Below, piece by piece: positions 1-64,000 of a DNA stretch of 64,000 nucleotides. The translations under genes were made by a program, and so were the position numbers. Source of the stretch: Dimorphilus gyrociliatus. Taxonomy: Eukaryota > Animalia > Annelida. Position 1 is the stretch's first letter. Every line of letters starts with the position of its first letter. The stretch is taken from NCBI GenBank assembly GCA_904063045.1, contig CAJFCJ010000007.1:988819-1052818 (forward strand), read 5' to 3'. The notes under the pieces are model-generated. The model worked only from the letters and a program-made list of their open reading frames with translations, searched no databases and was not told the origin of the DNA.

Positions 1-278
1 TCAATCTATCAAATTTAAAATCGTTCGCATAAAGAAATGAGGCCGTTTCACTCCGTCAGTTATTACATAACAAATGAGCCAGCCATGCCCGCATGCCAGA
101 AGTTTAGTTAATGCATTTTCGCTTTTACGCGTATCACTACTTTGTTTTGCCAGAGGGCATAAATAATTATGCAGTTTCGAATGAAATTTTCAAATACGAA
201 CGGGAAAAAATTTTGAAAAAAAACTTCAAAGAAAATAAAAAAGATCCACTTTCATCTCGAAAAAAGTCGTCTACTTAC

Positions 279-709
279 TTGTGACAGAGAACGCCTAACG
301 ATTTATTCTTCCTATTATGCACCGTATACTTTGACTGCTTTCCTGAGGTTTGACTAATTCCTGCCTCTACTTCGTCCTCAAACAATAGTTCACTCTCAAC
401 AGAGCATTCGTACGAGGAAGAAGTCGAGTCCGTCGTAGAATCCATTGAGTTATCATCAGTGAAAAGCGGTCTGAAGACACTGGACCCTTGCTTCTTTTTC
501 TCCGCTTTCTCGCAACTGACTGCTGCTAATAGTTTTAAATTACAATTAGGAGAAACGGAAGTAGTTTTTATTCTTTCTTTTCTGCTTGGCGTTTTGTCTT
601 TCATTTCCAACATATCACTCCTGTCAATTGAGCCCGATGTGATGGATTCAGAGAATGGCAGTGAACTGAACGATACCATCGTCTCATTAGTCTCTTGTAA
701 TGTTGACAT
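279..709 (-). CDS. E2F7/8: First coding exon of atypical E2F (E2F7/8 family) transcription factor; gene continues beyond the left edge
   Basis: The ORF ends RKNKSLGVLCHK, matching the start of E2F7/8 DNA-binding domain 1 (SRKEKSLGLLCHKF). SPNCNLKLLAAVS resembles the conserved N-terminal PTANLKMLISA motif. The exon ends at a canonical AA|GTAAGT donor (278-273, phase 2), so the ORF-track end at 275 is intronic. An in-frame stop lies about 11 codons upstream of ATG 709. Confidence 0.9.
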
Positions 710-756
710 TTTCGAGTGCCTGTGGGTGTGTTCATGGGTTTAACAAAGAAACCTAA

Positions 757-1076
757 CTGAAAATAGGGGTACGATATGCAAATTAGACACGAACGCCCCC
801 TATCGAGCTGTCCAATACCTCACGACCCTAGCTATTACTATTACCTAACAGTTAGGTAATAGTTTGGGAACGCTTGTGCACTTGTTTGCAACAAATGTAT
901 TTCCTTGTTCCGTATTATAAGAGGCAATGCGCAATTAACTTTGTATACACAAGTTAACAGTGTAAAGCTAAGTAGAAATAGATAGTGGAAATCTAAATGA
1001 GTATTTGTTTTTTATAATTATGCAAAAGCCGATTATCTATAGGCATAAGTTATCACTGGGTTTTAAGTTTACTTAC
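757..1076 (-). other. Probable 5'-UTR intron of the E2F7/8 gene
   Basis: Minus-strand donor AAAT|GTAAGT at 1076-1071 and acceptor CCTATTTTCAG| at 757, 48 nt upstream of the ATG. Confidence 0.5.
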
Positions 1077-1138
1077 ATTTATTCCGAGGTAGCTCTGTAA
1101 TATTATACGTCAACGTTTTTTCAGGACCAAGTGATCAG

Positions 1139-1512
1139 TTTGAAGTGGGCATGAGAAATGACAAAAAACTAAGGACGTTTGAATTTTAACCATAAGGCGG
1201 GCGTTTAAGGTTGTTAACAAAGACCAAACTGTTTGTGCTAAAAATAGAAGCGCCAGACGCCTAGAATTGGCGCCATTTTCGAGGAAACCGTTTAATTTTG
1301 AATTGGCGTGTGGGGGTTTATAGCCCCTATTCAACCATGGCATTAACATGTTGAAGCTAACAAAGACAATGAGCCACCTGACAACGTGTTAGCTAATCTT
1401 AGGTAATTATGGATTAAAATTTAGAGTCAAGGAAGCTTGAATTCTTAAGAATAGTGCGGGAAAACGCCTACTTATAAAAAACAAGTTCACAAACGTTTTA
1501 ATTCTGGCGCCA
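1139..1512. promoter_or_regulatory. Cell-cycle-type promoter of E2F7/8: E2F sites plus CHR-like TTTGAA elements
   Basis: TTGGCGCCA 1267-1275, GCGGGAAAA 1456-1464 (reverse of TTTCCCGC), TGGCGCCA 1505-1512; TTTGAA at 1139, 1178 and about 1297. All lie just upstream of the inferred 5'-UTR exon. Confidence 0.55.
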
Positions 1513-1879
1513 AGGAGTGGCTTAACCGTCAAAAATTGGCCTGTTCAAAGTACAAGAATCGACAGAATCAAATCATTGCGTTATAAGACAAATAGATATC
1601 ATTTATCACACAAAATTCTATACATTAATAAATAATTGAATTGCTTGAAAATCAGTTACATCTATTGATTCAAAAAACTAGTTATTTAACCGACGAAACG
1701 GAACGTTTTTGATAGGATTTCTGGTAGTCATAGAAAAAGGAATTTTTTTTTAAATTTCTTTCATTCGCAATAATTTATTGGACAGATTTATAGATGAGAG
1801 AATATATTGTTACCTTGTTTAGCTATATGTTCATACTGATCAAGTTGAAAAAAGGTTTTCTTGATTTTTCTCACTCTTT

Positions 1880-2290
1880 TCGATCCAAAAGTGCCGATTG
1901 CGCGCTCTAGTTTCACGCAGACTGGTATATGCTTCCGCACAATCTGTGATGTACCGTTTTACGTCACGTGCCGAATAACACAACAAATAAACTCTTTTCT
2001 TACAAAATTTGTCTAACTCATTCCAATTTGAGTAGATTAAATATTCCTGAATTTTAAAGGCTTTATTTTACAATCAAAAAGAAAATAAATTACCCCCATT
2101 GAAACTTCAAATGAGGCATTAAGATGATATTACTTAATATTCAATTGAGCTATATAATTTTTTAGATATCTTCATTTACTGGAAGTGTTAATAGGATAAA
2201 ACTTTCACTTGATAAATATAACATTTTAAAACAATAGATGACACATGGTTACGTCCTCTGTTCACTTCCGCGAATATCGAAAATGGCGGT
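1880..2290 (+). promoter_or_regulatory. Promoter-like CpG-enriched patches (E-box/CRE, ETS, YY1 motifs)
   Basis: ACGTCACGTG about 1961-1970, CACTTCCG 2263-2270 (ETS), AAAATGGCGG 2280-2289 (YY1-like). Upstream of the 3008 exon and the Y-box gene. Confidence 0.35.
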
Positions 2291-3007
2291 ACTGAAAAGT
2301 TACAATAATTAGTAATTAAAAGTTTTACAAATACTACTCATGAGAAAATTAGTCGTATTTTTTTGCCCAAATTCGCAGAAATTTATCTCCTTTTTATCTG
2401 CATTAACTTTTATTTTAAATCAACCGCTCTATGAAGTTTTTTTTGTCTAATTCTTTAATTTCGTTTATCTTTTTATGTTATTATGTATGACAAGCTCTCT
2501 AATTGCATACACCTCTGATTTTGATTTCTGAAACACGACAAAAAAACAATTTGTTTTTCTTTTATTATAAAAAGAACAATTTTCAGAGTAATTTTTATTA
2601 TAATTGTTTTTAATTATAAATAACAAGCGAAATGGTAGTACTCTTTCCCAGCTTAATTTATAATTAGATTATTTCTATGAACGCATTTCTGTATACATAT
2701 ATATAACAAGTAATAAAAGTATAAACCCTTGCTTATTAATATAATATTCATTGACAGTCAATTATAATGCAGGCTATGTAGATATCAGCGCCATCTTGCG
2801 CCTACAGCACACTCGAAGCTTGGCAATTTGCAGTAGGCTTATACAAGCCGACTATACGTTCCATCTAACTATCCGCTTTATTATACGTGCAAACTTTTTA
2901 TTTTTATTTTCCTAAGGATTTCTAACTCAGGAAGTACTTTGCTCGTCAAGGATGCTCTGTTAATTTATTCTAATTTCTAAACGGAAATAATTAACGCGAT
3001 TTCTGTC

Positions 3008-3169
3008 ATGACTTCCAAGTTAAAGCCACCTAAGCATAGTAACAGACTAAAGTCACGCTATAAGGAGAAGGTGAAGGATGGTAAATTATTTTCAAGAAGG
3101 ATAAGAGAACAGTACTTACGTAAGAGTGAAGATGACGAAGATGAGCTTTCCGTCGAGGACACCATAAAG
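3008..3169 (+). CDS. Putative first coding exon of an unidentified small gene (basic then acidic, 54 aa)
   Basis: ATG with upstream in-frame stop, protein-like sequence MTSKLKPPKH...REQYLRKSEDDEDELSVEDTIK, ending at a strong phase-0 donor AAG|GTAAGT (3170). Downstream exon not resolved; phase-0 acceptors at 3453 and 4122 would each give a 70-75 aa product. Confidence 0.45.
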
Positions 3170-3684
3170 GTAAGTAAATTTGCAATTAAGTAGAATTTTA
3201 ATATATGTATGAGGGATCAAAAATTTTCAAACTCTGTAAAATATCGAATATATACGAATGTCACAATGAGTAGTTGTGAATTTAATATGCTTAGAAAAAG
3301 GTTAGCATAGGTTAGGTAAGATAATCTGCGATTGTTACTCCACTGTAGCGCATAGTATGATAATAGAAACGTTTGAACTTTAATTTTTCTTAAACTATAA
3401 GAGCAATATTATAAACGAGACATAATAAATGTTTGCGTCTGTGTATTGTCAGCAAACATATCAATCTTTCTCTTCTCCGTCTTTTAACGGCAAACGCGCC
3501 TGACATCGGTCGAAGCCTTCATCACCTAAACTATTACTTGTTGTAAATGTGAAAAATGCCATTAGTTTGGCCCTACTTGCGTAGTTGTCTAAATATATAA
3601 ATGCTTTGCATATGGCATATTAAGCATATACGAATATGCATATAAAGTACATTTATAATCATATAAATATACTGTAGATACATT

Positions 3685-3750
3685 TATATATATATATATA
3701 TATATTGTATGTAAGTTATATATATATATATATATATATACTAATATATA
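3685..3750. repeat. (TA)n microsatellites
   Basis: Two TA runs of about 20-24 nt; source of the spurious 3589-3804 ORF. Confidence 0.9.
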
Positions 3751-4629
3751 TATGTGTATGATATACATATTTACTGTATATATACTGTATTTATCCGCGT
3801 TCATATTAAGTTTCTATCAGTCTGTGTGTGTGCGCATGTTTACGCGTATATTTTATACGAATGAAACTATACACAACACTTCTTGCTAGATTTAATTTTG
3901 CCTATTTTAACCTGACTATTAGCGTTATGTAGTGTTTTCTGTAATAGAAATATACGTGTCGTCTTAAGTAATTTATCGCAAGCTATGCCAAATGCTATGG
4001 TATAAGTGCGCGTGCAGTCTGAGTAAATTTGCTATATGATTTTTATTTTTCTCCTTCTCTCACTCTTACTTTCACTCCGCCGCCACCCCCCGCCCCCTCC
4101 CCGTCTCTCTCTCATTCTCAGTCTATATCGGACGAACGGACTCGTTCTCTTCTGAATAATATTCACGTAGCAACTAAACACAGATAATTATCTTATAAAT
4201 CTCTTGAGGAACAGAGTAAAATACAAAGGCTGTTTACTAGGGTGTTTAGTAATTTTTCCGTTTCGAAATGGTCATCTCATATAATTTTAGATAAAAAAGG
4301 TTTGCCAGAGTCTAGTAACGAAATTCTATAATACGGTGTAATAAAAGTATGCGCGGCGTCGCCTTAAGTAATATTGCAGTTCATTACTGGGTGTCTGTCA
4401 AGTTTTGCAGTATGTCGGAGGCAATAAAAAAATGAGTCACACGCGTTACACGCCTGTAAGTATATGGTAATGAAATTTTTGCACCATTCTAAGGGCAATT
4501 AGTGGCCAATGAACGCTTTTTTCGGCTCGAATGCATCTTCTTATGACTCATCTTTTTTTGAATTGTACGTTACGCTCCTTGAGAAAGAATGACATAACTC
4601 AACATTTTTAAATTTACATTATTGTCGAA

Positions 4630-5487
4630 ATGGAAGCTGTCATGAACTCGGAGAAGCTTTTGAAAGAGAAAGTTCTCGTTTCCGCAGAGACGCAAACAAC
4701 GGAATCTGAGATGATTGCAACTGCCTTGAAATCAAGGAATGGGGCCGGAGATGCAGTGAAGAACAAAAATTATTTAGCCATGTCCGTTAAAGGGACCGTT
4801 AAATGGTTTAACGTAAAAAACGGTTATGGGTTTTTGACTAGAGATGATGACGGTCAAGACGTATTCATTCATCAAACCGCTATAATTCGAAATAACCCGC
4901 GAAAGTTACTTAGAAGCGTCGGAGACGGCGAAAAAGTTGAGTTTGATGTTGTTGTGGGTTTAAAAGGCGTTGAAGCGGCAAATGTTACAGGCCCAGAGGG
5001 TAGACCGGTCATAGGTTCTCAACATGCTCCTGAGAAAGAAGGAAGACGACCTTTATACAGACAACCCATGTCTGGCTATCGAAGCCACTCAGCGTACGTC
5101 AATCGCAAATGGTGGCGTTCACCATCAAAGCGTTATGAATCTGATGAATCGGAAGCGTCAAGACGAAGGGGTCGTCGAACAATTTACAAAACGATACATC
5201 CCGAAAGAGAGGTAAGTACCACCGAAGAAATTTCAACTCCAGAAACGTCACCACCAAAGACAAAGACTAGACATCAAATCAAAAAGACAAGTTCGGGTAA
5301 TGTTACAAGTTATTCAAAAGGAGGCTTTAGATTCCCATACCGTAGTAGATCGGCTGCTTTTTATGATTATGATGGTTACCATTTCTATCCGCCACATAGT
5401 CGACGCCAGTTTTACTACAGTCCGTCGACTTATCGACGTCCCCAAAGCGTTTATTGCCCGAATCTTCAACAGTCTACCCGCTATTAA
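4630..5487 (+). CDS. YBX: Y-box / cold-shock-domain RNA-binding protein, intronless, 285 aa
   Basis: Canonical Y-box CSD: [65 protein letters not shown], followed by an Arg/Tyr-rich tail. Single uninterrupted ORF. Confidence 0.92.
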
Positions 5488-7109
5488 GGGGCGTATTTTT
5501 CAGAAAAGTATGAATAGTGAAAATGATAGTTGAAAGGATGAGAATGAGAGAAATTATTCATTCGTCAAATTTTTCGTCAATCTTAACGGAGATGGCTAAT
5601 GTTTATTGAGGGGAAATGTCATTGCAATTACTAGCACCGACTTTGTCAACTCATACGTATGCATGTGTGCGTGTTTAGATGGATATTTTGATTTTTATAG
5701 CTTGATATTCTCTTTATAATTCTATATTAAATTTCTGGTGTAAACCCGATTAATTGTTTCGTAAATTGTGAAAAGGAAGAGAGAGTTTTCACTTGATTTA
5801 AAACGTCAATTCTTTTTTCTCTTGTTATTAAAGTTTCACTAAGAAAAATGATTCGATAATGTACTTTCTTCCGCGACAAAAAACATCTGCTCTTCCCTAT
5901 GAAACGGATATTTATAAGGGCACAGCTTAAATAAACTCTGTTTTCTACTCATAACTTGTCAGACATTTTTACATCAATTTACATCGATTACGTTTTTTTT
6001 TCTATGGTTCCAACAGCCCGTATAAGATTAATAAGGTTAATGATTTTGGACGTATTGATGAATTATTCCTGTAAATGTTTGAAGCTAAAGATACAGATAT
6101 ATATATATAGAAAGATTCATCTTGGTGTTTATCTATACAGAATGAATTTTTTATATAAATATTCTTCTCTTTTATCACTTTTTATTTACATATCGCTGTA
6201 AATTTTTTAAAGTTTATCATTTTTTACGTTACGTACTTATTTAGTAAAAGAGCATGATTATAAATCTATGCATTTTTTACGCTACATTACGATAAAAATT
6301 GTTAAAAAATGCATTTTTTATTGGCTCTCCACCGGAGAAAAGGTATAAGAATATAGGACTACGCTGAGGAAGCAACTATTGAACGCTTTCTAATTACAAA
6401 AATTGATTATGGGAGTAATTACCAAATTGTTGCTCTATAATTTAATATTACATGGTGCTCTTCTTACCGATGCTATATCTTTATGATATCTGTGCCTATG
6501 TAGAATAAAAACGGAAAATATGTTAATTATTGTACACTACAATTATTCTTATACGGAATAAGGAAATTAATGAAATAAAAACTCGATCAATTTACGGGCT
6601 AGTCAAATATTGGAAGGAAAACCACGATATTTCATTGCTAAATGAAAGTGATTTAATTACTGATAACGAGAATGACATGCATTTGATTATACGCAATAAT
6701 TAACAGAAATGTGGCCTTTTTAACACCTAGGCTTTGATTAATTACGGAATTGCTCTTTGCAATCTTTACCTTTCTATTAGTAAACGGTTCCGTCAGGATG
6801 ATATACAATGATTAATTAGGCCGAGTAGCTGGAATGTCAAAATAGGCGTTTATTTACGTTAGAGAGGTAGGTGTTATTGAGCTGAAGGTTCAAGATAATG
6901 CTTTGTATTATATAAAATAAAGATAACTCTTTCTTCTTCCTCTTCATGTCAATGTGACAAAGTGTCAAGTAGAAATAAGCCTTTAACGCCCAAAATAGGC
7001 CGAAGGAAACTAACCAATAACGTTAGCTTAATGAAGTTTTGAAGATGGTCTGTAACCTGACTAAGTCAATTTTCATCAATCGGGAAATTGTATAATGAAT
7101 ACCCGGTTT

Positions 7110-8255
7110 TTAGAGCTATTTATGTTTAACTAATAGACCATGTATTTAAGGTAAACAATCTCCTTCATTCAACCATGTATAAGCAAGATTACAGTATTGT
7201 TGCAGCTGTTAACGTTTCACACCCGAAAGAAGGGAAATTTTCAACTCTTTTTTTTTCCACGAAAAAAAAGAAATAGTTTTTCAATCGAAATTTAAAACCA
7301 ATAAGCTCGCTAATAGTATGTGAACATTGTCACATGTTCGACTTACAGTTAGAATGGTAGACGTGGTCAACCGTTGTGATAACGGCTGCATATTACATTC
7401 CTTGTTTTTCTATTCTTCTCTACTCCCCTACCAGCTTTGTTTGTCTATAATCGTCTTTTTTTATCCCCCATACCCATACCCTTCCGTCTATCTTTCTAAC
7501 GTTACGGTGTGCACTTTCCCCCTCGCCCCCCGTTTCCCTAACCTCCTCACCCCCTCCCCTCTCTAACTGTCTCTCTCTCTCTCTCTCTTTCTCTATGGCC
7601 CCAACCCCCTGCCCTCACCCCCTCCTCTCTCTCTCTCTATTTACCGACTATCGTCGTGCCAGTTACGTTAGCCGAGATAGACACTCCATTTTCGAGGATC
7701 GTCTTTAACTAGCATAAACTTGATATATAAACGTAACGTTGTATAGGTAGATCTATAAAATGCTCGGTTAGAGACGGGGAAGAAGAAGAAAAAGTGGGCA
7801 ATAGAATACCGTACGTACAATAGAGAGATAAAGAGGAGAAAAAGAAAAGAAACAAAAGAATGCGATAGTGTTGCATAATGAAAAAGTAAAAGCGATAAAA
7901 ATTTGTTATAGAATTATAGAACAATGACGCGTTGTTTTACAGATAATAATTAGAAGCAGAGACAAATTATTCGTTCAACAATTAACTTCGTTCCGTCTAG
8001 AGCCTTCGGGCTGCCAGAAAACACCCGATTCCTATCTACTAACGTACTGTTTATTTAAACTTCTCTTTTCAAGCGTTAAAGGCCGATAGCCGAGAAACAG
8101 TTGGCTCTGTTATTTCTTTAAGACTAGAAAGAGGAAATAATAGAGGATGAGGGGGAGAGTATAACGGTCTTATTTAACTACTGGTCCTTTTTTTAGCAAC
8201 ATTCCTACTTAAGGACTCTATTAATGGAGCTAAGGAGTCATTTTCTTAAAATATT
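7110..8255 (+). repeat. Arm A of an inverted segmental duplication (near-identical core 7650-8073)
   Basis: Reverse complement of about 14460-15520. The core 7650-8073 matches 14600-15023 (both 424 bp) with one visible mismatch; the ORF track gives the same 71-aa translation at 7709-7924(-) and 14749-14964(+). Flanks on both sides align at roughly 70-85% by eye. Confidence 0.95.
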
Positions 8256-9168
8256 TACTGCCAAGTAGGCCTGGAGTAAATTTTTCATTTGCAAATTTTG
8301 TTTTTAATAAATTCCGTTGAGTGTATCAAAGTTTTTTTAAACTCTAGATAAAATTAACGGATTACAGTTGCTCTTAAACATAGGCAATTATTGAGGGAAT
8401 ATGATATGTAGATGAACGATATTTCTTTAGATAAGCTGGTAAGAGCTTTAAGCGAATCCATCAACGATCATAATGAGAGATGTAATTGGTATTTGAACTT
8501 CTTTTGAGTTTAGCTGGTGAAGTAATGGACTAACATATGCAGAGGGTTAATCATTCAATGTTATTCATATACTTGCTTCAGCTATTTTTATTATTTTTTG
8601 CAAACATTTGCTAACATTAATTATCCTGTCGTTTTTTTTGTGTAACGTGTATTGTACACTGTTTAGAATAGAAAAGTAAAACAGACCTATATCGAGTACA
8701 TCCGAAATTTATCATTCCGCCTCCAATACTTTAATAGGGTGCAGAAGGGGCTACGCCCAAAAGACGCTGCTAAGACGTCGATAAACCGATAGAAAAAAAA
8801 GAGGTAGGGTACGGGCAAAATTATCGTGGTCATTAAAAAATCGTTTGCTTTGGACTAAAAAATTCAATTACCTTATAAGGACATTTATAAGACCACTGCA
8901 GTTTTTTTTTTAATTCTAAACCAAACTGTTTTTAAAATTACCGCTTAACTACATTATTTCGTCAGATGTAATTTAAATTATTTGAAATCGTTAAAGCTCA
9001 ATTATTATTTGAGTGATATAATTGCGATACTCTTATCCGATAACGTCCTCTTGAATAACAAGATTTCGAATGAAGATAAATTAAGTAGTGGGAATATAGA
9101 GTGTAGATAAAATAGATTCAAAACAATTATTACTCATACAAAGGGATCAAAGAGCAGTTTGGGGCAGT

Positions 9169-10002
9169 ATGGCAAAAAGTAAACAAGAGTTAATGACTAG
9201 GGGTCCCAGAACAAGGGGTAAAGTGTCACAATTCCACCAACAAACCCAATTACCACAAGTAACACAGCCACACCCGCAACAAAAAGCTGTGAAAGAAAAG
9301 AAAAAAAGATTATCCAAAGAGCATAGTCATCATAAGAAAAAACAATCCCTAGACTCTCATAATTCTGATAATTCTGAAAAGTCTAACAATTCCGACTCGG
9401 GAAGTAAAGAATCAGGTGAACATAAATCCGAATCCGCGTCCCATTCGGATCCTGAATCTCATTCAGAATCTATAGCGAAGAAAAAGAGTCGTAAAAAAAG
9501 GAAGAAATCTCATAAATTGCAAAAGCAGCATCGAAAAGAGAAAAGTGCGAAGAAGAAAGAAAAGAAACGTGTCACTGAAGTAGTAAATGACGACGAAAAG
9601 GCTGTAAAAAAGAAGAGGAAGAGAAGATATAAAGATGGAGGGGGTGACGATTTATTTGGGGGACATGTGGGAGATGTACAAGGAATAATGAGAGTTACTG
9701 GGGGAGCAGGTGAAGGTGTTAGCGACAATAGATCAGGAGAAGAGGCACTCTGTGTCCTAACAGAGGCAGATGTAAAAACTATTGAAGAGAAGTCGGCTTT
9801 CGTCACAGAATGCCCTGGCTGTCATTCAACGATTCGAACAAACATTCAGCACGATGTTGAAAGTGATTCATTCGCTGTCATAGCCGCTTTATCAATTTGT
9901 TGCCTATGTTTTATTCCATTCTTATTTAAGGATTGTCAAACAGTTAGTCATTATTGCCCAGAGTGTCACCAAAAGATAAGCAAATCCAAACCTTTCTGCT
10001 AA
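9169..10002 (+). CDS. LITAF/CDIP1-family zinc-binding domain protein with long Lys/His/Ser-rich N-terminus, intronless, 277 aa
   Basis: C-terminal TECPGCHSTIRT...hydrophobic stretch (FAVIAALSICCLCFIPFLF)...VSHYCPECHQKI is the LITAF CxxC-hydrophobic-HxCxxC signature. Confidence 0.88.
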   Translation: MAKSKQELMTRGPRTRGKVSQFHQQTQLPQVTQPHPQQKAVKEKKKRLSKEHSHHKKKQSLDSHNSDNSEKSNNSDSGSKESGEHKSESASHSDPESHSESIAKKKSRKKRKKSHKLQKQHRKEKSAKKKEKKRVTEVVNDDEKAVKKKRKRRYKDGGGDDLFGGHVGDVQGIMRVTGGAGEGVSDNRSGEEALCVLTEADVKTIEEKSAFVTECPGCHSTIRTNIQHDVESDSFAVIAALSICCLCFIPFLFKDCQTVSHYCPECHQKISKSKPFC

Positions 10003-13000
10003 ATTGAAGGTGCTTTAAAGTCTAGAATATACGAGAAAAGTCTGATTCGAATGGTAATAAATTAAAGAAAATATGCTTCTTCTTCCGCATCTTCGATCGA
10101 CTGTGTCAACAGGAAAGGCGATAGTTGACGCGCGTATGCAAATTAGCGTCGGAGACGCATCTGCTGCTCTCCTTGATGCACGTATGATTACCATAGTTTG
10201 TAATTTTGCCGGGCTGCTTAGGCTGTATACCATTATACATATACATTTCCGAGAAAATGGGATTTTCAATGCTTTGTGGGTGGTAGGATTAACGCGTGAA
10301 AAGTTGGGGATTATCATTGCTCTTATCAATCGAAGCCATAACGAGATAGCGGAACGGTCGGTCTGAGCTGATAAACCGTTTCTTTTCGTGACCGTTTCTT
10401 TTTTTTCCTTTCGTGTCCAAAAAGGGCGTGCTCGATTGCATGGAAGAAACGTATTGAGAATATACGACTTCTTAACGAAAAGTACGGCTTTTTATAAACC
10501 TTTAAAAAAATGGCTTCCTATAGCTTATACAAACTATAAAGGTTCGACTTTCTAATCCTATAAGAAAAATGCGATCGTTAGGAGGCGTCTCGGATTATTG
10601 GTTATCTGCTATACGTAAGAGAATTATCAGTGTACGGTCGGTTTGCATTAATTGAATCTCTAATCTGTTTTCGGTGAAATTGGAAGAAGACTGTAAAAAG
10701 CGTTTCGGAAAGAATTGCGTAATCGAAAAGGTGCGGAAATCAATATAAAATTCCTGTCGTTCTTTTGATCTATTGACGCTACCCAGATTTATGTCTTATC
10801 CAATGACCTATGACGACGTCTCGTATTGACCGATTGCTATTTTCGTTGATTATACCTTATTAACGACCTTCTTCCCTTCATCTTAATGTCTAATTCATTT
10901 ATTTATTTATTCATTCATTAATCTTTCTAAACATTAAGGCTAATATCAAAAACACAACTAATCATTGTCTTATTAGGTACAAAACAAAAAGATTCAAAAA
11001 GAAATCATATTGTTACTTAATACGTAATTAAACCTGGAAAAGAATGACCAATGGCTATCAATAACTGATCAACTAGGTAGATGAAAGGGAATACACGAGA
11101 GAATTGCTTAAAGTTGTATATTTATACTTTTCTCTGCAGTCGAGCACCTGCAAATTGCTTGTTGACTAGGAAGCAGCTGTAAATATTTTGTTATAGTTGT
11201 AATTATTCCTTAATAAAAAGTCATAGAGTTAAAAAGGATAAGTTAAGAAAGAGAATTGATAAGTTTACACTTGACTCTTTACAAGCCCTGATAATGGATG
11301 ATAAAGATAATAATGAGATTTCTTATTGCCGTTTCTGTCTCTCTATAATAATAAGTTTCAGACGCAATTGGTATATAAAATACATTAATATATAAATGTT
11401 TATGATCCAATTCTGAAATAGTTATTATTAGGCTGTTGGAAATGTTTTATATTTAAACATATATGACCTATTATTGTTAGCTGTAAGAATCTATTGGAGC
11501 CAACTGCAACATAAGTTTTAACAAAGTTAAGCAGACCGTAAGGGATGTATTGACAGTTCTGTCTTGTCTTATACTTGTATTTAATGTATTATTGTTGTAT
11601 ATAAACAAGAAAAGAGTTTATATATTCTATATAAGTTGGACACTCTGATCCATTAGCCTGTTGCGACGACGCTTTGCAGAGTAAACAGGAGCCTGACATT
11701 TGCAACGATCGGATATATAATACGGCTGAGCGTATTTACTCTACGCTACCGGTACTTTTTTTCCCGTTTTGGTTGAAGAAAAAAAAAGGAGACGCCTGCC
11801 AGGAAATGGAAGGTTATTGGCAGCTTTCATCGCGAATTGAGCAGACTGTCCATTATAATAGCCTGTACTTAATTGAACGGTAAATGATTGAGAAGGCTCC
11901 CCATGCAATAATGGATATCACGATATTGGTCAAGGGTCAAATCAATGTTTTGAACGCTCTTATTGAAATATTACTTCGAAAGAAATATCCAATAGAATCC
12001 TACTCAACTATTATTGCCCTGTTTTCTATAGTTGTGTTTGTTTATTTAATATACAAGTAGAAGGATGCATTAGGCCTATTGCGCAAAGGTTCTGTTAATG
12101 GTGAACCGGCTAACGTTGTTAGCGACGAGTGGACGGTGTAGTGGGAACCATTAGCGATATTCGGCGCGCGTTGGATATTATTATATGGGATTTGTGTGTT
12201 TTAGGATTATCGAGTTGATTAGTGAGCGGCTACAGCTTTGAAATATTATAAAAAATTGTACAAAAAGTGTGAAATATCAATTATAGTAAAATTTAGAAAA
12301 ATAGAAAAAAAAGGGCTAAAGGGCAACGGCTAGTAGTTGGGTGGAGAAAAAAAGTGCGGATAAAGAAAGGGGCGGAAGTGAGAAAATAATGGAGGCATAA
12401 AGCTCCTAATACATATTCATGTAGTATTTATACTACTAGGCACGTGTTGTCTCACTTCTACATTGGGCTAACTTATTAAATTGATATTTAATGCTATCTC
12501 CATACGAATTAAATGGAAACTGATACAAACAATGTCGCGATTAATATTTGTTTTTCTTTTGGATACATGCTGTGCAAATAAAGAATGGTAAGCCCTTTTT
12601 TTTAGGCGAAGCTTATTTTGTCGTTTGATTGATTTTTCTACTCTTTTGTTTTCGCCAACTGAACGTTGAAGCGTCCACCTTTGTATAAACTTTGAAGGAT
12701 TTAGTGACACCTATTGACCAAATGTTAAATACTTTTGTAAACATTATTAAATTTTGGTTGAAGGAAATGAAAAGGGAGAAATCTAAGAGAAGTTTGTTTC
12801 ATTTTTCCATCTTGGAAATCCAATTACTGATTCGCCCATTGAAATAAGAAATATTCACAATGCAGTTAATAAATAATAAAACTTATGTATTTTTTTCTTT
12901 TTTTGTATATTGTAGGAAATTGAAGAAGACTATTCTCATTTGTCACGTTTTCTTAGACTATTCGATTGCGTTCAATCGAAATAACGAGTTAGTTCTTTTT

Positions 13001-13321
13001 TTTTCTAGTAAAATCAAAATTGTATGGGAAGAAAACCCAACCACGTATTACTAAATAGAGAAACTCAGGAAATGTCGACCGCCATTTCCGCTCGACGCCC
13101 GTGTAACACCCGGCAAACAGACGTCGAGAATACACGCGTGCGCAGCAGTAGGGATAAATCTAATTAGGTCGTGCGTCGTTACCATAATTGTTCCATCAGT
13201 CGCTTATCCAGATCGTTTTGAACGTATTGAATGGGTCAAATTCACATAGAGTATGTTAAATGAAACTCGAGAAACTAATTTCATTCCTAGGCATGCATTA
13301 ATTGCAAAGGTTTACACTCTA

Positions 13322-13340
13322 TGTGTGTGTGTGTGTGTGT
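13322..13340. repeat. (TG)n microsatellite
   Basis: About 9 TG units. Confidence 0.9.
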
Positions 13341-14459
13341 TTGTGAGGGAAAGAGAGAGAGCATGGGAAAACACAAGAAAGAATAAACACTAAAATGGAC
13401 TTGTTACGTAATAATAAGATGTCTTGTTGTATTTGTTTCTCTATTAAAGAGATTTTAGAATGTCAATGGGACAAATTGCTGTGTGTTCCTTGGATTCATT
13501 ACATCCGCCTATTTTTTTCATTTTAGACGCCCAGGCACGTTTTTACTAACCGATTGACCTTTTAAACTCATTATTCCTTGTTACTTTTTTTCAGTATTTT
13601 CCATTTTTTTATAGCATATAAACGTGAGATTGAAAAGCGTAAACAGTACATTATTTTGCTGATCTTTATCTGTGGCGTAAAATGACGCTTGAAACGCCCA
13701 AAGGGACTCTGGCTCCTTGGCAGATCAATAGGAGTCTATGCTTAAAGTTTCATACTGATTAGTTAAAAGAGTATTGAAGGACCGTACCGAACAAAAATGT
13801 TTTTACGTATAAATTGTGTATATTAGATCAGAACACATCAGATTTTTCAAACGCCGCAAAAGCGATGTTCGTCTTTAAGTTCTCTTATAAAATCCACTTG
13901 AAAACGAACATCACTTTTTTTACAATTCTTTTCTTTGCAGCTTAAATAGTAACTTTATTTTCCTTTTTATTAAAAGTAGAGAAATCACGTGAGTGGTCGA
14001 ATATAAAATTGCCTTTTAATTAAAACTCGCGTGCAGTACTTTTCTATTGTTCACGTTCGGTCGAGGAAGGGAAAAAGGTGACAATGAAAAAAAAAAGAAA
14101 ATAATAATCGTCCGAGCCCCTTAACGATTTCGGATAAAAAATACGGTGGTCAGTTAGAGTACGCATTGTCGGTGGCTAGGCCTAATTGCAAACAAGAGAA
14201 TTCATTTAGTTCTACGATCGATTAACCCCACGAATGCGCCTCCTAATGAGTAGGCCTAGAACTTGTTGCGCTTGAAAGGTAAGATTCGACGCTTGATTAA
14301 TTGATTAGGTCTTTTGATGCCGCAAATATCTTTAGATTATTCAAAGAAAAATTAGCGAGTTACGAGCTTTTTCTCATCTTTCTAACGGTCTCATTCATTA
14401 AATATTTTAGTGATAGAATGTGAGAGAACGAAATCGTCTTTCACGCCTTTTCTTTCTTA

Positions 14460-15520
14460 ATCCATTGAATTATTTAAAAAACGACTCCTTGGTGACAGCA
14501 AGAACTGTTCTTAAGTAAAGATGGTGGGAAACTCGGGAGAGTTAGAGTAGTTTATTAGAAAAAAAACAGTTGCTAGTTATTGGCTATTGGCCTGTAACTC
14601 TTGGAAAGAGAAGTTTAAATAAACAGTACGTTAGTAGATAGGAATCGGGTGTTTTCTGGCAGCCCGAAGGCTCTAGACGGAACGAAGTTAATTGTTGAAC
14701 GAATAATTTGTCTCTGCTTCTAATTATTATCTGTAAAACAACGCGTCATTGTTCTATAATTCTATAACAAATTTTTATCGCTTTTACTTTTTCATTATGC
14801 AACACTATCGCATTCTTTTGTTTCTTTTCTTTTTCTCCTCTTTATCTCTCTATTGTACGTACGGTATTCTATTGCCCACTTTTTCTTCTTCTTCCCCGTC
14901 TCTAACCGAGCATTTTATAGATCTACCTATACAACGTTACGTTTATATATCAAGTTTATGCTAGTTAAAGACGATCCTCGAAAATGGAGTGTCTATCTCG
15001 GCTAACGTAACTGGCACGACGATTGTTTATATCTGCTTGTATGTAAAGAGCAAGAGAGAGAGAGAGACAGAGACAGAGAAAGAGAGAGAAAAAAAGAGAG
15101 AGAAAATGACAAAGATAGAGACAGAAAGTTTGACATGAGAGACAGGGAAAAGTGCACCTCACAAAGTTAGAAAGTCAGACAAAAAGACGCTTATAAACAA
15201 ACAAAGCTACCGGGGTGCAATAGGGAAATATAGCAGAATGAGGAATGTAATGTGTGTCGGTTGTCATGATGGTGGACCATGCCCTTCATATTAGTAGTTA
15301 AATCGAACATGTGACAATGTTCACATACTATTAACGAGCTTATCGGTTTTAAATTTCGATGGAAAGACTCTTTTTTCGTGGAAGTAGGAGGTGAAAATTT
15401 CCCTTCTTTCCAACGTGGAACGCAAACAGCTGGAACAATACTGGAATCTTGCTTATACATGGTTGACTGAAAAAGATTGTTTACCTTAAATACATGGTCT
15501 ATTAACCAAACGTAAATAAG
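14460..15520 (-). repeat. Arm B of the inverted segmental duplication (near-identical core 14600-15023)
   Basis: Reverse complement of arm A; see arm A. Confidence 0.95.
14965..15032 (-). CDS. Possible terminal coding exon (x)INNRRASYVSRDRHSIFEDRL* at the edge of the duplicated core; the same peptide end is at 7652-7708(+)
   Basis: Preceded by a pyrimidine tract of about 100 nt and a CAG| acceptor (15033). Arm A also has a long CT tract before it, but its first AG gives a different phase. No upstream exons identified. Confidence 0.25.
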
Positions 15521-17108
15521 GTATACTTTTATGATTTTATGCCACCTATAGTACGTTCTACAAATTGTAAACCGGTAGATGGCGCTTGATGTACTTATAT
15601 GGTTTTTATTCATGTATTTTATATTTGATTCATTGTAACAAATTGTTAATTGGGGGAGAGAAATATAATTGTAAAGTATTTTTTAACATGTTTACTTGGT
15701 TATAATGTATCTTTGTAGCGTTTTTAATCTAGATTAAACAGCAATTAAACGATCCGATTCAGACATTATTTTTGAATTATTTGTGCATTTTTAATTAAAT
15801 ACGTGGATAATTGACTCACAATCATTAATTGAAATGAATTATATACCTATTATATCCACCTTTGCAATATAATAAAAAACAAACTACGTAAATTAATTAA
15901 CCGAAGAATATATAGTATTTGAACACACGTTGTTTGATGGCCCCAACATATCGGAAGGTCAACTATTAATTCAAATTTATTCAAAAGTAATTACACATTT
16001 TTTATCTAGATCCGATTAAAATATTTTCGATTTATTTGAATTTTGTTTTTGTGAATGAAAAGCAGACTTTTAGAACCCATATTGACCAAAATAGAACATG
16101 GGCTTTTTTTCTGTTATTGATGTAATTACTTCTCCTATAAAATTGGTTTTACATTAAGAAAGATCTAATTTAAAGAACCTAAAAGATGGCGACACTATAA
16201 TGTTACGATATCAATATCATTACGAGAATGAGATATGATATATGGGATATGATCAGGAGGGAATTTTAATCGGAAGGTTCTCTAAGCGAAGCCACATTTG
16301 CCTGATACAACATAATCAAGTGGTATTGAGCCTAAAGCGTTCTTGGACCAATCCGACCGTGTTTACCCTACGATTCGTTCTAATTATATGAAAAACTGGC
16401 CCAAACAGTTTCATTATATATCTGTGTGTTGTATTGATGATAGACATATGGCTTCTGAAATCCATAGAGACTGCTTTTAATAATTAACACTCACTTTTGA
16501 CATAATCTTAACTTTTTACGCTGTCGCACTCAACTTTTGACGGTCACATATGCAGTCCACTAGAATATATTTAGTTTCTATCTCACGTGACTATTATATA
16601 TATGAGAGAAAAACTGAAAAAAAGGGGAGGGGAAGGGGTGAAATAAAAGTGAAAAAAAAAATAATAATAAAGAAAAGTATATCCCGAGTGGTCGTTTGAG
16701 GTGAGGGGAAAATGAAATCGGTAGAACGTTATTGCCAAATAGGGTACCGATTGTGTATAATCCGAACTCGATATTAGGACATATAAGGGAAAATTTGTAA
16801 GTGAATCTAATTGTTGCTAGCGCAATATGAAAATAGTGTATATGGTTGGAGTTTGACTAAAAATTATTGTATACTTCGCTGTATGCAATTAACTGTACTT
16901 GTTATAAAAAAGAAAAGAAGTGAAATGTAAGAGTCAATTTTATTTGGTAGCATTGAAAACCTACTAAACGCCTTCTCTAAAAGTCCTATATGAAAAAGGC
17001 GTTAAAAAAACTAACGCTCATTTTACAGTTGGAGCACGTGCGTAGGGGGCGCTCGAGAGTGGCGTCTAAGCCTTTCAAACAGGCCTACAACATGTGACCG
17101 GACCGGAC

Positions 17109-17537
17109 ATGTCTTCAACGGTTCCGAACTATGTGAACCTAGGCAAGGAGAAGAAGACGATCAAATCATCTCATATTCCGTATTATGTCAATTTACAAAC
17201 CACTGTCAAACCTCCACCCTTTTACGTGAATATTGATCAAAGGTCGGATAACAATAAAAGTAAAGATGAACAAGAGGAAGATATAGTCAACAAGGACGAC
17301 GAATACGGATATTGTAGTGATAAGGATGAGTTGAAAAAGGAAAGTCTTTCACCAATTTCTTCTTCTACGTCCAATTCAACTCCAACTTCTTCGTCATCTT
17401 CACCATCCACTTCTACAGATGCCGATTCGGATAACTGCCCCTCTGCTAAGAGAGGTAGTGTTATATACGTAGAAAAAACAGAAGTCGAGGACGGCCACTT
17501 AAAAATGGTTCGTAGAAACAGAATAAAAAATAAGTAG
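17109..17537 (+). CDS. Orphan 142-aa low-complexity protein with three Y-V-N-[LI] motifs
   Basis: Long ORF with coding-like composition. First in-frame ATG is 17109 (ORF-track start 17094 is GTG; in-frame TAA at 17067). Upstream acceptor with branch point CTAAC...TTTTACAG| at 17028 suggests a spliced 5' UTR. YVNL 17130, YVNL 17184, YVNI 17223; Ser/Thr run; KRGSV. Confidence 0.7.
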   Translation: MSSTVPNYVNLGKEKKTIKSSHIPYYVNLQTTVKPPPFYVNIDQRSDNNKSKDEQEEDIVNKDDEYGYCSDKDELKKESLSPISSSTSNSTPTSSSSSPSTSTDADSDNCPSAKRGSVIYVEKTEVEDGHLKMVRRNRIKNK

Positions 17538-18435
17538 GGGTCTTGTTATTTATTTTACTCACGTCAAGTCGAGAGACGCCAAGCAGGTTTCGCTTTTTCC
17601 AGCTTTTTTTATTATAGAATTTATATTACAAAGTCTAAAAAAAACTTTACTTATTTATTTACATTTCAATATTTTTCAGTATATTTCATTATAAGTTATT
17701 GACTTTGGCAAACAATTATAAACATATAAAACATTATACGTAATATATTCCGAGTATTTACTATAAAAGTTATGGTTATATGACAAGTAAACTCGACCTA
17801 TCATTGTAAAACCCGGAAATATGTTTATACATATTTATATATATATATACAGTAGTATAAATATATAAAAATAAAGGATAAATTATAAAGATAGGGGTTA
17901 AAATTGAATTAAAATGTAGAATTCATGAAGAAGCTTAATTATAGGGGTAAAAGAAATATATATATTTCGATTTAATTGAAGATGAATTTATTGAAGAAGA
18001 AGCAGTTTGTAGATCCGCCTTATCGATTTCGAAAAGATTTATGTATTAGACGTCTGTATACGTTTCGGTGTGGTAATGAAATGGCCGATTGACATGCGTT
18101 CCTTTATTTATTATATATTTTTACGATGTCTGCTAAGTATATTTCTTTTTCAAGTCTTAAAATAGGCCTATTTTCTGCCTAGAGTAATCAATTAGATTCA
18201 GTCGTTGTTCTCATCGGGAACGTCGCTAGAGATAGCCTGATAGACGAACTGCAATTGTTCCTTTTGACGCTACAATGCACAAGACCACATACAGTTGTAG
18301 TGCAAGGCGCATGGGAAAGGATAATGAAAATAAATATTTCTACTTTCCTTCAAAATTATCTGTTCTTTCTTAGCTAGTCTTAGATTAATTAAGGCGTCTT
18401 AATAATATGTTTATCCTTTCTTTATTTAGGTTTTG

Positions 18436-18465
<30 letters not shown>
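18436..18465. repeat. (GTT)10 microsatellite
   Basis: Ten perfect GTT units. Confidence 0.92.
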
Positions 18466-18466
<1 letters not shown>

Positions 18467-19202
18467 TTATTTTTGTTTTGTATTAAATGTTGCATTATTT
18501 TTATATACAAACAATATCTGACGAAAAGAGATTTAACAAAATAGCTAAAGAAAAACTTGAGCATAGTAATCGAATGATATCTACTCGAAAAGTCGACAGA
18601 TCAATATGTAGTAAGTGTGTGTATGTGCGTGTGTGTTCTTTCAGTATATAAATTTTTATTTAAATTGCTTATCCAAAGCTAGCCGCCACCATCTGTTTCG
18701 TTAGTAGTAGGCCTAGTTGGATTCCTGGTTAAACAGGGGTCAAAGTATCAATAATGAATGAAATAAATCGTTAATTATGTTATATAGTAGGAGAAAGAAA
18801 TGGTAGACAGTAGCCATCTTATTATATGGACACTAATCATAATTAGGGCGGAGAGGCCTTTGAGCCGGCAATAGGGGCGAAAGGGAATATAAGATGGAAA
18901 AAGAATTCTTTTAATTCAGATAGTAGAACATAAGGGGATAGAGTAAAAGTACGGCACGTGCGAAAGTCGTTATGGTCTGTGTGATTGATGGACATCGTCT
19001 CGTCTCACCTATTTGGGGAGCCAAGAAAAAAATCTGTGGCGATAAGTGTTTGATTGATAGTCGCCTAGTTTCTCTTCTAGTTTGCTAACAGGCATCTTAT
19101 GAAAGATTCTGTAATCATAACAGCTTGTTTCCTTTGTCTTATCGCATTTCTGTTTTTTACTCTTTCTACATTTCTCTTTTTCTCTTTAACTATGTTCTAC
19201 AG

Positions 19203-19334
19203 ACCACGACTGTAAAAAAAGCTCCGTATCGAGATAGAACGACGTCCCGCGAGACGTCTGGTAGAAAGGGTCGTGACAGTTTACAGCCCGTTGACATACG
19301 CCTATATTTCGGTCTAATATTCGTCACAGAGTAA
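19203..19334 (+). other. Exon-like GC-richer segment after a very strong acceptor (coding status unknown)
   Basis: About 70-nt pyrimidine tract ending TTCTACAG| at 19202; only phase 0 stays open (TTTVKKAPYRDRTTSRETSGRKGRDSLQPVDIRLYFGLIFVTE*). No partner exon found. Confidence 0.3.
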
Positions 19335-22300
19335 CCCTCATAAATCCTATAGTTTCCTATCACGTGATACCACCAACTTTATCCCTTCCCTTCGAATAGT
19401 GGATGCTATCAATTGTATCTAATCCTGTTACGACGTTGTCCAATGTAGAAATGTCTCCAAATCGTTTCAGCGAATAGAATAATGAATAAATTTTAAAAAA
19501 TTCGAAAGAATGAAATATCAAATAGCTTAATAAATTAAATTATTATTATTCTACAATTAATTCAACGATCTAGCATAATCTCTACTTTGTCTACATTTGC
19601 AACTGAAGCTAAAAAAAAGTGACTAAACTAATACATTTCATCGAAATAACTACAGGGAATTACGAGTTTACCGTATAGAAAGTTTATATTGAAAAAAAAG
19701 TCATCCTTTTTACAGGAACAATGACTCATAAGAAATAAATAAAAGAGTGATAATGAGAAGAAATCTTCCTTTTTCCTTTCTCTTTGTATTCTCTACATAC
19801 AAATATATATATATATATATACTGTATATATCTACTATACTTCTTCTAGCTTTCTCTCTCTCTCTCTCTCTCTGTCTTTCTTTCTCCCCCCCTTCCCCTT
19901 TCTTTTCCATTATCCCGTTCTATTTCATTCTCTATTAATAAAATTACTCTTCTCTTCTTTTACTTCCATAAATTCCTTTTGTCAAGTTGAATAAGTTAAC
20001 TTAATATTTCATTCGGTTAGTTAATTAAACTTTTATTTCTTACACGACCAAAGCAAAAAAACTGGTAGCTTGTAATCGAATAAGTATGGCAAAAACAAAC
20101 AGGTCGCTATTGTAAATATGAACGTCTATAAAGTGTGTAATATGTACGCCGGTAAACATAATATTATGGGCCTATATTAACAGACTATGCACGTTCCCTC
20201 GTTACATTATATTTAATACATTTTTAACGAATATCGAAAAAAATGGCGTTTTTACCATAATAAAAAAATGTTATATAAGTCTATAAAAGTTTGCTTTTAT
20301 TCTGAAACAACAGAGGAGAATGATGGTTTATCGGCTTATAAAAAATATATTAATTAGTAAACGATATCGAAGAGTAGTTGATGGTAATTGATCAATTATC
20401 GATGAATCAAGGTGCATGGAGTGAATAGATGTAATTAGATGTATACGTGTACGTTCTTTTACATACTGCACGGGTTCTAAAGCGTGAATAGTAGAAATAA
20501 TACATTAATTAATTAGAGTAATTAACAGTTTATAGGCACGTTTCTACTTGACTTTAGAATTATTTATGTTCAGACACAATGTTTAACTGAAGCATACACT
20601 GGCAGAACGATTAACGGTTTCTCGGAGGATTATAGTAATCTAGTAGTTTTTTCCTCTTACTGAACCAATAAATAGAATGTGTAAAGCGAGTATGTAGGTG
20701 TAAATCCGATTTTTTTCATACCACACCTAATAAGTATTTATGTAAGAACTATAATCCTATATAGCTTGCTGTAAATTCGTGAACTGTATATAAATTGTAT
20801 ACAATTTTTAGTCGGTTTTTAGACAAATTCCTTTCTAAATGCTCTTTTTTCAGTAGAGATTAATTAGATTCGGCTTCTGTAAAATTCATGACGGCCAATT
20901 CCGTACACGTGTGCGTACAAGTACATGTGTGCAGATGCGGACCAATGTATATTGTTTACATATGTGCCTTAGAGGAATATGAAGGATAAGATGAAGCAGA
21001 TGGATGTGTCTTAATAAAAGTAAATAAATATAAGTTGACATAAAACGAGCGAAAGAAACAATATTAGCAGTGTTATGCTTAAAAAAAACACGCAAATATC
21101 TATATTCAGTTTCTTCGTGCTAGTACTTTATCCGCAAAATGAGAATGATATGAAATGTCAGCTAATGTATGCGCGTCGCATCGATAATCAGGGCCCAAAG
21201 GGCGTCTAATAACTTCAACGTATTTTTAGCCCAACTAAACTACGTTTTTCTCATTTCATTTCTGTGTATATTTTTTTCTCCGGCTATTTTTGTCTTATAA
21301 ATTTGAAATATTTGGAATTTATCATCCAATTGAGGAGACTGACAAACAAAGTAGAAGATACAAAAAAGGAATAGTAATCATGTGATTTACTTTTTTTTTC
21401 ATTTGTGTCCATTCTGGAGTAGCTTCACATGGTACAGTGTAATTTAATAGTAGAGTAGATCGTGTAGTATTAACTTTTTAATAATATGCATCGTATGATG
21501 GAAATTTTCAATATTTATACAATTCCGTTCCGCATTGAAACATTCATAAATGGTTAAATAAGATGAAATTGCGTAACATTGCCACCAAAAACAGATGCGG
21601 CTCTTGTCACGTTCCGACCTTATAATTATATTTACATATTCATGAATTCGGCGAGTGTAACTGTTAATCAGACATGTGGGTGGCAGTGACAAGATATATA
21701 ATTGATACTTCTTTTTGCGTCAGCAACAGGCGCCTAGAGAAGAAGAAACAGTCTATTTTTTCCTATTACTGAAAAAGGCGTCTATTGAATTCGGTATAGG
21801 CGAGAACGCGAAAAATCGTAATGAAATTTGCATTCTGGTCCAGTTTTTTTTCTTTCTTAGAAAATCGACTAGATGTTGTTATTTTTTCTATAATCAGAAG
21901 AGCAAACTTAAGTTTATCGACCCAAGTTTTACTTTACAAAGCTTGCGTCCTTCGTAAAGATTTATGTGGAGGCCGTGACGTAATCTTTTTACATTACCGC
22001 TAGATGTCATGGCTCACAGTTTTTTTTACGAGAAGGGCGTCACCTAGTCGTCTGTTTTGATGGATGATCTGTTTAATTGTTTATATTCCGGCAATACCAT
22101 AATGGGAATGTCCGATTTATTAGAAATCTGATATCGTATTATTTGAGGTAAATTTAAACAGAACGGGAAAAGCAGAAGGGTAAACTACCTAAACATCTAT
22201 TATGATATAATAAATTACATTCCATAATGACTTTATCTAGGTAAAAGTAGGCCTAACCGGAATAGAGGTAGTGCGATCTTAGTATCAGGAAGTTTAAGAG

Positions 22301-25300
22301 TAAACCCTAAAGTATTTGCAATCTTGTTTTTCTTTTACTTTTGCTTTTTTCGCTTTACTTTGTTTAAGTAAGAGAATGCACTAATGTCTGGTATTGCGAA
22401 TAGCAGACATTAGAAATAAACCCTTGTAAAATTGAAATGTTACAGGAGGGGGGGGTGGGAGGGAGATTCTCTAGAAAAGATCTAGGATAGCAACTCTAAG
22501 TAGGTAATTTATAATGGAAGTTTGATTTTCTGTCCCGTATCCAAACTCTCCCTTGCTGTTTTTTGCACCCTAATCAGGGAAGTATTTTTATGCATAAACG
22601 TTAACAAACAGGACACGACGCTGATCCAATCATCCTCCACAAATCGCCGTTAATTGCGGTTTCTGTTTTACATTCGAACACAATGACGTTTATTGTCATC
22701 ATTCTCATAATAAGGCAACACGTTTTGATTATGACTATTTTAACCTATTTCACTTTTTCTGACTCTCTCTCTCTCTCTCTCTGTATATATATATATATCC
22801 TCCTCAAAACATTCATCCGAATAACGTTTATTCTTTTGTTGTTGTGTAAGAGTGGGATAGAAAAAAATTTCGTTTTGATGCATAGGCCTGTCGAACGTTG
22901 CTTTTATCCGAGCGTCACTTATCGTAAGATTTACGAGCGGAAATGATGGGGTCGTAATACGTAATAGGCTATATATATTATAGCAACGGCGTCACTCACT
23001 AGGTGGCATTCTAGCCGTATTGAACCTCGACTGCAAAAGCTTTGCACGTATAATGATGAACGAGTCTGGAGCGAGTTAGACCTTTCTCTTTTGCAGTCGG
23101 GAAACTGGCTGCGTTGTGCGAACGTTGATGGATTTTTTTACCGTGCAGTCGGATCTCCTCTAGTCTTTAGTAATGAGCGTTTTGCTGTGGAAATGGCCCA
23201 AAAATAATTTAAAAGCCAAGCAGGTTGGATATTAACTTATCTCCAAATATTTGTTTATGTTGTTTTTCTAACTTTGTCCTTTTTATGGGGTGCTGAGCTT
23301 TTGATAAAATGCAGTAGGACAATCTCGTTAGCGTCTGTTACATAAATGTCGACTCTGTGAGAGATTAGTTTCAAAAATAACTAAATAATGCAAGCGTAGG
23401 CCTCTCAATGGCAATTTTTTTTAATTCAATACCTTCTGACGTTTTAAGAGGTTTAACGTTTGCATACAGAGAACATCTTTATAAAAAATTATTCTAATAG
23501 ATTAAAATCGTTGTTAGACCATACAAACTCTTTGATTTTGTCTTCTTTTACGAGCTTTTTACCCTTTAATATCATCGTATAATTAAATATACATTCCATC
23601 ATCGATTAATACTTGAATGACGTGCGCATTACCGCTTCATTCAATCTGCAATTGTCTATATTCGAATAGTCTATTCTGAAAAAAGTTTGTTTATTGAACT
23701 ATTTATTTGTTATTCTTTCATGTACTCTCCTCGTTATTTGTGCCTCTATGTAATTGCGAGGCATTTATATTAAAGTAATACTCAATAGGGTTAATGTCTA
23801 ATTAAATCAATCAATTTACTTGAAATTTTCTTCATCTCGTCAAGTTTCCTTGAATAATAAAGACAGAAGTAATAGTGTATACAGTATAACTTATATAGGT
23901 TATATTTTTATTTATTTATATTACTATATAAAATTGATTTATTATGTAATGTCGAAAAAACTAAATAGCTTTTTTATCATCGATATGATGGAGAAGTACT
24001 TCTCTTTCCAACTTAACATGCCTAAAGATTTAATGGATATTCCTCATACAATTTACTAATAAAGCTTTAAAGTCTCTTTTATATGTATAATAAGAACAAG
24101 AGCGTTTTTATCTTTCTATCCCTGTTTTATTACCCCATCTAAAATCTCTCGAAGATGAGGAGAGAAATTTACATCTTATCTAGATATCATCTCTCTCTCT
24201 CTTTCTCTCTTTTTTTTTTCAAGATATGCTATTGCCTATATACAGAAGAATTTTCTAATCTGTACTTCAATCAACTCAATATATGCATTTATTTACTTAA
24301 TCCAGCAATTGTAGTTGACTATGAGAAATTGATTGACTTATAAATTGACCTAGTCATACTTCAACCGTATTGATAATGATAATAATAATAAAAACAACCT
24401 TTATTGTTTTTATTACTTTTATTGTTATTTGCGTGGACGTGTTTATATTGTATATATACTTTCAGGCGTTTGTGCACATGTCTAGCATTAAAAAATCATT
24501 TGTTCCGACGTGGTTCGTAAGCAAAGATCGAAATATACAAATTTACTAAAGGTTAACCGCGATGCGATTAAACGGCCTCTTTACATTTACCCTCACTTTT
24601 ATTGTACGTCCCAGAGAAACGTCTCAGCTGGTATGTTTGCTGTTTGATAATGACAAATATCGACTTAAACCGTCGATCTTGTTGGTGGAGTTGTTGTCCT
24701 AATTAAAAAACGAAAGAAACAACAAAAATTTATAGGAAAGAAAGAACGTCTTTTACTTTACTTTTTTTCTCCCGACCCCCCTCTCCTCCCCTCCCCCCAA
24801 TGATAAAAGCTTCTTAAAGATATTCTAATAAATCTTATGTATTCATATGAGTCTACTATATTAATATATACAGAAAATAAATACACATACGAAGTCTATT
24901 ATTAAGATTATCTATTCTATATAACAACTTACATATACCAGTTCGTTTTTTATGTAATTGATAGGGGTACAAGTAAATGTATAAAGGGAGTTTATGAATA
25001 AATAAATAAGGTGTAGTATATAATATGTACAATACCTATTGCAATAAAAGGGACAAGACATTGAAGAAATTGATCGATAAGTTTTGTAGGAAGTGTATCA
25101 ATCACAGCTAAACAATAGGCTGCAACACTTATCATTTATTCAAATCAAAAACTGAAAGGAGTAGCCCAAATTAGGAGAATAATGAATTTCTATGAAATTA
25201 ATTAATTATTTAATTGTAATTTTATCTTAAGAAAAAATTTTCTTTGAGAAGTAAAATGCTCTTATTGTATTAAGCAGTTAGACGGTTAATCGTCTAAATG

Positions 25301-26805
25301 ACGCATTATTTATGAAGTCTGTAAACTGATAAATGATCATTACTCTAGCAAACTATTGAAAATAAGAACTACGTAGAGGGAAATGGAAGATAACAGGGAA
25401 TAAGATGACGTAGACTCATGCTCAAATTGGTTTGGAATGATGCGTTAGCGTAGTTTTATTCACCTTTAAATCTAAGAAGTGACTTTGGTAGTTCGATATA
25501 ATAGACAGATAGAATCTATAAGCTCAAAGATATTTTAAAGGATAGTTTGCATTAAATATGCATTTTTATAACCTAATTTAAATATTAAGCTCTTGTATAA
25601 AGGATATCAGATCATTAATATTAAAAGGTGTTAAGAACAAATAAATAAATTAAGTATTGAATATCAAGCGTTAGTAATACCCTGGGCTGAAGGAGCTAAA
25701 GCCCGTGGAATTGCAGTTGAAAGGCGGGCAAACGAATAGCGCATAGCAAGAATGACGCAATCGACTGGGCAGCTTGGGACAGAAAATTGAGAAGGAGAAT
25801 ACTCGGGAGCTTTCCATAATCAGTCGGCTTTCTTCCATTTTCTATTCAGCAACGTAGGCGACTGTTTTATTAGCTTATATGATTTTAATTCCGTTTTTAT
25901 CGTAATTATTTATTATGTAACTGTCGTAGTGTTATTATTCTATTAATGTCAATCGGCTACCATACGTCAGCACGAATAGGTGAAATATTAGCAAAAGAAC
26001 GGTTAACAAAATAGATAGAATGGGAAAATGAACGGATAATTCTATCCAGCTCTACTATAAAATGTATTAGGATGATCACGTGATTTCTAAATTGTTTGTT
26101 TCTTTTTTTTTTCTGTATAAAAATTCTAGCTTCCCCAACTAGCTCATCCTTCATTAATATCCACCCATCATCGTTTCTACGGGCGGTATAATATAATATC
26201 TGTAAAATTGGTAATGGGAAACATTTTTCTATAGAAAGGAACCAAACTAAAGAAACAATTAATTTGTTCGTTTCGTTTAATATTTCCTTCGATCGTGTTT
26301 TGAGATTTGAGTTAAGCAGTCGGGGCTCTATTTATTTTGGATTATATTAAGTTTGTATTATAAACCACCAAACACCGTCTTTTATTAACAATTGGTAGTC
26401 CAACAAACTTACTCTTAATCTTTACCCTGAAATTTGACCTATCTCATTGGTCTTTTATACATTAAATCCCCTATTGAATAGAAAGTAAAAAAAAAATACA
26501 ATTAACTAATTCTATTATTGGTTTAGATTGTTTTTTATACATTAATCCTTTTATATTGGTCGCCTTAGCTGATTTCACTCTAATAGTCAATGTTGTAAGC
26601 CCCCTCTCTTTCATTCTATCTGTCTCCCTCTTAATATATAAAAGATACAGGAACAGGAAGATCATCATTGAATTATTAAAAAACCATACAATTGGTATTG
26701 ATAGTTGTATGTCATGTTAATAATAATTACTGCTATCAAAATGGTCATGTTTATTTATATAAACTATATACAATTTAGTATATCTAGCTTAATATATACA
26801 TATAC

Positions 26806-26808
<3 letters not shown>

Positions 26809-26842
<34 letters not shown>
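26809..26842. repeat. (AT)n microsatellite
   Basis: About 17 AT units. Confidence 0.9.
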
Positions 26843-26846
<4 letters not shown>

Positions 26847-29800
26847 TAATAGGATATGTTAATATATATATCTATGTATTTTTAAGTATATCTATACTTT
26901 AGAAATGAAATATTACCCTTATATCAACAGCAAAAAAAGGCTATTTATTTAAGATTCTATCTGAAAATGTTACGTCAACAGGCTTTTAGCTATATTTTTG
27001 TATATAATATTATTACATATCGTTTATTGGGAGCAGATACTCTATACGAAATGATATAATGAAACCTCATCTATAAGCGATATTCGTACTATTAGGACCA
27101 ATACTTAACGTCTTAACCGGCAAATTCTTTTTAACGTATATAATTTGACCCTAATTTTAAAATATTGTGGGATAAGGGAAAACGCTGTTCTCTCTCCTTG
27201 GTCGTAAAGGATAATCACCGAATTCATCCCATTTAGAACAGTACAGTTATTGAAGAAAATTGGATTAGTAGCTGATACGGAACGGCCAGGGGCATTCAAT
27301 CGAGGCGCTAGTATTCATTGAAGCTGGCAAACGAATGTCGGCTCTAGACGATTATTCGATTCCCGTCAGCTTTTTTTAGGCCCAAGAATTACGTTGTATA
27401 CAATTTCTAGGGCAGTAAAAAGCGGTACTCGAGCTATAAACGCCAGTTATATGTTGGCTTTTTTCAACGCCTTTCCTTTGAAGGTTCTGCTACTGCTAAA
27501 AGATGTATGCTTATGAGCTAGCAATTTCTTAAACGAAGAAAGTTGTAATCTTTCCCTGTAGATGGCGTCTTTTATCAGTTTATATTTCAACAAACGATAC
27601 TTTTGCACTTATCAAATCGTTTCCATTGCATATTTTCTTAATAAAGAAGATTTAATACTATTTTCTTGGAACTTTCAAGATAAAATTTGATAAAAGTGAA
27701 CCGGAAGCTTCTTACCGCAAGATGGCGATAATGGCATACAAAATCCATTTTCTACTTTTCCGGTTATGTAATGTGTATGCGATAGCGACAATTATCTACT
27801 CGACTGCATCCGTCCTTGCTCAAAAATACTTTGCGATAGATGAAATAACGTGTACATTTTCTCCCTACGAGAAGTAGTCAACTCGTGAGAAATGAGCGTT
27901 TAATTTCCTTAAAGCTCTAGGGTTAGACTGCATTTACAAGAATTATAACTCTGACATTTTCTAATAGAAAAATGTGGCTATACGCACATGTAAAATGTGC
28001 ATTATGTAAATGTACGGAATATATATAAATTACATGTGGTATTTGTGTTTCTTTCTACTGGTTGATTGTCTGCTAAGAACGTAGAACTTTTATAAACTAC
28101 AGACATTTGTAGGCTACTAATAACACATTGAAGAAATTATACAAAAGGAATCTCAGCTGTTATTTCGTATAACCTTACAAACTTTTACAATACTTTTTAA
28201 CGAATCTATTCTCCCTATGTAATATCATTTATTTACAATGTTATTGTTACATAAGATAAAAGTGGATTAACTTTGATTTTTTTTTTAACAAACTATTATA
28301 ATCTACTCTTTCCAATGGTACAGTTGATTCTTTTACAGAAATGTAACGAATCATAGTGATGAATGTTTCTTTTATTCAAACCGGACAAGGTAGGAGAAAT
28401 AAATTAGGATAAAGGTATCAAAAAACAATTTTCAAATGGTTGAAATTGAAAGAGTAAAAGTAAAAAAATGTAGTGACAAAGTGCGAAATTGGCAGGATAT
28501 AAAATGTTTACTTTTCCCTTTATTCGACCCAAAAAAGAGAATTTACTATTTAAGACTTTTCTTTAATAAAAAAGATAGTGAAGGAACAGATAGCTTTTGT
28601 TCTTCTTTATATTAAAAATAAGTGTGGAGAGCTGGTTTCAATATAACAAGGAAATTATGTTATAATTTGGGTAGTGAGTCATTCGGCCGCAAAATTCTCA
28701 TCTAAACGTCTCCGTTTCTCATCAGTTGCATTCTCTTGAGACATTGGCAAACACATATGCAAATTTTTTGCCCGTTTGCTCGCGTATATGCGTATAGCCA
28801 AAGTGACGCGTCATTCCTCTGCACATGCGATCGGGAGAGATGAGCTTAATCGACGCGGAACGGCGTCGCTACGTCTCCGTCTTTGTCTGAAAGACAGCAA
28901 TACTTTTGAACGTATTGTTCCAACATCGGCTCATTTCTCCCAAACTTGATTTTAATGACGGATAACATATTGTTCGATTACTTCGTGTATAAGACACCAA
29001 CGGTTTTAAGGAAGAAAAGGAATAGAACTTGCTCTTCTCGCCGTAATGAACAGGTGATTTTGACGAGTATACGCGTCTGATGGTTGTTTTTATTGCGAAA
29101 ATTGCCTACTCTAGGCCTATTTGTGTATTGGCAGGAAATTAACGATTGCTTTGTGTAAATATATGTAGTCATGTGATAGCTGGTCAATTATGTATGGTGA
29201 TAGGCTTAAGAGTTCGGAAGGTATAGTTTATCTGCAACGAAACCTTGTATATAGGCTGTTAATAGCTTCCTTTCTAGGTTCAGTAAATATAGTTTGTCTA
29301 TTTTAAGTAAGGAAAGCAAAAAGTAGCCTTTTTTCAAATATTATCTTAAAGAATTGAAAAAAAAACTCTCTTATTTCTGTAATTTTTTGATTTAAAAAGG
29401 AATATAGAAAATAAATTGCTCTTTTTCGCCTCTTTTTATGACTTTAGAAAGGTCTTACTATACGAAATAATACGTTTCAAGTTTGTTTACATATATATAC
29501 TAGGTTTTTATCTCCAAAGTCCTTTTTATCGATGGATACTTCAGGACTTTATTAGTTTAACAAAAACAAAAACTAAAAATTATTGTACACCACAAGCCAA
29601 GTTGCATTCTATTAAGCTTGATTTATACGAAAAGGAAAAATACTTGCGGAAAAATCTAAGGATTTAAGGAGAACAGAATTTAGGCCTAAACGGAAATTTA
29701 TTAGAATTTTATCGCTCCTTTTTACTTTTGGTATCTGAAATAAGGCCTCTAATAGTGGGACTTGAGAGAAATTTTTCAAGTGACTGCCATATATAACCAT

Positions 29801-30900
29801 TGGAAGCGGATACGCCTACTTACATTTGACAAAAAGCAGAAAATAAAGGAGAAGGAGAAAAGGGAATGTAGAAGAAAAGAAAGCAGGGAAAGGACAAGAC
29901 AGAATGCATTGCAAACAAAAAGAGAATTAATGATTAAATGAAAGAAAATTGGAAAATAACATAAATAATAAAGAAAAATCTGCTCCGGAATGTCCTGCAA
30001 AAAAGACGAACTGTTTTTCTTTTATCAGATGGCGTTGCCGTTTCTCTCGACGCTGATTCAGAACGTGCAACGATCCATCCATCTTCGCGCTCAGCTTGAT
30101 ATTCCCCATGTGTAGTGCAGTAAAGGGATGCGCCCTACCGAGTGGTCAACAGATTATACTGCAAAATAATGCATACCATGAAGGGAAAGGAAACCATGTG
30201 ATTTTGCATTATTAATTTCTATGACCCATTTCATAAACAGACAAATAAAAGTACAGAGTGAATTGAAAAGAGCGAGCAAAATAGATAATAAGATAAAAGC
30301 AAAGAGCGAAAGAGAGACAGAGAGAAAGAAAAGGAGATACTTAGAAAGAAAATATCATTTTTTGAATATTTCTTCTTAATTAATTATTTCTTTTACAAGG
30401 CGTTGGTTATTTTCTAAAATATTGGACTTTGTTCGTTTTGTAAACAGTACACTTCAATACGAAAACAAAGAAAAACAAGTTCACAGCATAAAAGCTAATA
30501 GTGAAGGTAGAAGTAAAAAAAAAACTAACTGGGGAAAAACGCAAAGAAACATTTACCACATTAATTAATAAATGCATACAACTGTCAAAACATTGACGGA
30601 CAAGAACTGTTACATAACATCTGTATATTTAGTTTCTCTCCTTACGAAAATTATTTTACGACCGAATGATTCGCCTGTAGACTTTTTTCCTAAAAGGCGT
30701 CACTGATTGAATAAAGACGATTATTGTTTTTTTCTCTCTCTCTCTTTCCCTTTTCTCCTCTCCTATTCTTGTTCTATTATTCTCTCTTCTGCCTATTTTT
30801 CAACCAGACAAATACCAAATTTGTTATAGGCTTATTGAAAATCGAACTGGAAAACGGATGAAGGGTGAGGGCAGGATGAGAAAGAGAGTGAGAGAGTAGG

Positions 30901-30922
30901 AGAGAGAGAGAGAGAGAGAGAG
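30901..30922. repeat. (AG)11 microsatellite
   Basis: Eleven AG units in a purine-rich tract. Confidence 0.9.
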
Positions 30923-32881
30923 ATGCAGAAAAAAGATCAGATGGGGGGGGAGAGGAAGGGGTGATAGCACGTGCCGAAAACTGCAATGAATGATCGGGCG
31001 CATAGAGTTTTGTGTAGGTCATGAATCTAGGCCTAGCATCGATCATTACAGTTGGCTTAAGCTATTAGTTTTCTATACGTTCGCCGTGCTAAGGCCCAGT
31101 TCCTTTGCAGTTGGCCCTGTATTACTTTGCGTAAAGAAAATATTATACAAGTTTTTCCATTTTCTCTTATGCAATATCCTCTCATTTCTATTACTTTTTC
31201 GGGTTTGCTCTCTTTCATATTGGTTTTTATAGCAATTTGATAACGTAATACTTTAATAAATAGTTGAACCTAATTGAACCTGTCTATTCCATCTGAGTAG
31301 GATGATTATTGTAAATTGACTAGAGAAGTATGAGTCAAAATATGTATCACTCGTCTATATACAATTTTTACAATAACATCGCTTGGGATGTAGAGAGATG
31401 AGTGTACGAGTAACCTTCGATCGCCTTACGTAGTAACTAATCTGCATGACCCCATTTTTCTTTTTCCCAATTTTATCCTCTTCTTAATTGAAAGGTGACA
31501 AATAAGAAGAAAGAATGATTTCTTAACACATAGAACGATTTAATAAAAAATGCTTTTATTATTTGATCTAGTAAATAACCTTTTGATCTCTTATGAGCAT
31601 CAAAACCTCATAAAAAAACGAGTCGGAAAAGAAAATACAGTGTATTTATTCTCATTTTTATCCATAAAATAGTCTATAAGCAATTTCTAACCTCAACACA
31701 AAGGGTCATTCCGCTTGAATAACAACAATTTGAATACATATGGTTTGGGGTGGAAAACTACTGTTACCCCCCTCTAACTTTAGGGCAAAAAGGGCTTTTC
31801 TCACGACAATTTTATTGCTGTTCTTTAACTTATTAATTTTTCTCCAAACACCAGTAGTTTATTATTATCTTCTAAAAAGTTTCCCTTTTCTAGACAAAGT
31901 CATACATACCGGAAATAGATACTATAAATATATAAAAAACAAAAACAGTTTTAATCTCTTATTACAACGTCCTTGCCTAGTTTCAAATATTAAGTTCTTA
32001 AACCTATACTTCTGTGGTTTTTAATGTTTTTATTCAGATTCCAAAACTAGATAAATCACACCCATACATCCGCCTTTTGTTGAAATTTTATATAACCTTT
32101 GTGTTTTTTGTTTCCTTGAACCAGAAAGATGATGAAACACTTAAAGAACGAAAAAAAAACTTGTACCGGAAGTCTTATTGTTAAATGTGTGAAAATTAAC
32201 GATTGTCAATCGAACTATGACGTAAAAATTGTTTGTTTTACGCAACTGCGCAAACGATTATTAAATCCCATGCCGTTTGATGTTTTTCATATTGTAAAGT
32301 AAACGGTTATGTAGTTGGAATTTCACGCCTTTATCTAGGGGCGCTTAACATTTTTCAAATGTTTTGGTAATTTCAATGACTAGAGGGGCGTTTTTATTTG
32401 CGGGGGGCCAGATTTCAAAAATGCTCTTGAAAAATCGAAAGTTCTCCCTCTATCAAATTCTTTATCTATTAAGTGATAGTTCTAATGAAATGAATAGTTT
32501 CTATAAATAAGATTTCTTATACGTATAATTTGTCCATGTAATCCTTTTTAGTGCAAATTCGCCCCTTCAACGCCCCCATCCTATCAACCGTAAAATCGCT
32601 CCTGAATTATGACCAGTGTAGGCTCTGAAAATGAATATGGACAGATGCTTCTAGCGTCGTTGATAATTTTACACTTTTTTAAGTAAAAGTATACCTATTA
32701 CGTAATTATAGAGTTTTTTGTTTTACTGACAACAATTTGGAACGCTTTAGAGTCATTAAAGCTTCACCAATATCGACCGTAGTCGGACTTCTTATTGGTA
32801 TAGTCTCCGATTTCGGTGTTGTTGAATATTGGCGTTGTTTGCTAAGTTGGTTTGTAGGCCTATGTTACTACTCTACTATAG

Positions 32882-33000
32882 TGAGTCATGATTGGACCAC
32901 TATTGGCGCTGAATCAGGCTGTTCGCCATTCGACAGTGAGATCTCGTAGGTGGCGGACCGACAATTTTTAAAACTCCGGCTTTCCGCTGACCTTTGACCT
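32882..33000 (+). promoter_or_regulatory. Proximal promoter of the full-length NAV isoform (AP-1, CCAAT, CTCF-like, perfect DR1)
   Basis: TGAGTCA 32882-32888; ATTGG at about 32891 and 32902; TAGGTGGCGG 32947-32956; TGACCTTTGACCT 32988-33000, 100 bp upstream of ATG 33100. Confidence 0.5.
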
Positions 33001-33099
33001 TCGTCTTTCTTTTATTATCTAGTGCAAATATAGTGTTGAAAATATATATATAATCAAACGAAAATTGTTCAAGTCTGGTCAACCAAAAAACGAAGAATT

Positions 33100-33222
33100 A
33101 TGTCAAGACTAGCTAGATTAAATGTCAATCGTCGGAACAATTCCTACAATAACTTGGATAAGAACTTAAAATCTTCTAGTAGACCTGATTCAGGATTAGA
33201 TTTATCAGAAGACGACGCTCAG
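33100..33222 (+). CDS. NAV: Neuron navigator exon 1 (MSRLARLNV...SEDDAQ)
   Basis: 41 codons from ATG to CAG|GTATTG, phase 0, matching the phase-0 CH-domain exon that follows. Confidence 0.7.
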
Positions 33223-36200
33223 GTATTGCCTTATGATAGTTTCTAGAGCCTTGACCTTGTAATTTCATAACCGATGAGCCATTATATAACTGTATTCAAA
33301 GGCTTTGAATATTGTTATTCGTATTGATTAGCATATTTTGTTGGTATTCAACCTTTTCTGTCATTTTTTGTTAAGTTTATTCTATTGACTAAGTATTGGC
33401 TTGTATTTAAGTGTTATTTTAATATCATTGCAAACATCCCTCTAAAGTAATTAGTGTTGAAAGGTATCATTAATACGTAAAATTGTTCTTTCGTTAGTAA
33501 TACTCTCAAATATTCTTCGTAAACCTATAAGTGATTAATAGTTTAATTTCTTTTAAACGTACGATTGTCAAAGGAATCGTTTAAAGTGTTAACAGATGAG
33601 GCATTGTCCCTTTTTGCCTATCTTTTCCAAAGGAAAAGGTATATTTTAAGCTATGATTCGATAGAGTGTATTCAAAAAGTTGTATAAAAGTCTTAAGCTG
33701 CAATATTTCATTAGATAGATAAGAAATTGTTGTTGACCTACACTTTTGGGCAACCGTTCTCTATTATTTATTTATTAATCTGTTTAATTAAAGTTTTTGA
33801 TAATTTTCAACAGTATCAGGTACAATAACAAGCGTACAGCTAATCTTAAGAGTGTTTACGAACGGTCTTTTTCAGATAATCCCCTATACCATTTACCCTC
33901 TCTTCGGTGCCACCTTTCCTCAATCTTCACTCTTATATATACCTTACAATAGAGTTCTAGTTCACCTTCCCATTAGTTTTTCCTTCTTTGTTTATTTTCT
34001 TGTCTGACAAAATTTTTAAAAGGCTTTAAAGAATTTTTTTTTTTAACGAAACCGTATGCGTTTTATAAATGAGATAAGATATCGGTTTTGTTTTCATACG
34101 ATTTCGATAAAAAATTTGCCTAAATAAAGATAGCGTAACGAGCAATTTCCCGAATTTATTTTCTTTGACAGGGCGTAAAAAATATAGAGGAAGAGAAAGA
34201 AGGATAAGGGAAAGTAGTAGTAGATCTTTCCTTAACATTTTTTTACGTAATCGACTCCCTTTCTTCCCTTAAAAACTTTACTGTTTTACCTACTTGTTTT
34301 TCCTAAATGTACGGACGCGTGCCAATCAGAACACGTCCGACTTTTAATGAGAAACATGTTGCTTTGGGAAGAAGAAAAAAAAGGGGGCGGTAACTGAAGG
34401 CGAAAGTTTTTTTTATCCCTCACCTGTGAGCTTTAAACTTGTTAGTCATAGGCATTTTATTGCTGTTGAATCAGAAGAAAAAACTGCAAAACGACTTAAA
34501 AATAAATAAATGCGTAGTAATGAATAATTTTAAACAGTGAGCAATGACTAACGCCTATAGTGACGCCGCCATCTTGCGGGCGTTTTTCTTTTTATTTGAA
34601 AGTATTGTAAACGTTATATACCATATATAATTGGTCATTTTGTTATTGTTAAATAAGGGGAAAGTATCGTTTTAAATTGTTATCGCGTACAGGGTAATAA
34701 ATCTGTATTGATTAGAGGAATTGAAATCCGAAACGAAAGTATGAATAAGGGACAAAAGAATTAGAATAAAAAACGAATTTCGTTGACTCTTAAACCTTAT
34801 TATTCTTACCGAATCTATTAATTCGAATTCTACTCGGATTTGTTTTGAAAGGAGAGATTATTTGAATAGATCCACCCTACGCCTTATACTTTCCATATAA
34901 TAGAGTTTCCCATTCACTTTACTACTTCTCTTCTCTGACCCTCCCTGTATGCCTTTCTCTCTATCTCTTTATCTACTACCTATTTCTTTCAATTTCCTTA
35001 TTCTTTTTCCCTTATTTTATTTCGCTTCTTAAATCTAACCCCACCGCTTACCCTCTTGAAACTAGGCGCTCGAGAAAAGGTCGACTCGGTCCAAATGTTG
35101 CAAGGTCTGTGAAACTTTGCCTATGCTAGTAACTTTATACCATCCTCTAGGTCGGAAGAAGAGGCTCTCGAATCCAGTAAAAACATCGTTATTGTACGAT
35201 CTATAAAAAGAATTTATCAACTGCAACAATTATCCGTAAATGGACTTGTCGCGTTTTTCAACTTTTTTTTTTTTAATAGTGATTTTATAAAGTATTTATC
35301 TCTCGTTACGCCTTCTGGCTATGAAAAGTATAGAATCCTTTGTCAGTTATGTTTTAAACTTAAACAAAAAAGACGATAGTAGAAAAACAGCAAAAGAAAC
35401 AAACATCTTAGGATAAGACTAGTTAGAGTTGAAAAAGAGTGAGTAAGTGAGAAAGATACATAAAACTAGCATACTTTAGCATATTCCGCATATTCATATT
35501 CTTTTTTATCCTATTCATTTTCAACGGTACTTTTTTTTGTCTGAATAAGTTTGTATGATATAGGTGGGAGGGAGGTTGGGAAAGCTTTTTACCATAGCAT
35601 ATAGTTTTTCAAACAATTTGATAACTAATAATAATATTTTCACGGACGAATCGGAGAAGGCTAAAGGGAGGGTGTTACGTCTTTTACAGTAGGATACCCT
35701 GGATAGTTTTTTTTTTTACCTATATAACAAATAATTAGACTACTTATCGCTTAAAAAGTGATAAAAAAATACCTTCCTTACAGTGTATTAATAAAGACAT
35801 TCCCTTTACCCTTTCTTTAAAAATAACTCGCTCTCTCCCCCTCACCCCTCCCCTACCTCTTGTTGAGGAAATAAGAAAGAGGAATAGATTACATATTACT
35901 TTTAACCCTTGTTTCAAAATGTTTATTATTTATATATAACCGGAAAGAACTCTATAGTAGGCCCTACTATTTGCGCCCTAAATAGTAAACGGCACTGGAA
36001 GCTACGGAACCGAGTAGGCTCTTATCAATTAATTCTTGCACGAGCACACCTTATCTGCAAAAGTTGGCATTAGTGCAAGTTGAAAAGGAAAGGGGGGAAG
36101 ATATGGTGTGTGGATGTAATCGGTAAAAAATATTGCATTTGTACAACGTGTACTGCATGTTACATACATGTATACGACTAGCAGATGGATTATATCTTAA

Positions 36201-36610
36201 GTCAAGTCCGATGGAGATAAGGAAAAGGGCAAATGTTTCTTATTGCAGTATGAATTTATACACAATACCATAGAAATTCGTTCTTATAGGTACATATACA
36301 CTATTCCATTGAGGTGGCGCTGGTTTTAGGCCTAATCTATGTAAAAAGGAACGCCATAAGTCGTTTATCGTTCGATAGGATCTAGTATGTATCGAGTTTG
36401 GAAACCGTTGATCGGTTCCTTCGATTTAGTATTAAACGACGCTTTTAAAGCAAAGGTTATTTTATTATATTTCATTATTTAACATGTATATATTGTATAT
36501 AGGATTCTATTTGACGATCCCTCATAATAAAGTACTATAAAAACAAGAATATTGTATTGGTTTCTATTCAAAACTGGCGTATTAAATAGTTTTATTCTCT
36601 TTTACAACAG

Positions 36611-36728
36611 ATTTATACCGACTGGGCCAACCATTATTTGGAAAAATCTAGACATAGTAAGGTAATAACGGATTTACAAGTGGACGTCACGGATGGTGTT
36701 CTGTTAGCGAACGTAATCGAAGCAGTCA
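36611..36728 (+). CDS. NAV: NAV exon 2, calponin-homology domain start
   Basis: ACAG| IYTDWANHYLEKSRHSKVITDLQVDVTDGVLLANVIEAV |GTAAGT; matches NAV2/UNC-53 IYTDWANHYL...DVTDGVLLA. Confidence 0.96.
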
Positions 36729-38150
36729 GTAAGTATTTAAAAAGGGAATTAGATATGGAAAAAATGATTTGTTCATTGTCAATAAGTTCAAGTTGATAAA
36801 CAAATTAGTTTTAACTTTATCTTGTACCTTAACAATCAGTTTGTTAAGTAAAGTTTGTTCTTAAATATCACAATACCTGTCTAAATTATACGAAACGTGT
36901 ACTATAAAGAATTAAACCTAATTTTATGTACTCAATATTTTTTACTCGAGTTTATTTTTAGCAATAAACCATAGCAGTCAGTATAGCCATTACAATAAAG
37001 TAATATAATAACTTTATGTCAATTCTAATAGTAAACGTTGCTCTTAAACTTAATTTCCTTGTCAAAAGTTTTGACTTGTGAAACAATGCATACAGCGGTA
37101 TTTATTTATATTTTGACAAGGAAACCTAAAGAAAAAGCCAACTTATTGGGGAAGTATGCGATTTCTCTTGCAATTTTATACATCTATTCGGGCTATATAC
37201 TGTATATATCTACTGATAAATAATTGGATAGCTATATACTTCAAAAATATAAGCATACGCGTATTTTCGCCCGATAGAATACTTAATTAAATAAACTACA
37301 TCCAGAAGGGTTTGTTTCCATATTCATGTTAAAGAGTCTTGTTTGTCTTATAGTATTGTCTACATTCCCTCTTTATTTACCATCCTACTTTATAAAAGTG
37401 GCTATATAAAGAATTTGACACCGTTCGACCGTAAAATTTCATTGTCATAGGAGTTGAGTACCATTTAATTATCACTTAATATACAGATGAAAAAAGGCGA
37501 AATGTATATTATCAATTGTTTTCTTAATAAGTTTATTCGAATGACAAACTTTTAAACTAATTAAGTTATAAATGAAAAAAGAATGTTAGTCAATATTTTA
37601 AATTAAATAAAACAACCTTTCTATGGAGTAGAATAATGTAAAGATCCGTTTTGGATTTAGAGCGGTTTTTTTGTATAGAAAAAATGGCGTTTGTATGTTA
37701 AAAAGAGAAAAAAAAATCCGATAAAAATCTCTGGCAGCCTCATCGGTGAGATTGAAATTGTCGATTATGTCGGACGGTCTTAGTTTGGTTGAAAGAAATA
37801 TAAAGAAAAAAAAACGGTAATTAAATGCAATCCATGCAGACCATACGATTCATCGCCAAAATTGATAGTACGAGCTTTTTTTATACAATATAGTAGCCTC
37901 GTCTACTTTATAGCAATCATAAAATATAAATAACAACGTACCCTTTTATTTTTGATTTCTATAATATGCAACAGATGTCGCTATATTACCACAGTACCGG
38001 CTTCTACATGTTTAATATCCGTACCGTTATGCAACATTCAAGTTTTATAAACCTGTTTTTGTTGTCTGTTTGTTTTTATAACGATCATGAATATCAACTG
38101 TAGTATTTTGCCTCATATGATATTAATGATTTCTCTATTACACTCTACAG

Positions 38151-38203
38151 CTAATGAAAAAATATCGGACATCTCTACGAAGCCCAGAACTCAATCTCAA
38201 ATG
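38151..38203 (+). CDS. NAV: NAV exon 3 (CH domain)
   Basis: CTACAG| (T)NEKISDISTKPRTQSQM |GTAGTAAG; resembles NAV2 NEKIEDINGCPKNRSQM; phase 1 in, 0 out. A tandem donor at 38207 is possible. Confidence 0.9.
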
Positions 38204-39553
38204 GTAGTAAGCTTTAGTATTAGTTTGGAGCGTGCTTAAAATATTTGTTTGTATTGCGGTTGTTTGCCACGGCCCATGGGTATTAGGTTATATTACGTAG
38301 GTTGAAAATTTCTGTGGGAGTCATCTCCTACCTTATTACTGAGCTACTTATGTTATAAATATATATAACTTAAGTAGAAGAAAAAAAACTATATAAACGC
38401 TTAGTTTGCATACAGTATATAGATATATCTGTATATATAGTAAGTCGGATACTAGTTTGTTCTGTTTCCGATCCTTCTCTACTTTCTTAATAAGATAGAG
38501 TATTAACGAAATAAGAAATAAGAATAGGGTCTCAGTTCTTTCCGTCCGAAGAGATTTAAATAACATAAAATATTACCCTGGACACTAAAAATAATATCGC
38601 GCGCTTTTAAACCTACACCCCTACGGAGAAATTTCGGCTCGTCCACACGCGCAAACCGCCGCCGTAGAACGTTTGTCACAGTCGACGACGTCGAAAGCGT
38701 CGTTTAATAAGTCTAACGTGGACTATTGACGTTTTTTTTTCCTTCGTTAAAAAATCTGGAAGAGGAAAAATACTATAAAATTGTGTATCGATAAAATCCT
38801 TACGTCACTCTACTTAGTTCACCGAAGCCTCAACGGATTACTCTATTTCTGGTAACGTTTCTATGATTGATGCTGAATCACACGTTTCGTAAGCTTATTT
38901 GTATAATTAAAATATAGGAATAAGAACGTCTAACAACCACATGGCTAACTAATTTTAGATTTTATCCTTAATAAGCCATGGAAAGATGTGCTGATTGATT
39001 ATCATTCATTTTTTTTAGATTCATATATATATATATACTCTATAGTATATATATATATATATATCTTCATTTATATATGTTTATATGTGTAAATTGTATA
39101 AGCTTACATTGATCTATTTGTCAATTTTATACATAGATAAAAAACAAAGGAGGAAATCGGTTTAAATAGTTTTAGATATCGTTATAACAAGAAAAAGCTG
39201 TATTATTCAAAAGAGTTAAATATGAAAACCACCATTGATTAGATATATTTTGTATATAATATATTTGCTATATACATATATATATATCAACGTTTATAAA
39301 TAGAGGATAATGTAAAAATGCAGCTTTTACTAGTATCTACAATATATACATATATATTTATTTGTAAATATATACTAATATATATTATACCGCTTATTTT
39401 TACAGTATTTATATCGTTTCCTCTTTAAAATTACTTAAAAAGCCTAGTAATATTCTAAGCGTTATAAGTATAACTTGAATTAAGTGAATATTTTACTTTC
39501 TCTCCATCTGTAAATAATGAAAAGCTTAATGTATACTCGTGTCATGTACGCTT

Positions 39554-39588
39554 GATCGGGTTTAGCCCGATCTATTAGAGCGTCTAAT
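39554..39588 (+). mobile_element. Possible Helitron 3'-end remnant
   Basis: GATCGGG-TTTAG-CCCGATC hairpin, 11 nt spacer, CTAA followed by T. No 5' TC end or Rep/helicase ORF identified. Confidence 0.2.
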
Positions 39589-41097
39589 GAAAAAGAAATT
39601 ATTTTCGCGTACTTAGAGTGACTCTTAGTAAAAATGTAGTAACATTGTAGCAAAGTGTGTGCAATCTTTGACGGACGTTTCTCCTTTTTTTAATCTTTTT
39701 GACATGGTACGTAAGAGAAAGGAGGCAGACGGATATTCCCTTGGTACCTTATAAATCAACGGCGAAAGGGGGTCAGGAGGCTGTATACACTGTATCGTCT
39801 ATGTATGTATACAGAGAGAAAATTTTCAGAATGATTTACTATATAGTGTGATGTGCATGTGTTTATATCTCCTATCTACTGCCTAGGCTACAGAAACGAG
39901 CCTTTGTAGAGCCGCAAAATCAATGTGAATGAGTCATCCGAACTCTCTCTCTTTCTCTCGTTCTCTGACTGCGAGAAACGCTCTATAGCAATTCATTTCA
40001 TGACTTTTATGCTATGTATAGTCCAAGATAGAATATCAGTAGAGATCCTTGCTCATCAGTATGATTCACCCAATTCTCTGTCCTATTCTCTTTCCCGATC
40101 TATATCTAACCTCGGTATAGTAAAACTAGCCGGGTTTTTTTTCAAAATTTATGACTGCTTTTTAGTATTCGACTTAGAATTTTAGATGGGCTTGTCATTA
40201 TCGTTTTAACTAACAATTTATATCTATTCCACTTTATTCACGCCTAAATTAATTTGGCCAGAAAGCACCTGAATGATTTCATCACGAGACCCATATGCCC
40301 AGTTTCACCTCTACCCCTCTCCCCTTCCTCCTTTAAATTCTCACTTTCACTCTATCGTTTTTGATTAAAAACAGCATAGAGAAATAATTCTGATAAGGTG
40401 TGATAAGACGTCGTGGGTGACGAAGCATCTGGTAGGATGTTTATATAGCGTCTTCTTGTCAGATCCCGTCAGTTTCTAGATAATATAAATCATTTCCAGT
40501 GTCTGTAAATGAGAATTTTGAATCCGACCTTTAAACAAAATATACTAGATATCTAACTTCCGCTGCGCCTTTTTTTATATAAATAAATTTGACCTGAAAC
40601 TAATAGAGATTCAACTGGAAACAAATATGTATGTGTACTATATTGTACACATAATAATCATCAGCAAACCCAGGAACCGACCCATATGCCCTTATCGACT
40701 CAGGAAGTAGAATTTACTTTATTCATTTGCATCGCCGGTTTGCATCTGCCAGCTTTTCTGAATAACCTCGGTGACCCTGTCGAGTGTCTTCTTTTTAATT
40801 TACTAAAAGTGGAACAAGAGGAGAGTATTCGACCTTGTCAATAACAGACCTTAGTTTTGTTGACATCTCTACTTTCACTGTTTATGTCGAGGTTTTAGCA
40901 TTAATTTCATTTTTTCGGGTATAAGGCTATCACCCTTGAAGCAGCAGCTTACTAGCTGCTCTCAGCCTTCTGGCAGTATCCGATTAGCGTTGTATTAAGT
41001 GATTATTGCTGCGAGGGCCGAGAAATATAAGCGCGTCTGTTTGTAATCGAACGCGAAAACGGTTCAAAGCAATTATATCTCTCTCTTCTTTCCGCAG

Positions 41098-41170
41098 TTG
41101 GACAACATTACCACCTGCCTAACCTTCCTGGCCGAACTCGGTGTGAATACTGACGGACTGCACGCCAGAG
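41098..41170 (+). CDS. NAV: NAV exon 4 (CH domain)
   Basis: TTCCGCAG| LDNITTCLTFLAELGVNTDGLHAR |GTGAGT; resembles IENIDACLNFLAAKGINIQGLSAE. Confidence 0.95.
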
Positions 41171-42622
41171 GTGAGTTCTCTCATTTATCACGTAGGCAGC
41201 TCAATTAAAACCTTTCAAAATAAAATCTTCCATCTTTTCCTTGGGCTTCCTCTCATTTTCTCACACTATGAGATTATACGTCATAAATATTGTGGTAGAA
41301 AATCAACATCTTCGCAGGTTTTAAGTGCGATATTTGTAGAAAATTCTATTTAGCTTATTACGTAATTTGTTCCCATAGTAACAAATTGTAATCCTTCGCT
41401 TACACTGTATTACTTTAAAGATTTTATGGTTGCTCTTGACTTTCATTCTGAGAAAATATCCTTGAGAGATAAGTTTAAGTGTTTAAATATATATATATAT
41501 ATACATATATATTTAATTGTATATTATATACTTTGAATAATGATTTACTATCCGATTTCATCTATTCGTTTAGGCGTTTTAGTTTGTCATTAAGCAGCTA
41601 TTACATAACTGTTCTTAGAACCGGATCCTATGCTACATTTAGGATTTCCTATTTCCTCTTTAATATTGGCTAATCGTTCGCTAGTTTATAATATAACACA
41701 ACGCCCAGTTCAAGGAATAAACGAGGCATAGGTGTTCCATATACTCTCGTTTTGAATACAACACCTGTTATAACCCCAAAGCAATAAATCCCTATTAAAA
41801 ATACCAAAATTTTTTTTTCTATTTAACATAAAACGCACACTGTAATTTGATTCATACGACATGTGCAGAACCTTTTGAACAGATCGTTTTGTGTGAAGGG
41901 AATGACGGGAGTAGGAAAGAAGATATTTTCTTTTCTATTGCCCTTCTTCCTTGTTCGTTTTGAACTTTTTAAAAGGGGTAGCATCTCGGTAAATATTTGC
42001 CAAGGCAGACAGCCTTCCATTAGCCTTATTCCCTTTTCTCCTCCTACTTCGAACTCTCGGGAATCCTGCTGATGATTCGCAGTTTTTAAAGAGTAAAAAT
42101 TAAGAAAAGATTAAAAGCGACTGTGGACTTGAAAGGTTAATTCTATTAGAAATCTATAATTAGTTTCTTTACGTCCTTGATTCTATTATTAGCGCATAAA
42201 AGAAACTCATAGATGATTTTTGTTTGGCATCGTCCATGTTACATGTTTTGGTTCTCTTTGAAAGGGGAACAACTTCCGGTTAGTACGAATGTTTACTTTT
42301 CATTTGAATAGTAGGCTCCTTGGACGTTTTCATTTTGGTAGAAACAATCTTAGGCCTATAACTGTGGGAAGATTAAAGGAAAAGATGGTCTATTTGCTCT
42401 AGCTGAACACTTACTGTTCTAGCTAAAACTATTAACGTTGAAAACGGTGAGATATAAATTGTTAGAGAAAAGGGAGAGGAAAGTGAGAATAAAAACATTC
42501 AAATACGTGTTATCTGTGCTGTAAGGAGTTTTTTTCCAACTAGCAGATGTTTACGTTTTCAAATTGATTTTTCACTAATGTATGGGCAGCTGTTGAGATT
42601 TTTACTTTTCTTTCTATTGCAG

Positions 42623-42827
42623 ACATAAAAGAAGGCAATCTCAAATCAATTCTCGGTCTCTTTTTCTCCTTATCCCGATTCAAACAACAGCAAAAAGCTC
42701 AAAACGGCAACCAACCTAATAGAAAATCTACTGAAGGCAATGCAACAAGTTCTATTCCGAAACAACGTTCGTCCTTACCGACGGCTGCTGGTGGAACTTC
42801 AAATGCCAATTCGGATATGATATCAAG
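42623..42827 (+). CDS. NAV: NAV exon 5 (end of CH domain, SxIP motif)
   Basis: TTGCAG| (D)IKEGNLKSILGLFFSLSRFKQQQ...SSIPK...DMIS |GTAAGC; GNLKxILGLFFSLSR is the NAV CH hallmark. Confidence 0.96.
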
Positions 42828-43763
42828 GTAAGCAGATGGTTAAAAAAGAAGTAGGAATAGTAGACGAGAGAAGAACAAAGACACCGCTAGATGACATAAA
42901 AAAAACCTAGGGCAATAAACGTCTATTACTATACAGAGGCTTATTTTCCACTTTCTTCCTAGCCTCTTCGCCCAATTAAAAAGCGAAAAAATCCTTAATT
43001 AAACTCTCGTTAGATTCGCTCTTAAAATCTTAAATAATTCAAAGGCAAAAGCACCTAAAAGCCCACTTGTATCACAAAGCTTTTCTCTACTATATACAAT
43101 ACGTATGTTTGTAAATTCGTATACAAATACTATAGGTAGGCTAAAAGAGATAAGCGATTTGGAAGTTCATAGTCGCAATTCCTAGTCTTACTGAGTCAAA
43201 AAAACTGGGTTACATCATAAAAAAGTAACAATGTAGTTTTTTTTTATATACACAAAAGGCTCTGCTCCTTTTAAGTAAGAATTCCCGCCTATGATTTAAT
43301 TACAAATATACGATTGTTTAATTCCAGAAGGTTCTAACGTTTACGCTAGCTGGCAGTCTTTAATTAATGTTTTTTCCTTTCTTTTGTTGTTGAAACGGAT
43401 AGTTTGTCTAGAAATAATACTGAAGCATTCATTCAGTAAAATTTCTTACTAGTCGTTGTCCCCTCCCTCATCTAACAAAAACAATTTTATTGGACGTTAA
43501 ATAACAGTTGAGGGTAACTGCACAGACTCCAAATTTATTGTAGAAAGGAGAAAAATAGCTTTCTTTGATACCCGGGAGACCGATTAGGAATTTCCGTAAA
43601 ATCCGAATGCAATTACCCTATTACGTCAATGCGAATGGTAAGTGTCGGTTTCGGTCTGAGAGATTGCGTCATCTTAAAAAACAAAACTTAAATTTCAAAT
43701 AACACCTAAAATAATAGAAGAGCTGTTACAACTAGCCTGTTAACATCATAAGTATAGATTAAG

Positions 43764-44480
43764 ATGGAAAACGCTAAAAGGACGCTATCGATTACGGCTA
43801 ATCAAAACATTAACGAACCGTTAATGGAATGTGACGAAAAGAACCTCCCCTCCCAAGTTAATGTTTTACGGATCGTTAACGTTGGTAACATATTAAGGGG
43901 CGAAGATAATGAATCAAAATGGTTGCATGATAAAGAAAAACTCTTGCTAGAAACCAAATCGTCTTTAAATGATCAACAAGGTAAAAGGGATAAGGATACG
44001 TTACGACGAGACAAAGAAGATCTCATTTCATTCTCTTGTCCAAAACCGCCTGTTTCGCCCCTACTTTGGGATCATATAATAGAACATAAAGTAAATAATA
44101 TCGAGAAAGGTGACAGGTGCGAACCGTATCCATCCTGCGGCTGTCCGCAGTCTAACAATCCCGCCTCTAGCCCACGCTTTTCTGAGTATTCAATAGATTT
44201 TGACACCGACAGCGAAGACAGTCGACCGTCGTGTTGTAACTTCACTGAGTACAAGATTAATAATCTAGAAGGCTGTGCAAAAAACCAAGCCGTTCCAGTG
44301 TGTCAAGGGGCTTGCGAATTTAGATGCATTGACGGGACGCAAGAAAGCTCAACCGATTGCCTCCCATATTCTCTAATACCGACTCTGAGTCCTTTTAGTA
44401 ATAAAGTAATCAAGGAGGAACAAGAGCTATCTGTTGACCTGGTTTCAAGTCAAATAACTTACCTCGAATCGTCCGTTTGA
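43764..44480 (+). CDS. Nested same-strand ORF (238 aa) in NAV intron 5, unknown protein ending ...TYLESSV*
   Basis: 717-nt ORF with coding-like composition. An upstream in-frame TAG at 43755-57 leaves only a phase-0 acceptor, incompatible with the phase-2 end of NAV exon 5. A strong donor ATG|GTAAGT at 43638 gives a 120-nt intron and a possible own first exon (MRM|IKMENAK...). Confidence 0.75.
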   Translation: MENAKRTLSITANQNINEPLMECDEKNLPSQVNVLRIVNVGNILRGEDNESKWLHDKEKLLLETKSSLNDQQGKRDKDTLRRDKEDLISFSCPKPPVSPLLWDHIIEHKVNNIEKGDRCEPYPSCGCPQSNNPASSPRFSEYSIDFDTDSEDSRPSCCNFTEYKINNLEGCAKNQAVPVCQGACEFRCIDGTQESSTDCLPYSLIPTLSPFSNKVIKEEQELSVDLVSSQITYLESSV

Positions 44481-44747
44481 AATGCTAAGATTTAGTTGAA
44501 AAAATTATATCCTTCCTTTTTCCCCTTACAATAAACAAGTATGAAAATTATGGAAAAAGATGAAAGACAATATACTATAAATAGAAAATAAAGAAAGGAA
44601 TAGAGAATTTAACGCTTCTCATTCACAAAATGCGCTTGGGCAGATAGCTAAGCAATCGATTCTTAACTAATTAATAATCATGCGTGTACCAAAGGTTTCA
44701 TACACAAAAAAACTGCACCTAATACGCAGCGTTTGTTGCATAACTTT

Positions 44748-45274
44748 GGTAATTCATCTGAATAATTGACGTAGTTAACGAGATAGCTGAACCGTAATTT
44801 ATTTCACTTAAACTGTTTAAATGGAAGGTCAAAAAGTGAAACAATTTTTAGTATAACACATTATAAGTGATATATAACTCCCCTTTTGCAAATTGACAAT
44901 CTTTTCGATAGACGGAGACATTGTTGCTAACTGAATAATACAGGCACCAAACTCCCTCATGCCCTTTAAATAGATGATTTTGCCCTTATTTCGAACTTTT
45001 TTTTACCAGAAATAACTGATATTCTATGAAAATTGACTTCCTAGTCATTATAGCGTCTTTTATCTCATAGTCCCTCTTATATTTGTTATAACTGAATAAA
45101 CTCTCATCAATTAGCTTTTGTTAATAAGCAAATGATAATTTTTTCAATATCTGGATAAAAAAATAAAGGAAAAACAGCAGAACGTTTAGTGTTGTGTCAA
45201 ACTTGGGTGATTGATGTCAATTAGACGAGTTGCGCAACCCAGGTAATTCATCTGAATAATTGACGTCGTTAACG
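44748..45274 (+). repeat. 33-bp direct repeat pair (44748-44780 and 45242-45274)
   Basis: GGTAATTCATCTGAATAATTGACGT[A/C]GTTAACG, 1 mismatch, each preceded by a similar GTTGC(AT/GC)AAC. Confidence 0.85.
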
Positions 45275-45940
45275 GCGATATTAGAGGCGGGACACCAAGA
45301 GGCGCTTATCAGGCAAAACTCAATCCAATTTGACTGAGCTTATTACATTCGTTATTCTCTTATCGGACCTTTTCGTCAAAGTTTACCGCAAGGAAATTAA
45401 ACGATTTCAGTAAATCACCTTAATTAATCAGCTGTGAACCAGGTGTAGAAGGCGTTTTCTTAGCACCTAACGAACTTATTCGCTCCTATCGATTTTAGCA
45501 CGGCGGCGTCTCTTTGTGACGCCGGCCGTCTTTTTTCCAATTGACGTGCCTCGTTCAGGAGCTGTGTGTGTCGAATATTAACGAAGTTGTTTGTCGCTTA
45601 CATTTTGCCTATTTTGTCCCTAATGGGACTAGCTGCATAAATATGAGCATTTTTTAAGCCACAACATCCACGCCAAATGTCACTTTTGACGTTTTTTCCT
45701 TGCCTTGGGTTATAGGTTATTTTAATAACGCTTTAACTATATTTAGACGCCATTTCTACCGGTGCTACTTTTGCCTCATCCATTGAATTTTCATGAAGGG
45801 CGTCAACAACATGTATCTTGCTCTGAATTATTTCATAGTATACAATGCGAGTAGGCTACAGATGGCGCTCAGGCTATCGATTATCTAATTTAAATCCTAT
45901 GCTGATCAAGTGTTTAATTACTACTCTTTTAATTTAACAG

Positions 45941-46044
45941 ATTCAAATCCGAATCAAAAAGCTCGAAAACGAATAATCAATCTTCTTCTAAGTTGAAGTA
46001 TTCGTCAAACAACAACAATAATTCAATCAGTTCTCCTGCTGGAG
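45941..46044 (+). CDS. NAV: NAV exon 6
   Basis: TTAACAG| (R)FKSESKSSKTNNQSSSKLKYSSNNNNNSISSPAG |GTTTGT; phase 2 in, 1 out, bridging exons 5 and 7. Confidence 0.8.
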
Positions 46045-47177
46045 GTTTGTATACATTCGATTATTCTTATACCGTAGATGTCGCCACATACAAAAGTTGT
46101 AAAAACAAAAAAAAAGGAAAAAACATGCACGTGCGTTAGGATTAAATGAGATTAGCGACAGATTTTCACAGCAGTCGGCTTGAATCGTACGTTACGTTAC
46201 GCTTTAAAATAGGAATAAACGGATTGTTTACGCTAGTAAGTCGATTTTTTGGTCTAAGCTCTCAATCTTTTCTCCTTATTGAAATAAGAATTATCACTCA
46301 GTTATTATATTAACGTAATAAAAGAAATTTGGCGAACTATTCGATTTTCACGTATAATCGATTGCCCAGGTTATTTATGTACACATCGTTCATTTAACGA
46401 CAGCCGTGCGTGTTTCTCGATAATTTCACAAATCTAAACTAGGCTTGTAAAGTTAGTATTTATAGTATTTTAGTTGTTCCTGCTTTTTTATGTTATTCTT
46501 TTGCTTATCTTGTCACTTGAAATAAAAAAAAAAGAACGCCCGTGCAAATGAATCGATACTGGATAGATTATGTAAATAGAACGTCGCCTGTAAATAAATA
46601 GCAGCCGATTCCATCCGTCTTTTGAAGTTGTCCGCCTTTACTTTTTTTATGAAGTGCTTAGAGATATGAGTTATATATACTTTAGATTGTAAAACTTTTC
46701 AAGCGCCACCTTTTGATCGAGGTTGTTTGAGCCATTTTTGGGAAAGGTATTATAACTAGGCCTAATCCATATTGGAAAAAATATGGAGACGTTATATTTA
46801 CAACAGATGGCGTAGTTGGAAAATTATAGAGTATATTAAATAAGAGAGAATAGAACAAAAACAATTTTATAGTAGAGGTAACTCGTTGAAAATAAAACGA
46901 CGGTAATAAAATGTCTTAAGATATAAAGGGATTAGTTCAGAATACAATAAATAGTAAAGTGAATATGTTTTATGAATTATCTGTGAAGAGTCGGCAGCTC
47001 GTTTATCACGTAAATTGACTCTTAATAGCGTTCAATTATTGTCGACAAATGTATATGTGTATACGTTGTGATAAGGAATGATATTCAACAGTACTCGCTG
47101 ACCCCTTCAATAAGTATTGTACACAGCAGTCGAAGTTTTCTTTTATTATTATTAAAATCTCCTTTGTTCAAAAACAG

Positions 47178-48831
47178 GATCGAACAATTTAACAGCTAAG
47201 AATAATAATCGACCGGAATCTTTCTCTTCTCGTTCCGAGTCACCGTCCTCTTCTACTGGAATACCCACACCGTCCTCAAGATTACCACAAAGAAGAACGA
47301 TAAATTCCTCGACATCGTCTATTGCTTCATCTTCTTGCTCATCCTCGAAACCAAATAACAACAGCATGCTGGATAAATTCAAATTTTTTCAATCGAAGGA
47401 TAAGAAGAAGGGTCAATCAACTATACCTGAAGACGGAACGGCGGCAGCGAGATTAGCAACGGGCACTTCTTCGCCGAAATTGTCAATTAAGGCTTTTGCA
47501 AAGAAAACTCTGGGAAAGAAAAATTCTGAAGAGTATCCATCTATTCCACCTCCCCAAACGCAAATAGTCAGTCCGGTTGAAATGCAACCACAACAACTAC
47601 AATTTGCTGTTGCATCTTCCAAAAAATCCTCCAAATCCGATGCTAAGCAACAACAATCCATTCCTGCCAAATATCAACAAATCACAAGTCGTCCAAATGG
47701 TGCTGCTGCAAGGAATAGCACAAATAGAACGTCGATAGCATCAAATAGCAGTACAGGATCTAGTAGTTATCTCTCAAATAGAGGTATACCAAAGCCGACA
47801 TCAGCCTCTAAAATTAAATCTGATTCCTCGAAAATAATGCAATCTAAGCACCGAAAGTCATCGGACAAGAATGCTAACAAAGTTTCTCACAAGGCGCATA
47901 GCACCACAACAAACCCCACATCTCCTCTACAACCGGTACCTGAAACCGACCCCTCTGTTAGGCTACAGCCTCTAGGCAGTGCTCAAGAAACTGAAGTATC
48001 AGATTCAAAAAAGAAGAGTTCTACCAAACAAAAGAAATTACAGGATGCCTTGAAACAGCAACAAGCTACTAGAGCCGCTTTAGCTCAGCACAAGGCAGAA
48101 AGTCGAGCAAAGAAAATAATAGAAAAATCCGATAGCGAAAATGTGCCCAGCAGTGTCGCTAGTAGTTCCAGTTCTTTATGTTCAGTAACTGGAAGTCAGG
48201 GTGGAAAGAGCAGTTCTTCTTCAAAATCAAATAATAGTGGCGACAGCGTCATATTCAGACCTTCTTCATGTGATGAATTAGATTCAAATGATAGCAGTGT
48301 GCCACCTTCGCCAGCCATGCATGCCCGATCTGATCATATTTCTAATTTAAGAAAACATAAACCTCCTCCAACGCCAACTAGATCTGTGTCTATTGCCAAT
48401 CAAAATCAGAAGATTGAGACGACGTTTTCAGATGAAATTGCCTCTTCACCAGTACAAGTTCAAGCTATGGAACCTTTACCGAGAGTTTCACCATACGCTT
48501 ATTTAAGAGTAGGTCTAAATGCAACTGTTCAAACATCGGTTCCGCCCCTCGGCTTGGGAACAACTAAAGATAGTGCTGCTCATCGCTTGATTGATCCGAC
48601 AAAATTCTACTTGAACAAAAAGGCGTCGAACGAAGTTGATTTAGCCGCCGGTTACATGTCAGACGGTGACGTTCTTTGTTCTTCGAACAATAGTTCAGTG
48701 GATCCCGCTGGGTACTTGAGTGAGGGAGGAACCAGCGTATACGCGAGAAGGATGCAGCAAAGATTTAGAGAAGGGATGCAAGCAGTTAAGGAATGTATGC
48801 AAAAGTCATCCGCTTTGATGGACCATGATAG
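47178..48831 (+). CDS. NAV: NAV exon 7 (large Ser-rich exon)
   Basis: AAACAG| phase 1, in frame with ORF 47366. Contains SRLP/STIP (SxIP-type) motifs and conserved AGYMSDGDVL / GYLSEGG blocks; ends MDHD AG|GTTTGT, phase 2. Confidence 0.92.
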
Positions 48832-49631
48832 GTTTGTTTTTCTTTCACCCATTTCATGTAAAATATGTATATTTAAAACGAAAGCGATTTTCCCAACGTC
48901 TATTACATCGTTGAGGTTGTAAGCGAAAATCCTCTGACAGAACAATCCCACGACTCAGTTGACCTTTTAACAGAAAATCTCTTGCCGATGTCAAGAATTT
49001 TCTTAATTCAGTTAATCTATAGGCTGTTGTCATTTGACTTTTCAATATATTTGTCATCGCTACCGCTTATATATTTACTTTTGCTCGCTTTTAGGTTTTT
49101 TATCATAAAACTAAATAATTGTTTGATTAGAGTAATTTTAGGACCATGCATTTTTAATTTCTTAATAGAGTTATATATTATTAATCTCATTTATCGACTG
49201 CTTTTGGCTATATATGCACCCTATTTTAGCCTTTCATACATAAAGTTCACATTTCCATGAGATTACATTTATTTGCTTGTTACTTTTTATTATTTTCTTA
49301 CTTCAACAACATAATTATTCAACTCATGGAAAAACTTTATTTAAATGATTTCGGTAGATGGCGTTTTAGTTCTTTCTGTTTCGGTTATATAGATTACTCC
49401 AGATAACTAGGAAACAGACATGTTTTTTTGTTAGGTTTACGTTTGTTTTTGAGTTTGTACTAATACTTCGTATCGCGGGCCATTGATCTGTAACCAGTAG
49501 ATTTAGAATCTTGTCCCGTTTGCGGCACTAGATACCAAATTACATAGGCCTGCAAAAAAAAAAAGCGTCATCAGCATAATAGTACGGCGCCAACGATCAC
49601 AGTCGACGGGGAAAAAGTAGTCGGCGGCGCG

Positions 49632-49756
49632 ATGACGAGCGGTTATCACACTCACCCGCGTACTAGACGCTACCATGAAAAGCGTCTGATGAGAACAAGA
49701 CTGCGTAAATTGTTATTGGAGGAAAGGGCATGTGCATGGAAAAAAGACGATGACAG
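49632..49756 (+). CDS. NAV: Candidate alternative first exon of a mid-length NAV isoform
   Basis: GC-rich upstream sequence, GCGATG start, MTSGYHTHPRTRRYHEKRLMRTRLRKLLLEERACAWKKDDD AG|GTTTTC; phase 2 matches the exon 8 acceptor. Donor is weak. Confidence 0.5.
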
Positions 49757-50811
49757 GTTTTCTTTTATTATTATTTTTTCTAATTTTGTCCTTCTCAACT
49801 CTAACCTTGGCCCATATATTTTTTTAACTTCCCTAAACGTCGATTAAGGCTCCAATTTCAGAGAGGCGACGTTTTCAGCACTTGTTTATTCTGTTTTCAA
49901 TTTCAAAACATCTTTAGCACGTTAGAGCCTATGTTTAACAGAATGAAAAAACAATCGTTCTGTTGCTTATTTTCGCCCTTACACTATTGTCCAATGGCAT
50001 CTTTTATACAACTGTCTCCATTCTAATTATTCCCATATCCCGTTTGTTATTTAAGGTTTAAATACTTCTTGCTGTTCAGCTTGTTCCCTTCCGTAAACAA
50101 TTCTAAAGACATTTTCATAGTAGAAATAATTGAAAAAATAACAATAGGAATATTTTGTAATATTCTCACAATCAGTTGTGTATCTGAAAAGGAATATATT
50201 ACGAAGAAATAGATAATCATCTACATTTTGTCACTATCAATCACCAGTAAGGTTACTTATTATGAAAATTGACTGAACTATTGACTGAAAATTGAAAATT
50301 TTTAAAGGATTTGGGTGTGTAAGATTTCATCCTAAAAGAATAAAGACAATATAAACAAAAACATCGTAAAAGTTTTTGCTAAAACTATAGTGAACCTGTC
50401 TTCCTCTTTTTTTTAACCTTTGATATCTTTCGTTACTTTGGCAATTTTTCGCGCAATTAGACTTTTTTTGCTCAAGTTTTATCAAAACTGACCCTTATTT
50501 TTTTACAATCAAATCTATTTTTATACATCTTTTTTTTTAATTTTATTCCCAAACTATATAATTATATTAACTTTCGATCTAGTTGTCGAGAAAATCTGAT
50601 ATATTTGCAATTTCCCAGACTATTACGTGATTCATAAATATGGTCGGTAAATTTGTAGGCTTAGGAAAAGCAAAAAATTTTTACCACAGTTTTTCTTACC
50701 AACGGGATGCGTTCTTATCTAGCCTTGCAGCGCCTTGTTTCCTTAAGGTTCTTTGCGCCTCTAGCGGGATATTTTGTGTAGCGCCGAAGTCTTTCACTTA
50801 AAAATTTGGGC

Positions 50812-50851
50812 ATGTCGGCTAGACGGAAAAAACGACGCTATATTCGGATAG
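50812..50851 (+). CDS. NAV: Candidate alternative first exon MSARRKKRRYIRI(G)
   Basis: GGCATG start in a GC-rich patch, G|GTAAAC donor in phase 1, compatible with exon 9 (skipping exon 8). Confidence 0.28.
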
Positions 50852-51453
50852 GTAAACTAGGGTGAGAAACTGTTATTCTATTTTTACTTTCTGACAACTT
50901 AGGCCTAGATTGTCGCCAAATACCGGCAATTATTTCGATTGCTGTCGGGATATATCGTCCAATGTTTATTTATGGACGGTTTTTGGACGGACGTCCGCTT
51001 TTGTTAGGCCTATACAACCGCTAATATCCTCTGGGAATTTTTTTTAAACGCCGCTGAATTTATAGACAGTATTAGATGAGAAAGAACGGGTGAGATTCAG
51101 TCAGGTTTTTTTTTTCACTTCATTAGAAAAATTTCTCAAACATACCTTTCAGATTAGGAGTTTATTACAAGGTGTTTTTCTCCTTTATCGGTACAGTTAA
51201 TTCTGTTTCTGCCTATTATTTTTCTTAGTTTTTCACTTTAGTAAAAAAAATTCGCCCGGCCCATCGGATGTTTGTAATTAACTGAACGGTTTTTAAGCTA
51301 ATTTTCGTTGGGAAAATCGATTTGCAAGATCTGTTTTTTGTGTATGATATACTTCAACAGTCGCGGGTCAGCCGCAGGCTAATCGTATGAAACGAGGTTA
51401 CGCGTTGAAAAGTGCTTAGTAAAGGCAATCGTATTTTTTGTCTCCCTTAACAG

Positions 51454-51533
51454 CGTTGACGACGACAGTTCGATTAGTTCTGGAGAACTTAGCGATGCAA
51501 TCGGAGAAACTTCGGTCGACGATCTCAATTCAG
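51454..51533 (+). CDS. NAV: NAV exon 8
   Basis: TTAACAG| (S)VDDDSSISSGELSDAIGETSVDDLNS |GTAATT; resembles NAV DDSSSVSSGLSDTLDNISTDDLN. Confidence 0.93.
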
Positions 51534-52263
51534 GTAATTCTTTTTTTTTACATTCTTTTATTTCTTTCTTATCTTTCCGGCTCAGTTTAATGTTAATGCT
51601 CTAAGAGGGACAAAACCTTATTTGCCTAAGAATAATAGCATATTAAAAGTTTTGATACGCTTATATGACTAATAAGCTTACAAATGGATCCCCTGTTTTA
51701 TATCTGTATCAAAAATGTAATCGTTTTATACTTAGTTACTCTATCTTAATTTTTTATCCTAAAAAAATGCAACTAATCTAAGTGATCCCTTCCTTGCTCG
51801 AACAATGAAAATAATATATATAGAATTTATAAAACCATATTCAGCAAACAGAAAAGAATGATAAAAAAAACCAAAGGGAATGAAAACGGACTGCATTCAA
51901 AGTCTATTGTTCGAATTTAATAATGTTGATAACCTCCGAGCTAACCTATTCATTTGATGAAAAGTAACAGTCCTCCTACGCTTGTCAGCGAGACTTTGAA
52001 AGAATAGTTCCTTCAAAGGACATTGATAGTCGCTGTTTTTTCCAAAAGTTTTAAAACATGCTCGAAAATACCTTTATTCGCGTGTTTCTTTAAAATATAC
52101 CCCCTACAGAAATGGAATGCTAGCCGTGAAAAAGGTTCTTAGAGTGAATTTGAGCCTTATTATCTCACTTTTTTAAATTTGTTAAAAGGGGGCGCTGTTT
52201 GATTTATAAGTAGTAAATTAACTCTCCAACAAAGTCGTAACAACTTCTCGTTTATCCCTTTAG

Positions 52264-52650
52264 GATTACCATCGGCGGGCAAATATCGTCCAGTAGCTGG
52301 TACGGCTTATTCAGCCATACAGTTAGGTACGAAGACGCCATCTAGCGGGAGTCGAACTACCCCAAAATCTTCGTGGCGGCCAACTGATGACTCCTTAAAA
52401 AAGAAACGGGATAGCGATACTAATGGAGATGCTTTAGCCCTAGCAATGCTTCGAAAACATATTCAATCAACTCCTGCAGCAACTGGCTTGTCAAGACGGC
52501 CATTATCTGCTAGCGGAGCTAACGGTGACAGTATTAGAACAAATGGTCAGCAAGTATTATATGGCGGAGTTACAAGTCCAGCTTCAGAACCCGGAACGGC
52601 GTCTCTTAATCGACGAATGATGTCTGGACGCCAGATGAACAACACACTAG
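52264..52650 (+). CDS. NAV: NAV exon 9
   Basis: CCCTTTAG| phase 1, in frame with ORF 52446; ends NNTL G|GTAACT. Confidence 0.85.
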
Positions 52651-52727
52651 GTAACTCTTTTTATTTTTAAAACCAATATTATTACCGGTTAAAAAAAGTT
52701 CTACTTGATAGTCTATATTTATTATAG

Positions 52728-53104
52728 TAGAAAAATCACAAAAAAATGTGGTTATGTCAATAGAATACTTTCAAAACACGTTGAAAAACAAAATAGGTTC
52801 AACAAGAAGTAGCCCTGGCGACGCACCATCCGATTGGCCTGCGAGACCAACAAGTGGATCATGGATGAAAAGGAACATCATGGGTGACGGCGAAGAAACC
52901 CTGTCTATACAAGCTCAGATTGCTCAAGCCCGGGCCAGTTCTGCTGCCCAAAAGAACATGCTAGCCCAAGAGAGAGGTGAAAGTGGGGAACCTCTCTCAC
53001 CAGCCCATAGTACATCGTCAAAATTATCATACAAGCAGTACTCTGACGAAGTTCATGGTTCCTCTTTATCAATCGCTTCTCAGGGATCCAGTGTCTATTC
53101 AACG
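52728..53104 (+). CDS. NAV: NAV exon 10 (5' boundary uncertain: in-phase AGs allow starts at 52728, 52731, 52764 or 52797)
   Basis: Ends with conserved VHGSSLSIASQGSSVYST |GTAATT, phase 0 (NAV: HGSSLSLVSSTSSVYST). Confidence 0.88.
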
Positions 53105-53727
53105 GTAATTTTCATTATCTTAATCTCCTTTTTACGATTTAAGCCCTTCTTAGTATTTACTAACTTTTCCCCAATGTAATCTTAGAGAACTTTTCAATTT
53201 AGTTAGCCCAAGTGCTAAATTCCTTGATGTTTTTGTAACTGTATTCAATCAACAAACTTCTCTTTTCTTCTCTTCTACACTTCGCGCTCTATTAGTTACT
53301 TGTGGGATAGAAAACATTACTGAGAAAAACGTAATTTTATTCCAAGCTAGATACAGAAAAGATTTAAAATAAAATAAAATAAGATCAAAAAAAAGCAATC
53401 AAATAGATAGTTGATAAAAGAAAAGGATAGTCTTTTTTTATTATAGATAATAAAACTGATAAAAATGAAATTTTTAACACAGCTATCCCTAACAACTAAA
53501 GTAATTTGTAAGACTTCGTTCTTCCTTCTAAAGATTTTATGAAAAATTCCATAAATCATTTCATGCTACTTAGTTAGATCTGGGACGTGAAGGACTGTAA
53601 ATACCTTTCTAGTTTATTCAACATTCGCTTTTCTGTCCCCTAATCCCCAAACAGCTTAAATCATTTTTGTAGAAAAATAATTATATATAAATAAACGAGT
53701 TGAAAACATTATTATGCTATTTTACAG

Positions 53728-53751
53728 GCTGAAGAAAAACTGCAAGCAGAG
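53728..53751 (+). CDS. NAV: NAV exon 11, 24-nt microexon AEEKLQAE
   Basis: TTTACAG|GCTGAAGAAAAACTGCAAGCAGAG|GTTTGT; resembles the vertebrate PEEKCQSE/AEEKAHSE segment. Confidence 0.9.
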
Positions 53752-54642
53752 GTTTGTATACAAATTCTTTCAAATTCTTCCGTAATCGTTTAGTTTATTT
53801 TGACGGCGTCAAGTAGGGAGAGGTTTATCATAAAATCCCGTAGGTTGTTAGATAAACAGACTTTATATGAAATCGACTTCAGCATTAACATATAAAGAGT
53901 AGAAGTGAGAAAGCATAGTAAAATCTGAACTAATTGAAATAGTGATAATACTGATAAGTTGTAGGCGGGAAAAATGTTTGGTTCGTTTCACATCTTATCT
54001 GAACCAAAAAAATAGAGAAAGAAGGGTAAAAGAGCAAGCGAATAAATCGCATTTTGAGTAAAGCCTTTGCAAGTGCAATTTCAGATCTTTTCTCTTGGAT
54101 ACTATGCCATATTTATTAGAAAATTTATCGAAAAGAATGGTATTTAACATTATTATTTAAATAGATTCCCTGTAAGTAAATAGATATTCGAGTAGATTCC
54201 GATTCAATTAGAAGCGATATGAGAAGAATCATACCTTTCGTATGATAGATGAGTAAATATTGATAAAGTAGTTATTTATATCTAGATGAACATTTTTATA
54301 TACAGGTGATGTAGATGAGTTATCATGACTAGTCAGTTTTATTGATTTTGCTCTTTCCATTTTCATTTGGATAATTTCGCATACAAAGATCAGTGAAATT
54401 AAACTCAATCATTTTCGTTTATTCTCTTGTCAAAAAAGCGCCTGATAAGAAATAAAAGTAAAGAAAGTAAAATGATTCTCGAATGTCTTTACGCCAGAAT
54501 GGTCAGAAAGAAATAGTTTTATGATTTACAGAAACATAGAAATTTTAGCTGAACTATATAATCGTATATTTTTCTAAATTACGCTAGAAAATAAAACTCA
54601 CATATAACTGTAATTACTATTATTGTTATTTCTTTGTTGCAG

Positions 54643-54729
54643 TTGAGAAAACTTGCAAGAGAACGAGACAATGCTTTAGAACAAAGAAATACCTTACAGC
54701 ACAAACTCTCTTCGAATGAAAATGCACAC
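54643..54729 (+). CDS. NAV: NAV exon 12 (coiled coil)
   Basis: TTGCAG| LRKLARERDNALEQRNTLQHKLSSNENAH |GTGAGT; resembles IRKLRRELDASQEKV. Confidence 0.92.
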
Positions 54730-56561
54730 GTGAGTTATTTCTTTCTTCTTCAACAGCCCTACTTTCCCCCTTTTTTTGACAATAAGAAAATCGTTAGTTG
54801 TTCGGTATGCTTAATTAGGCGTTCGTCCTCGAAATGTAAAGCCTTTAAGCGAATAACGACTGTATCAATTGTTCGGTATAGTTCACGTTTCTTTAAAAAG
54901 ACTTGTTTGCAAAAAAAAGAATCCTAGCACTGAGTTTATTGATTAACTTGAAAGAATTCTTTGTGCTCACCTTTTCCGTTTTCTTATGAAAGAAGTTAAA
55001 GGGCAGGAAAATGTAATCTTTTTCAGTCAATGAACAAAAAGAGTAGGAAGGGACGAAAGTCATGTTGCCACATTCAATAATTCACGGTCTCAGCATAAGT
55101 TTAATTTTCTCTTGTTGTTGTAAATATTCATTATTAAACGTTATTGTCACCTTTTTATATAACTATTGATTAGCTTGATTACTGTTGTCGTATAAAGCTA
55201 ATTACAGATGATGTTGGCAATGTTCTGATTCAGTGTATTGTCAATTAGACAAAACAATGACCGATGGGAATGAGAGAAGATAAAACTAATAGAAAAATCT
55301 AGTCTTTATTAGAATAGTAAGATACGACCAAGATTTCGTATAATCCAGAACACACACCGCTTTAAGCTTCTTAATTTAAATTTGCTTTCGATGTCCATCC
55401 ATTTTCTGCCATGTTCGTTTCTTCTCCCACAAACGTACCCAATTTTTCTTAGTTTGTTTGGTTGGAAAACGAACAAAACCTGTCGTGTCTGCCCCTCGAT
55501 TCATCTTCCCCTTAATCGGAAGCATGTCTTAGAATGGAAAAAATAAAATGTGAGTTGGAATGGGGAGAGGAAGGGAGATATGATAGAAAGAAAACTAAAG
55601 TAAAGAGAACGAATACTTTATTGACAATGCGTGAAAATGATATAGAATGTCAAAATGTTTACTAATCACAAGCTTATTGTGTTTTATTCTGGTGTATAAT
55701 ATCATTTACCTCTGTTTTCTTTTATATTGACTTTCTATTGTAGAAAAATCAAAGGTAAATTCTCAAAATTTAATTTATTTTTTCAATTCTATTATAAGAA
55801 ACATTAAATCAGCAAAAACCTATTAAATAATTCATTGTAAATCCGATGATATTATTGCGTTATTGGATGATTATTGATAAACAATATATGTACAGAGTAA
55901 TATGCAGTCTTTAGAATCAATCATCGAGTATGATTCCTTATGATTCATTTTTGAAATAATACCCAAATTATAGTGTTACAGACAAAAAAAATGACAAATT
56001 CAATAGGGGATTAAGTAATGTTAAAAAAAACTTAAAAATGAAAACTCCCTCTAAAAATTGACATTCCTATATCGGTTTAAAGTTACCTAAGACATAATAA
56101 GTTCTTTCTTCACTCTCCAACGTTCTGGCCCTGTCTTCTTTCTTTATAAGATAAAAGTGAACACAAGGCCGATTACGCAATTGGTAAATTATTTATCAAC
56201 AATGAACTTTCAACCTTATTTCACATTCCATTTGGGTCTTATTAAATTTTTTTCAACTTTTGATACGATAAAGAAATAAAAATAGGAGAAAAATCGATTG
56301 AATGACCAACCAGCAATTAAACGAATACCTTTTTATAAGTGTACTTGAGGGTCGAGACTGCGGAATTCGAGAAAGTATAGCCCTCTAGAAAACTTTGGAT
56401 GTAGATGAGCCTCGGGAGCTTTTTTCATACTTTATATATAGATTTTTTTCTTTCGTCGGAGCGTCACAGCTATTAGTCAGAACATGCGCGAATCGATATC
56501 TAGGTGGCGTTGCAGTTTAGCTGGGCCGTAAAGGTACGCTTATAGTTTTTTGCTGTCAGCG

Positions 56562-56696
56562 ATGGAAGCTGGATATTATTCAACTCCCAGGCGAACAAGA
56601 AGAAATCCTTCTTCCAGATACTCTAGCCCCTCACCAGTGAGGGAAGATTACTACCTGCACAGAAGTATCACATCTGATGATACTGACATATATATG
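56562..56696 (+). CDS. NAV: Candidate alternative first exon of a short NAV isoform (C-terminal half only)
   Basis: MEAGYYSTPRRTRRNPSSRYSSPSPVREDYYLHRSITSDDTDIYM |GTATAT, phase 0, fits the last exon. The upstream CAG would be phase 1, so it cannot be a cassette after phase-0 exon 12. Confidence 0.6.
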
Positions 56697-59393
56697 GTAT
56701 ATATTAGATTGCATAAGAATGTAAAATGTAACTTGTGATATCTAGTGCTATTTATATAGACAGTATATAATTTCATAAGTGTAAGATAGAAAGGTGCATA
56801 TGATATAAAAGTATGCAAATCATTATTTTGTTAATTAGAGCAATGATTAAAGTAGTAATAATCATGATCTTTATCATAATGGTATACATGAGGCTATCTT
56901 TACATGAGGATATGAGAGTATGTATACATATTTTCCCATACTGAATACTGTGGCATCTGCAACGCGTCGTAATATTAAACCGATAGATTAGAGCCGTGTG
57001 CGATGTGTCTTGGATTTGTTTGAAATTCTAACCGTTTCTGCACATCATCATGAAAATCTGTCAGAACCGAAATATCCCAATACAAATAATAAAGGATTAA
57101 AGTGAAACTAAATGGGATAACAAGACAAATAAAAATGTGATTATTAGTAGAACTAGTAAATAGAAACTTATTTTCCCCTAGGCATTTCTTTAATAGTCCT
57201 ACATAAAAAATATATGATGAATTGTTTCTCAAACGAAGAATTTTGGAATATATGATGCCCGATATTATGATACTAAAGGAATTCTATCAGAAATAAAAAT
57301 AAAGAAGATATTATCTAAGGAAGTTAAATTAAACTAGATATATAGTGGCTATTAGTAGATTCCATTCGGCCCAATTTCATCTTTAAACTAGTTCTATCCT
57401 TTTTCAAAGATAAAAAAAATAAAGCTGTTGGAAATTAAAATATTCAAATAAACAACATTCTCTCTTTCCTTCCCACCCAAAAAAAGAGCCTGATTCGATT
57501 TTACTCTATCATTGTCTCTTTTACTTAAGATATCGATTATTCCTTTTATCACCTTTTTTAGAGAGGGGAGGGTGGGAGGAGAGTAAGGATAGACGAGGGC
57601 GGAAAAAAAAAGGATAAATAAACCCCAAAAAATATACAAACCCCTCTTTTATGACAGTTACATAATAAGAAAAACAAAAAGATAAATGATTAATATATCT
57701 TGTTGTTTCCATAAATCTAATTATGAGTTAATCAGGCAAAATATATTAGTATATATAAAATAATAGAATGAGAGAGAGAAAGAAAAAGACAAGGAAAAAA
57801 TACGTACAAAGAATGTATGGAAATAAAAAAATAAAGAAAAAGAAAAAAATATAAATACGTGAAGAAAATATCTTTGACCGACTTTATCACCGCCAACCGA
57901 CGCATTTTGTTCCGAATATCGATTTTACGTCAACTACCAACCGAAAGGTTTCAATCAGAATTTACCCCTTTTAACGTAGCTTTTTAATCGAAAGACCTAT
58001 TAAACATCAATTTGTATTTATTAACAAATCCTCCACTATCTATATTGTTATTTTTTTAAAAAAAAATTGTTTGTGCTAAGTCTATATTTGATAGATCCTC
58101 GGTTACGTAACCCGCCGATTTATGTAAGACGTTCTTGAACGTTTCACCCCCTTCCTTCCTTCCTGTTGTTAAAGTAGAAAAATTAGAAAGATTTATAAAT
58201 AGACAAGAAATTTAGATATACACGTGCAAGAACAGATTGAAATATTTCCCACTCGACCCCTTAGTTTTTTTACGCTCCTCTCGCTCTCTAACCCCATACA
58301 AAGTTTAGTTTTTGTACATTCTTTGTCTACAAACTGTAGACGTGTTCGCTATTATACGAATACGGAGTGTGTGTACTCGACAAACACTAGCTTATATTTA
58401 AAATTCTTTGAACTTTATATAAATATTGAACAATGTATGTTGTGCGCTGTATTGTAATATTTACCATATGAAAAAAGAAAAGCTGTTCGATGCAATCTAT
58501 TAATGGTTTACGATAAATACTATAATGTACAAGTAGATATTTTTAATCCTCACTTCTCATACCCCCGCGTTCTTCATTTATCCTCTCTTCTCTATTCCTC
58601 TACTCCTTTCTGAATAATCGTTCAATTAAACTAATGAAAAATTTAATAACCTCATTAACCATCCCGGTTCGTTAAACTTTCGCTATTTGTAATAAATCTA
58701 ACATAGAAATGGTAAAAATAAACAAAAAATTTGCAACGAAAGCCCTGTTTTATCCATTTTACTGAATAATAATCAACCCTCGTTGTAAGTAACAATTTAT
58801 AATACTAATGATAATAAAAAAAACAGCATTGGAAGCTGTACATCCTTTTGTAAATAAGTATTTATTATTTATTACGCTCTTAAGAAACGATTTTAAAATA
58901 TTTACGATTCCATTGTTAATCATTTATTTATTGCGCTGAAGAATATGGAAGCTTTTTATTCTTTTGGTTTTGATTATTATCATTTTAAAGGATTATTTAC
59001 GAAGATCGAAAGTTTATCGTATTATTGCGTTCAATTTATTCGACATTTTGATTTGTATGCTTGACATTAAATGCATTAACTATCACTGAATCCTTTATAT
59101 TATTCTGATAACTATCAGGGTTAAAACCGAACTCATGAACTTTGAACCTCTATTATTTCCATGTTAATGTGAGCGTGCGGTAATGGACAATTGTTTCTGT
59201 CACGAATTATATGTAATTAATTTTAATTCGAACTCTTTGCAAAGAAAAGTGTCTTATTTAATTAAAATTATCAGAAAAGTGGGGCATACAGCTGTTTACT
59301 TTAATTCGATTGACTTTTATCAGCTACTCTATTTTCTTTATTGTACATATTTTTTTCACCAATTCTCTAATAAAACTTTTGATTATCTTTCAG

Positions 59394-61523
59394 GCTCATA
59401 TGGTGGCTGTGTATGAACAATCCTTGACGAATATGACTACAAGGCTTCAGCAAGAGACATCGATTAGAGAGAGAATTGAACAAGAAAACAAGCAGCTGCA
59501 AATGCACCTGCAACAAAACGCTATAACGTCTCCCACTTCCGATTCGTCACTCAAGCATCACGTGTCTTCCGATAGCGTCTCTTCGCTTAATTCTTTGACT
59601 TCTAATAGCACCCTTGACGAGAAAAAGAAGAAAAAGGGTTGGTTACGTAGCTCTTTTTCAAAATTGGGCAATGGCTCCGGCCAGAAAAAGAAAAACAATA
59701 ACAGAGCAACTCGTAACGGAAGTTTTTCGGATGCTGAAGGAGGTGGTTCCGACTCTCTAAGTATCAGATCAATAGAAAGTGCGTCCGTTCCTAATTCACC
59801 TTTGCCTCTACATCATTTACATGCTTATACCAGTCCCACAAAAGATTTACCTTCTGTATTAGATTTGCAACAGCAATTACAGGAGAAAGATAGAGAATTA
59901 GCTGACACTCGTTTAGAGAATTTGTCTTCAGCTCACCAAATCGATCAGATGAGAGAGACGCTTAAGAGAATGAAGAATGAAATGATGGCATTAAAATCAG
60001 ATAATCAGCGATTACAAAAGTTGGCAAGTAGGGAAGACAACAGTCAATCTTCCAATTCTCCTTTAAATTCACCGCAGGAAACTATCGGAAAGCTGAGTCT
60101 GACGGATGACCTCCTACTAGGCTCCGAAATAGATAAAGACGGAAGGAGAATTAGTGTACGAATTGAAATTGGAGACGGCAAAGACGTTGTCATGTCAGCC
60201 GTTCAAGTCAGTGGGAAGACAAAATGGGAGAATTTAGATCTACAGTTGAAGAAAGTCTTCAGGGAATATGTCTTACGAGTCGATCCGGTTACTAATTTAG
60301 GATTAGAATCTGATTCTGTACTTTCGTACTCGATTGGGGACATTCTTCGTATACCAAATATGGAAGAAACACCCGAATTATTACCCTGCGGTTATTTAGT
60401 TGGAGATAATGAAATAATCGTTAGACTGAAAAATCACGAGGAAGAATGTGTGGAAGCCCTGTCTATGGACACGCTGATACCTAGAAATATTTTACATAGA
60501 TATGTAAGTCTCCTATTAGAACACGGAAGACTAATGTTGTCAGGTCCGTCAGGAACCGGAAAATCTCACCTGGCTAGAAAATTGGCAGAACACGTTTGTT
60601 TTAGAGTCAAACAACCATTATCATCAATCGCTTCATTTCAAGTTGAACATAAATCATCAAAAGAACTTCGAGCCTATTTAGCCTCCGTTGCTGAACAAAT
60701 GGAACGAAATTCCCCTGATGCACCATCAATAATTTTACTTGATAACGTTCATCATGTGTTAGCGTCTCTTCCAGAAGCTTTAGAACCATTTTTAAGTGTC
60801 ACCAGAAATTTGAGATCGCCAATTATTATTGGCACAATGGCGTCATCTGCTGCTGCATCCTTACAATTACACCATGACTTTAAATGGGTTTTATGTGCCA
60901 CACATGTGGAACCAGTTAAAGGTCTACTTGGCCGGATATTACGGAGGAAACTAATAGAACACGAAGTTAAAGCTCAAGCAAGAGACGGAGGCTTAGCTAA
61001 TTTAGTGGACTGGCTGCCCAGGGTATGGCAGCATGTGAACACATTTCTAGAAACTCATGCATCCAGCGATGTCACGCTTGGGCCTCGTCTTTTCATTGGT
61101 TGCCCTTTACAATCTGACAGTGCTCATGTCTGGTTTACGGACGTTTGGAATTATAGCCTGCTGCCTTATATTAGAGACGCCGTTCGGGACGGTTTACAAA
61201 TGTTCGGACGACGTGTTGCTAGTTGGTCCGATCCAGCTCAATTTGTATTAGACACTTTCCCATGGAGTCGTGGGCCCCAAATGGATGCTGGCCTCCTCCG
61301 TCTTCGACCGGAGGATGTTGGCTTTGATACGGCACCTAGTAATGCTCCAGCAGTACCTGTTCCCAGTAGTCCTGCACCAACCCGTCATTCCAGCCAGCCA
61401 AGCGAAACTCTGGACAATGATCCATTAACGAATATGCTAATGAGACTGCAGGAAGCAGCTGTTACTAACTGCCAAAGTACCGATTCCGAAGCTGGTTTAG
61501 ATGAATCCCGAGACGAAAGCTAA
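59394..61523 (+). CDS. NAV: NAV terminal exon: coiled coils plus AAA+ ATPase-like domain
   Basis: CTTTCAG| AHMVAVYEQSL; KKKKGWLRSSF; Walker A GPSGTGKS (60543-60566); Walker B IILLDN; WFTDVWNYSLLPY. The 13 exons total 5415 nt = 1804 aa plus stop. Confidence 0.97.
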   Translation, partial: AHMVAVYEQSLTNMTTRLQQETSIRERIEQENKQLQMHLQQNAITSPTSDSSLKHHVSSDSVSSLNSLTSNSTLDEKKKKKGWLRSSFSKLGNGSGQKKKNNNRATRNGSFSDAEGGGSDSLSIRSIESASVPNSPLPLHHLHAYTSPTKDLPSVLDLQQQLQEKDRELADTRLENLSSAHQIDQMRETLKRMKNEMMALKSDNQRLQKLASREDNSQSSNSPLNSPQETIGKLSLTDDLLLGSEIDKDGRRISVRIEIGDGKDVVMSAVQVSGKTKWENLDLQLKKVFREYVLRVDPVTNLGLESDSVLSYSIGDILRIPNMEETPELLPCGYLVGDNEIIVRLKNHEEECVEALSMDTLIPRNILHRYVSLLLEHGRLMLSGPSGTGKSHLARKLAEHVCFRVKQPLSSIASFQVEHKSSKELRAYLASVAEQMERNSPDAPSIILLDNVHHVLASLPEALEPFLSVTRNLRSPIIIGTMASSAAASLQLHHDFKWVLCATHVEPVKGLLGRILRRKLIEHEVKAQARDGGLANLVDWLPRVWQHVNTFLETHASSDVTLGPRLFIGCPLQSDSAHVWFTDVWNYSLLPYIRDAVRDGLQMFGRRVASWSDPAQFVLDTFPWSRGPQMDAGLLRLRPEDVGFDTAPSNAPAVPVPSSPAPTRHSSQPSETLDNDPLTNMLMRLQEAAVTNCQSTDSEAGLDESRDES

Positions 61524-63741
61524 CGATTATGGTCCGAAAATATAACAAAAAAGAAAATATTGCCGGGCAAATCCCCTTCATACCCCTTCTAGTCAGAAAC
61601 CGAAAATCTTACACTTGACCTCCATTCGTCCTGATCCTCATCTATATGATTGGAAAAGCACAAAAACAGAGACTGTTGCTACTCTCTTTCGTCAAATTGT
61701 TTGCGGTGGTGTTTTTATCGTTCGCTTATACAAAGGATGAAGTTATTGGGGGTTGACATACGGGTTATTATTTATTCGCTTTATAATGAAATACATGGTC
61801 TACTATTTCCTTTTTTACTCTTTTGAAAAATTCACAAAGAAAAGAAAAAGGAAAAAAATTTTTTATTGATGATTCTCATAAAAGAAAAAGAGGAAAGAGA
61901 AAGAAAGAAGAAAAGATAGAAACGGTGCTATACTGCCACGCCGATGGATTTTTTCGGGAGGGGATTAAATTGACGTTCAAACGCATTCTATGCGCTAAAA
62001 ATCCTGGAAAAAATCCATTTTTAGTCGGTGCTTGTTTTATCGAATGTATATTTACACATGAGTTGTTTAGTTGGTTTGTAGAATTTTTAGCGAGTTTTTT
62101 TTTTGTGTGCCTTTGCACATCCGAAATTGTTCGTGTGGTGTTGAATTATTATTTAAATACAATTAATTGTATACAATTTAACTAAAGTGACAAATCTTCA
62201 TAATTATTTTAAAGTTGCAAAACACTTTATCCACTCTTTGATAACAAAGAAGTTTCACTCAAGTACCAGATGGCACTACTGATGGATAATAAATTTTATA
62301 TTTATATCATAAAAACATCTTTTAATCCATAACGCCAGCTGTAAAACTTAATATCGAGGAGTAAAAAAAGTAGAATATGAAAAGCAATGAGTTTTTGATT
62401 GGCATAAAGTCAATAATTTTACCCTTATGCTTAACATTGAAATTTCAGTTTTCAGGCGATTCGTGACAAACTTTAAACTTGATAGCTGATTTAGCGTGAT
62501 TAGCGAATAATTTACATTCATTTAGTAGTGAATTAGGCGTCAAAGTCTAGTTCTAAGACACGAGCTATTCTCATACAAGGAAAATTACTTGAAAATTAAT
62601 TCAACAAAGGCTAAACTTTCCATATTCTCTTTCATTCTCGATCAATGAACCGAAGATATTAATGATGGCCGTCGGCTGCGAAAGGTTTACTTGATTCTTA
62701 TTAATATACAAAGCACTCAATCTTGGAAAATTTTCCATCTCATTCAACCTTGAATGTCAATCCGAAGGGAGAAAGTACAATTCAATTCTACTCGTCTATT
62801 TAAAACTTTTTGCTTATTGAAAGATGTGATAGACATTAATTACAAACGTGAAAATATGTGTTTTTTCACCGTTCTGACATTGATTTGAATAGAACACTTG
62901 ACATACAACTAGTCATTTTGCTGATATTTTTCAAATTAATTACAAAACTAATTACCATCTTGAAGGATACTTTTTAAATCGTATGAAAGAAATTTCCTGT
63001 TATAATACGTCTTTTGCACGCTCACCCTCTCTAGCGTGAAGTTGTTAATGCACATTTACTCATTAATATTCATAAAGTTTGACACATTATTCATATTGTA
63101 AGAGAGCTTGCAACTTCTTAACAATGAAACATGATTGAAACCGTTAGAAGAAACTGTTCTTTCTTTTTTTCCGTTTTAATGACAACATTAAAATCAATAA
63201 AAAAAACCACTTAAGTTCTATTGTTTTAGTGTCTCTAACTTTTCATTAAAGATTGTTTAAACAAAGAAAAATAATGAAAATGTGATTAAAATGGAATATT
63301 CTCTTTATATTAAAAAAATTCTTTAAAGTCTCTTTTTTCAAAAGAGTTAAAAAACAAAAACTATTTAAACTGTTTATTCAATTTAAATTGCAAACAATAA
63401 CAAAACGTTCCCTTGTTCAATAACAACGTTGTTAAGGACAACAAAATATCACAATTTTTGCCTGTTGTATGCTATGTTTTCCTTTTATTTTTTTTAAAGC
63501 ATAAATAAATTATAATAAATATATAAGATTTGTTCCAATATCTAACAAGTTCAATCGAAATTGTTAATTATACTAAACCTCTATCAAATGAGAATGTATG
63601 TATGCGATTTTGAAAATTATATAATGTAAATCTTCGTTTCTTAAACGCATCTCTTATAAACTGGTTTTATATATATATATATATAAATAGACTGTACTTT
63701 AGTACTCTTCTTCAGGGTTCTTCTTATCTTTGACAATTATT

Positions 63742-63834
63742 TTAGTCGGAGTTTATTTTTGTTATGGAGAAGTATAGGATGAAATAGATGCCAACAAAGA
63801 CTGCTGCTATAGCTAAAACTATCAGTAAAGCCTC
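63742..63834 (-). CDS. TRIQK: TRIQK last coding exon (transmembrane helix)
   Basis: TTTTTTTATTGTTAG| EALLIVLAIAAVFVGIYFILYFSITKINSD*, phase 0; missed by the ORF track. Confidence 0.85.
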   Translation of the reverse strand, partial: EALLIVLAIAAVFVGIYFILYFSITKINSD

Positions 63835-63908
63835 CTAACAATAAAAAAACACGGCTATTGACATTTGATTATGGAAATATTTTCTTTTTTTCAATCTAAT
63901 TATTATAC

Positions 63909-64000
63909 CTTTGTTGTTTCCCCAAATGATTTCTTTTTGTTGGCTATTTCCTTTGATAGCTTAACGTCTTTCTTGCTTTTTTTCCAGTCTTGCTTTCCTA
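63909..64000 (-). CDS. TRIQK: TRIQK penultimate coding exon (truncated by window edge)
   Basis: GKQDWKKSKKDVKLSKEIANKKKSFGETTK |GTATAA; resembles human TRIQK IGKQDYKKTK...IGIK-EVGLVLAA; 74-nt intron. Confidence 0.85.

Follow-up and report, generated by a model that had tools for sequence, protein, structure and literature searches.

The window, a stretch of 64,000 nucleotides on one contig of the annelid Dimorphilus gyrociliatus, contains one inverted pair of sequences only, whose two arms enclose a single-copy spacer (Table 1). A repeat search, self-BLAST, global alignment and MAFFT agree on this pair. With a minimum length of 150 bp, no second inverted pair occurs within 264 kb (the window plus 200 kb beyond it). 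A preliminary description of the locus placed arms of about 1.1 kb approximately 6.2 kb apart: this arrangement stands, with the lengths revised to 1010 and 971 bp for the arms and 6421 bp for the spacer.

The spacer carries a LITAF-domain gene, and its ORF is listed as a called protein. The C-terminus of this protein is a LITAF-like zinc ribbon, comprising a CxxC motif, a hydrophobic stretch and HxCxxC, and the N-terminus is of low complexity and rich in Lys and Ser. There are four LITAF-domain loci in the genome, this one included, and a word search of the protein collection with the LITAF protein matched itself only.

Table 1. Coordinates of the arms, their segments and the enclosed gene (positions in the window)
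Feature	Position	Strand	Details
Left arm of inverted duplication, non-coding	7117-8126	+	1010 bp
Outer block	7117-7345	+	86% identical to 15299-15518; K2P 0.16
C-rich / (CT)n low-complexity tract	7446-7649	+	56% identity, 32 gap columns
Core, left copy (presumed conversion tract)	7650-8068	+	419 bp, 100% identical to right copy
Inner tail of old homology	8069-8126	+	68% identity, K2P 0.41; counterpart 14548-14604
Spacer, single-copy	8127-14547		6421 bp; LITAF-domain gene plus ~4.5 kb without recognisable gene
LITAF-domain gene, single-exon ORF	9169-10002	+	277 aa; Pfam PF10601, E 1.9e-15
Right arm of inverted duplication, non-coding	14548-15518	-	971 bp
Core, right copy	14605-15023	-	419 bp, 100% identical to left copy
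Right-arm counterpart of outer block	15299-15518	-	from alignment

Over an alignment of 1014 columns, 47 of them with gaps, the arms are 82% identical. This average conceals large local differences, and the initial view of an old inverted duplication with non-uniform identity is borne out by the identities of the individual segments. The most conserved part is an identical core. It had been claimed that 7650-8073 and 14600-15023 differ at one position, which is exact: a T/C mismatch lies at 8069 and is followed by matches at 8070-8073. Such a run is not expected by chance: when the 204 differing columns were permuted 20,000 times, no run reached 419 (the longest was 70), and the probability of 419 identical positions at the difference rate of the outer block is approximately 1e-36. 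The core contains A/G-rich, slippage-prone runs, yet these are identical between the arms, and copying explains this better than constraint on each base.

Outside of the core, identity is lower. Inward of the outer block, the segment 7346-7445 is only 66% identical (K2P 0.49). This is followed by the C-rich tract, which directly adjoins the core on its outer side and forms the abrupt boundary of the identical stretch. Its counterpart in the right arm is an (AG)n tract at approximately 15044-15140 that is barely alignable. At the inner edge, the global alignment places mismatches at 8069, 8074, 8079 and 8085, after which they become dense. This rise in density away from 8068 is what is expected of an eroding tract edge. 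As older homology (K2P 0.16-0.49) is found on both sides of the core, at 7117-7445 and 8069-8126, the core lies within the duplication and is not a later addition. Separately, the outer block, as read by eye, holds a start-plus-donor-like string; it also has an intron-like interval of 55 nt (7151-7205) that retains its terminal GT and AG in the left and right arms alike.

The locus is unique. In the 77.9-Mb assembly the core has two matches only, which are the two arms, and neither arms, core nor spacer has a further copy outside the locus in the assembly as a whole. It was suggested at the outset that the arm could be a dispersed repeat of high copy number; tested against the genome, this possibility is at odds with the count of two. 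In tblastx comparisons, homology is confined to 7116-8256 and 14467-15519 with nothing beyond, and the arms have no frame-specific conservation. A larger duplication, and paralogous genes hidden in or beyond the arms, are ruled out by this extent and by the absence of a preferred frame. The neighbouring proteins, CSD and LITAF, appear in the protein collection, and the other ORFs of the arms and spacer do not. A structured non-coding RNA gene in the core was likewise rejected: no Rfam family matches at the gathering threshold (a bacterial sRNA match, E 0.29, is at chance level), and the fold z-scores of -0.18 and 0.09 relative to shuffled sequences give no signal of stable structure. No tRNA match was found in the core.

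With their inverted arrangement around a gene, the arms could be terminal inverted repeats (TIRs): a large DNA transposon, or a foldback element, would have picked up the LITAF gene. Conservation of the outermost 230 bp is indeed fairly good (86%). We regard this origin as extremely improbable. The ends lack a target-site duplication, the only candidates being chance AT-rich 5-6-mers away from the boundaries; the spacer ORFs encode no transposase and no Pfam domain other than that of the LITAF gene; arms, core and spacer are single-locus; and the best-conserved part is internal rather than terminal. The preliminary description had argued against ordinary transposon TIRs, and the lack of a target-site duplication and of a transposase, together with the two copies, upholds that argument. 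Given the unique locus, the absence of these hallmarks and the lack of any sign of coding or RNA structure, we conclude that the arms are non-coding DNA duplicated in inverted orientation at this one locus, and not a mobile element.

The identity of the core could also be an artefact of assembly or polishing, as could the repeat itself. The assembly was built from PacBio reads, followed by Quiver, Pilon (with Illumina reads), HaploMerger2 and SSPACE, and near-identical paralogs can be homogenised by short-read polishing. Against this, the arms differ by 14-45% outside of the core, with many indels, which identifies them as true paralogs and not as alleles or a read palindrome. In addition, PacBio reads are far longer than the 419-bp repeat, both copies reside on the same 4.6-Mb contig with unique flanks, and sequences with 70-85% identity cannot be brought to 100% by polishing. 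An artefact is thus very unlikely, but the core identity of 100% might truly be approximately 99%, as Pilon could have erased a few paralogous differences.

Alternatively, the core could be a functional non-coding element (a promoter, 5'UTR exon, enhancer or lncRNA exon) that has been kept identical by purifying selection alone. Consistent with function, two TATA-like motifs in the core point into the spacer and, in the left arm, lie 1.4 kb upstream of the LITAF start; the donor/acceptor-like pair of the outer block is kept in both arms and, according to the source paper of the assembly, long UTRs occur in this genome. Even so, selection as the sole cause is quite unlikely. Constraint that allows zero changes in 419 bp, adjacent to sequence with a K2P of 0.4-0.5, would exceed nearly all that is known for non-coding DNA; low-complexity A/G runs lie within the core; and neither RNA structure nor a coding signal was found. 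Selection may explain why the arms persist, but not their exact identity.

The reading that we favour, with a probability of roughly 80%, is that of an inverted duplication of unique non-coding DNA, in which the 419-bp core is kept identical by arm-to-arm gene conversion. The locus has the features of such a system: two paralogous copies, a significantly similar contiguous stretch and older homology on both sides of it. Single conversion tracts in metazoans are usually of a length that includes 419 bp. We infer conversion as the cause from the pattern in one assembly. Here, a unique non-coding stretch of approximately 1 kb would have been duplicated in inverted orientation around a 6.4-kb, LITAF-bearing segment, after which most of both arms would have diverged by drift. 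Intrachromosomal, non-allelic gene conversion between the arms would then keep the 419-bp block identical. One edge of the tract lies at the fast-evolving, C/CT-rich microsatellite that breaks homology, and the other falls approximately 55 bp short of where the duplication ends on its inner side. The three levels of divergence (0, 0.16 and ~0.45) suggest that parts of the arm escaped conversion at different times, with the core as putatively the last block still converting.

The island had been described as freshly homogenised, and this part of the earlier account does not hold up as well. As recombination is unlikely between sequences that are 30-45% diverged and mismatches form a gradient at the inner edge, a better fit is homogenisation that has been continuous while its edges eroded. 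We think it more likely that the core is the shrinking remnant of that process than that diverged sequence was freshly overwritten.

The same block raises the question of whether the enclosed segment inverts. Inversion mediated by NAHR needs a long, uninterrupted identical block in inverted repeats; the arms have one of 419 bp at 100%, and perfect inverted homology of this length suffices for homologous exchange. One could propose that the core is identical because the locus flips recurrently or is the source of a long hairpin RNA (endo-siRNA), as a read-through transcript would make a perfect 419-bp stem. There is a precedent on yeast chromosome XIV, where homogenised inverted repeats flank a gene-bearing segment that crossing over re-inverts (Salzberg et al. 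2022, PMC9731477). Both proposals are highly improbable, as the single assembly has one orientation, transcription is unsupported and no target for the arms exists elsewhere in the genome. Moreover, whichever way the spacer lies, the arm sequence that faces it is the same at its two ends, and it is not obvious that flipping would switch the LITAF gene. By this symmetry, inverting the spacer should change little and would be nearly neutral for the enclosed gene. More elaborately, the 6.4-kb LITAF segment could be a recurrently re-inverting micro-inversion, with the promoter and 5' exon of LITAF duplicated as the arms and continual conversion sustaining the system. If this were true, the LITAF gene would be driven equally either way, the other arm would launch a convergent antisense transcript and the locus would be an animal equivalent of the flip/flop region in yeast. 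We consider this unlikely.

On present evidence, the inverted repeat is real but ordinary, and reveals no new mechanism or function. If gene conversion is responsible, as we favour, its value would lie in being a clean, small case of concerted evolution between non-coding duplicates in inverted orientation, in an animal whose genome is very compact, and its three strata of divergence could serve to study the escape of duplicated sequence from conversion. Should more such pairs be established in this genome, they might also reveal how micro-inversions originate there.

Arm-to-arm gene conversion is known from palindromes and inverted segmental duplications such as the human X/Y palindromes. These share with the present locus two inverted, paralogous arms on one chromosome, intrachromosomal conversion and a drop in identity at the tract edge. 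In the palindromes, however, kilobases to megabases are homogenised, whereas here it is 0.4 kb of non-coding sequence and conversion no longer reaches most of the arm. TIR transposons and foldback elements also bracket an internal segment with inverted repeats, but at this single locus there is neither a target-site duplication nor a transposase, and conservation is not highest at the termini. How the duplication arose may be explained by an old micro-inversion with staggered breaks. Such inversions yield inverted duplications of non-repetitive sequence, of 46 bp to 1.9 kb (PMC1885836), and an inverted duplication of this kind is found at both ends of the segment. The breakpoints of Ranz et al. 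2007 (PMC1885836) are similarly flanked by ancestrally unique, inverted duplications, with a mean identity of approximately 88%, and the ~1 kb seen here is within their range. Those Drosophila cases are large inversions for which identical cores were not reported (PMC1885836). The yeast flip/flop region resembles the locus in that a segment with genes is flanked by an inverted repeat undergoing continual homogenisation; it differs in that the yeast repeat consists of expressed genes over 4 kb and strains with either orientation were observed (PMC9731477), while no genes are seen in the arms here and one orientation is known.

Self-BLAST of the window joins the two inverted copies into one alignment (7117-8126 against 15518-14548) with 82% identity over 1014 columns, of which 47 are gaps. 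The arms measure 1010 and 971 bp and enclose a spacer of 6421 bp. A repeat search of the window resolved an inverted pair of 450 nt with 98% identity (7647-8096/14577-15026) and two outer inverted pairs, 7117-7247/15388-15518 (87%) and 7268-7345/15299-15376 (91%). The preliminary description of the arms and of a nearly identical 424-bp core was accurate: global and MAFFT alignments show 419 bp identical without interruption (7650-8068 = 15023-14605), and the 424-bp interval holds a lone mismatch at position 8069. Besides the arms, the 64-kb window has no repeat pair of substantial size, and no second inverted pair reaching 150 bp turned up in 264 contiguous kb (window plus 200 kb). Elsewhere on the contig (G000:C7, in contig positions) there is a direct duplication of ~3.2 kb, with 94-96% identity and copies ~5.8 kb apart (G000:C7:1116136-1125166), and a tandem array of roughly 12 units, each ~156 bp long, with 86-96% identity (G000:C7:1239951-1241785).

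Segments of the arm alignment (left-arm positions) and the gene in the spacer
Feature	Position	Strand	Identity	K2P	Remark
Outer block	7117-7345		86%	0.16	
Segment beside outer block	7346-7445		66%	0.49	nearly without gaps
Low-complexity segment, C-rich/(CT)n	7446-7649		56%	not meaningful	32 gap columns
Core	7650-8068		100%	0	
Inner tail	8069-8126		68%	0.41	
LITAF-domain gene	9169-10002	+			277 aa; only clear gene in spacer

When the 204 differing columns of the arm alignment were shuffled 20,000 times, the longest identical run was at most 70, versus the 419 observed in the core. At the outer-block rate, which is the mildest of the flank rates, a stretch of 419 sites would be free of differences with a probability of ~1e-36. 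The core is flanked on both sides by old homology and therefore belongs to the original duplication, rather than having been added later. It stops sharply at its outer edge, where the microsatellite tract lies. At the inner edge the global alignment places mismatches at 8069, 8074, 8079 and 8085, after which they become dense. In the left arm the low-complexity tract adjoining the core has turned C-rich (GC 0.53); in the right arm it has remained CT/AG-rich (15044-15140, GC 0.37).

The ~78-Mb Dimorphilus gyrociliatus assembly was made from PacBio data; Quiver and Pilon served for polishing, and HaploMerger2 was also run (PMC7854359). Because the differences outside the core are large, the arms are genuine paralogs; a long-read assembly is not troubled by a 419-bp repeat, and short-read polishing could at most have erased a few real differences. 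The core, outer arm and spacer were each queried against the entire 77.9-Mb assembly, giving exactly two matches for the core, two plus microsatellite noise for the outer arm, and one plus a (TG)n match for the spacer. These counts rule out a dispersed repeat, the high-copy alternative for which a genome-wide search had been proposed. As also reported in the preliminary description for target-site duplications, no direct repeat was found at the arm ends.

Tblastx scores in the arms were alike across all frames, and no homology was found past the arms. The core contained no tRNA and no Rfam family at the gathering threshold (E-value mode gave just a chance-level match), and its predicted RNA fold was no better than that of shuffled sequence on either strand. 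Other than the LITAF ORF, ORFs of the arms and spacer were absent from the called proteins, among which the LITAF protein and a cold-shock-domain protein encoded nearby (4630-5487) do appear. The identical island is real, locus-specific and statistically clear; the inverted duplication around it is old and non-coding.

The LITAF protein has a C-terminal LITAF-like zinc ribbon (PF10601, E 1.9e-15) and a Lys/Ser-rich, NLS-like N-terminus of 200 aa, in which, as in the remainder, no PPxY or PSAP motif was seen by eye. Among the genome's four LITAF-domain loci it has the weakest score, and a word search returned no full-length relative. Apart from the LITAF ORF, no spacer ORF carried a Pfam domain; in the ~4.5 kb at 10003-14547, neither ORFs nor Pfam domains nor repeats could be recognised, a conspicuous stretch for a genome that has been called gene-dense. 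The core holds two TATA-like motifs directed inward. By eye, a start-plus-donor-like string is followed ~55 nt on by a polypyrimidine-plus-AG acceptor-like site (7140-7210), and this is kept at 15430-15495 (-). Such an interval might represent a short intron belonging to a non-coding exon that is missing from the annotation, and with the TATA-like motifs it suggests, on a reading by eye, that the arms might be descended from promoter or 5'UTR sequence of the LITAF gene. The spacing is near the genome's reported median intron length of 66 bp.

The identical core is most simply explained by non-allelic gene conversion from one inverted arm to the other, a well-known process of which this pair would be another instance. 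Sequences that are 30-45% diverged recombine poorly, so the core more likely never diverged and would have been converted continually ever since the duplication. Blocks beside it may have escaped conversion at differing times, giving three divergence levels, with the microsatellite probably acting as a heterology barrier at one edge and the point where homology ends as one at the other. The mismatch gradient at the inner edge fits a slowly shrinking tract.

A perfect 419-bp inverted repeat suffices for crossing over, and each crossover would flip the spacer, of which one orientation is known, from a single assembly. The same arm sequence faces each spacer end in either orientation, so a flip would not obviously turn the LITAF gene on or off. 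The flip/flop region of yeast chromosome XIV shows that re-inversion can recur where inverted repeats are kept homogenised (PMC9731477). The duplication itself may be the footprint of a staggered-break inversion: such events leave up to 1.9 kb of unique sequence duplicated in inverted orientation at their breakpoints (PMC1885836), and the pair described here appears to have the same form.

Follow-up and report, generated by a model that had tools for sequence, protein, structure and literature searches.

An orphan gene of Dimorphilus gyrociliatus encodes a small, probably disordered protein with three YVN motifs, candidate docking sites for Drk/Grb2

Does a short reading frame in the annelid Dimorphilus gyrociliatus encode a protein of its own, and could the three tyrosine motifs near its N-terminus recruit Drk/Grb2? 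The window analyzed here is a stretch of 64,000 nucleotides (GenBank assembly GCA_904063045.1, contig CAJFCJ010000007.1, positions 988,819 to 1,052,818 of the forward strand), for which an original prediction had singled out an orphan frame with three YVN motifs as a candidate Grb2/Drk docking adaptor. The coding sequence (17109-17537, plus strand, stop included) starts with an ATG at 17109, ends with a TAG at 17535-17537 and specifies 142 aa, hereafter P0001. Its frame is already open from 17070, with an in-frame stop at 17067-17069.

The sole relative found, P0002, is 83% identical to P0001; it comes from another species, where it is encoded on a collinear genomic contig. When the two coding sequences were compared, the substitutions fell 11/12/42 on the three codon positions, that is, 65% at third positions, and dN/dS was 0.12. 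Across 402 nt of the frame no indel was observed, whereas the flanks average 6.4. The codon-periodicity chi2 was 30 for the frame compared to a median of 1.3 elsewhere, and no other stretch within 15750-26000 (about 10 kb of aligned DNA) was codon-periodic. The low dN/dS, the periodicity and the lack of indels bear out the view of the frame as genuine, constrained coding sequence. Gene callers returned stand-alone products of 142 aa here and 138 aa in the relative; both species keep the start codon (17109) and the upstream in-frame stop (17067-17069), and donor-like GTs within the frame are not conserved. Judged by this comparison, 17109-17537 is almost certainly a real protein-coding gene, and it is under purifying selection.

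P0001 has very few recognizable kin. Word searches of 5.8e9 proteins, with the whole protein or with residues 1-47, yielded nothing beyond P0002, and the same result was obtained in an exhaustive HMMER search of 1.84e9 representatives. An ESM Atlas feature search gave no additional relatives, the PDB sequences contained no match at E<=10, and a metagenome scan gave no matches either with back-translated P0001 patterns or with a 42-nt probe from the invariant leader described below. No paralogue was found in the same genome, and no homology to Shc, LAT, Gab/Dos, Dok or FRS2 was detected in the protein libraries, the PDB or Pfam. With one homologue in the two large libraries, the predicted orphan status is upheld, and as far as sequence searches reach, the gene is lineage-restricted, with no detectable kin outside one sister species.

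The protein can be read as a three-site N-terminal part of 47 residues, a fast-evolving linker, a conserved hairpin and a basic tail, which would all be supplied by a single coding exon. Identity to P0002 is 44/47 (94%) in the N-terminal part, 52/69 in the linker and 18/19 in the hairpin segment; in the tail, a 4-nt indel makes the two proteins differ. The variable linker (residues 48-116, 17250-17456) has a net charge of -7, contains 33% Ser+Thr and is modeled with pLDDT <50. At its end lies K114-R-G-S117-V (residues 114-118, 17448-17462; KRDSV in P0002), which may serve as a PKA-type site for a basophilic kinase. The conserved C-terminal module, SVIYVEKTEVEDGHLKMVR (residues 117-135, 17457-17513), is predicted to form a beta-hairpin and is followed by the basic tail. 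In the AlphaFold2 model (mean pLDDT 56) all but the hairpin at 121-135 is predicted to be disordered, with strands at 121-127 and 130-135 (pLDDT about 75-82); the ESM Atlas model (pLDDT 0.48) likewise predicts disorder. The composition includes Ser (24 of 142 residues), Lys (16) and Asp+Glu (22), with nine Pro. No Pfam domain, be it PH, PTB or other, was found; SR-25 matched weakly and below threshold (E 0.078). Nor was there a transmembrane segment, a hydrophobic stretch or a lipidation signal in P0001, the N-terminus of which reads MSS. Among modules that could target a protein to membranes or kinases (PTB, PH, transmembrane segment, lipid anchor) none was detected, and the C-terminus offers the predicted hairpin and the basic tail. 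The original description of an acidic, Ser/Thr-rich, disordered protein with KRGSV, a basic C-terminus and no catalytic domain is thus borne out by the sequence, the blank Pfam result and the low pLDDT of both models.

The three predicted motifs, NYVNL (residues 7-11, 17127-17141), YYVNL (25-29, 17181-17195) and FYVNI (38-42, 17220-17234), are present, with 18 residues from Y8 to Y26 and 13 from Y26 to Y39. A feature that had been missed is a proline at position -2 of each tyrosine (VPNY, IPYY, PPFY), so that the repeated units are P6-N-Y8-V-N-L11 (17124-17141), P24-Y-Y26-V-N-L29 (17178-17195) and P37-F-Y39-V-N-I42 (17217-17234), all on the plus strand. In both species, each of the three tyrosines has Pro at -2 and is followed by Val (+1), Asn (+2) and a hydrophobic residue (+3). 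Motif 1 reads PNYVNF in P0002 (Leu to Phe at +3), motif 2 is unchanged despite a synonymous change in its Leu codon, and motif 3, which is also a PPxY site (PPFY), is unchanged. Three YVN are hardly expected by chance: the composition predicts 0.038 (Poisson P(>=3) = 9e-6), and only 2 of 200,000 composition-preserving shuffles reached this number. The chance of finding Pro at -2 in all three copies is about 0.063^3 (9 Pro/142). A recent DNA repeat is excluded by the different codons used (TAT GTG AAC, TAT GTC AAT, TAC GTG AAT), and these differences, together with synonymous changes both inside the motifs and in the stretches that separate them, point to selection on the peptide rather than on the DNA. 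The motifs are therefore, on this sequence comparison, kept at the protein level. The expectation that they are conserved was confirmed in that all three, with their prolines, are found in P0002, but not in its stronger form of selective conservation: P0002 being the single relative and 83% identical, the motifs cannot be told apart in their conservation from the N-terminal block as a whole (44/47).

As three YVN[L/I], the motifs have the Y-x-N signature of Grb2/Drk SH2 docking proteins, which are a functional class and not a homology family. Their letters also match YxxPhi signals for sorting, and they include a PPxY site and a pair resembling an ITAM. The residues around Y8, Y26 and Y39 are basic or neutral; many tyrosine-kinase target sites have acidic surroundings.

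The frame is preceded by a near-invariant 80-nt leader that runs on the plus strand from an AG acceptor (17027-17028) to the ATG (17029-17108). It shows 3 differences in about 85 nt relative to the other species, compared with an identity of about 76% in the surrounding DNA. The start-stop uORF ATGTGA that had been pointed out at 17092-17097, 11 nt before the main ATG, is identical in the relative. It may be regulatory and would probably damp expression. A palindromic E-box, CACGTG (17035-17040), is conserved and is a further candidate element. The leader also contains a CTCF-like core, TAGGGGGCGC (17043-17052, plus strand), which we regard as a lead; for the corresponding pattern, YAGRKGGCGC, the window has 3 occurrences where 0.15 would be expected, and an orthologous site, CAGGGGGCGC, is located at 1595-1604 of the relative's contig L001. 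Folding of the leader as a structured RNA was also considered and was ruled out by a fold z of -0.29 and the lack of any Rfam match of weight at E<=1.

For the 5' end of the transcript two candidates can be read from the sequence, a splice acceptor at 17029 and an Inr-like start at 17020. The predicted splice-site letters are in place, namely AGs ending at 17028 and 17082 and a donor GAAAG/GTAAGA with its GT at 14279-14280. This donor would close the originally proposed exon 1 (14152-14278, plus strand), which has an Inr-like TCAGTT at 14150-14155. The contigs of the relative begin at the equivalent of 15464 in the window. Within the aligned region and nearer to the frame, a block at 16676-16850 (plus strand), about 92% identical to the relative, is a candidate exon 1; it is non-periodic and hence not coding, and it carries the conserved donor-like sites GAG/GTGAGG (GT at 16701) and TTT/GTAAGT (GT at 16797). 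If the 5' end is not spliced, transcription might instead start at the Inr-like TCATTT (17018-17023, plus strand, A at 17020), which is conserved together with a TATA-like TATATGAA at 16987-16994. The relative's contig L003 starts 2 nt past the equivalent of the Inr A.

At the 3' end, an AATAAA in the last codons (17522-17527), followed by a GT/T-rich stretch after the stop, is conserved in the relative and is a candidate poly(A) signal that would leave a very short 3' UTR. A conserved block past the stop (17538-17589, plus strand) contains TCACGTCA and AGACGCCA. The latter (17574-17581) is complementary to TGGCGTCT in the leader (17060-17067), a match of 8 nt that could be due to chance. The neighborhood as a whole is rich in conserved non-coding blocks with at least 93% identity to the relative. 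The CpG o/e is 1.12, and the genome is AT-rich. In the Atlas, the C-terminus of NAV was ambiguous in taxon, falling between clusters of Chordata and of Arthropoda.

What might the three motifs bind? Whether the Grb2/Drk SH2 domain binds is determined by the Asn at +2 (PMC11203457), and pYVNV is a consistently high-affinity ligand of the Grb2 SH2, with Leu or Ile at +3 preferred over Val (PMC9279350). The site around Tyr177 of BCR reads KPFpYVNV, and pYVNV also occurs in LAT (PMC9279350). A Grb2-type SH2 with the specificity (EF-loop) Trp is encoded in the same genome (G000:C19), where it is split over two exons (L037, 1254-1391 and 1460-1627) and carries FLVRNSES, QHFKV and KYFLWVVKF. A complex prediction of this SH2, given as two exon chains, with residues 1-47 of P0001 lacking phosphate scored 0.17 (mark 0.34). 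We tentatively favor the possibility that P0001 docks Drk/Grb2 through phosphorylated YVN sites. A tyrosine kinase would phosphorylate Y8, Y26 and Y39, and each pY-V-N-Phi would then be bound by the SH2 of Drk/Grb2, which needs the Asn at +2. Since each of the three sites would bind one SH2, a single molecule could carry up to three Drk-Sos/Dos units, so that in receptor-tyrosine-kinase/Ras signaling P0001 might be either a multivalent soluble scaffold or a decoy. The C-terminal hairpin and the basic tail would provide the missing targeting contact. Against docking speak the missing PH, PTB, transmembrane or lipidation module through which known docking proteins reach kinases, the basic or neutral surroundings of the tyrosines, conservation that extends over the whole N-terminal block and the other readings of the motif letters. 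A fuller version is, taken as a whole, unlikely: P0001 as a taxon-restricted, possibly recent, minimal soluble scaffold, with three optimal Drk/Grb2 ligands and a targeting hairpin, that cross-links or sequesters Drk-Sos and tunes RTK/Ras signaling in one lineage, its expression being gated by the uORF and the leader with its CTCF-like site and E-box, in the manner of LAT but lacking the anchor and any adaptor homology.

The alternative that survives best, itself somewhat unlikely, is a real small, acidic and disordered protein with no part in tyrosine signaling, for example a nuclear or chaperone-like substrate of CK2/PKA that uses its basic tail as an NLS, with PxYVN[L/I] as a hydrophobic docking repeat for a folded partner. 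The composition rich in Ser, Lys and acidic residues, the basic tail and the sub-threshold SR-25 match would fit such a role, but it leaves unexplained why a high-affinity Grb2 ligand is matched three times over at four consecutive positions.

The invariant prolines raise another explanation, which we consider improbable: unphosphorylated, the motifs might bind WW domains of the Nedd4/Su(dx)/Yorkie class ([V/I/P]-P-x-Y) and/or AP-2 mu (Y-x-x-Phi), making P0001 a small ubiquitin-ligase or trafficking adaptor in which phosphorylation might switch binding from WW to SH2. The Pro at -2 is constant in the three copies of both species, motif 3 is a canonical PPxY and all three motifs fit Y-x-x-[L/I]. 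However, VPNY and IPYY are non-canonical, so only one of the three motifs is a true PPxY, and the constant Val (+1) and Asn (+2) are needed by neither partner. Moreover, YxxPhi signals operate in the tails of membrane proteins, and P0001 has no transmembrane segment. The proline itself does not discriminate, because the Grb2 site of BCR has it as well.

Quite improbable, too, is the recruitment of other SH2 proteins by the phosphotyrosines, either as an ITAM-like pair (Y26VNL-x9-Y39VNI) for a tandem-SH2 kinase of the Shark/Syk type or as single sites for Csw/SHP2, Shc, PLC-gamma or Src-family members (pY-V-x-[L/I]). The 9 residues between motifs 2 and 3 agree with YxxL/I-x(6-12)-YxxL/I, and the genome has a two-SH2 kinase (L016/L026) and about 50 SH2 exons. 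Yet these classes do not need the +2 Asn, which is invariant in P0001, the usual upstream acidic residues of an ITAM are missing and motif 1, 18 residues from motif 2, is beyond ITAM range. P0001 also shows neither the transmembrane segment nor the receptor context of an ITAM chain.

The frame could also be part of something larger, either the last coding exon of, for example, a receptor tail, entered in phase 1 through the AG at 17082, or a cistron lying upstream in a long NAV transcript. The frame open from 17070, the AG ending at 17082, the conserved leader and the location of NAV on the same strand (CH exon at 36605-36733, 19 kb downstream) would allow this. We nevertheless think it very doubtful: no other periodic, indel-free stretch exists in 15750-26000, the ATG and the upstream in-frame stop are conserved, both species give stand-alone gene calls and the donor-like GTs within the frame are not kept. 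The receptor scenario, which had been named as a possible refutation, accordingly finds no support within 15750-26000. The LITAF-like frame upstream terminates at its own stop (10002), and no continuity of the P0001 frame with NAV or LITAF-like exons was found, its stop being conserved. When the LITAF-like protein was used for a word search, only the protein from the window came back at E<=1e-10. Most improbable of all is a chance frame across conserved non-coding elements, for although such blocks are dense here and one of them holds the first 22 codons, the excess of third-position substitutions, the freedom from indels and a frame open in both species are unique in the aligned 10 kb.

If docking of Drk/Grb2 is correct, RTK-Grb2/Drk-Sos-Ras, a core pathway of deep conservation, would have gained a lineage-specific regulator made of short linear motifs alone. 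It would be a clean natural example of how a protein with neither domains nor homologous adaptors can come to work as one, and studies of clustering and condensates could use P0001 as a multivalent Grb2 ligand of minimal size. If it is not, what remains is an orphan coding gene with good support and a leader under unusual constraint. The locus would then still be a compact setting in which start-stop uORF control may be studied along with a boundary-type DNA motif that overlaps the 5' UTR.

Known systems resemble P0001 in part. Among the insect partners of Drk, Sevenless, with pY2546 (pYANE), is a receptor kinase, which P0001 is not, and Dos/Gab proteins have a PH domain, with Drk bound via SH3 sites in Dos; P0001 has neither. 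Ndfip and Commissureless, PY adaptors of Nedd4, carry [L/P]PxY-like repeats in a short disordered chain, as does P0001, and a tyrosine within PPxY could toggle between WW and SH2 binding, as in the phospho-switch of beta-dystroglycan. All three are membrane-anchored, however, and P0001 has one canonical PPxY. BCR Tyr177 and the pYVNV of Shc share Y-V-N and a hydrophobic +3 residue with P0001, and in BCR the Pro (-2) and the Phe (-1) of motif 3 (KPPPFYVNI) recur as well, the parallel segment of BCR being 174-KPFpYVNV-180. These are single sites in large multidomain proteins (kinase/GEF in BCR, PTB+SH2 in Shc), whereas P0001 has three in 142 domain-free, non-homologous residues. LAT-type adaptors cluster Grb2-Sos through three distal YxN sites spaced tens of residues apart on a disordered chain. 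LAT itself is palmitoylated, spans the membrane and belongs to vertebrate lymphocytes, and P0001 is non-homologous and lacks a transmembrane or lipidation signal, but it resembles LAT in its disorder and its three YxN sites, so that by analogy multivalent recruitment of Grb2 appears possible.

The protein under study (P0001) was read from the sequence as a + strand ORF of 142 residues, running from ATG 17109 to the stop codon TAG at 17535-17537. Residues 1-47 contain VPNYVNL, IPYYVNL, and PPFYVNI, with tyrosines at positions 8, 26, and 39. They are followed by an acidic, Ser/Thr-rich linker (residues 48-116, net charge -7), with KRGSV at residues 114-118, and by residues 117-142, SVIYVEKTEVEDGHLKMVRRNRIKNK. 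The ORF, the YVN motifs, and KRGSV were all seen in the window as originally predicted, as were a start-stop uORF, two AG acceptors, and the sequence of a donor at 14279. The amino acid composition of the protein predicts 0.038 YVN, compared to the 3 observed, and only 2 of 200,000 shuffles reached at least three. The original prediction had not mentioned that proline occupies position -2 at all three tyrosines, so that the repeat unit is P-x-Y-V-N-[L/I]. A recent DNA repeat was rejected as the origin of the triplet, as the three copies differ in codon use.

A word search of 5.8 billion proteins yielded a single relative (P0002), and an exhaustive HMMER search of 1.84 billion cluster representatives again returned it alone; no paralogue was found in the protein's own genome. 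P0002, from another species, has 138 residues, is 83% identical, and derives from Logan contigs out of three runs. The longest of these, L001, spans 11.2 kb of genomic DNA and aligns collinearly with window positions 15464-26317 at ~76% identity. Substitutions between the two ORFs numbered 11, 12, and 42 at codon positions 1, 2, and 3, respectively (dN 0.08, dS 0.70, dN/dS 0.12). The chi-square for periodicity was 30 in the ORF, compared to a median of 1.3 when 414-nt windows were slid along the entire alignment. No indel was present in 402 nt of the ORF, whereas the flanks had a mean of 6.4 and only 1% of flank windows were indel-free. Codon-position bias, periodicity, and the absence of indels indicate, at the level of sequence, that the ORF is a real coding sequence on which purifying selection acts. 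The predicted orphan protein thus has one relative only in both searches, and 17109-17537 is a real orphan coding gene.

Identity to P0002 was 44/47 in residues 1-47, 52/69 in the linker, and 18/19 in residues 117-135. Synonymous changes are numerous in the N-terminal module from codon 11 onward, indicating that the constraint falls on the peptide. The only change within any motif is Leu11 to Phe in P0002, at +3 of motif 1. Close to the end of the ORF, a 4-nt indel alters the final residues, and the C-terminal tail is basic in both species. AlphaFold2, run with the two-sequence alignment, gave a mean pLDDT of 56 and a hairpin at 121-135 (pLDDT ~75-82) as sole secondary structure; the ESM Atlas model was similar (pLDDT 0.48). 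As expected from the predicted lack of a recognised domain, the Pfam search gave no match above noise, and the PDB sequence search gave none.

The invariant run of Y, V (+1), N (+2), and L/I (+3) corresponds to a ligand that the Grb2 SH2 domain binds with high affinity. The specificity of this domain, like that of Drosophila Drk, is determined by Asn at +2 (PMC11203457); pYVNV binds the domain with consistently high affinity, and Leu/Ile is favoured over Val at +3 (PMC9279350). The genome contains ~50 SH2 exons. One SH2 domain, split over two exons of locus L037 on contig C19 (1254-1391 and 1460-1627), carries FLVRNSES, QHFKV, and KYFLWVVKF, the last of which contains the tryptophan of the EF loop, the residue behind the requirement for Asn at +2. 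Judged by these residues, the genome encodes a Grb2/Drk-type SH2 domain, the predicted reader of the YVN motifs. A complex prediction with this domain as two unjoined exon chains and residues 1-47 scored 0.17 against a mark of 0.34. In the Grb2/Drk-type gene of this genome (L037, G000:C19:2563500-2566500), the exon before the SH2 domain ends in ...EMKPHP, and the loop preceding the FLVR strand has an unusual insertion, QGRANFPAQENG. A Shc-like single ORF with PTB and SH2 domains lies on the minus strand of the same contig (L011, G000:C19:3021992-3025207). The only tyrosine of its interdomain linker is in the context CYVAE, and YxN is absent, suggesting that the Shc of this genome may lack the classical Grb2 site.

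Of the proposed Grb2/Drk docking adaptor, the ligand motifs and the Grb2-type SH2 domain were thus found, and docking itself is what we infer. The ORF would be transcribed, the motif tyrosines phosphorylated, and the phosphorylated motifs bound by the Drk/Grb2 SH2 domain. Having no PH, PTB, or TM module, the protein might reach a kinase via its conserved C-terminal hairpin and basic tail. We tentatively regard it as a possible scaffold or decoy that docks Drk/Grb2 through three phosphotyrosine sites. A function without tyrosine signalling keeps substantial weight, since phosphorylation of the motif tyrosines is a prediction. The phosphotyrosines could also recruit other SH2 proteins, since Y26VNL-x9-Y39VNI has ITAM-like spacing and the genome has a tandem-SH2 kinase (L016/L026); ITAM readers, however, do not need the Asn. 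The motifs also fit the AP-2 sorting signal Y-x-x-[L/I], and the invariant -2 Pro, with PPFY in copy 3, would suit WW-domain ligands (PY motif). Both readings leave the invariant Val at +1 and Asn at +2 unexplained, and the -2 Pro is also found in the Grb2 site of BCR.

A finer scan (90-180 nt windows), which misses short or nearly invariant exons, found no second periodic, indel-free stretch within 15750-26000. In the alignment, the ORF is the sole detectable coding exon from 1.3 kb upstream of it to 8.5 kb downstream. As a case against itself, the original prediction had named the last exon of a known receptor, spliced in at the AG that ends at 17082. For such a larger protein no support was found nearer than 15750, while exons beyond 15750 could still supply the rest of it.

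The leader (17014-17108), including the 80 nt that precede the ATG, is nearly invariant between species (3 differences in ~85 nt, compared to 45% at synonymous sites of the ORF), and conservation falls sharply just upstream of 17014. This edge coincides with both a + strand splice acceptor, TTTTACAG (AG ending at 17028, exon start 17029), and a conserved Inr-like TCATTT (17018-23) with a TATA-like element 33 nt upstream; the second + strand AG ends at 17082. One contig of the relative (L003) starts 2 nt past the equivalent of the Inr adenine (~17022) and continues without splicing over 1.58 kb; were its run RNA, this start would mark a transcription start. Further upstream, 16676-16850 is ~92% conserved without coding signal and contains two good donor-like sites, GAG/GTGAGG (16701) and TTT/GTAAGT (16797). 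This block may serve the gene of the ORF as a non-coding first exon, or may simply be an enhancer. If the leader is spliced, these donors are nearer than the originally proposed GAAAG/GTAAGA (GT at 14279); the relative's contigs reach only to 15464, downstream of that site. The leader also contains the uORF ATGTGA (17092-17097), an E-box CACGTG (17035-40), and a + strand CTCF-like core (17043-52) kept in the relative (L001 1595-1604). This core, YAGRKGGCGC, occurs 3 times in the window (0.15 expected), at 15576-15585, 17043-17052, and 45859-45868, always on the + strand. Folding of the leader RNA revealed nothing special, and Rfam gave no matching family. At the 3' end, AATAAA (17522-27) lies inside the final codons, with a T/GT-rich stretch after it, suggesting that the mRNA may end just past the stop. 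A conserved block beyond it (17560-17589) holds a CRE-like TCACGTCA and AGACGCCA; the latter and TGGCGTCT in the leader (17060-67) are complementary, an 8-nt match that may be chance.

Upstream, a LITAF-like gene (9169-10002) lies between the two arms of an inverted duplication, 7117-8091 and 15518-14582, which share 82% identity over 992 nt. The first CTCF-like core sits ~60 nt beyond the outer edge of the second arm. Two contigs of the relative (L001 and L002) start exactly at this edge, their first 56 nt matching both arms; judging from this, the duplication seems to be present in the sister species too, breaking its assembly. Downstream on the same (+) strand lies NAV, with large exons from 47366. 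A + strand calponin-homology match at 36605-36733 (E 6e-4), 19 kb downstream of the ORF, is presumably its N-terminal CH exon. The region 17900-26000 is dense in conserved non-coding blocks, each with at least 93% identity across at least 80 nt, for example 18140-18295, 19212-19436, 20052-20191, 21102-21299, and 22858-23140. No codon periodicity was seen in these blocks, and the region is probably a regulatory landscape of NAV or neighbouring developmental genes. The genome is AT-rich, with a CpG o/e of 1.12.

Docking to Grb2/Drk is a plausible and the best available, though unproven, interpretation of the protein. The crystallised BCR ligand is KPFpYVNV (PMC9279350), compared to KPPPFYVNI at motif 3. 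If docking holds, the protein would join the known pYxN docking scaffolds as a new variant.
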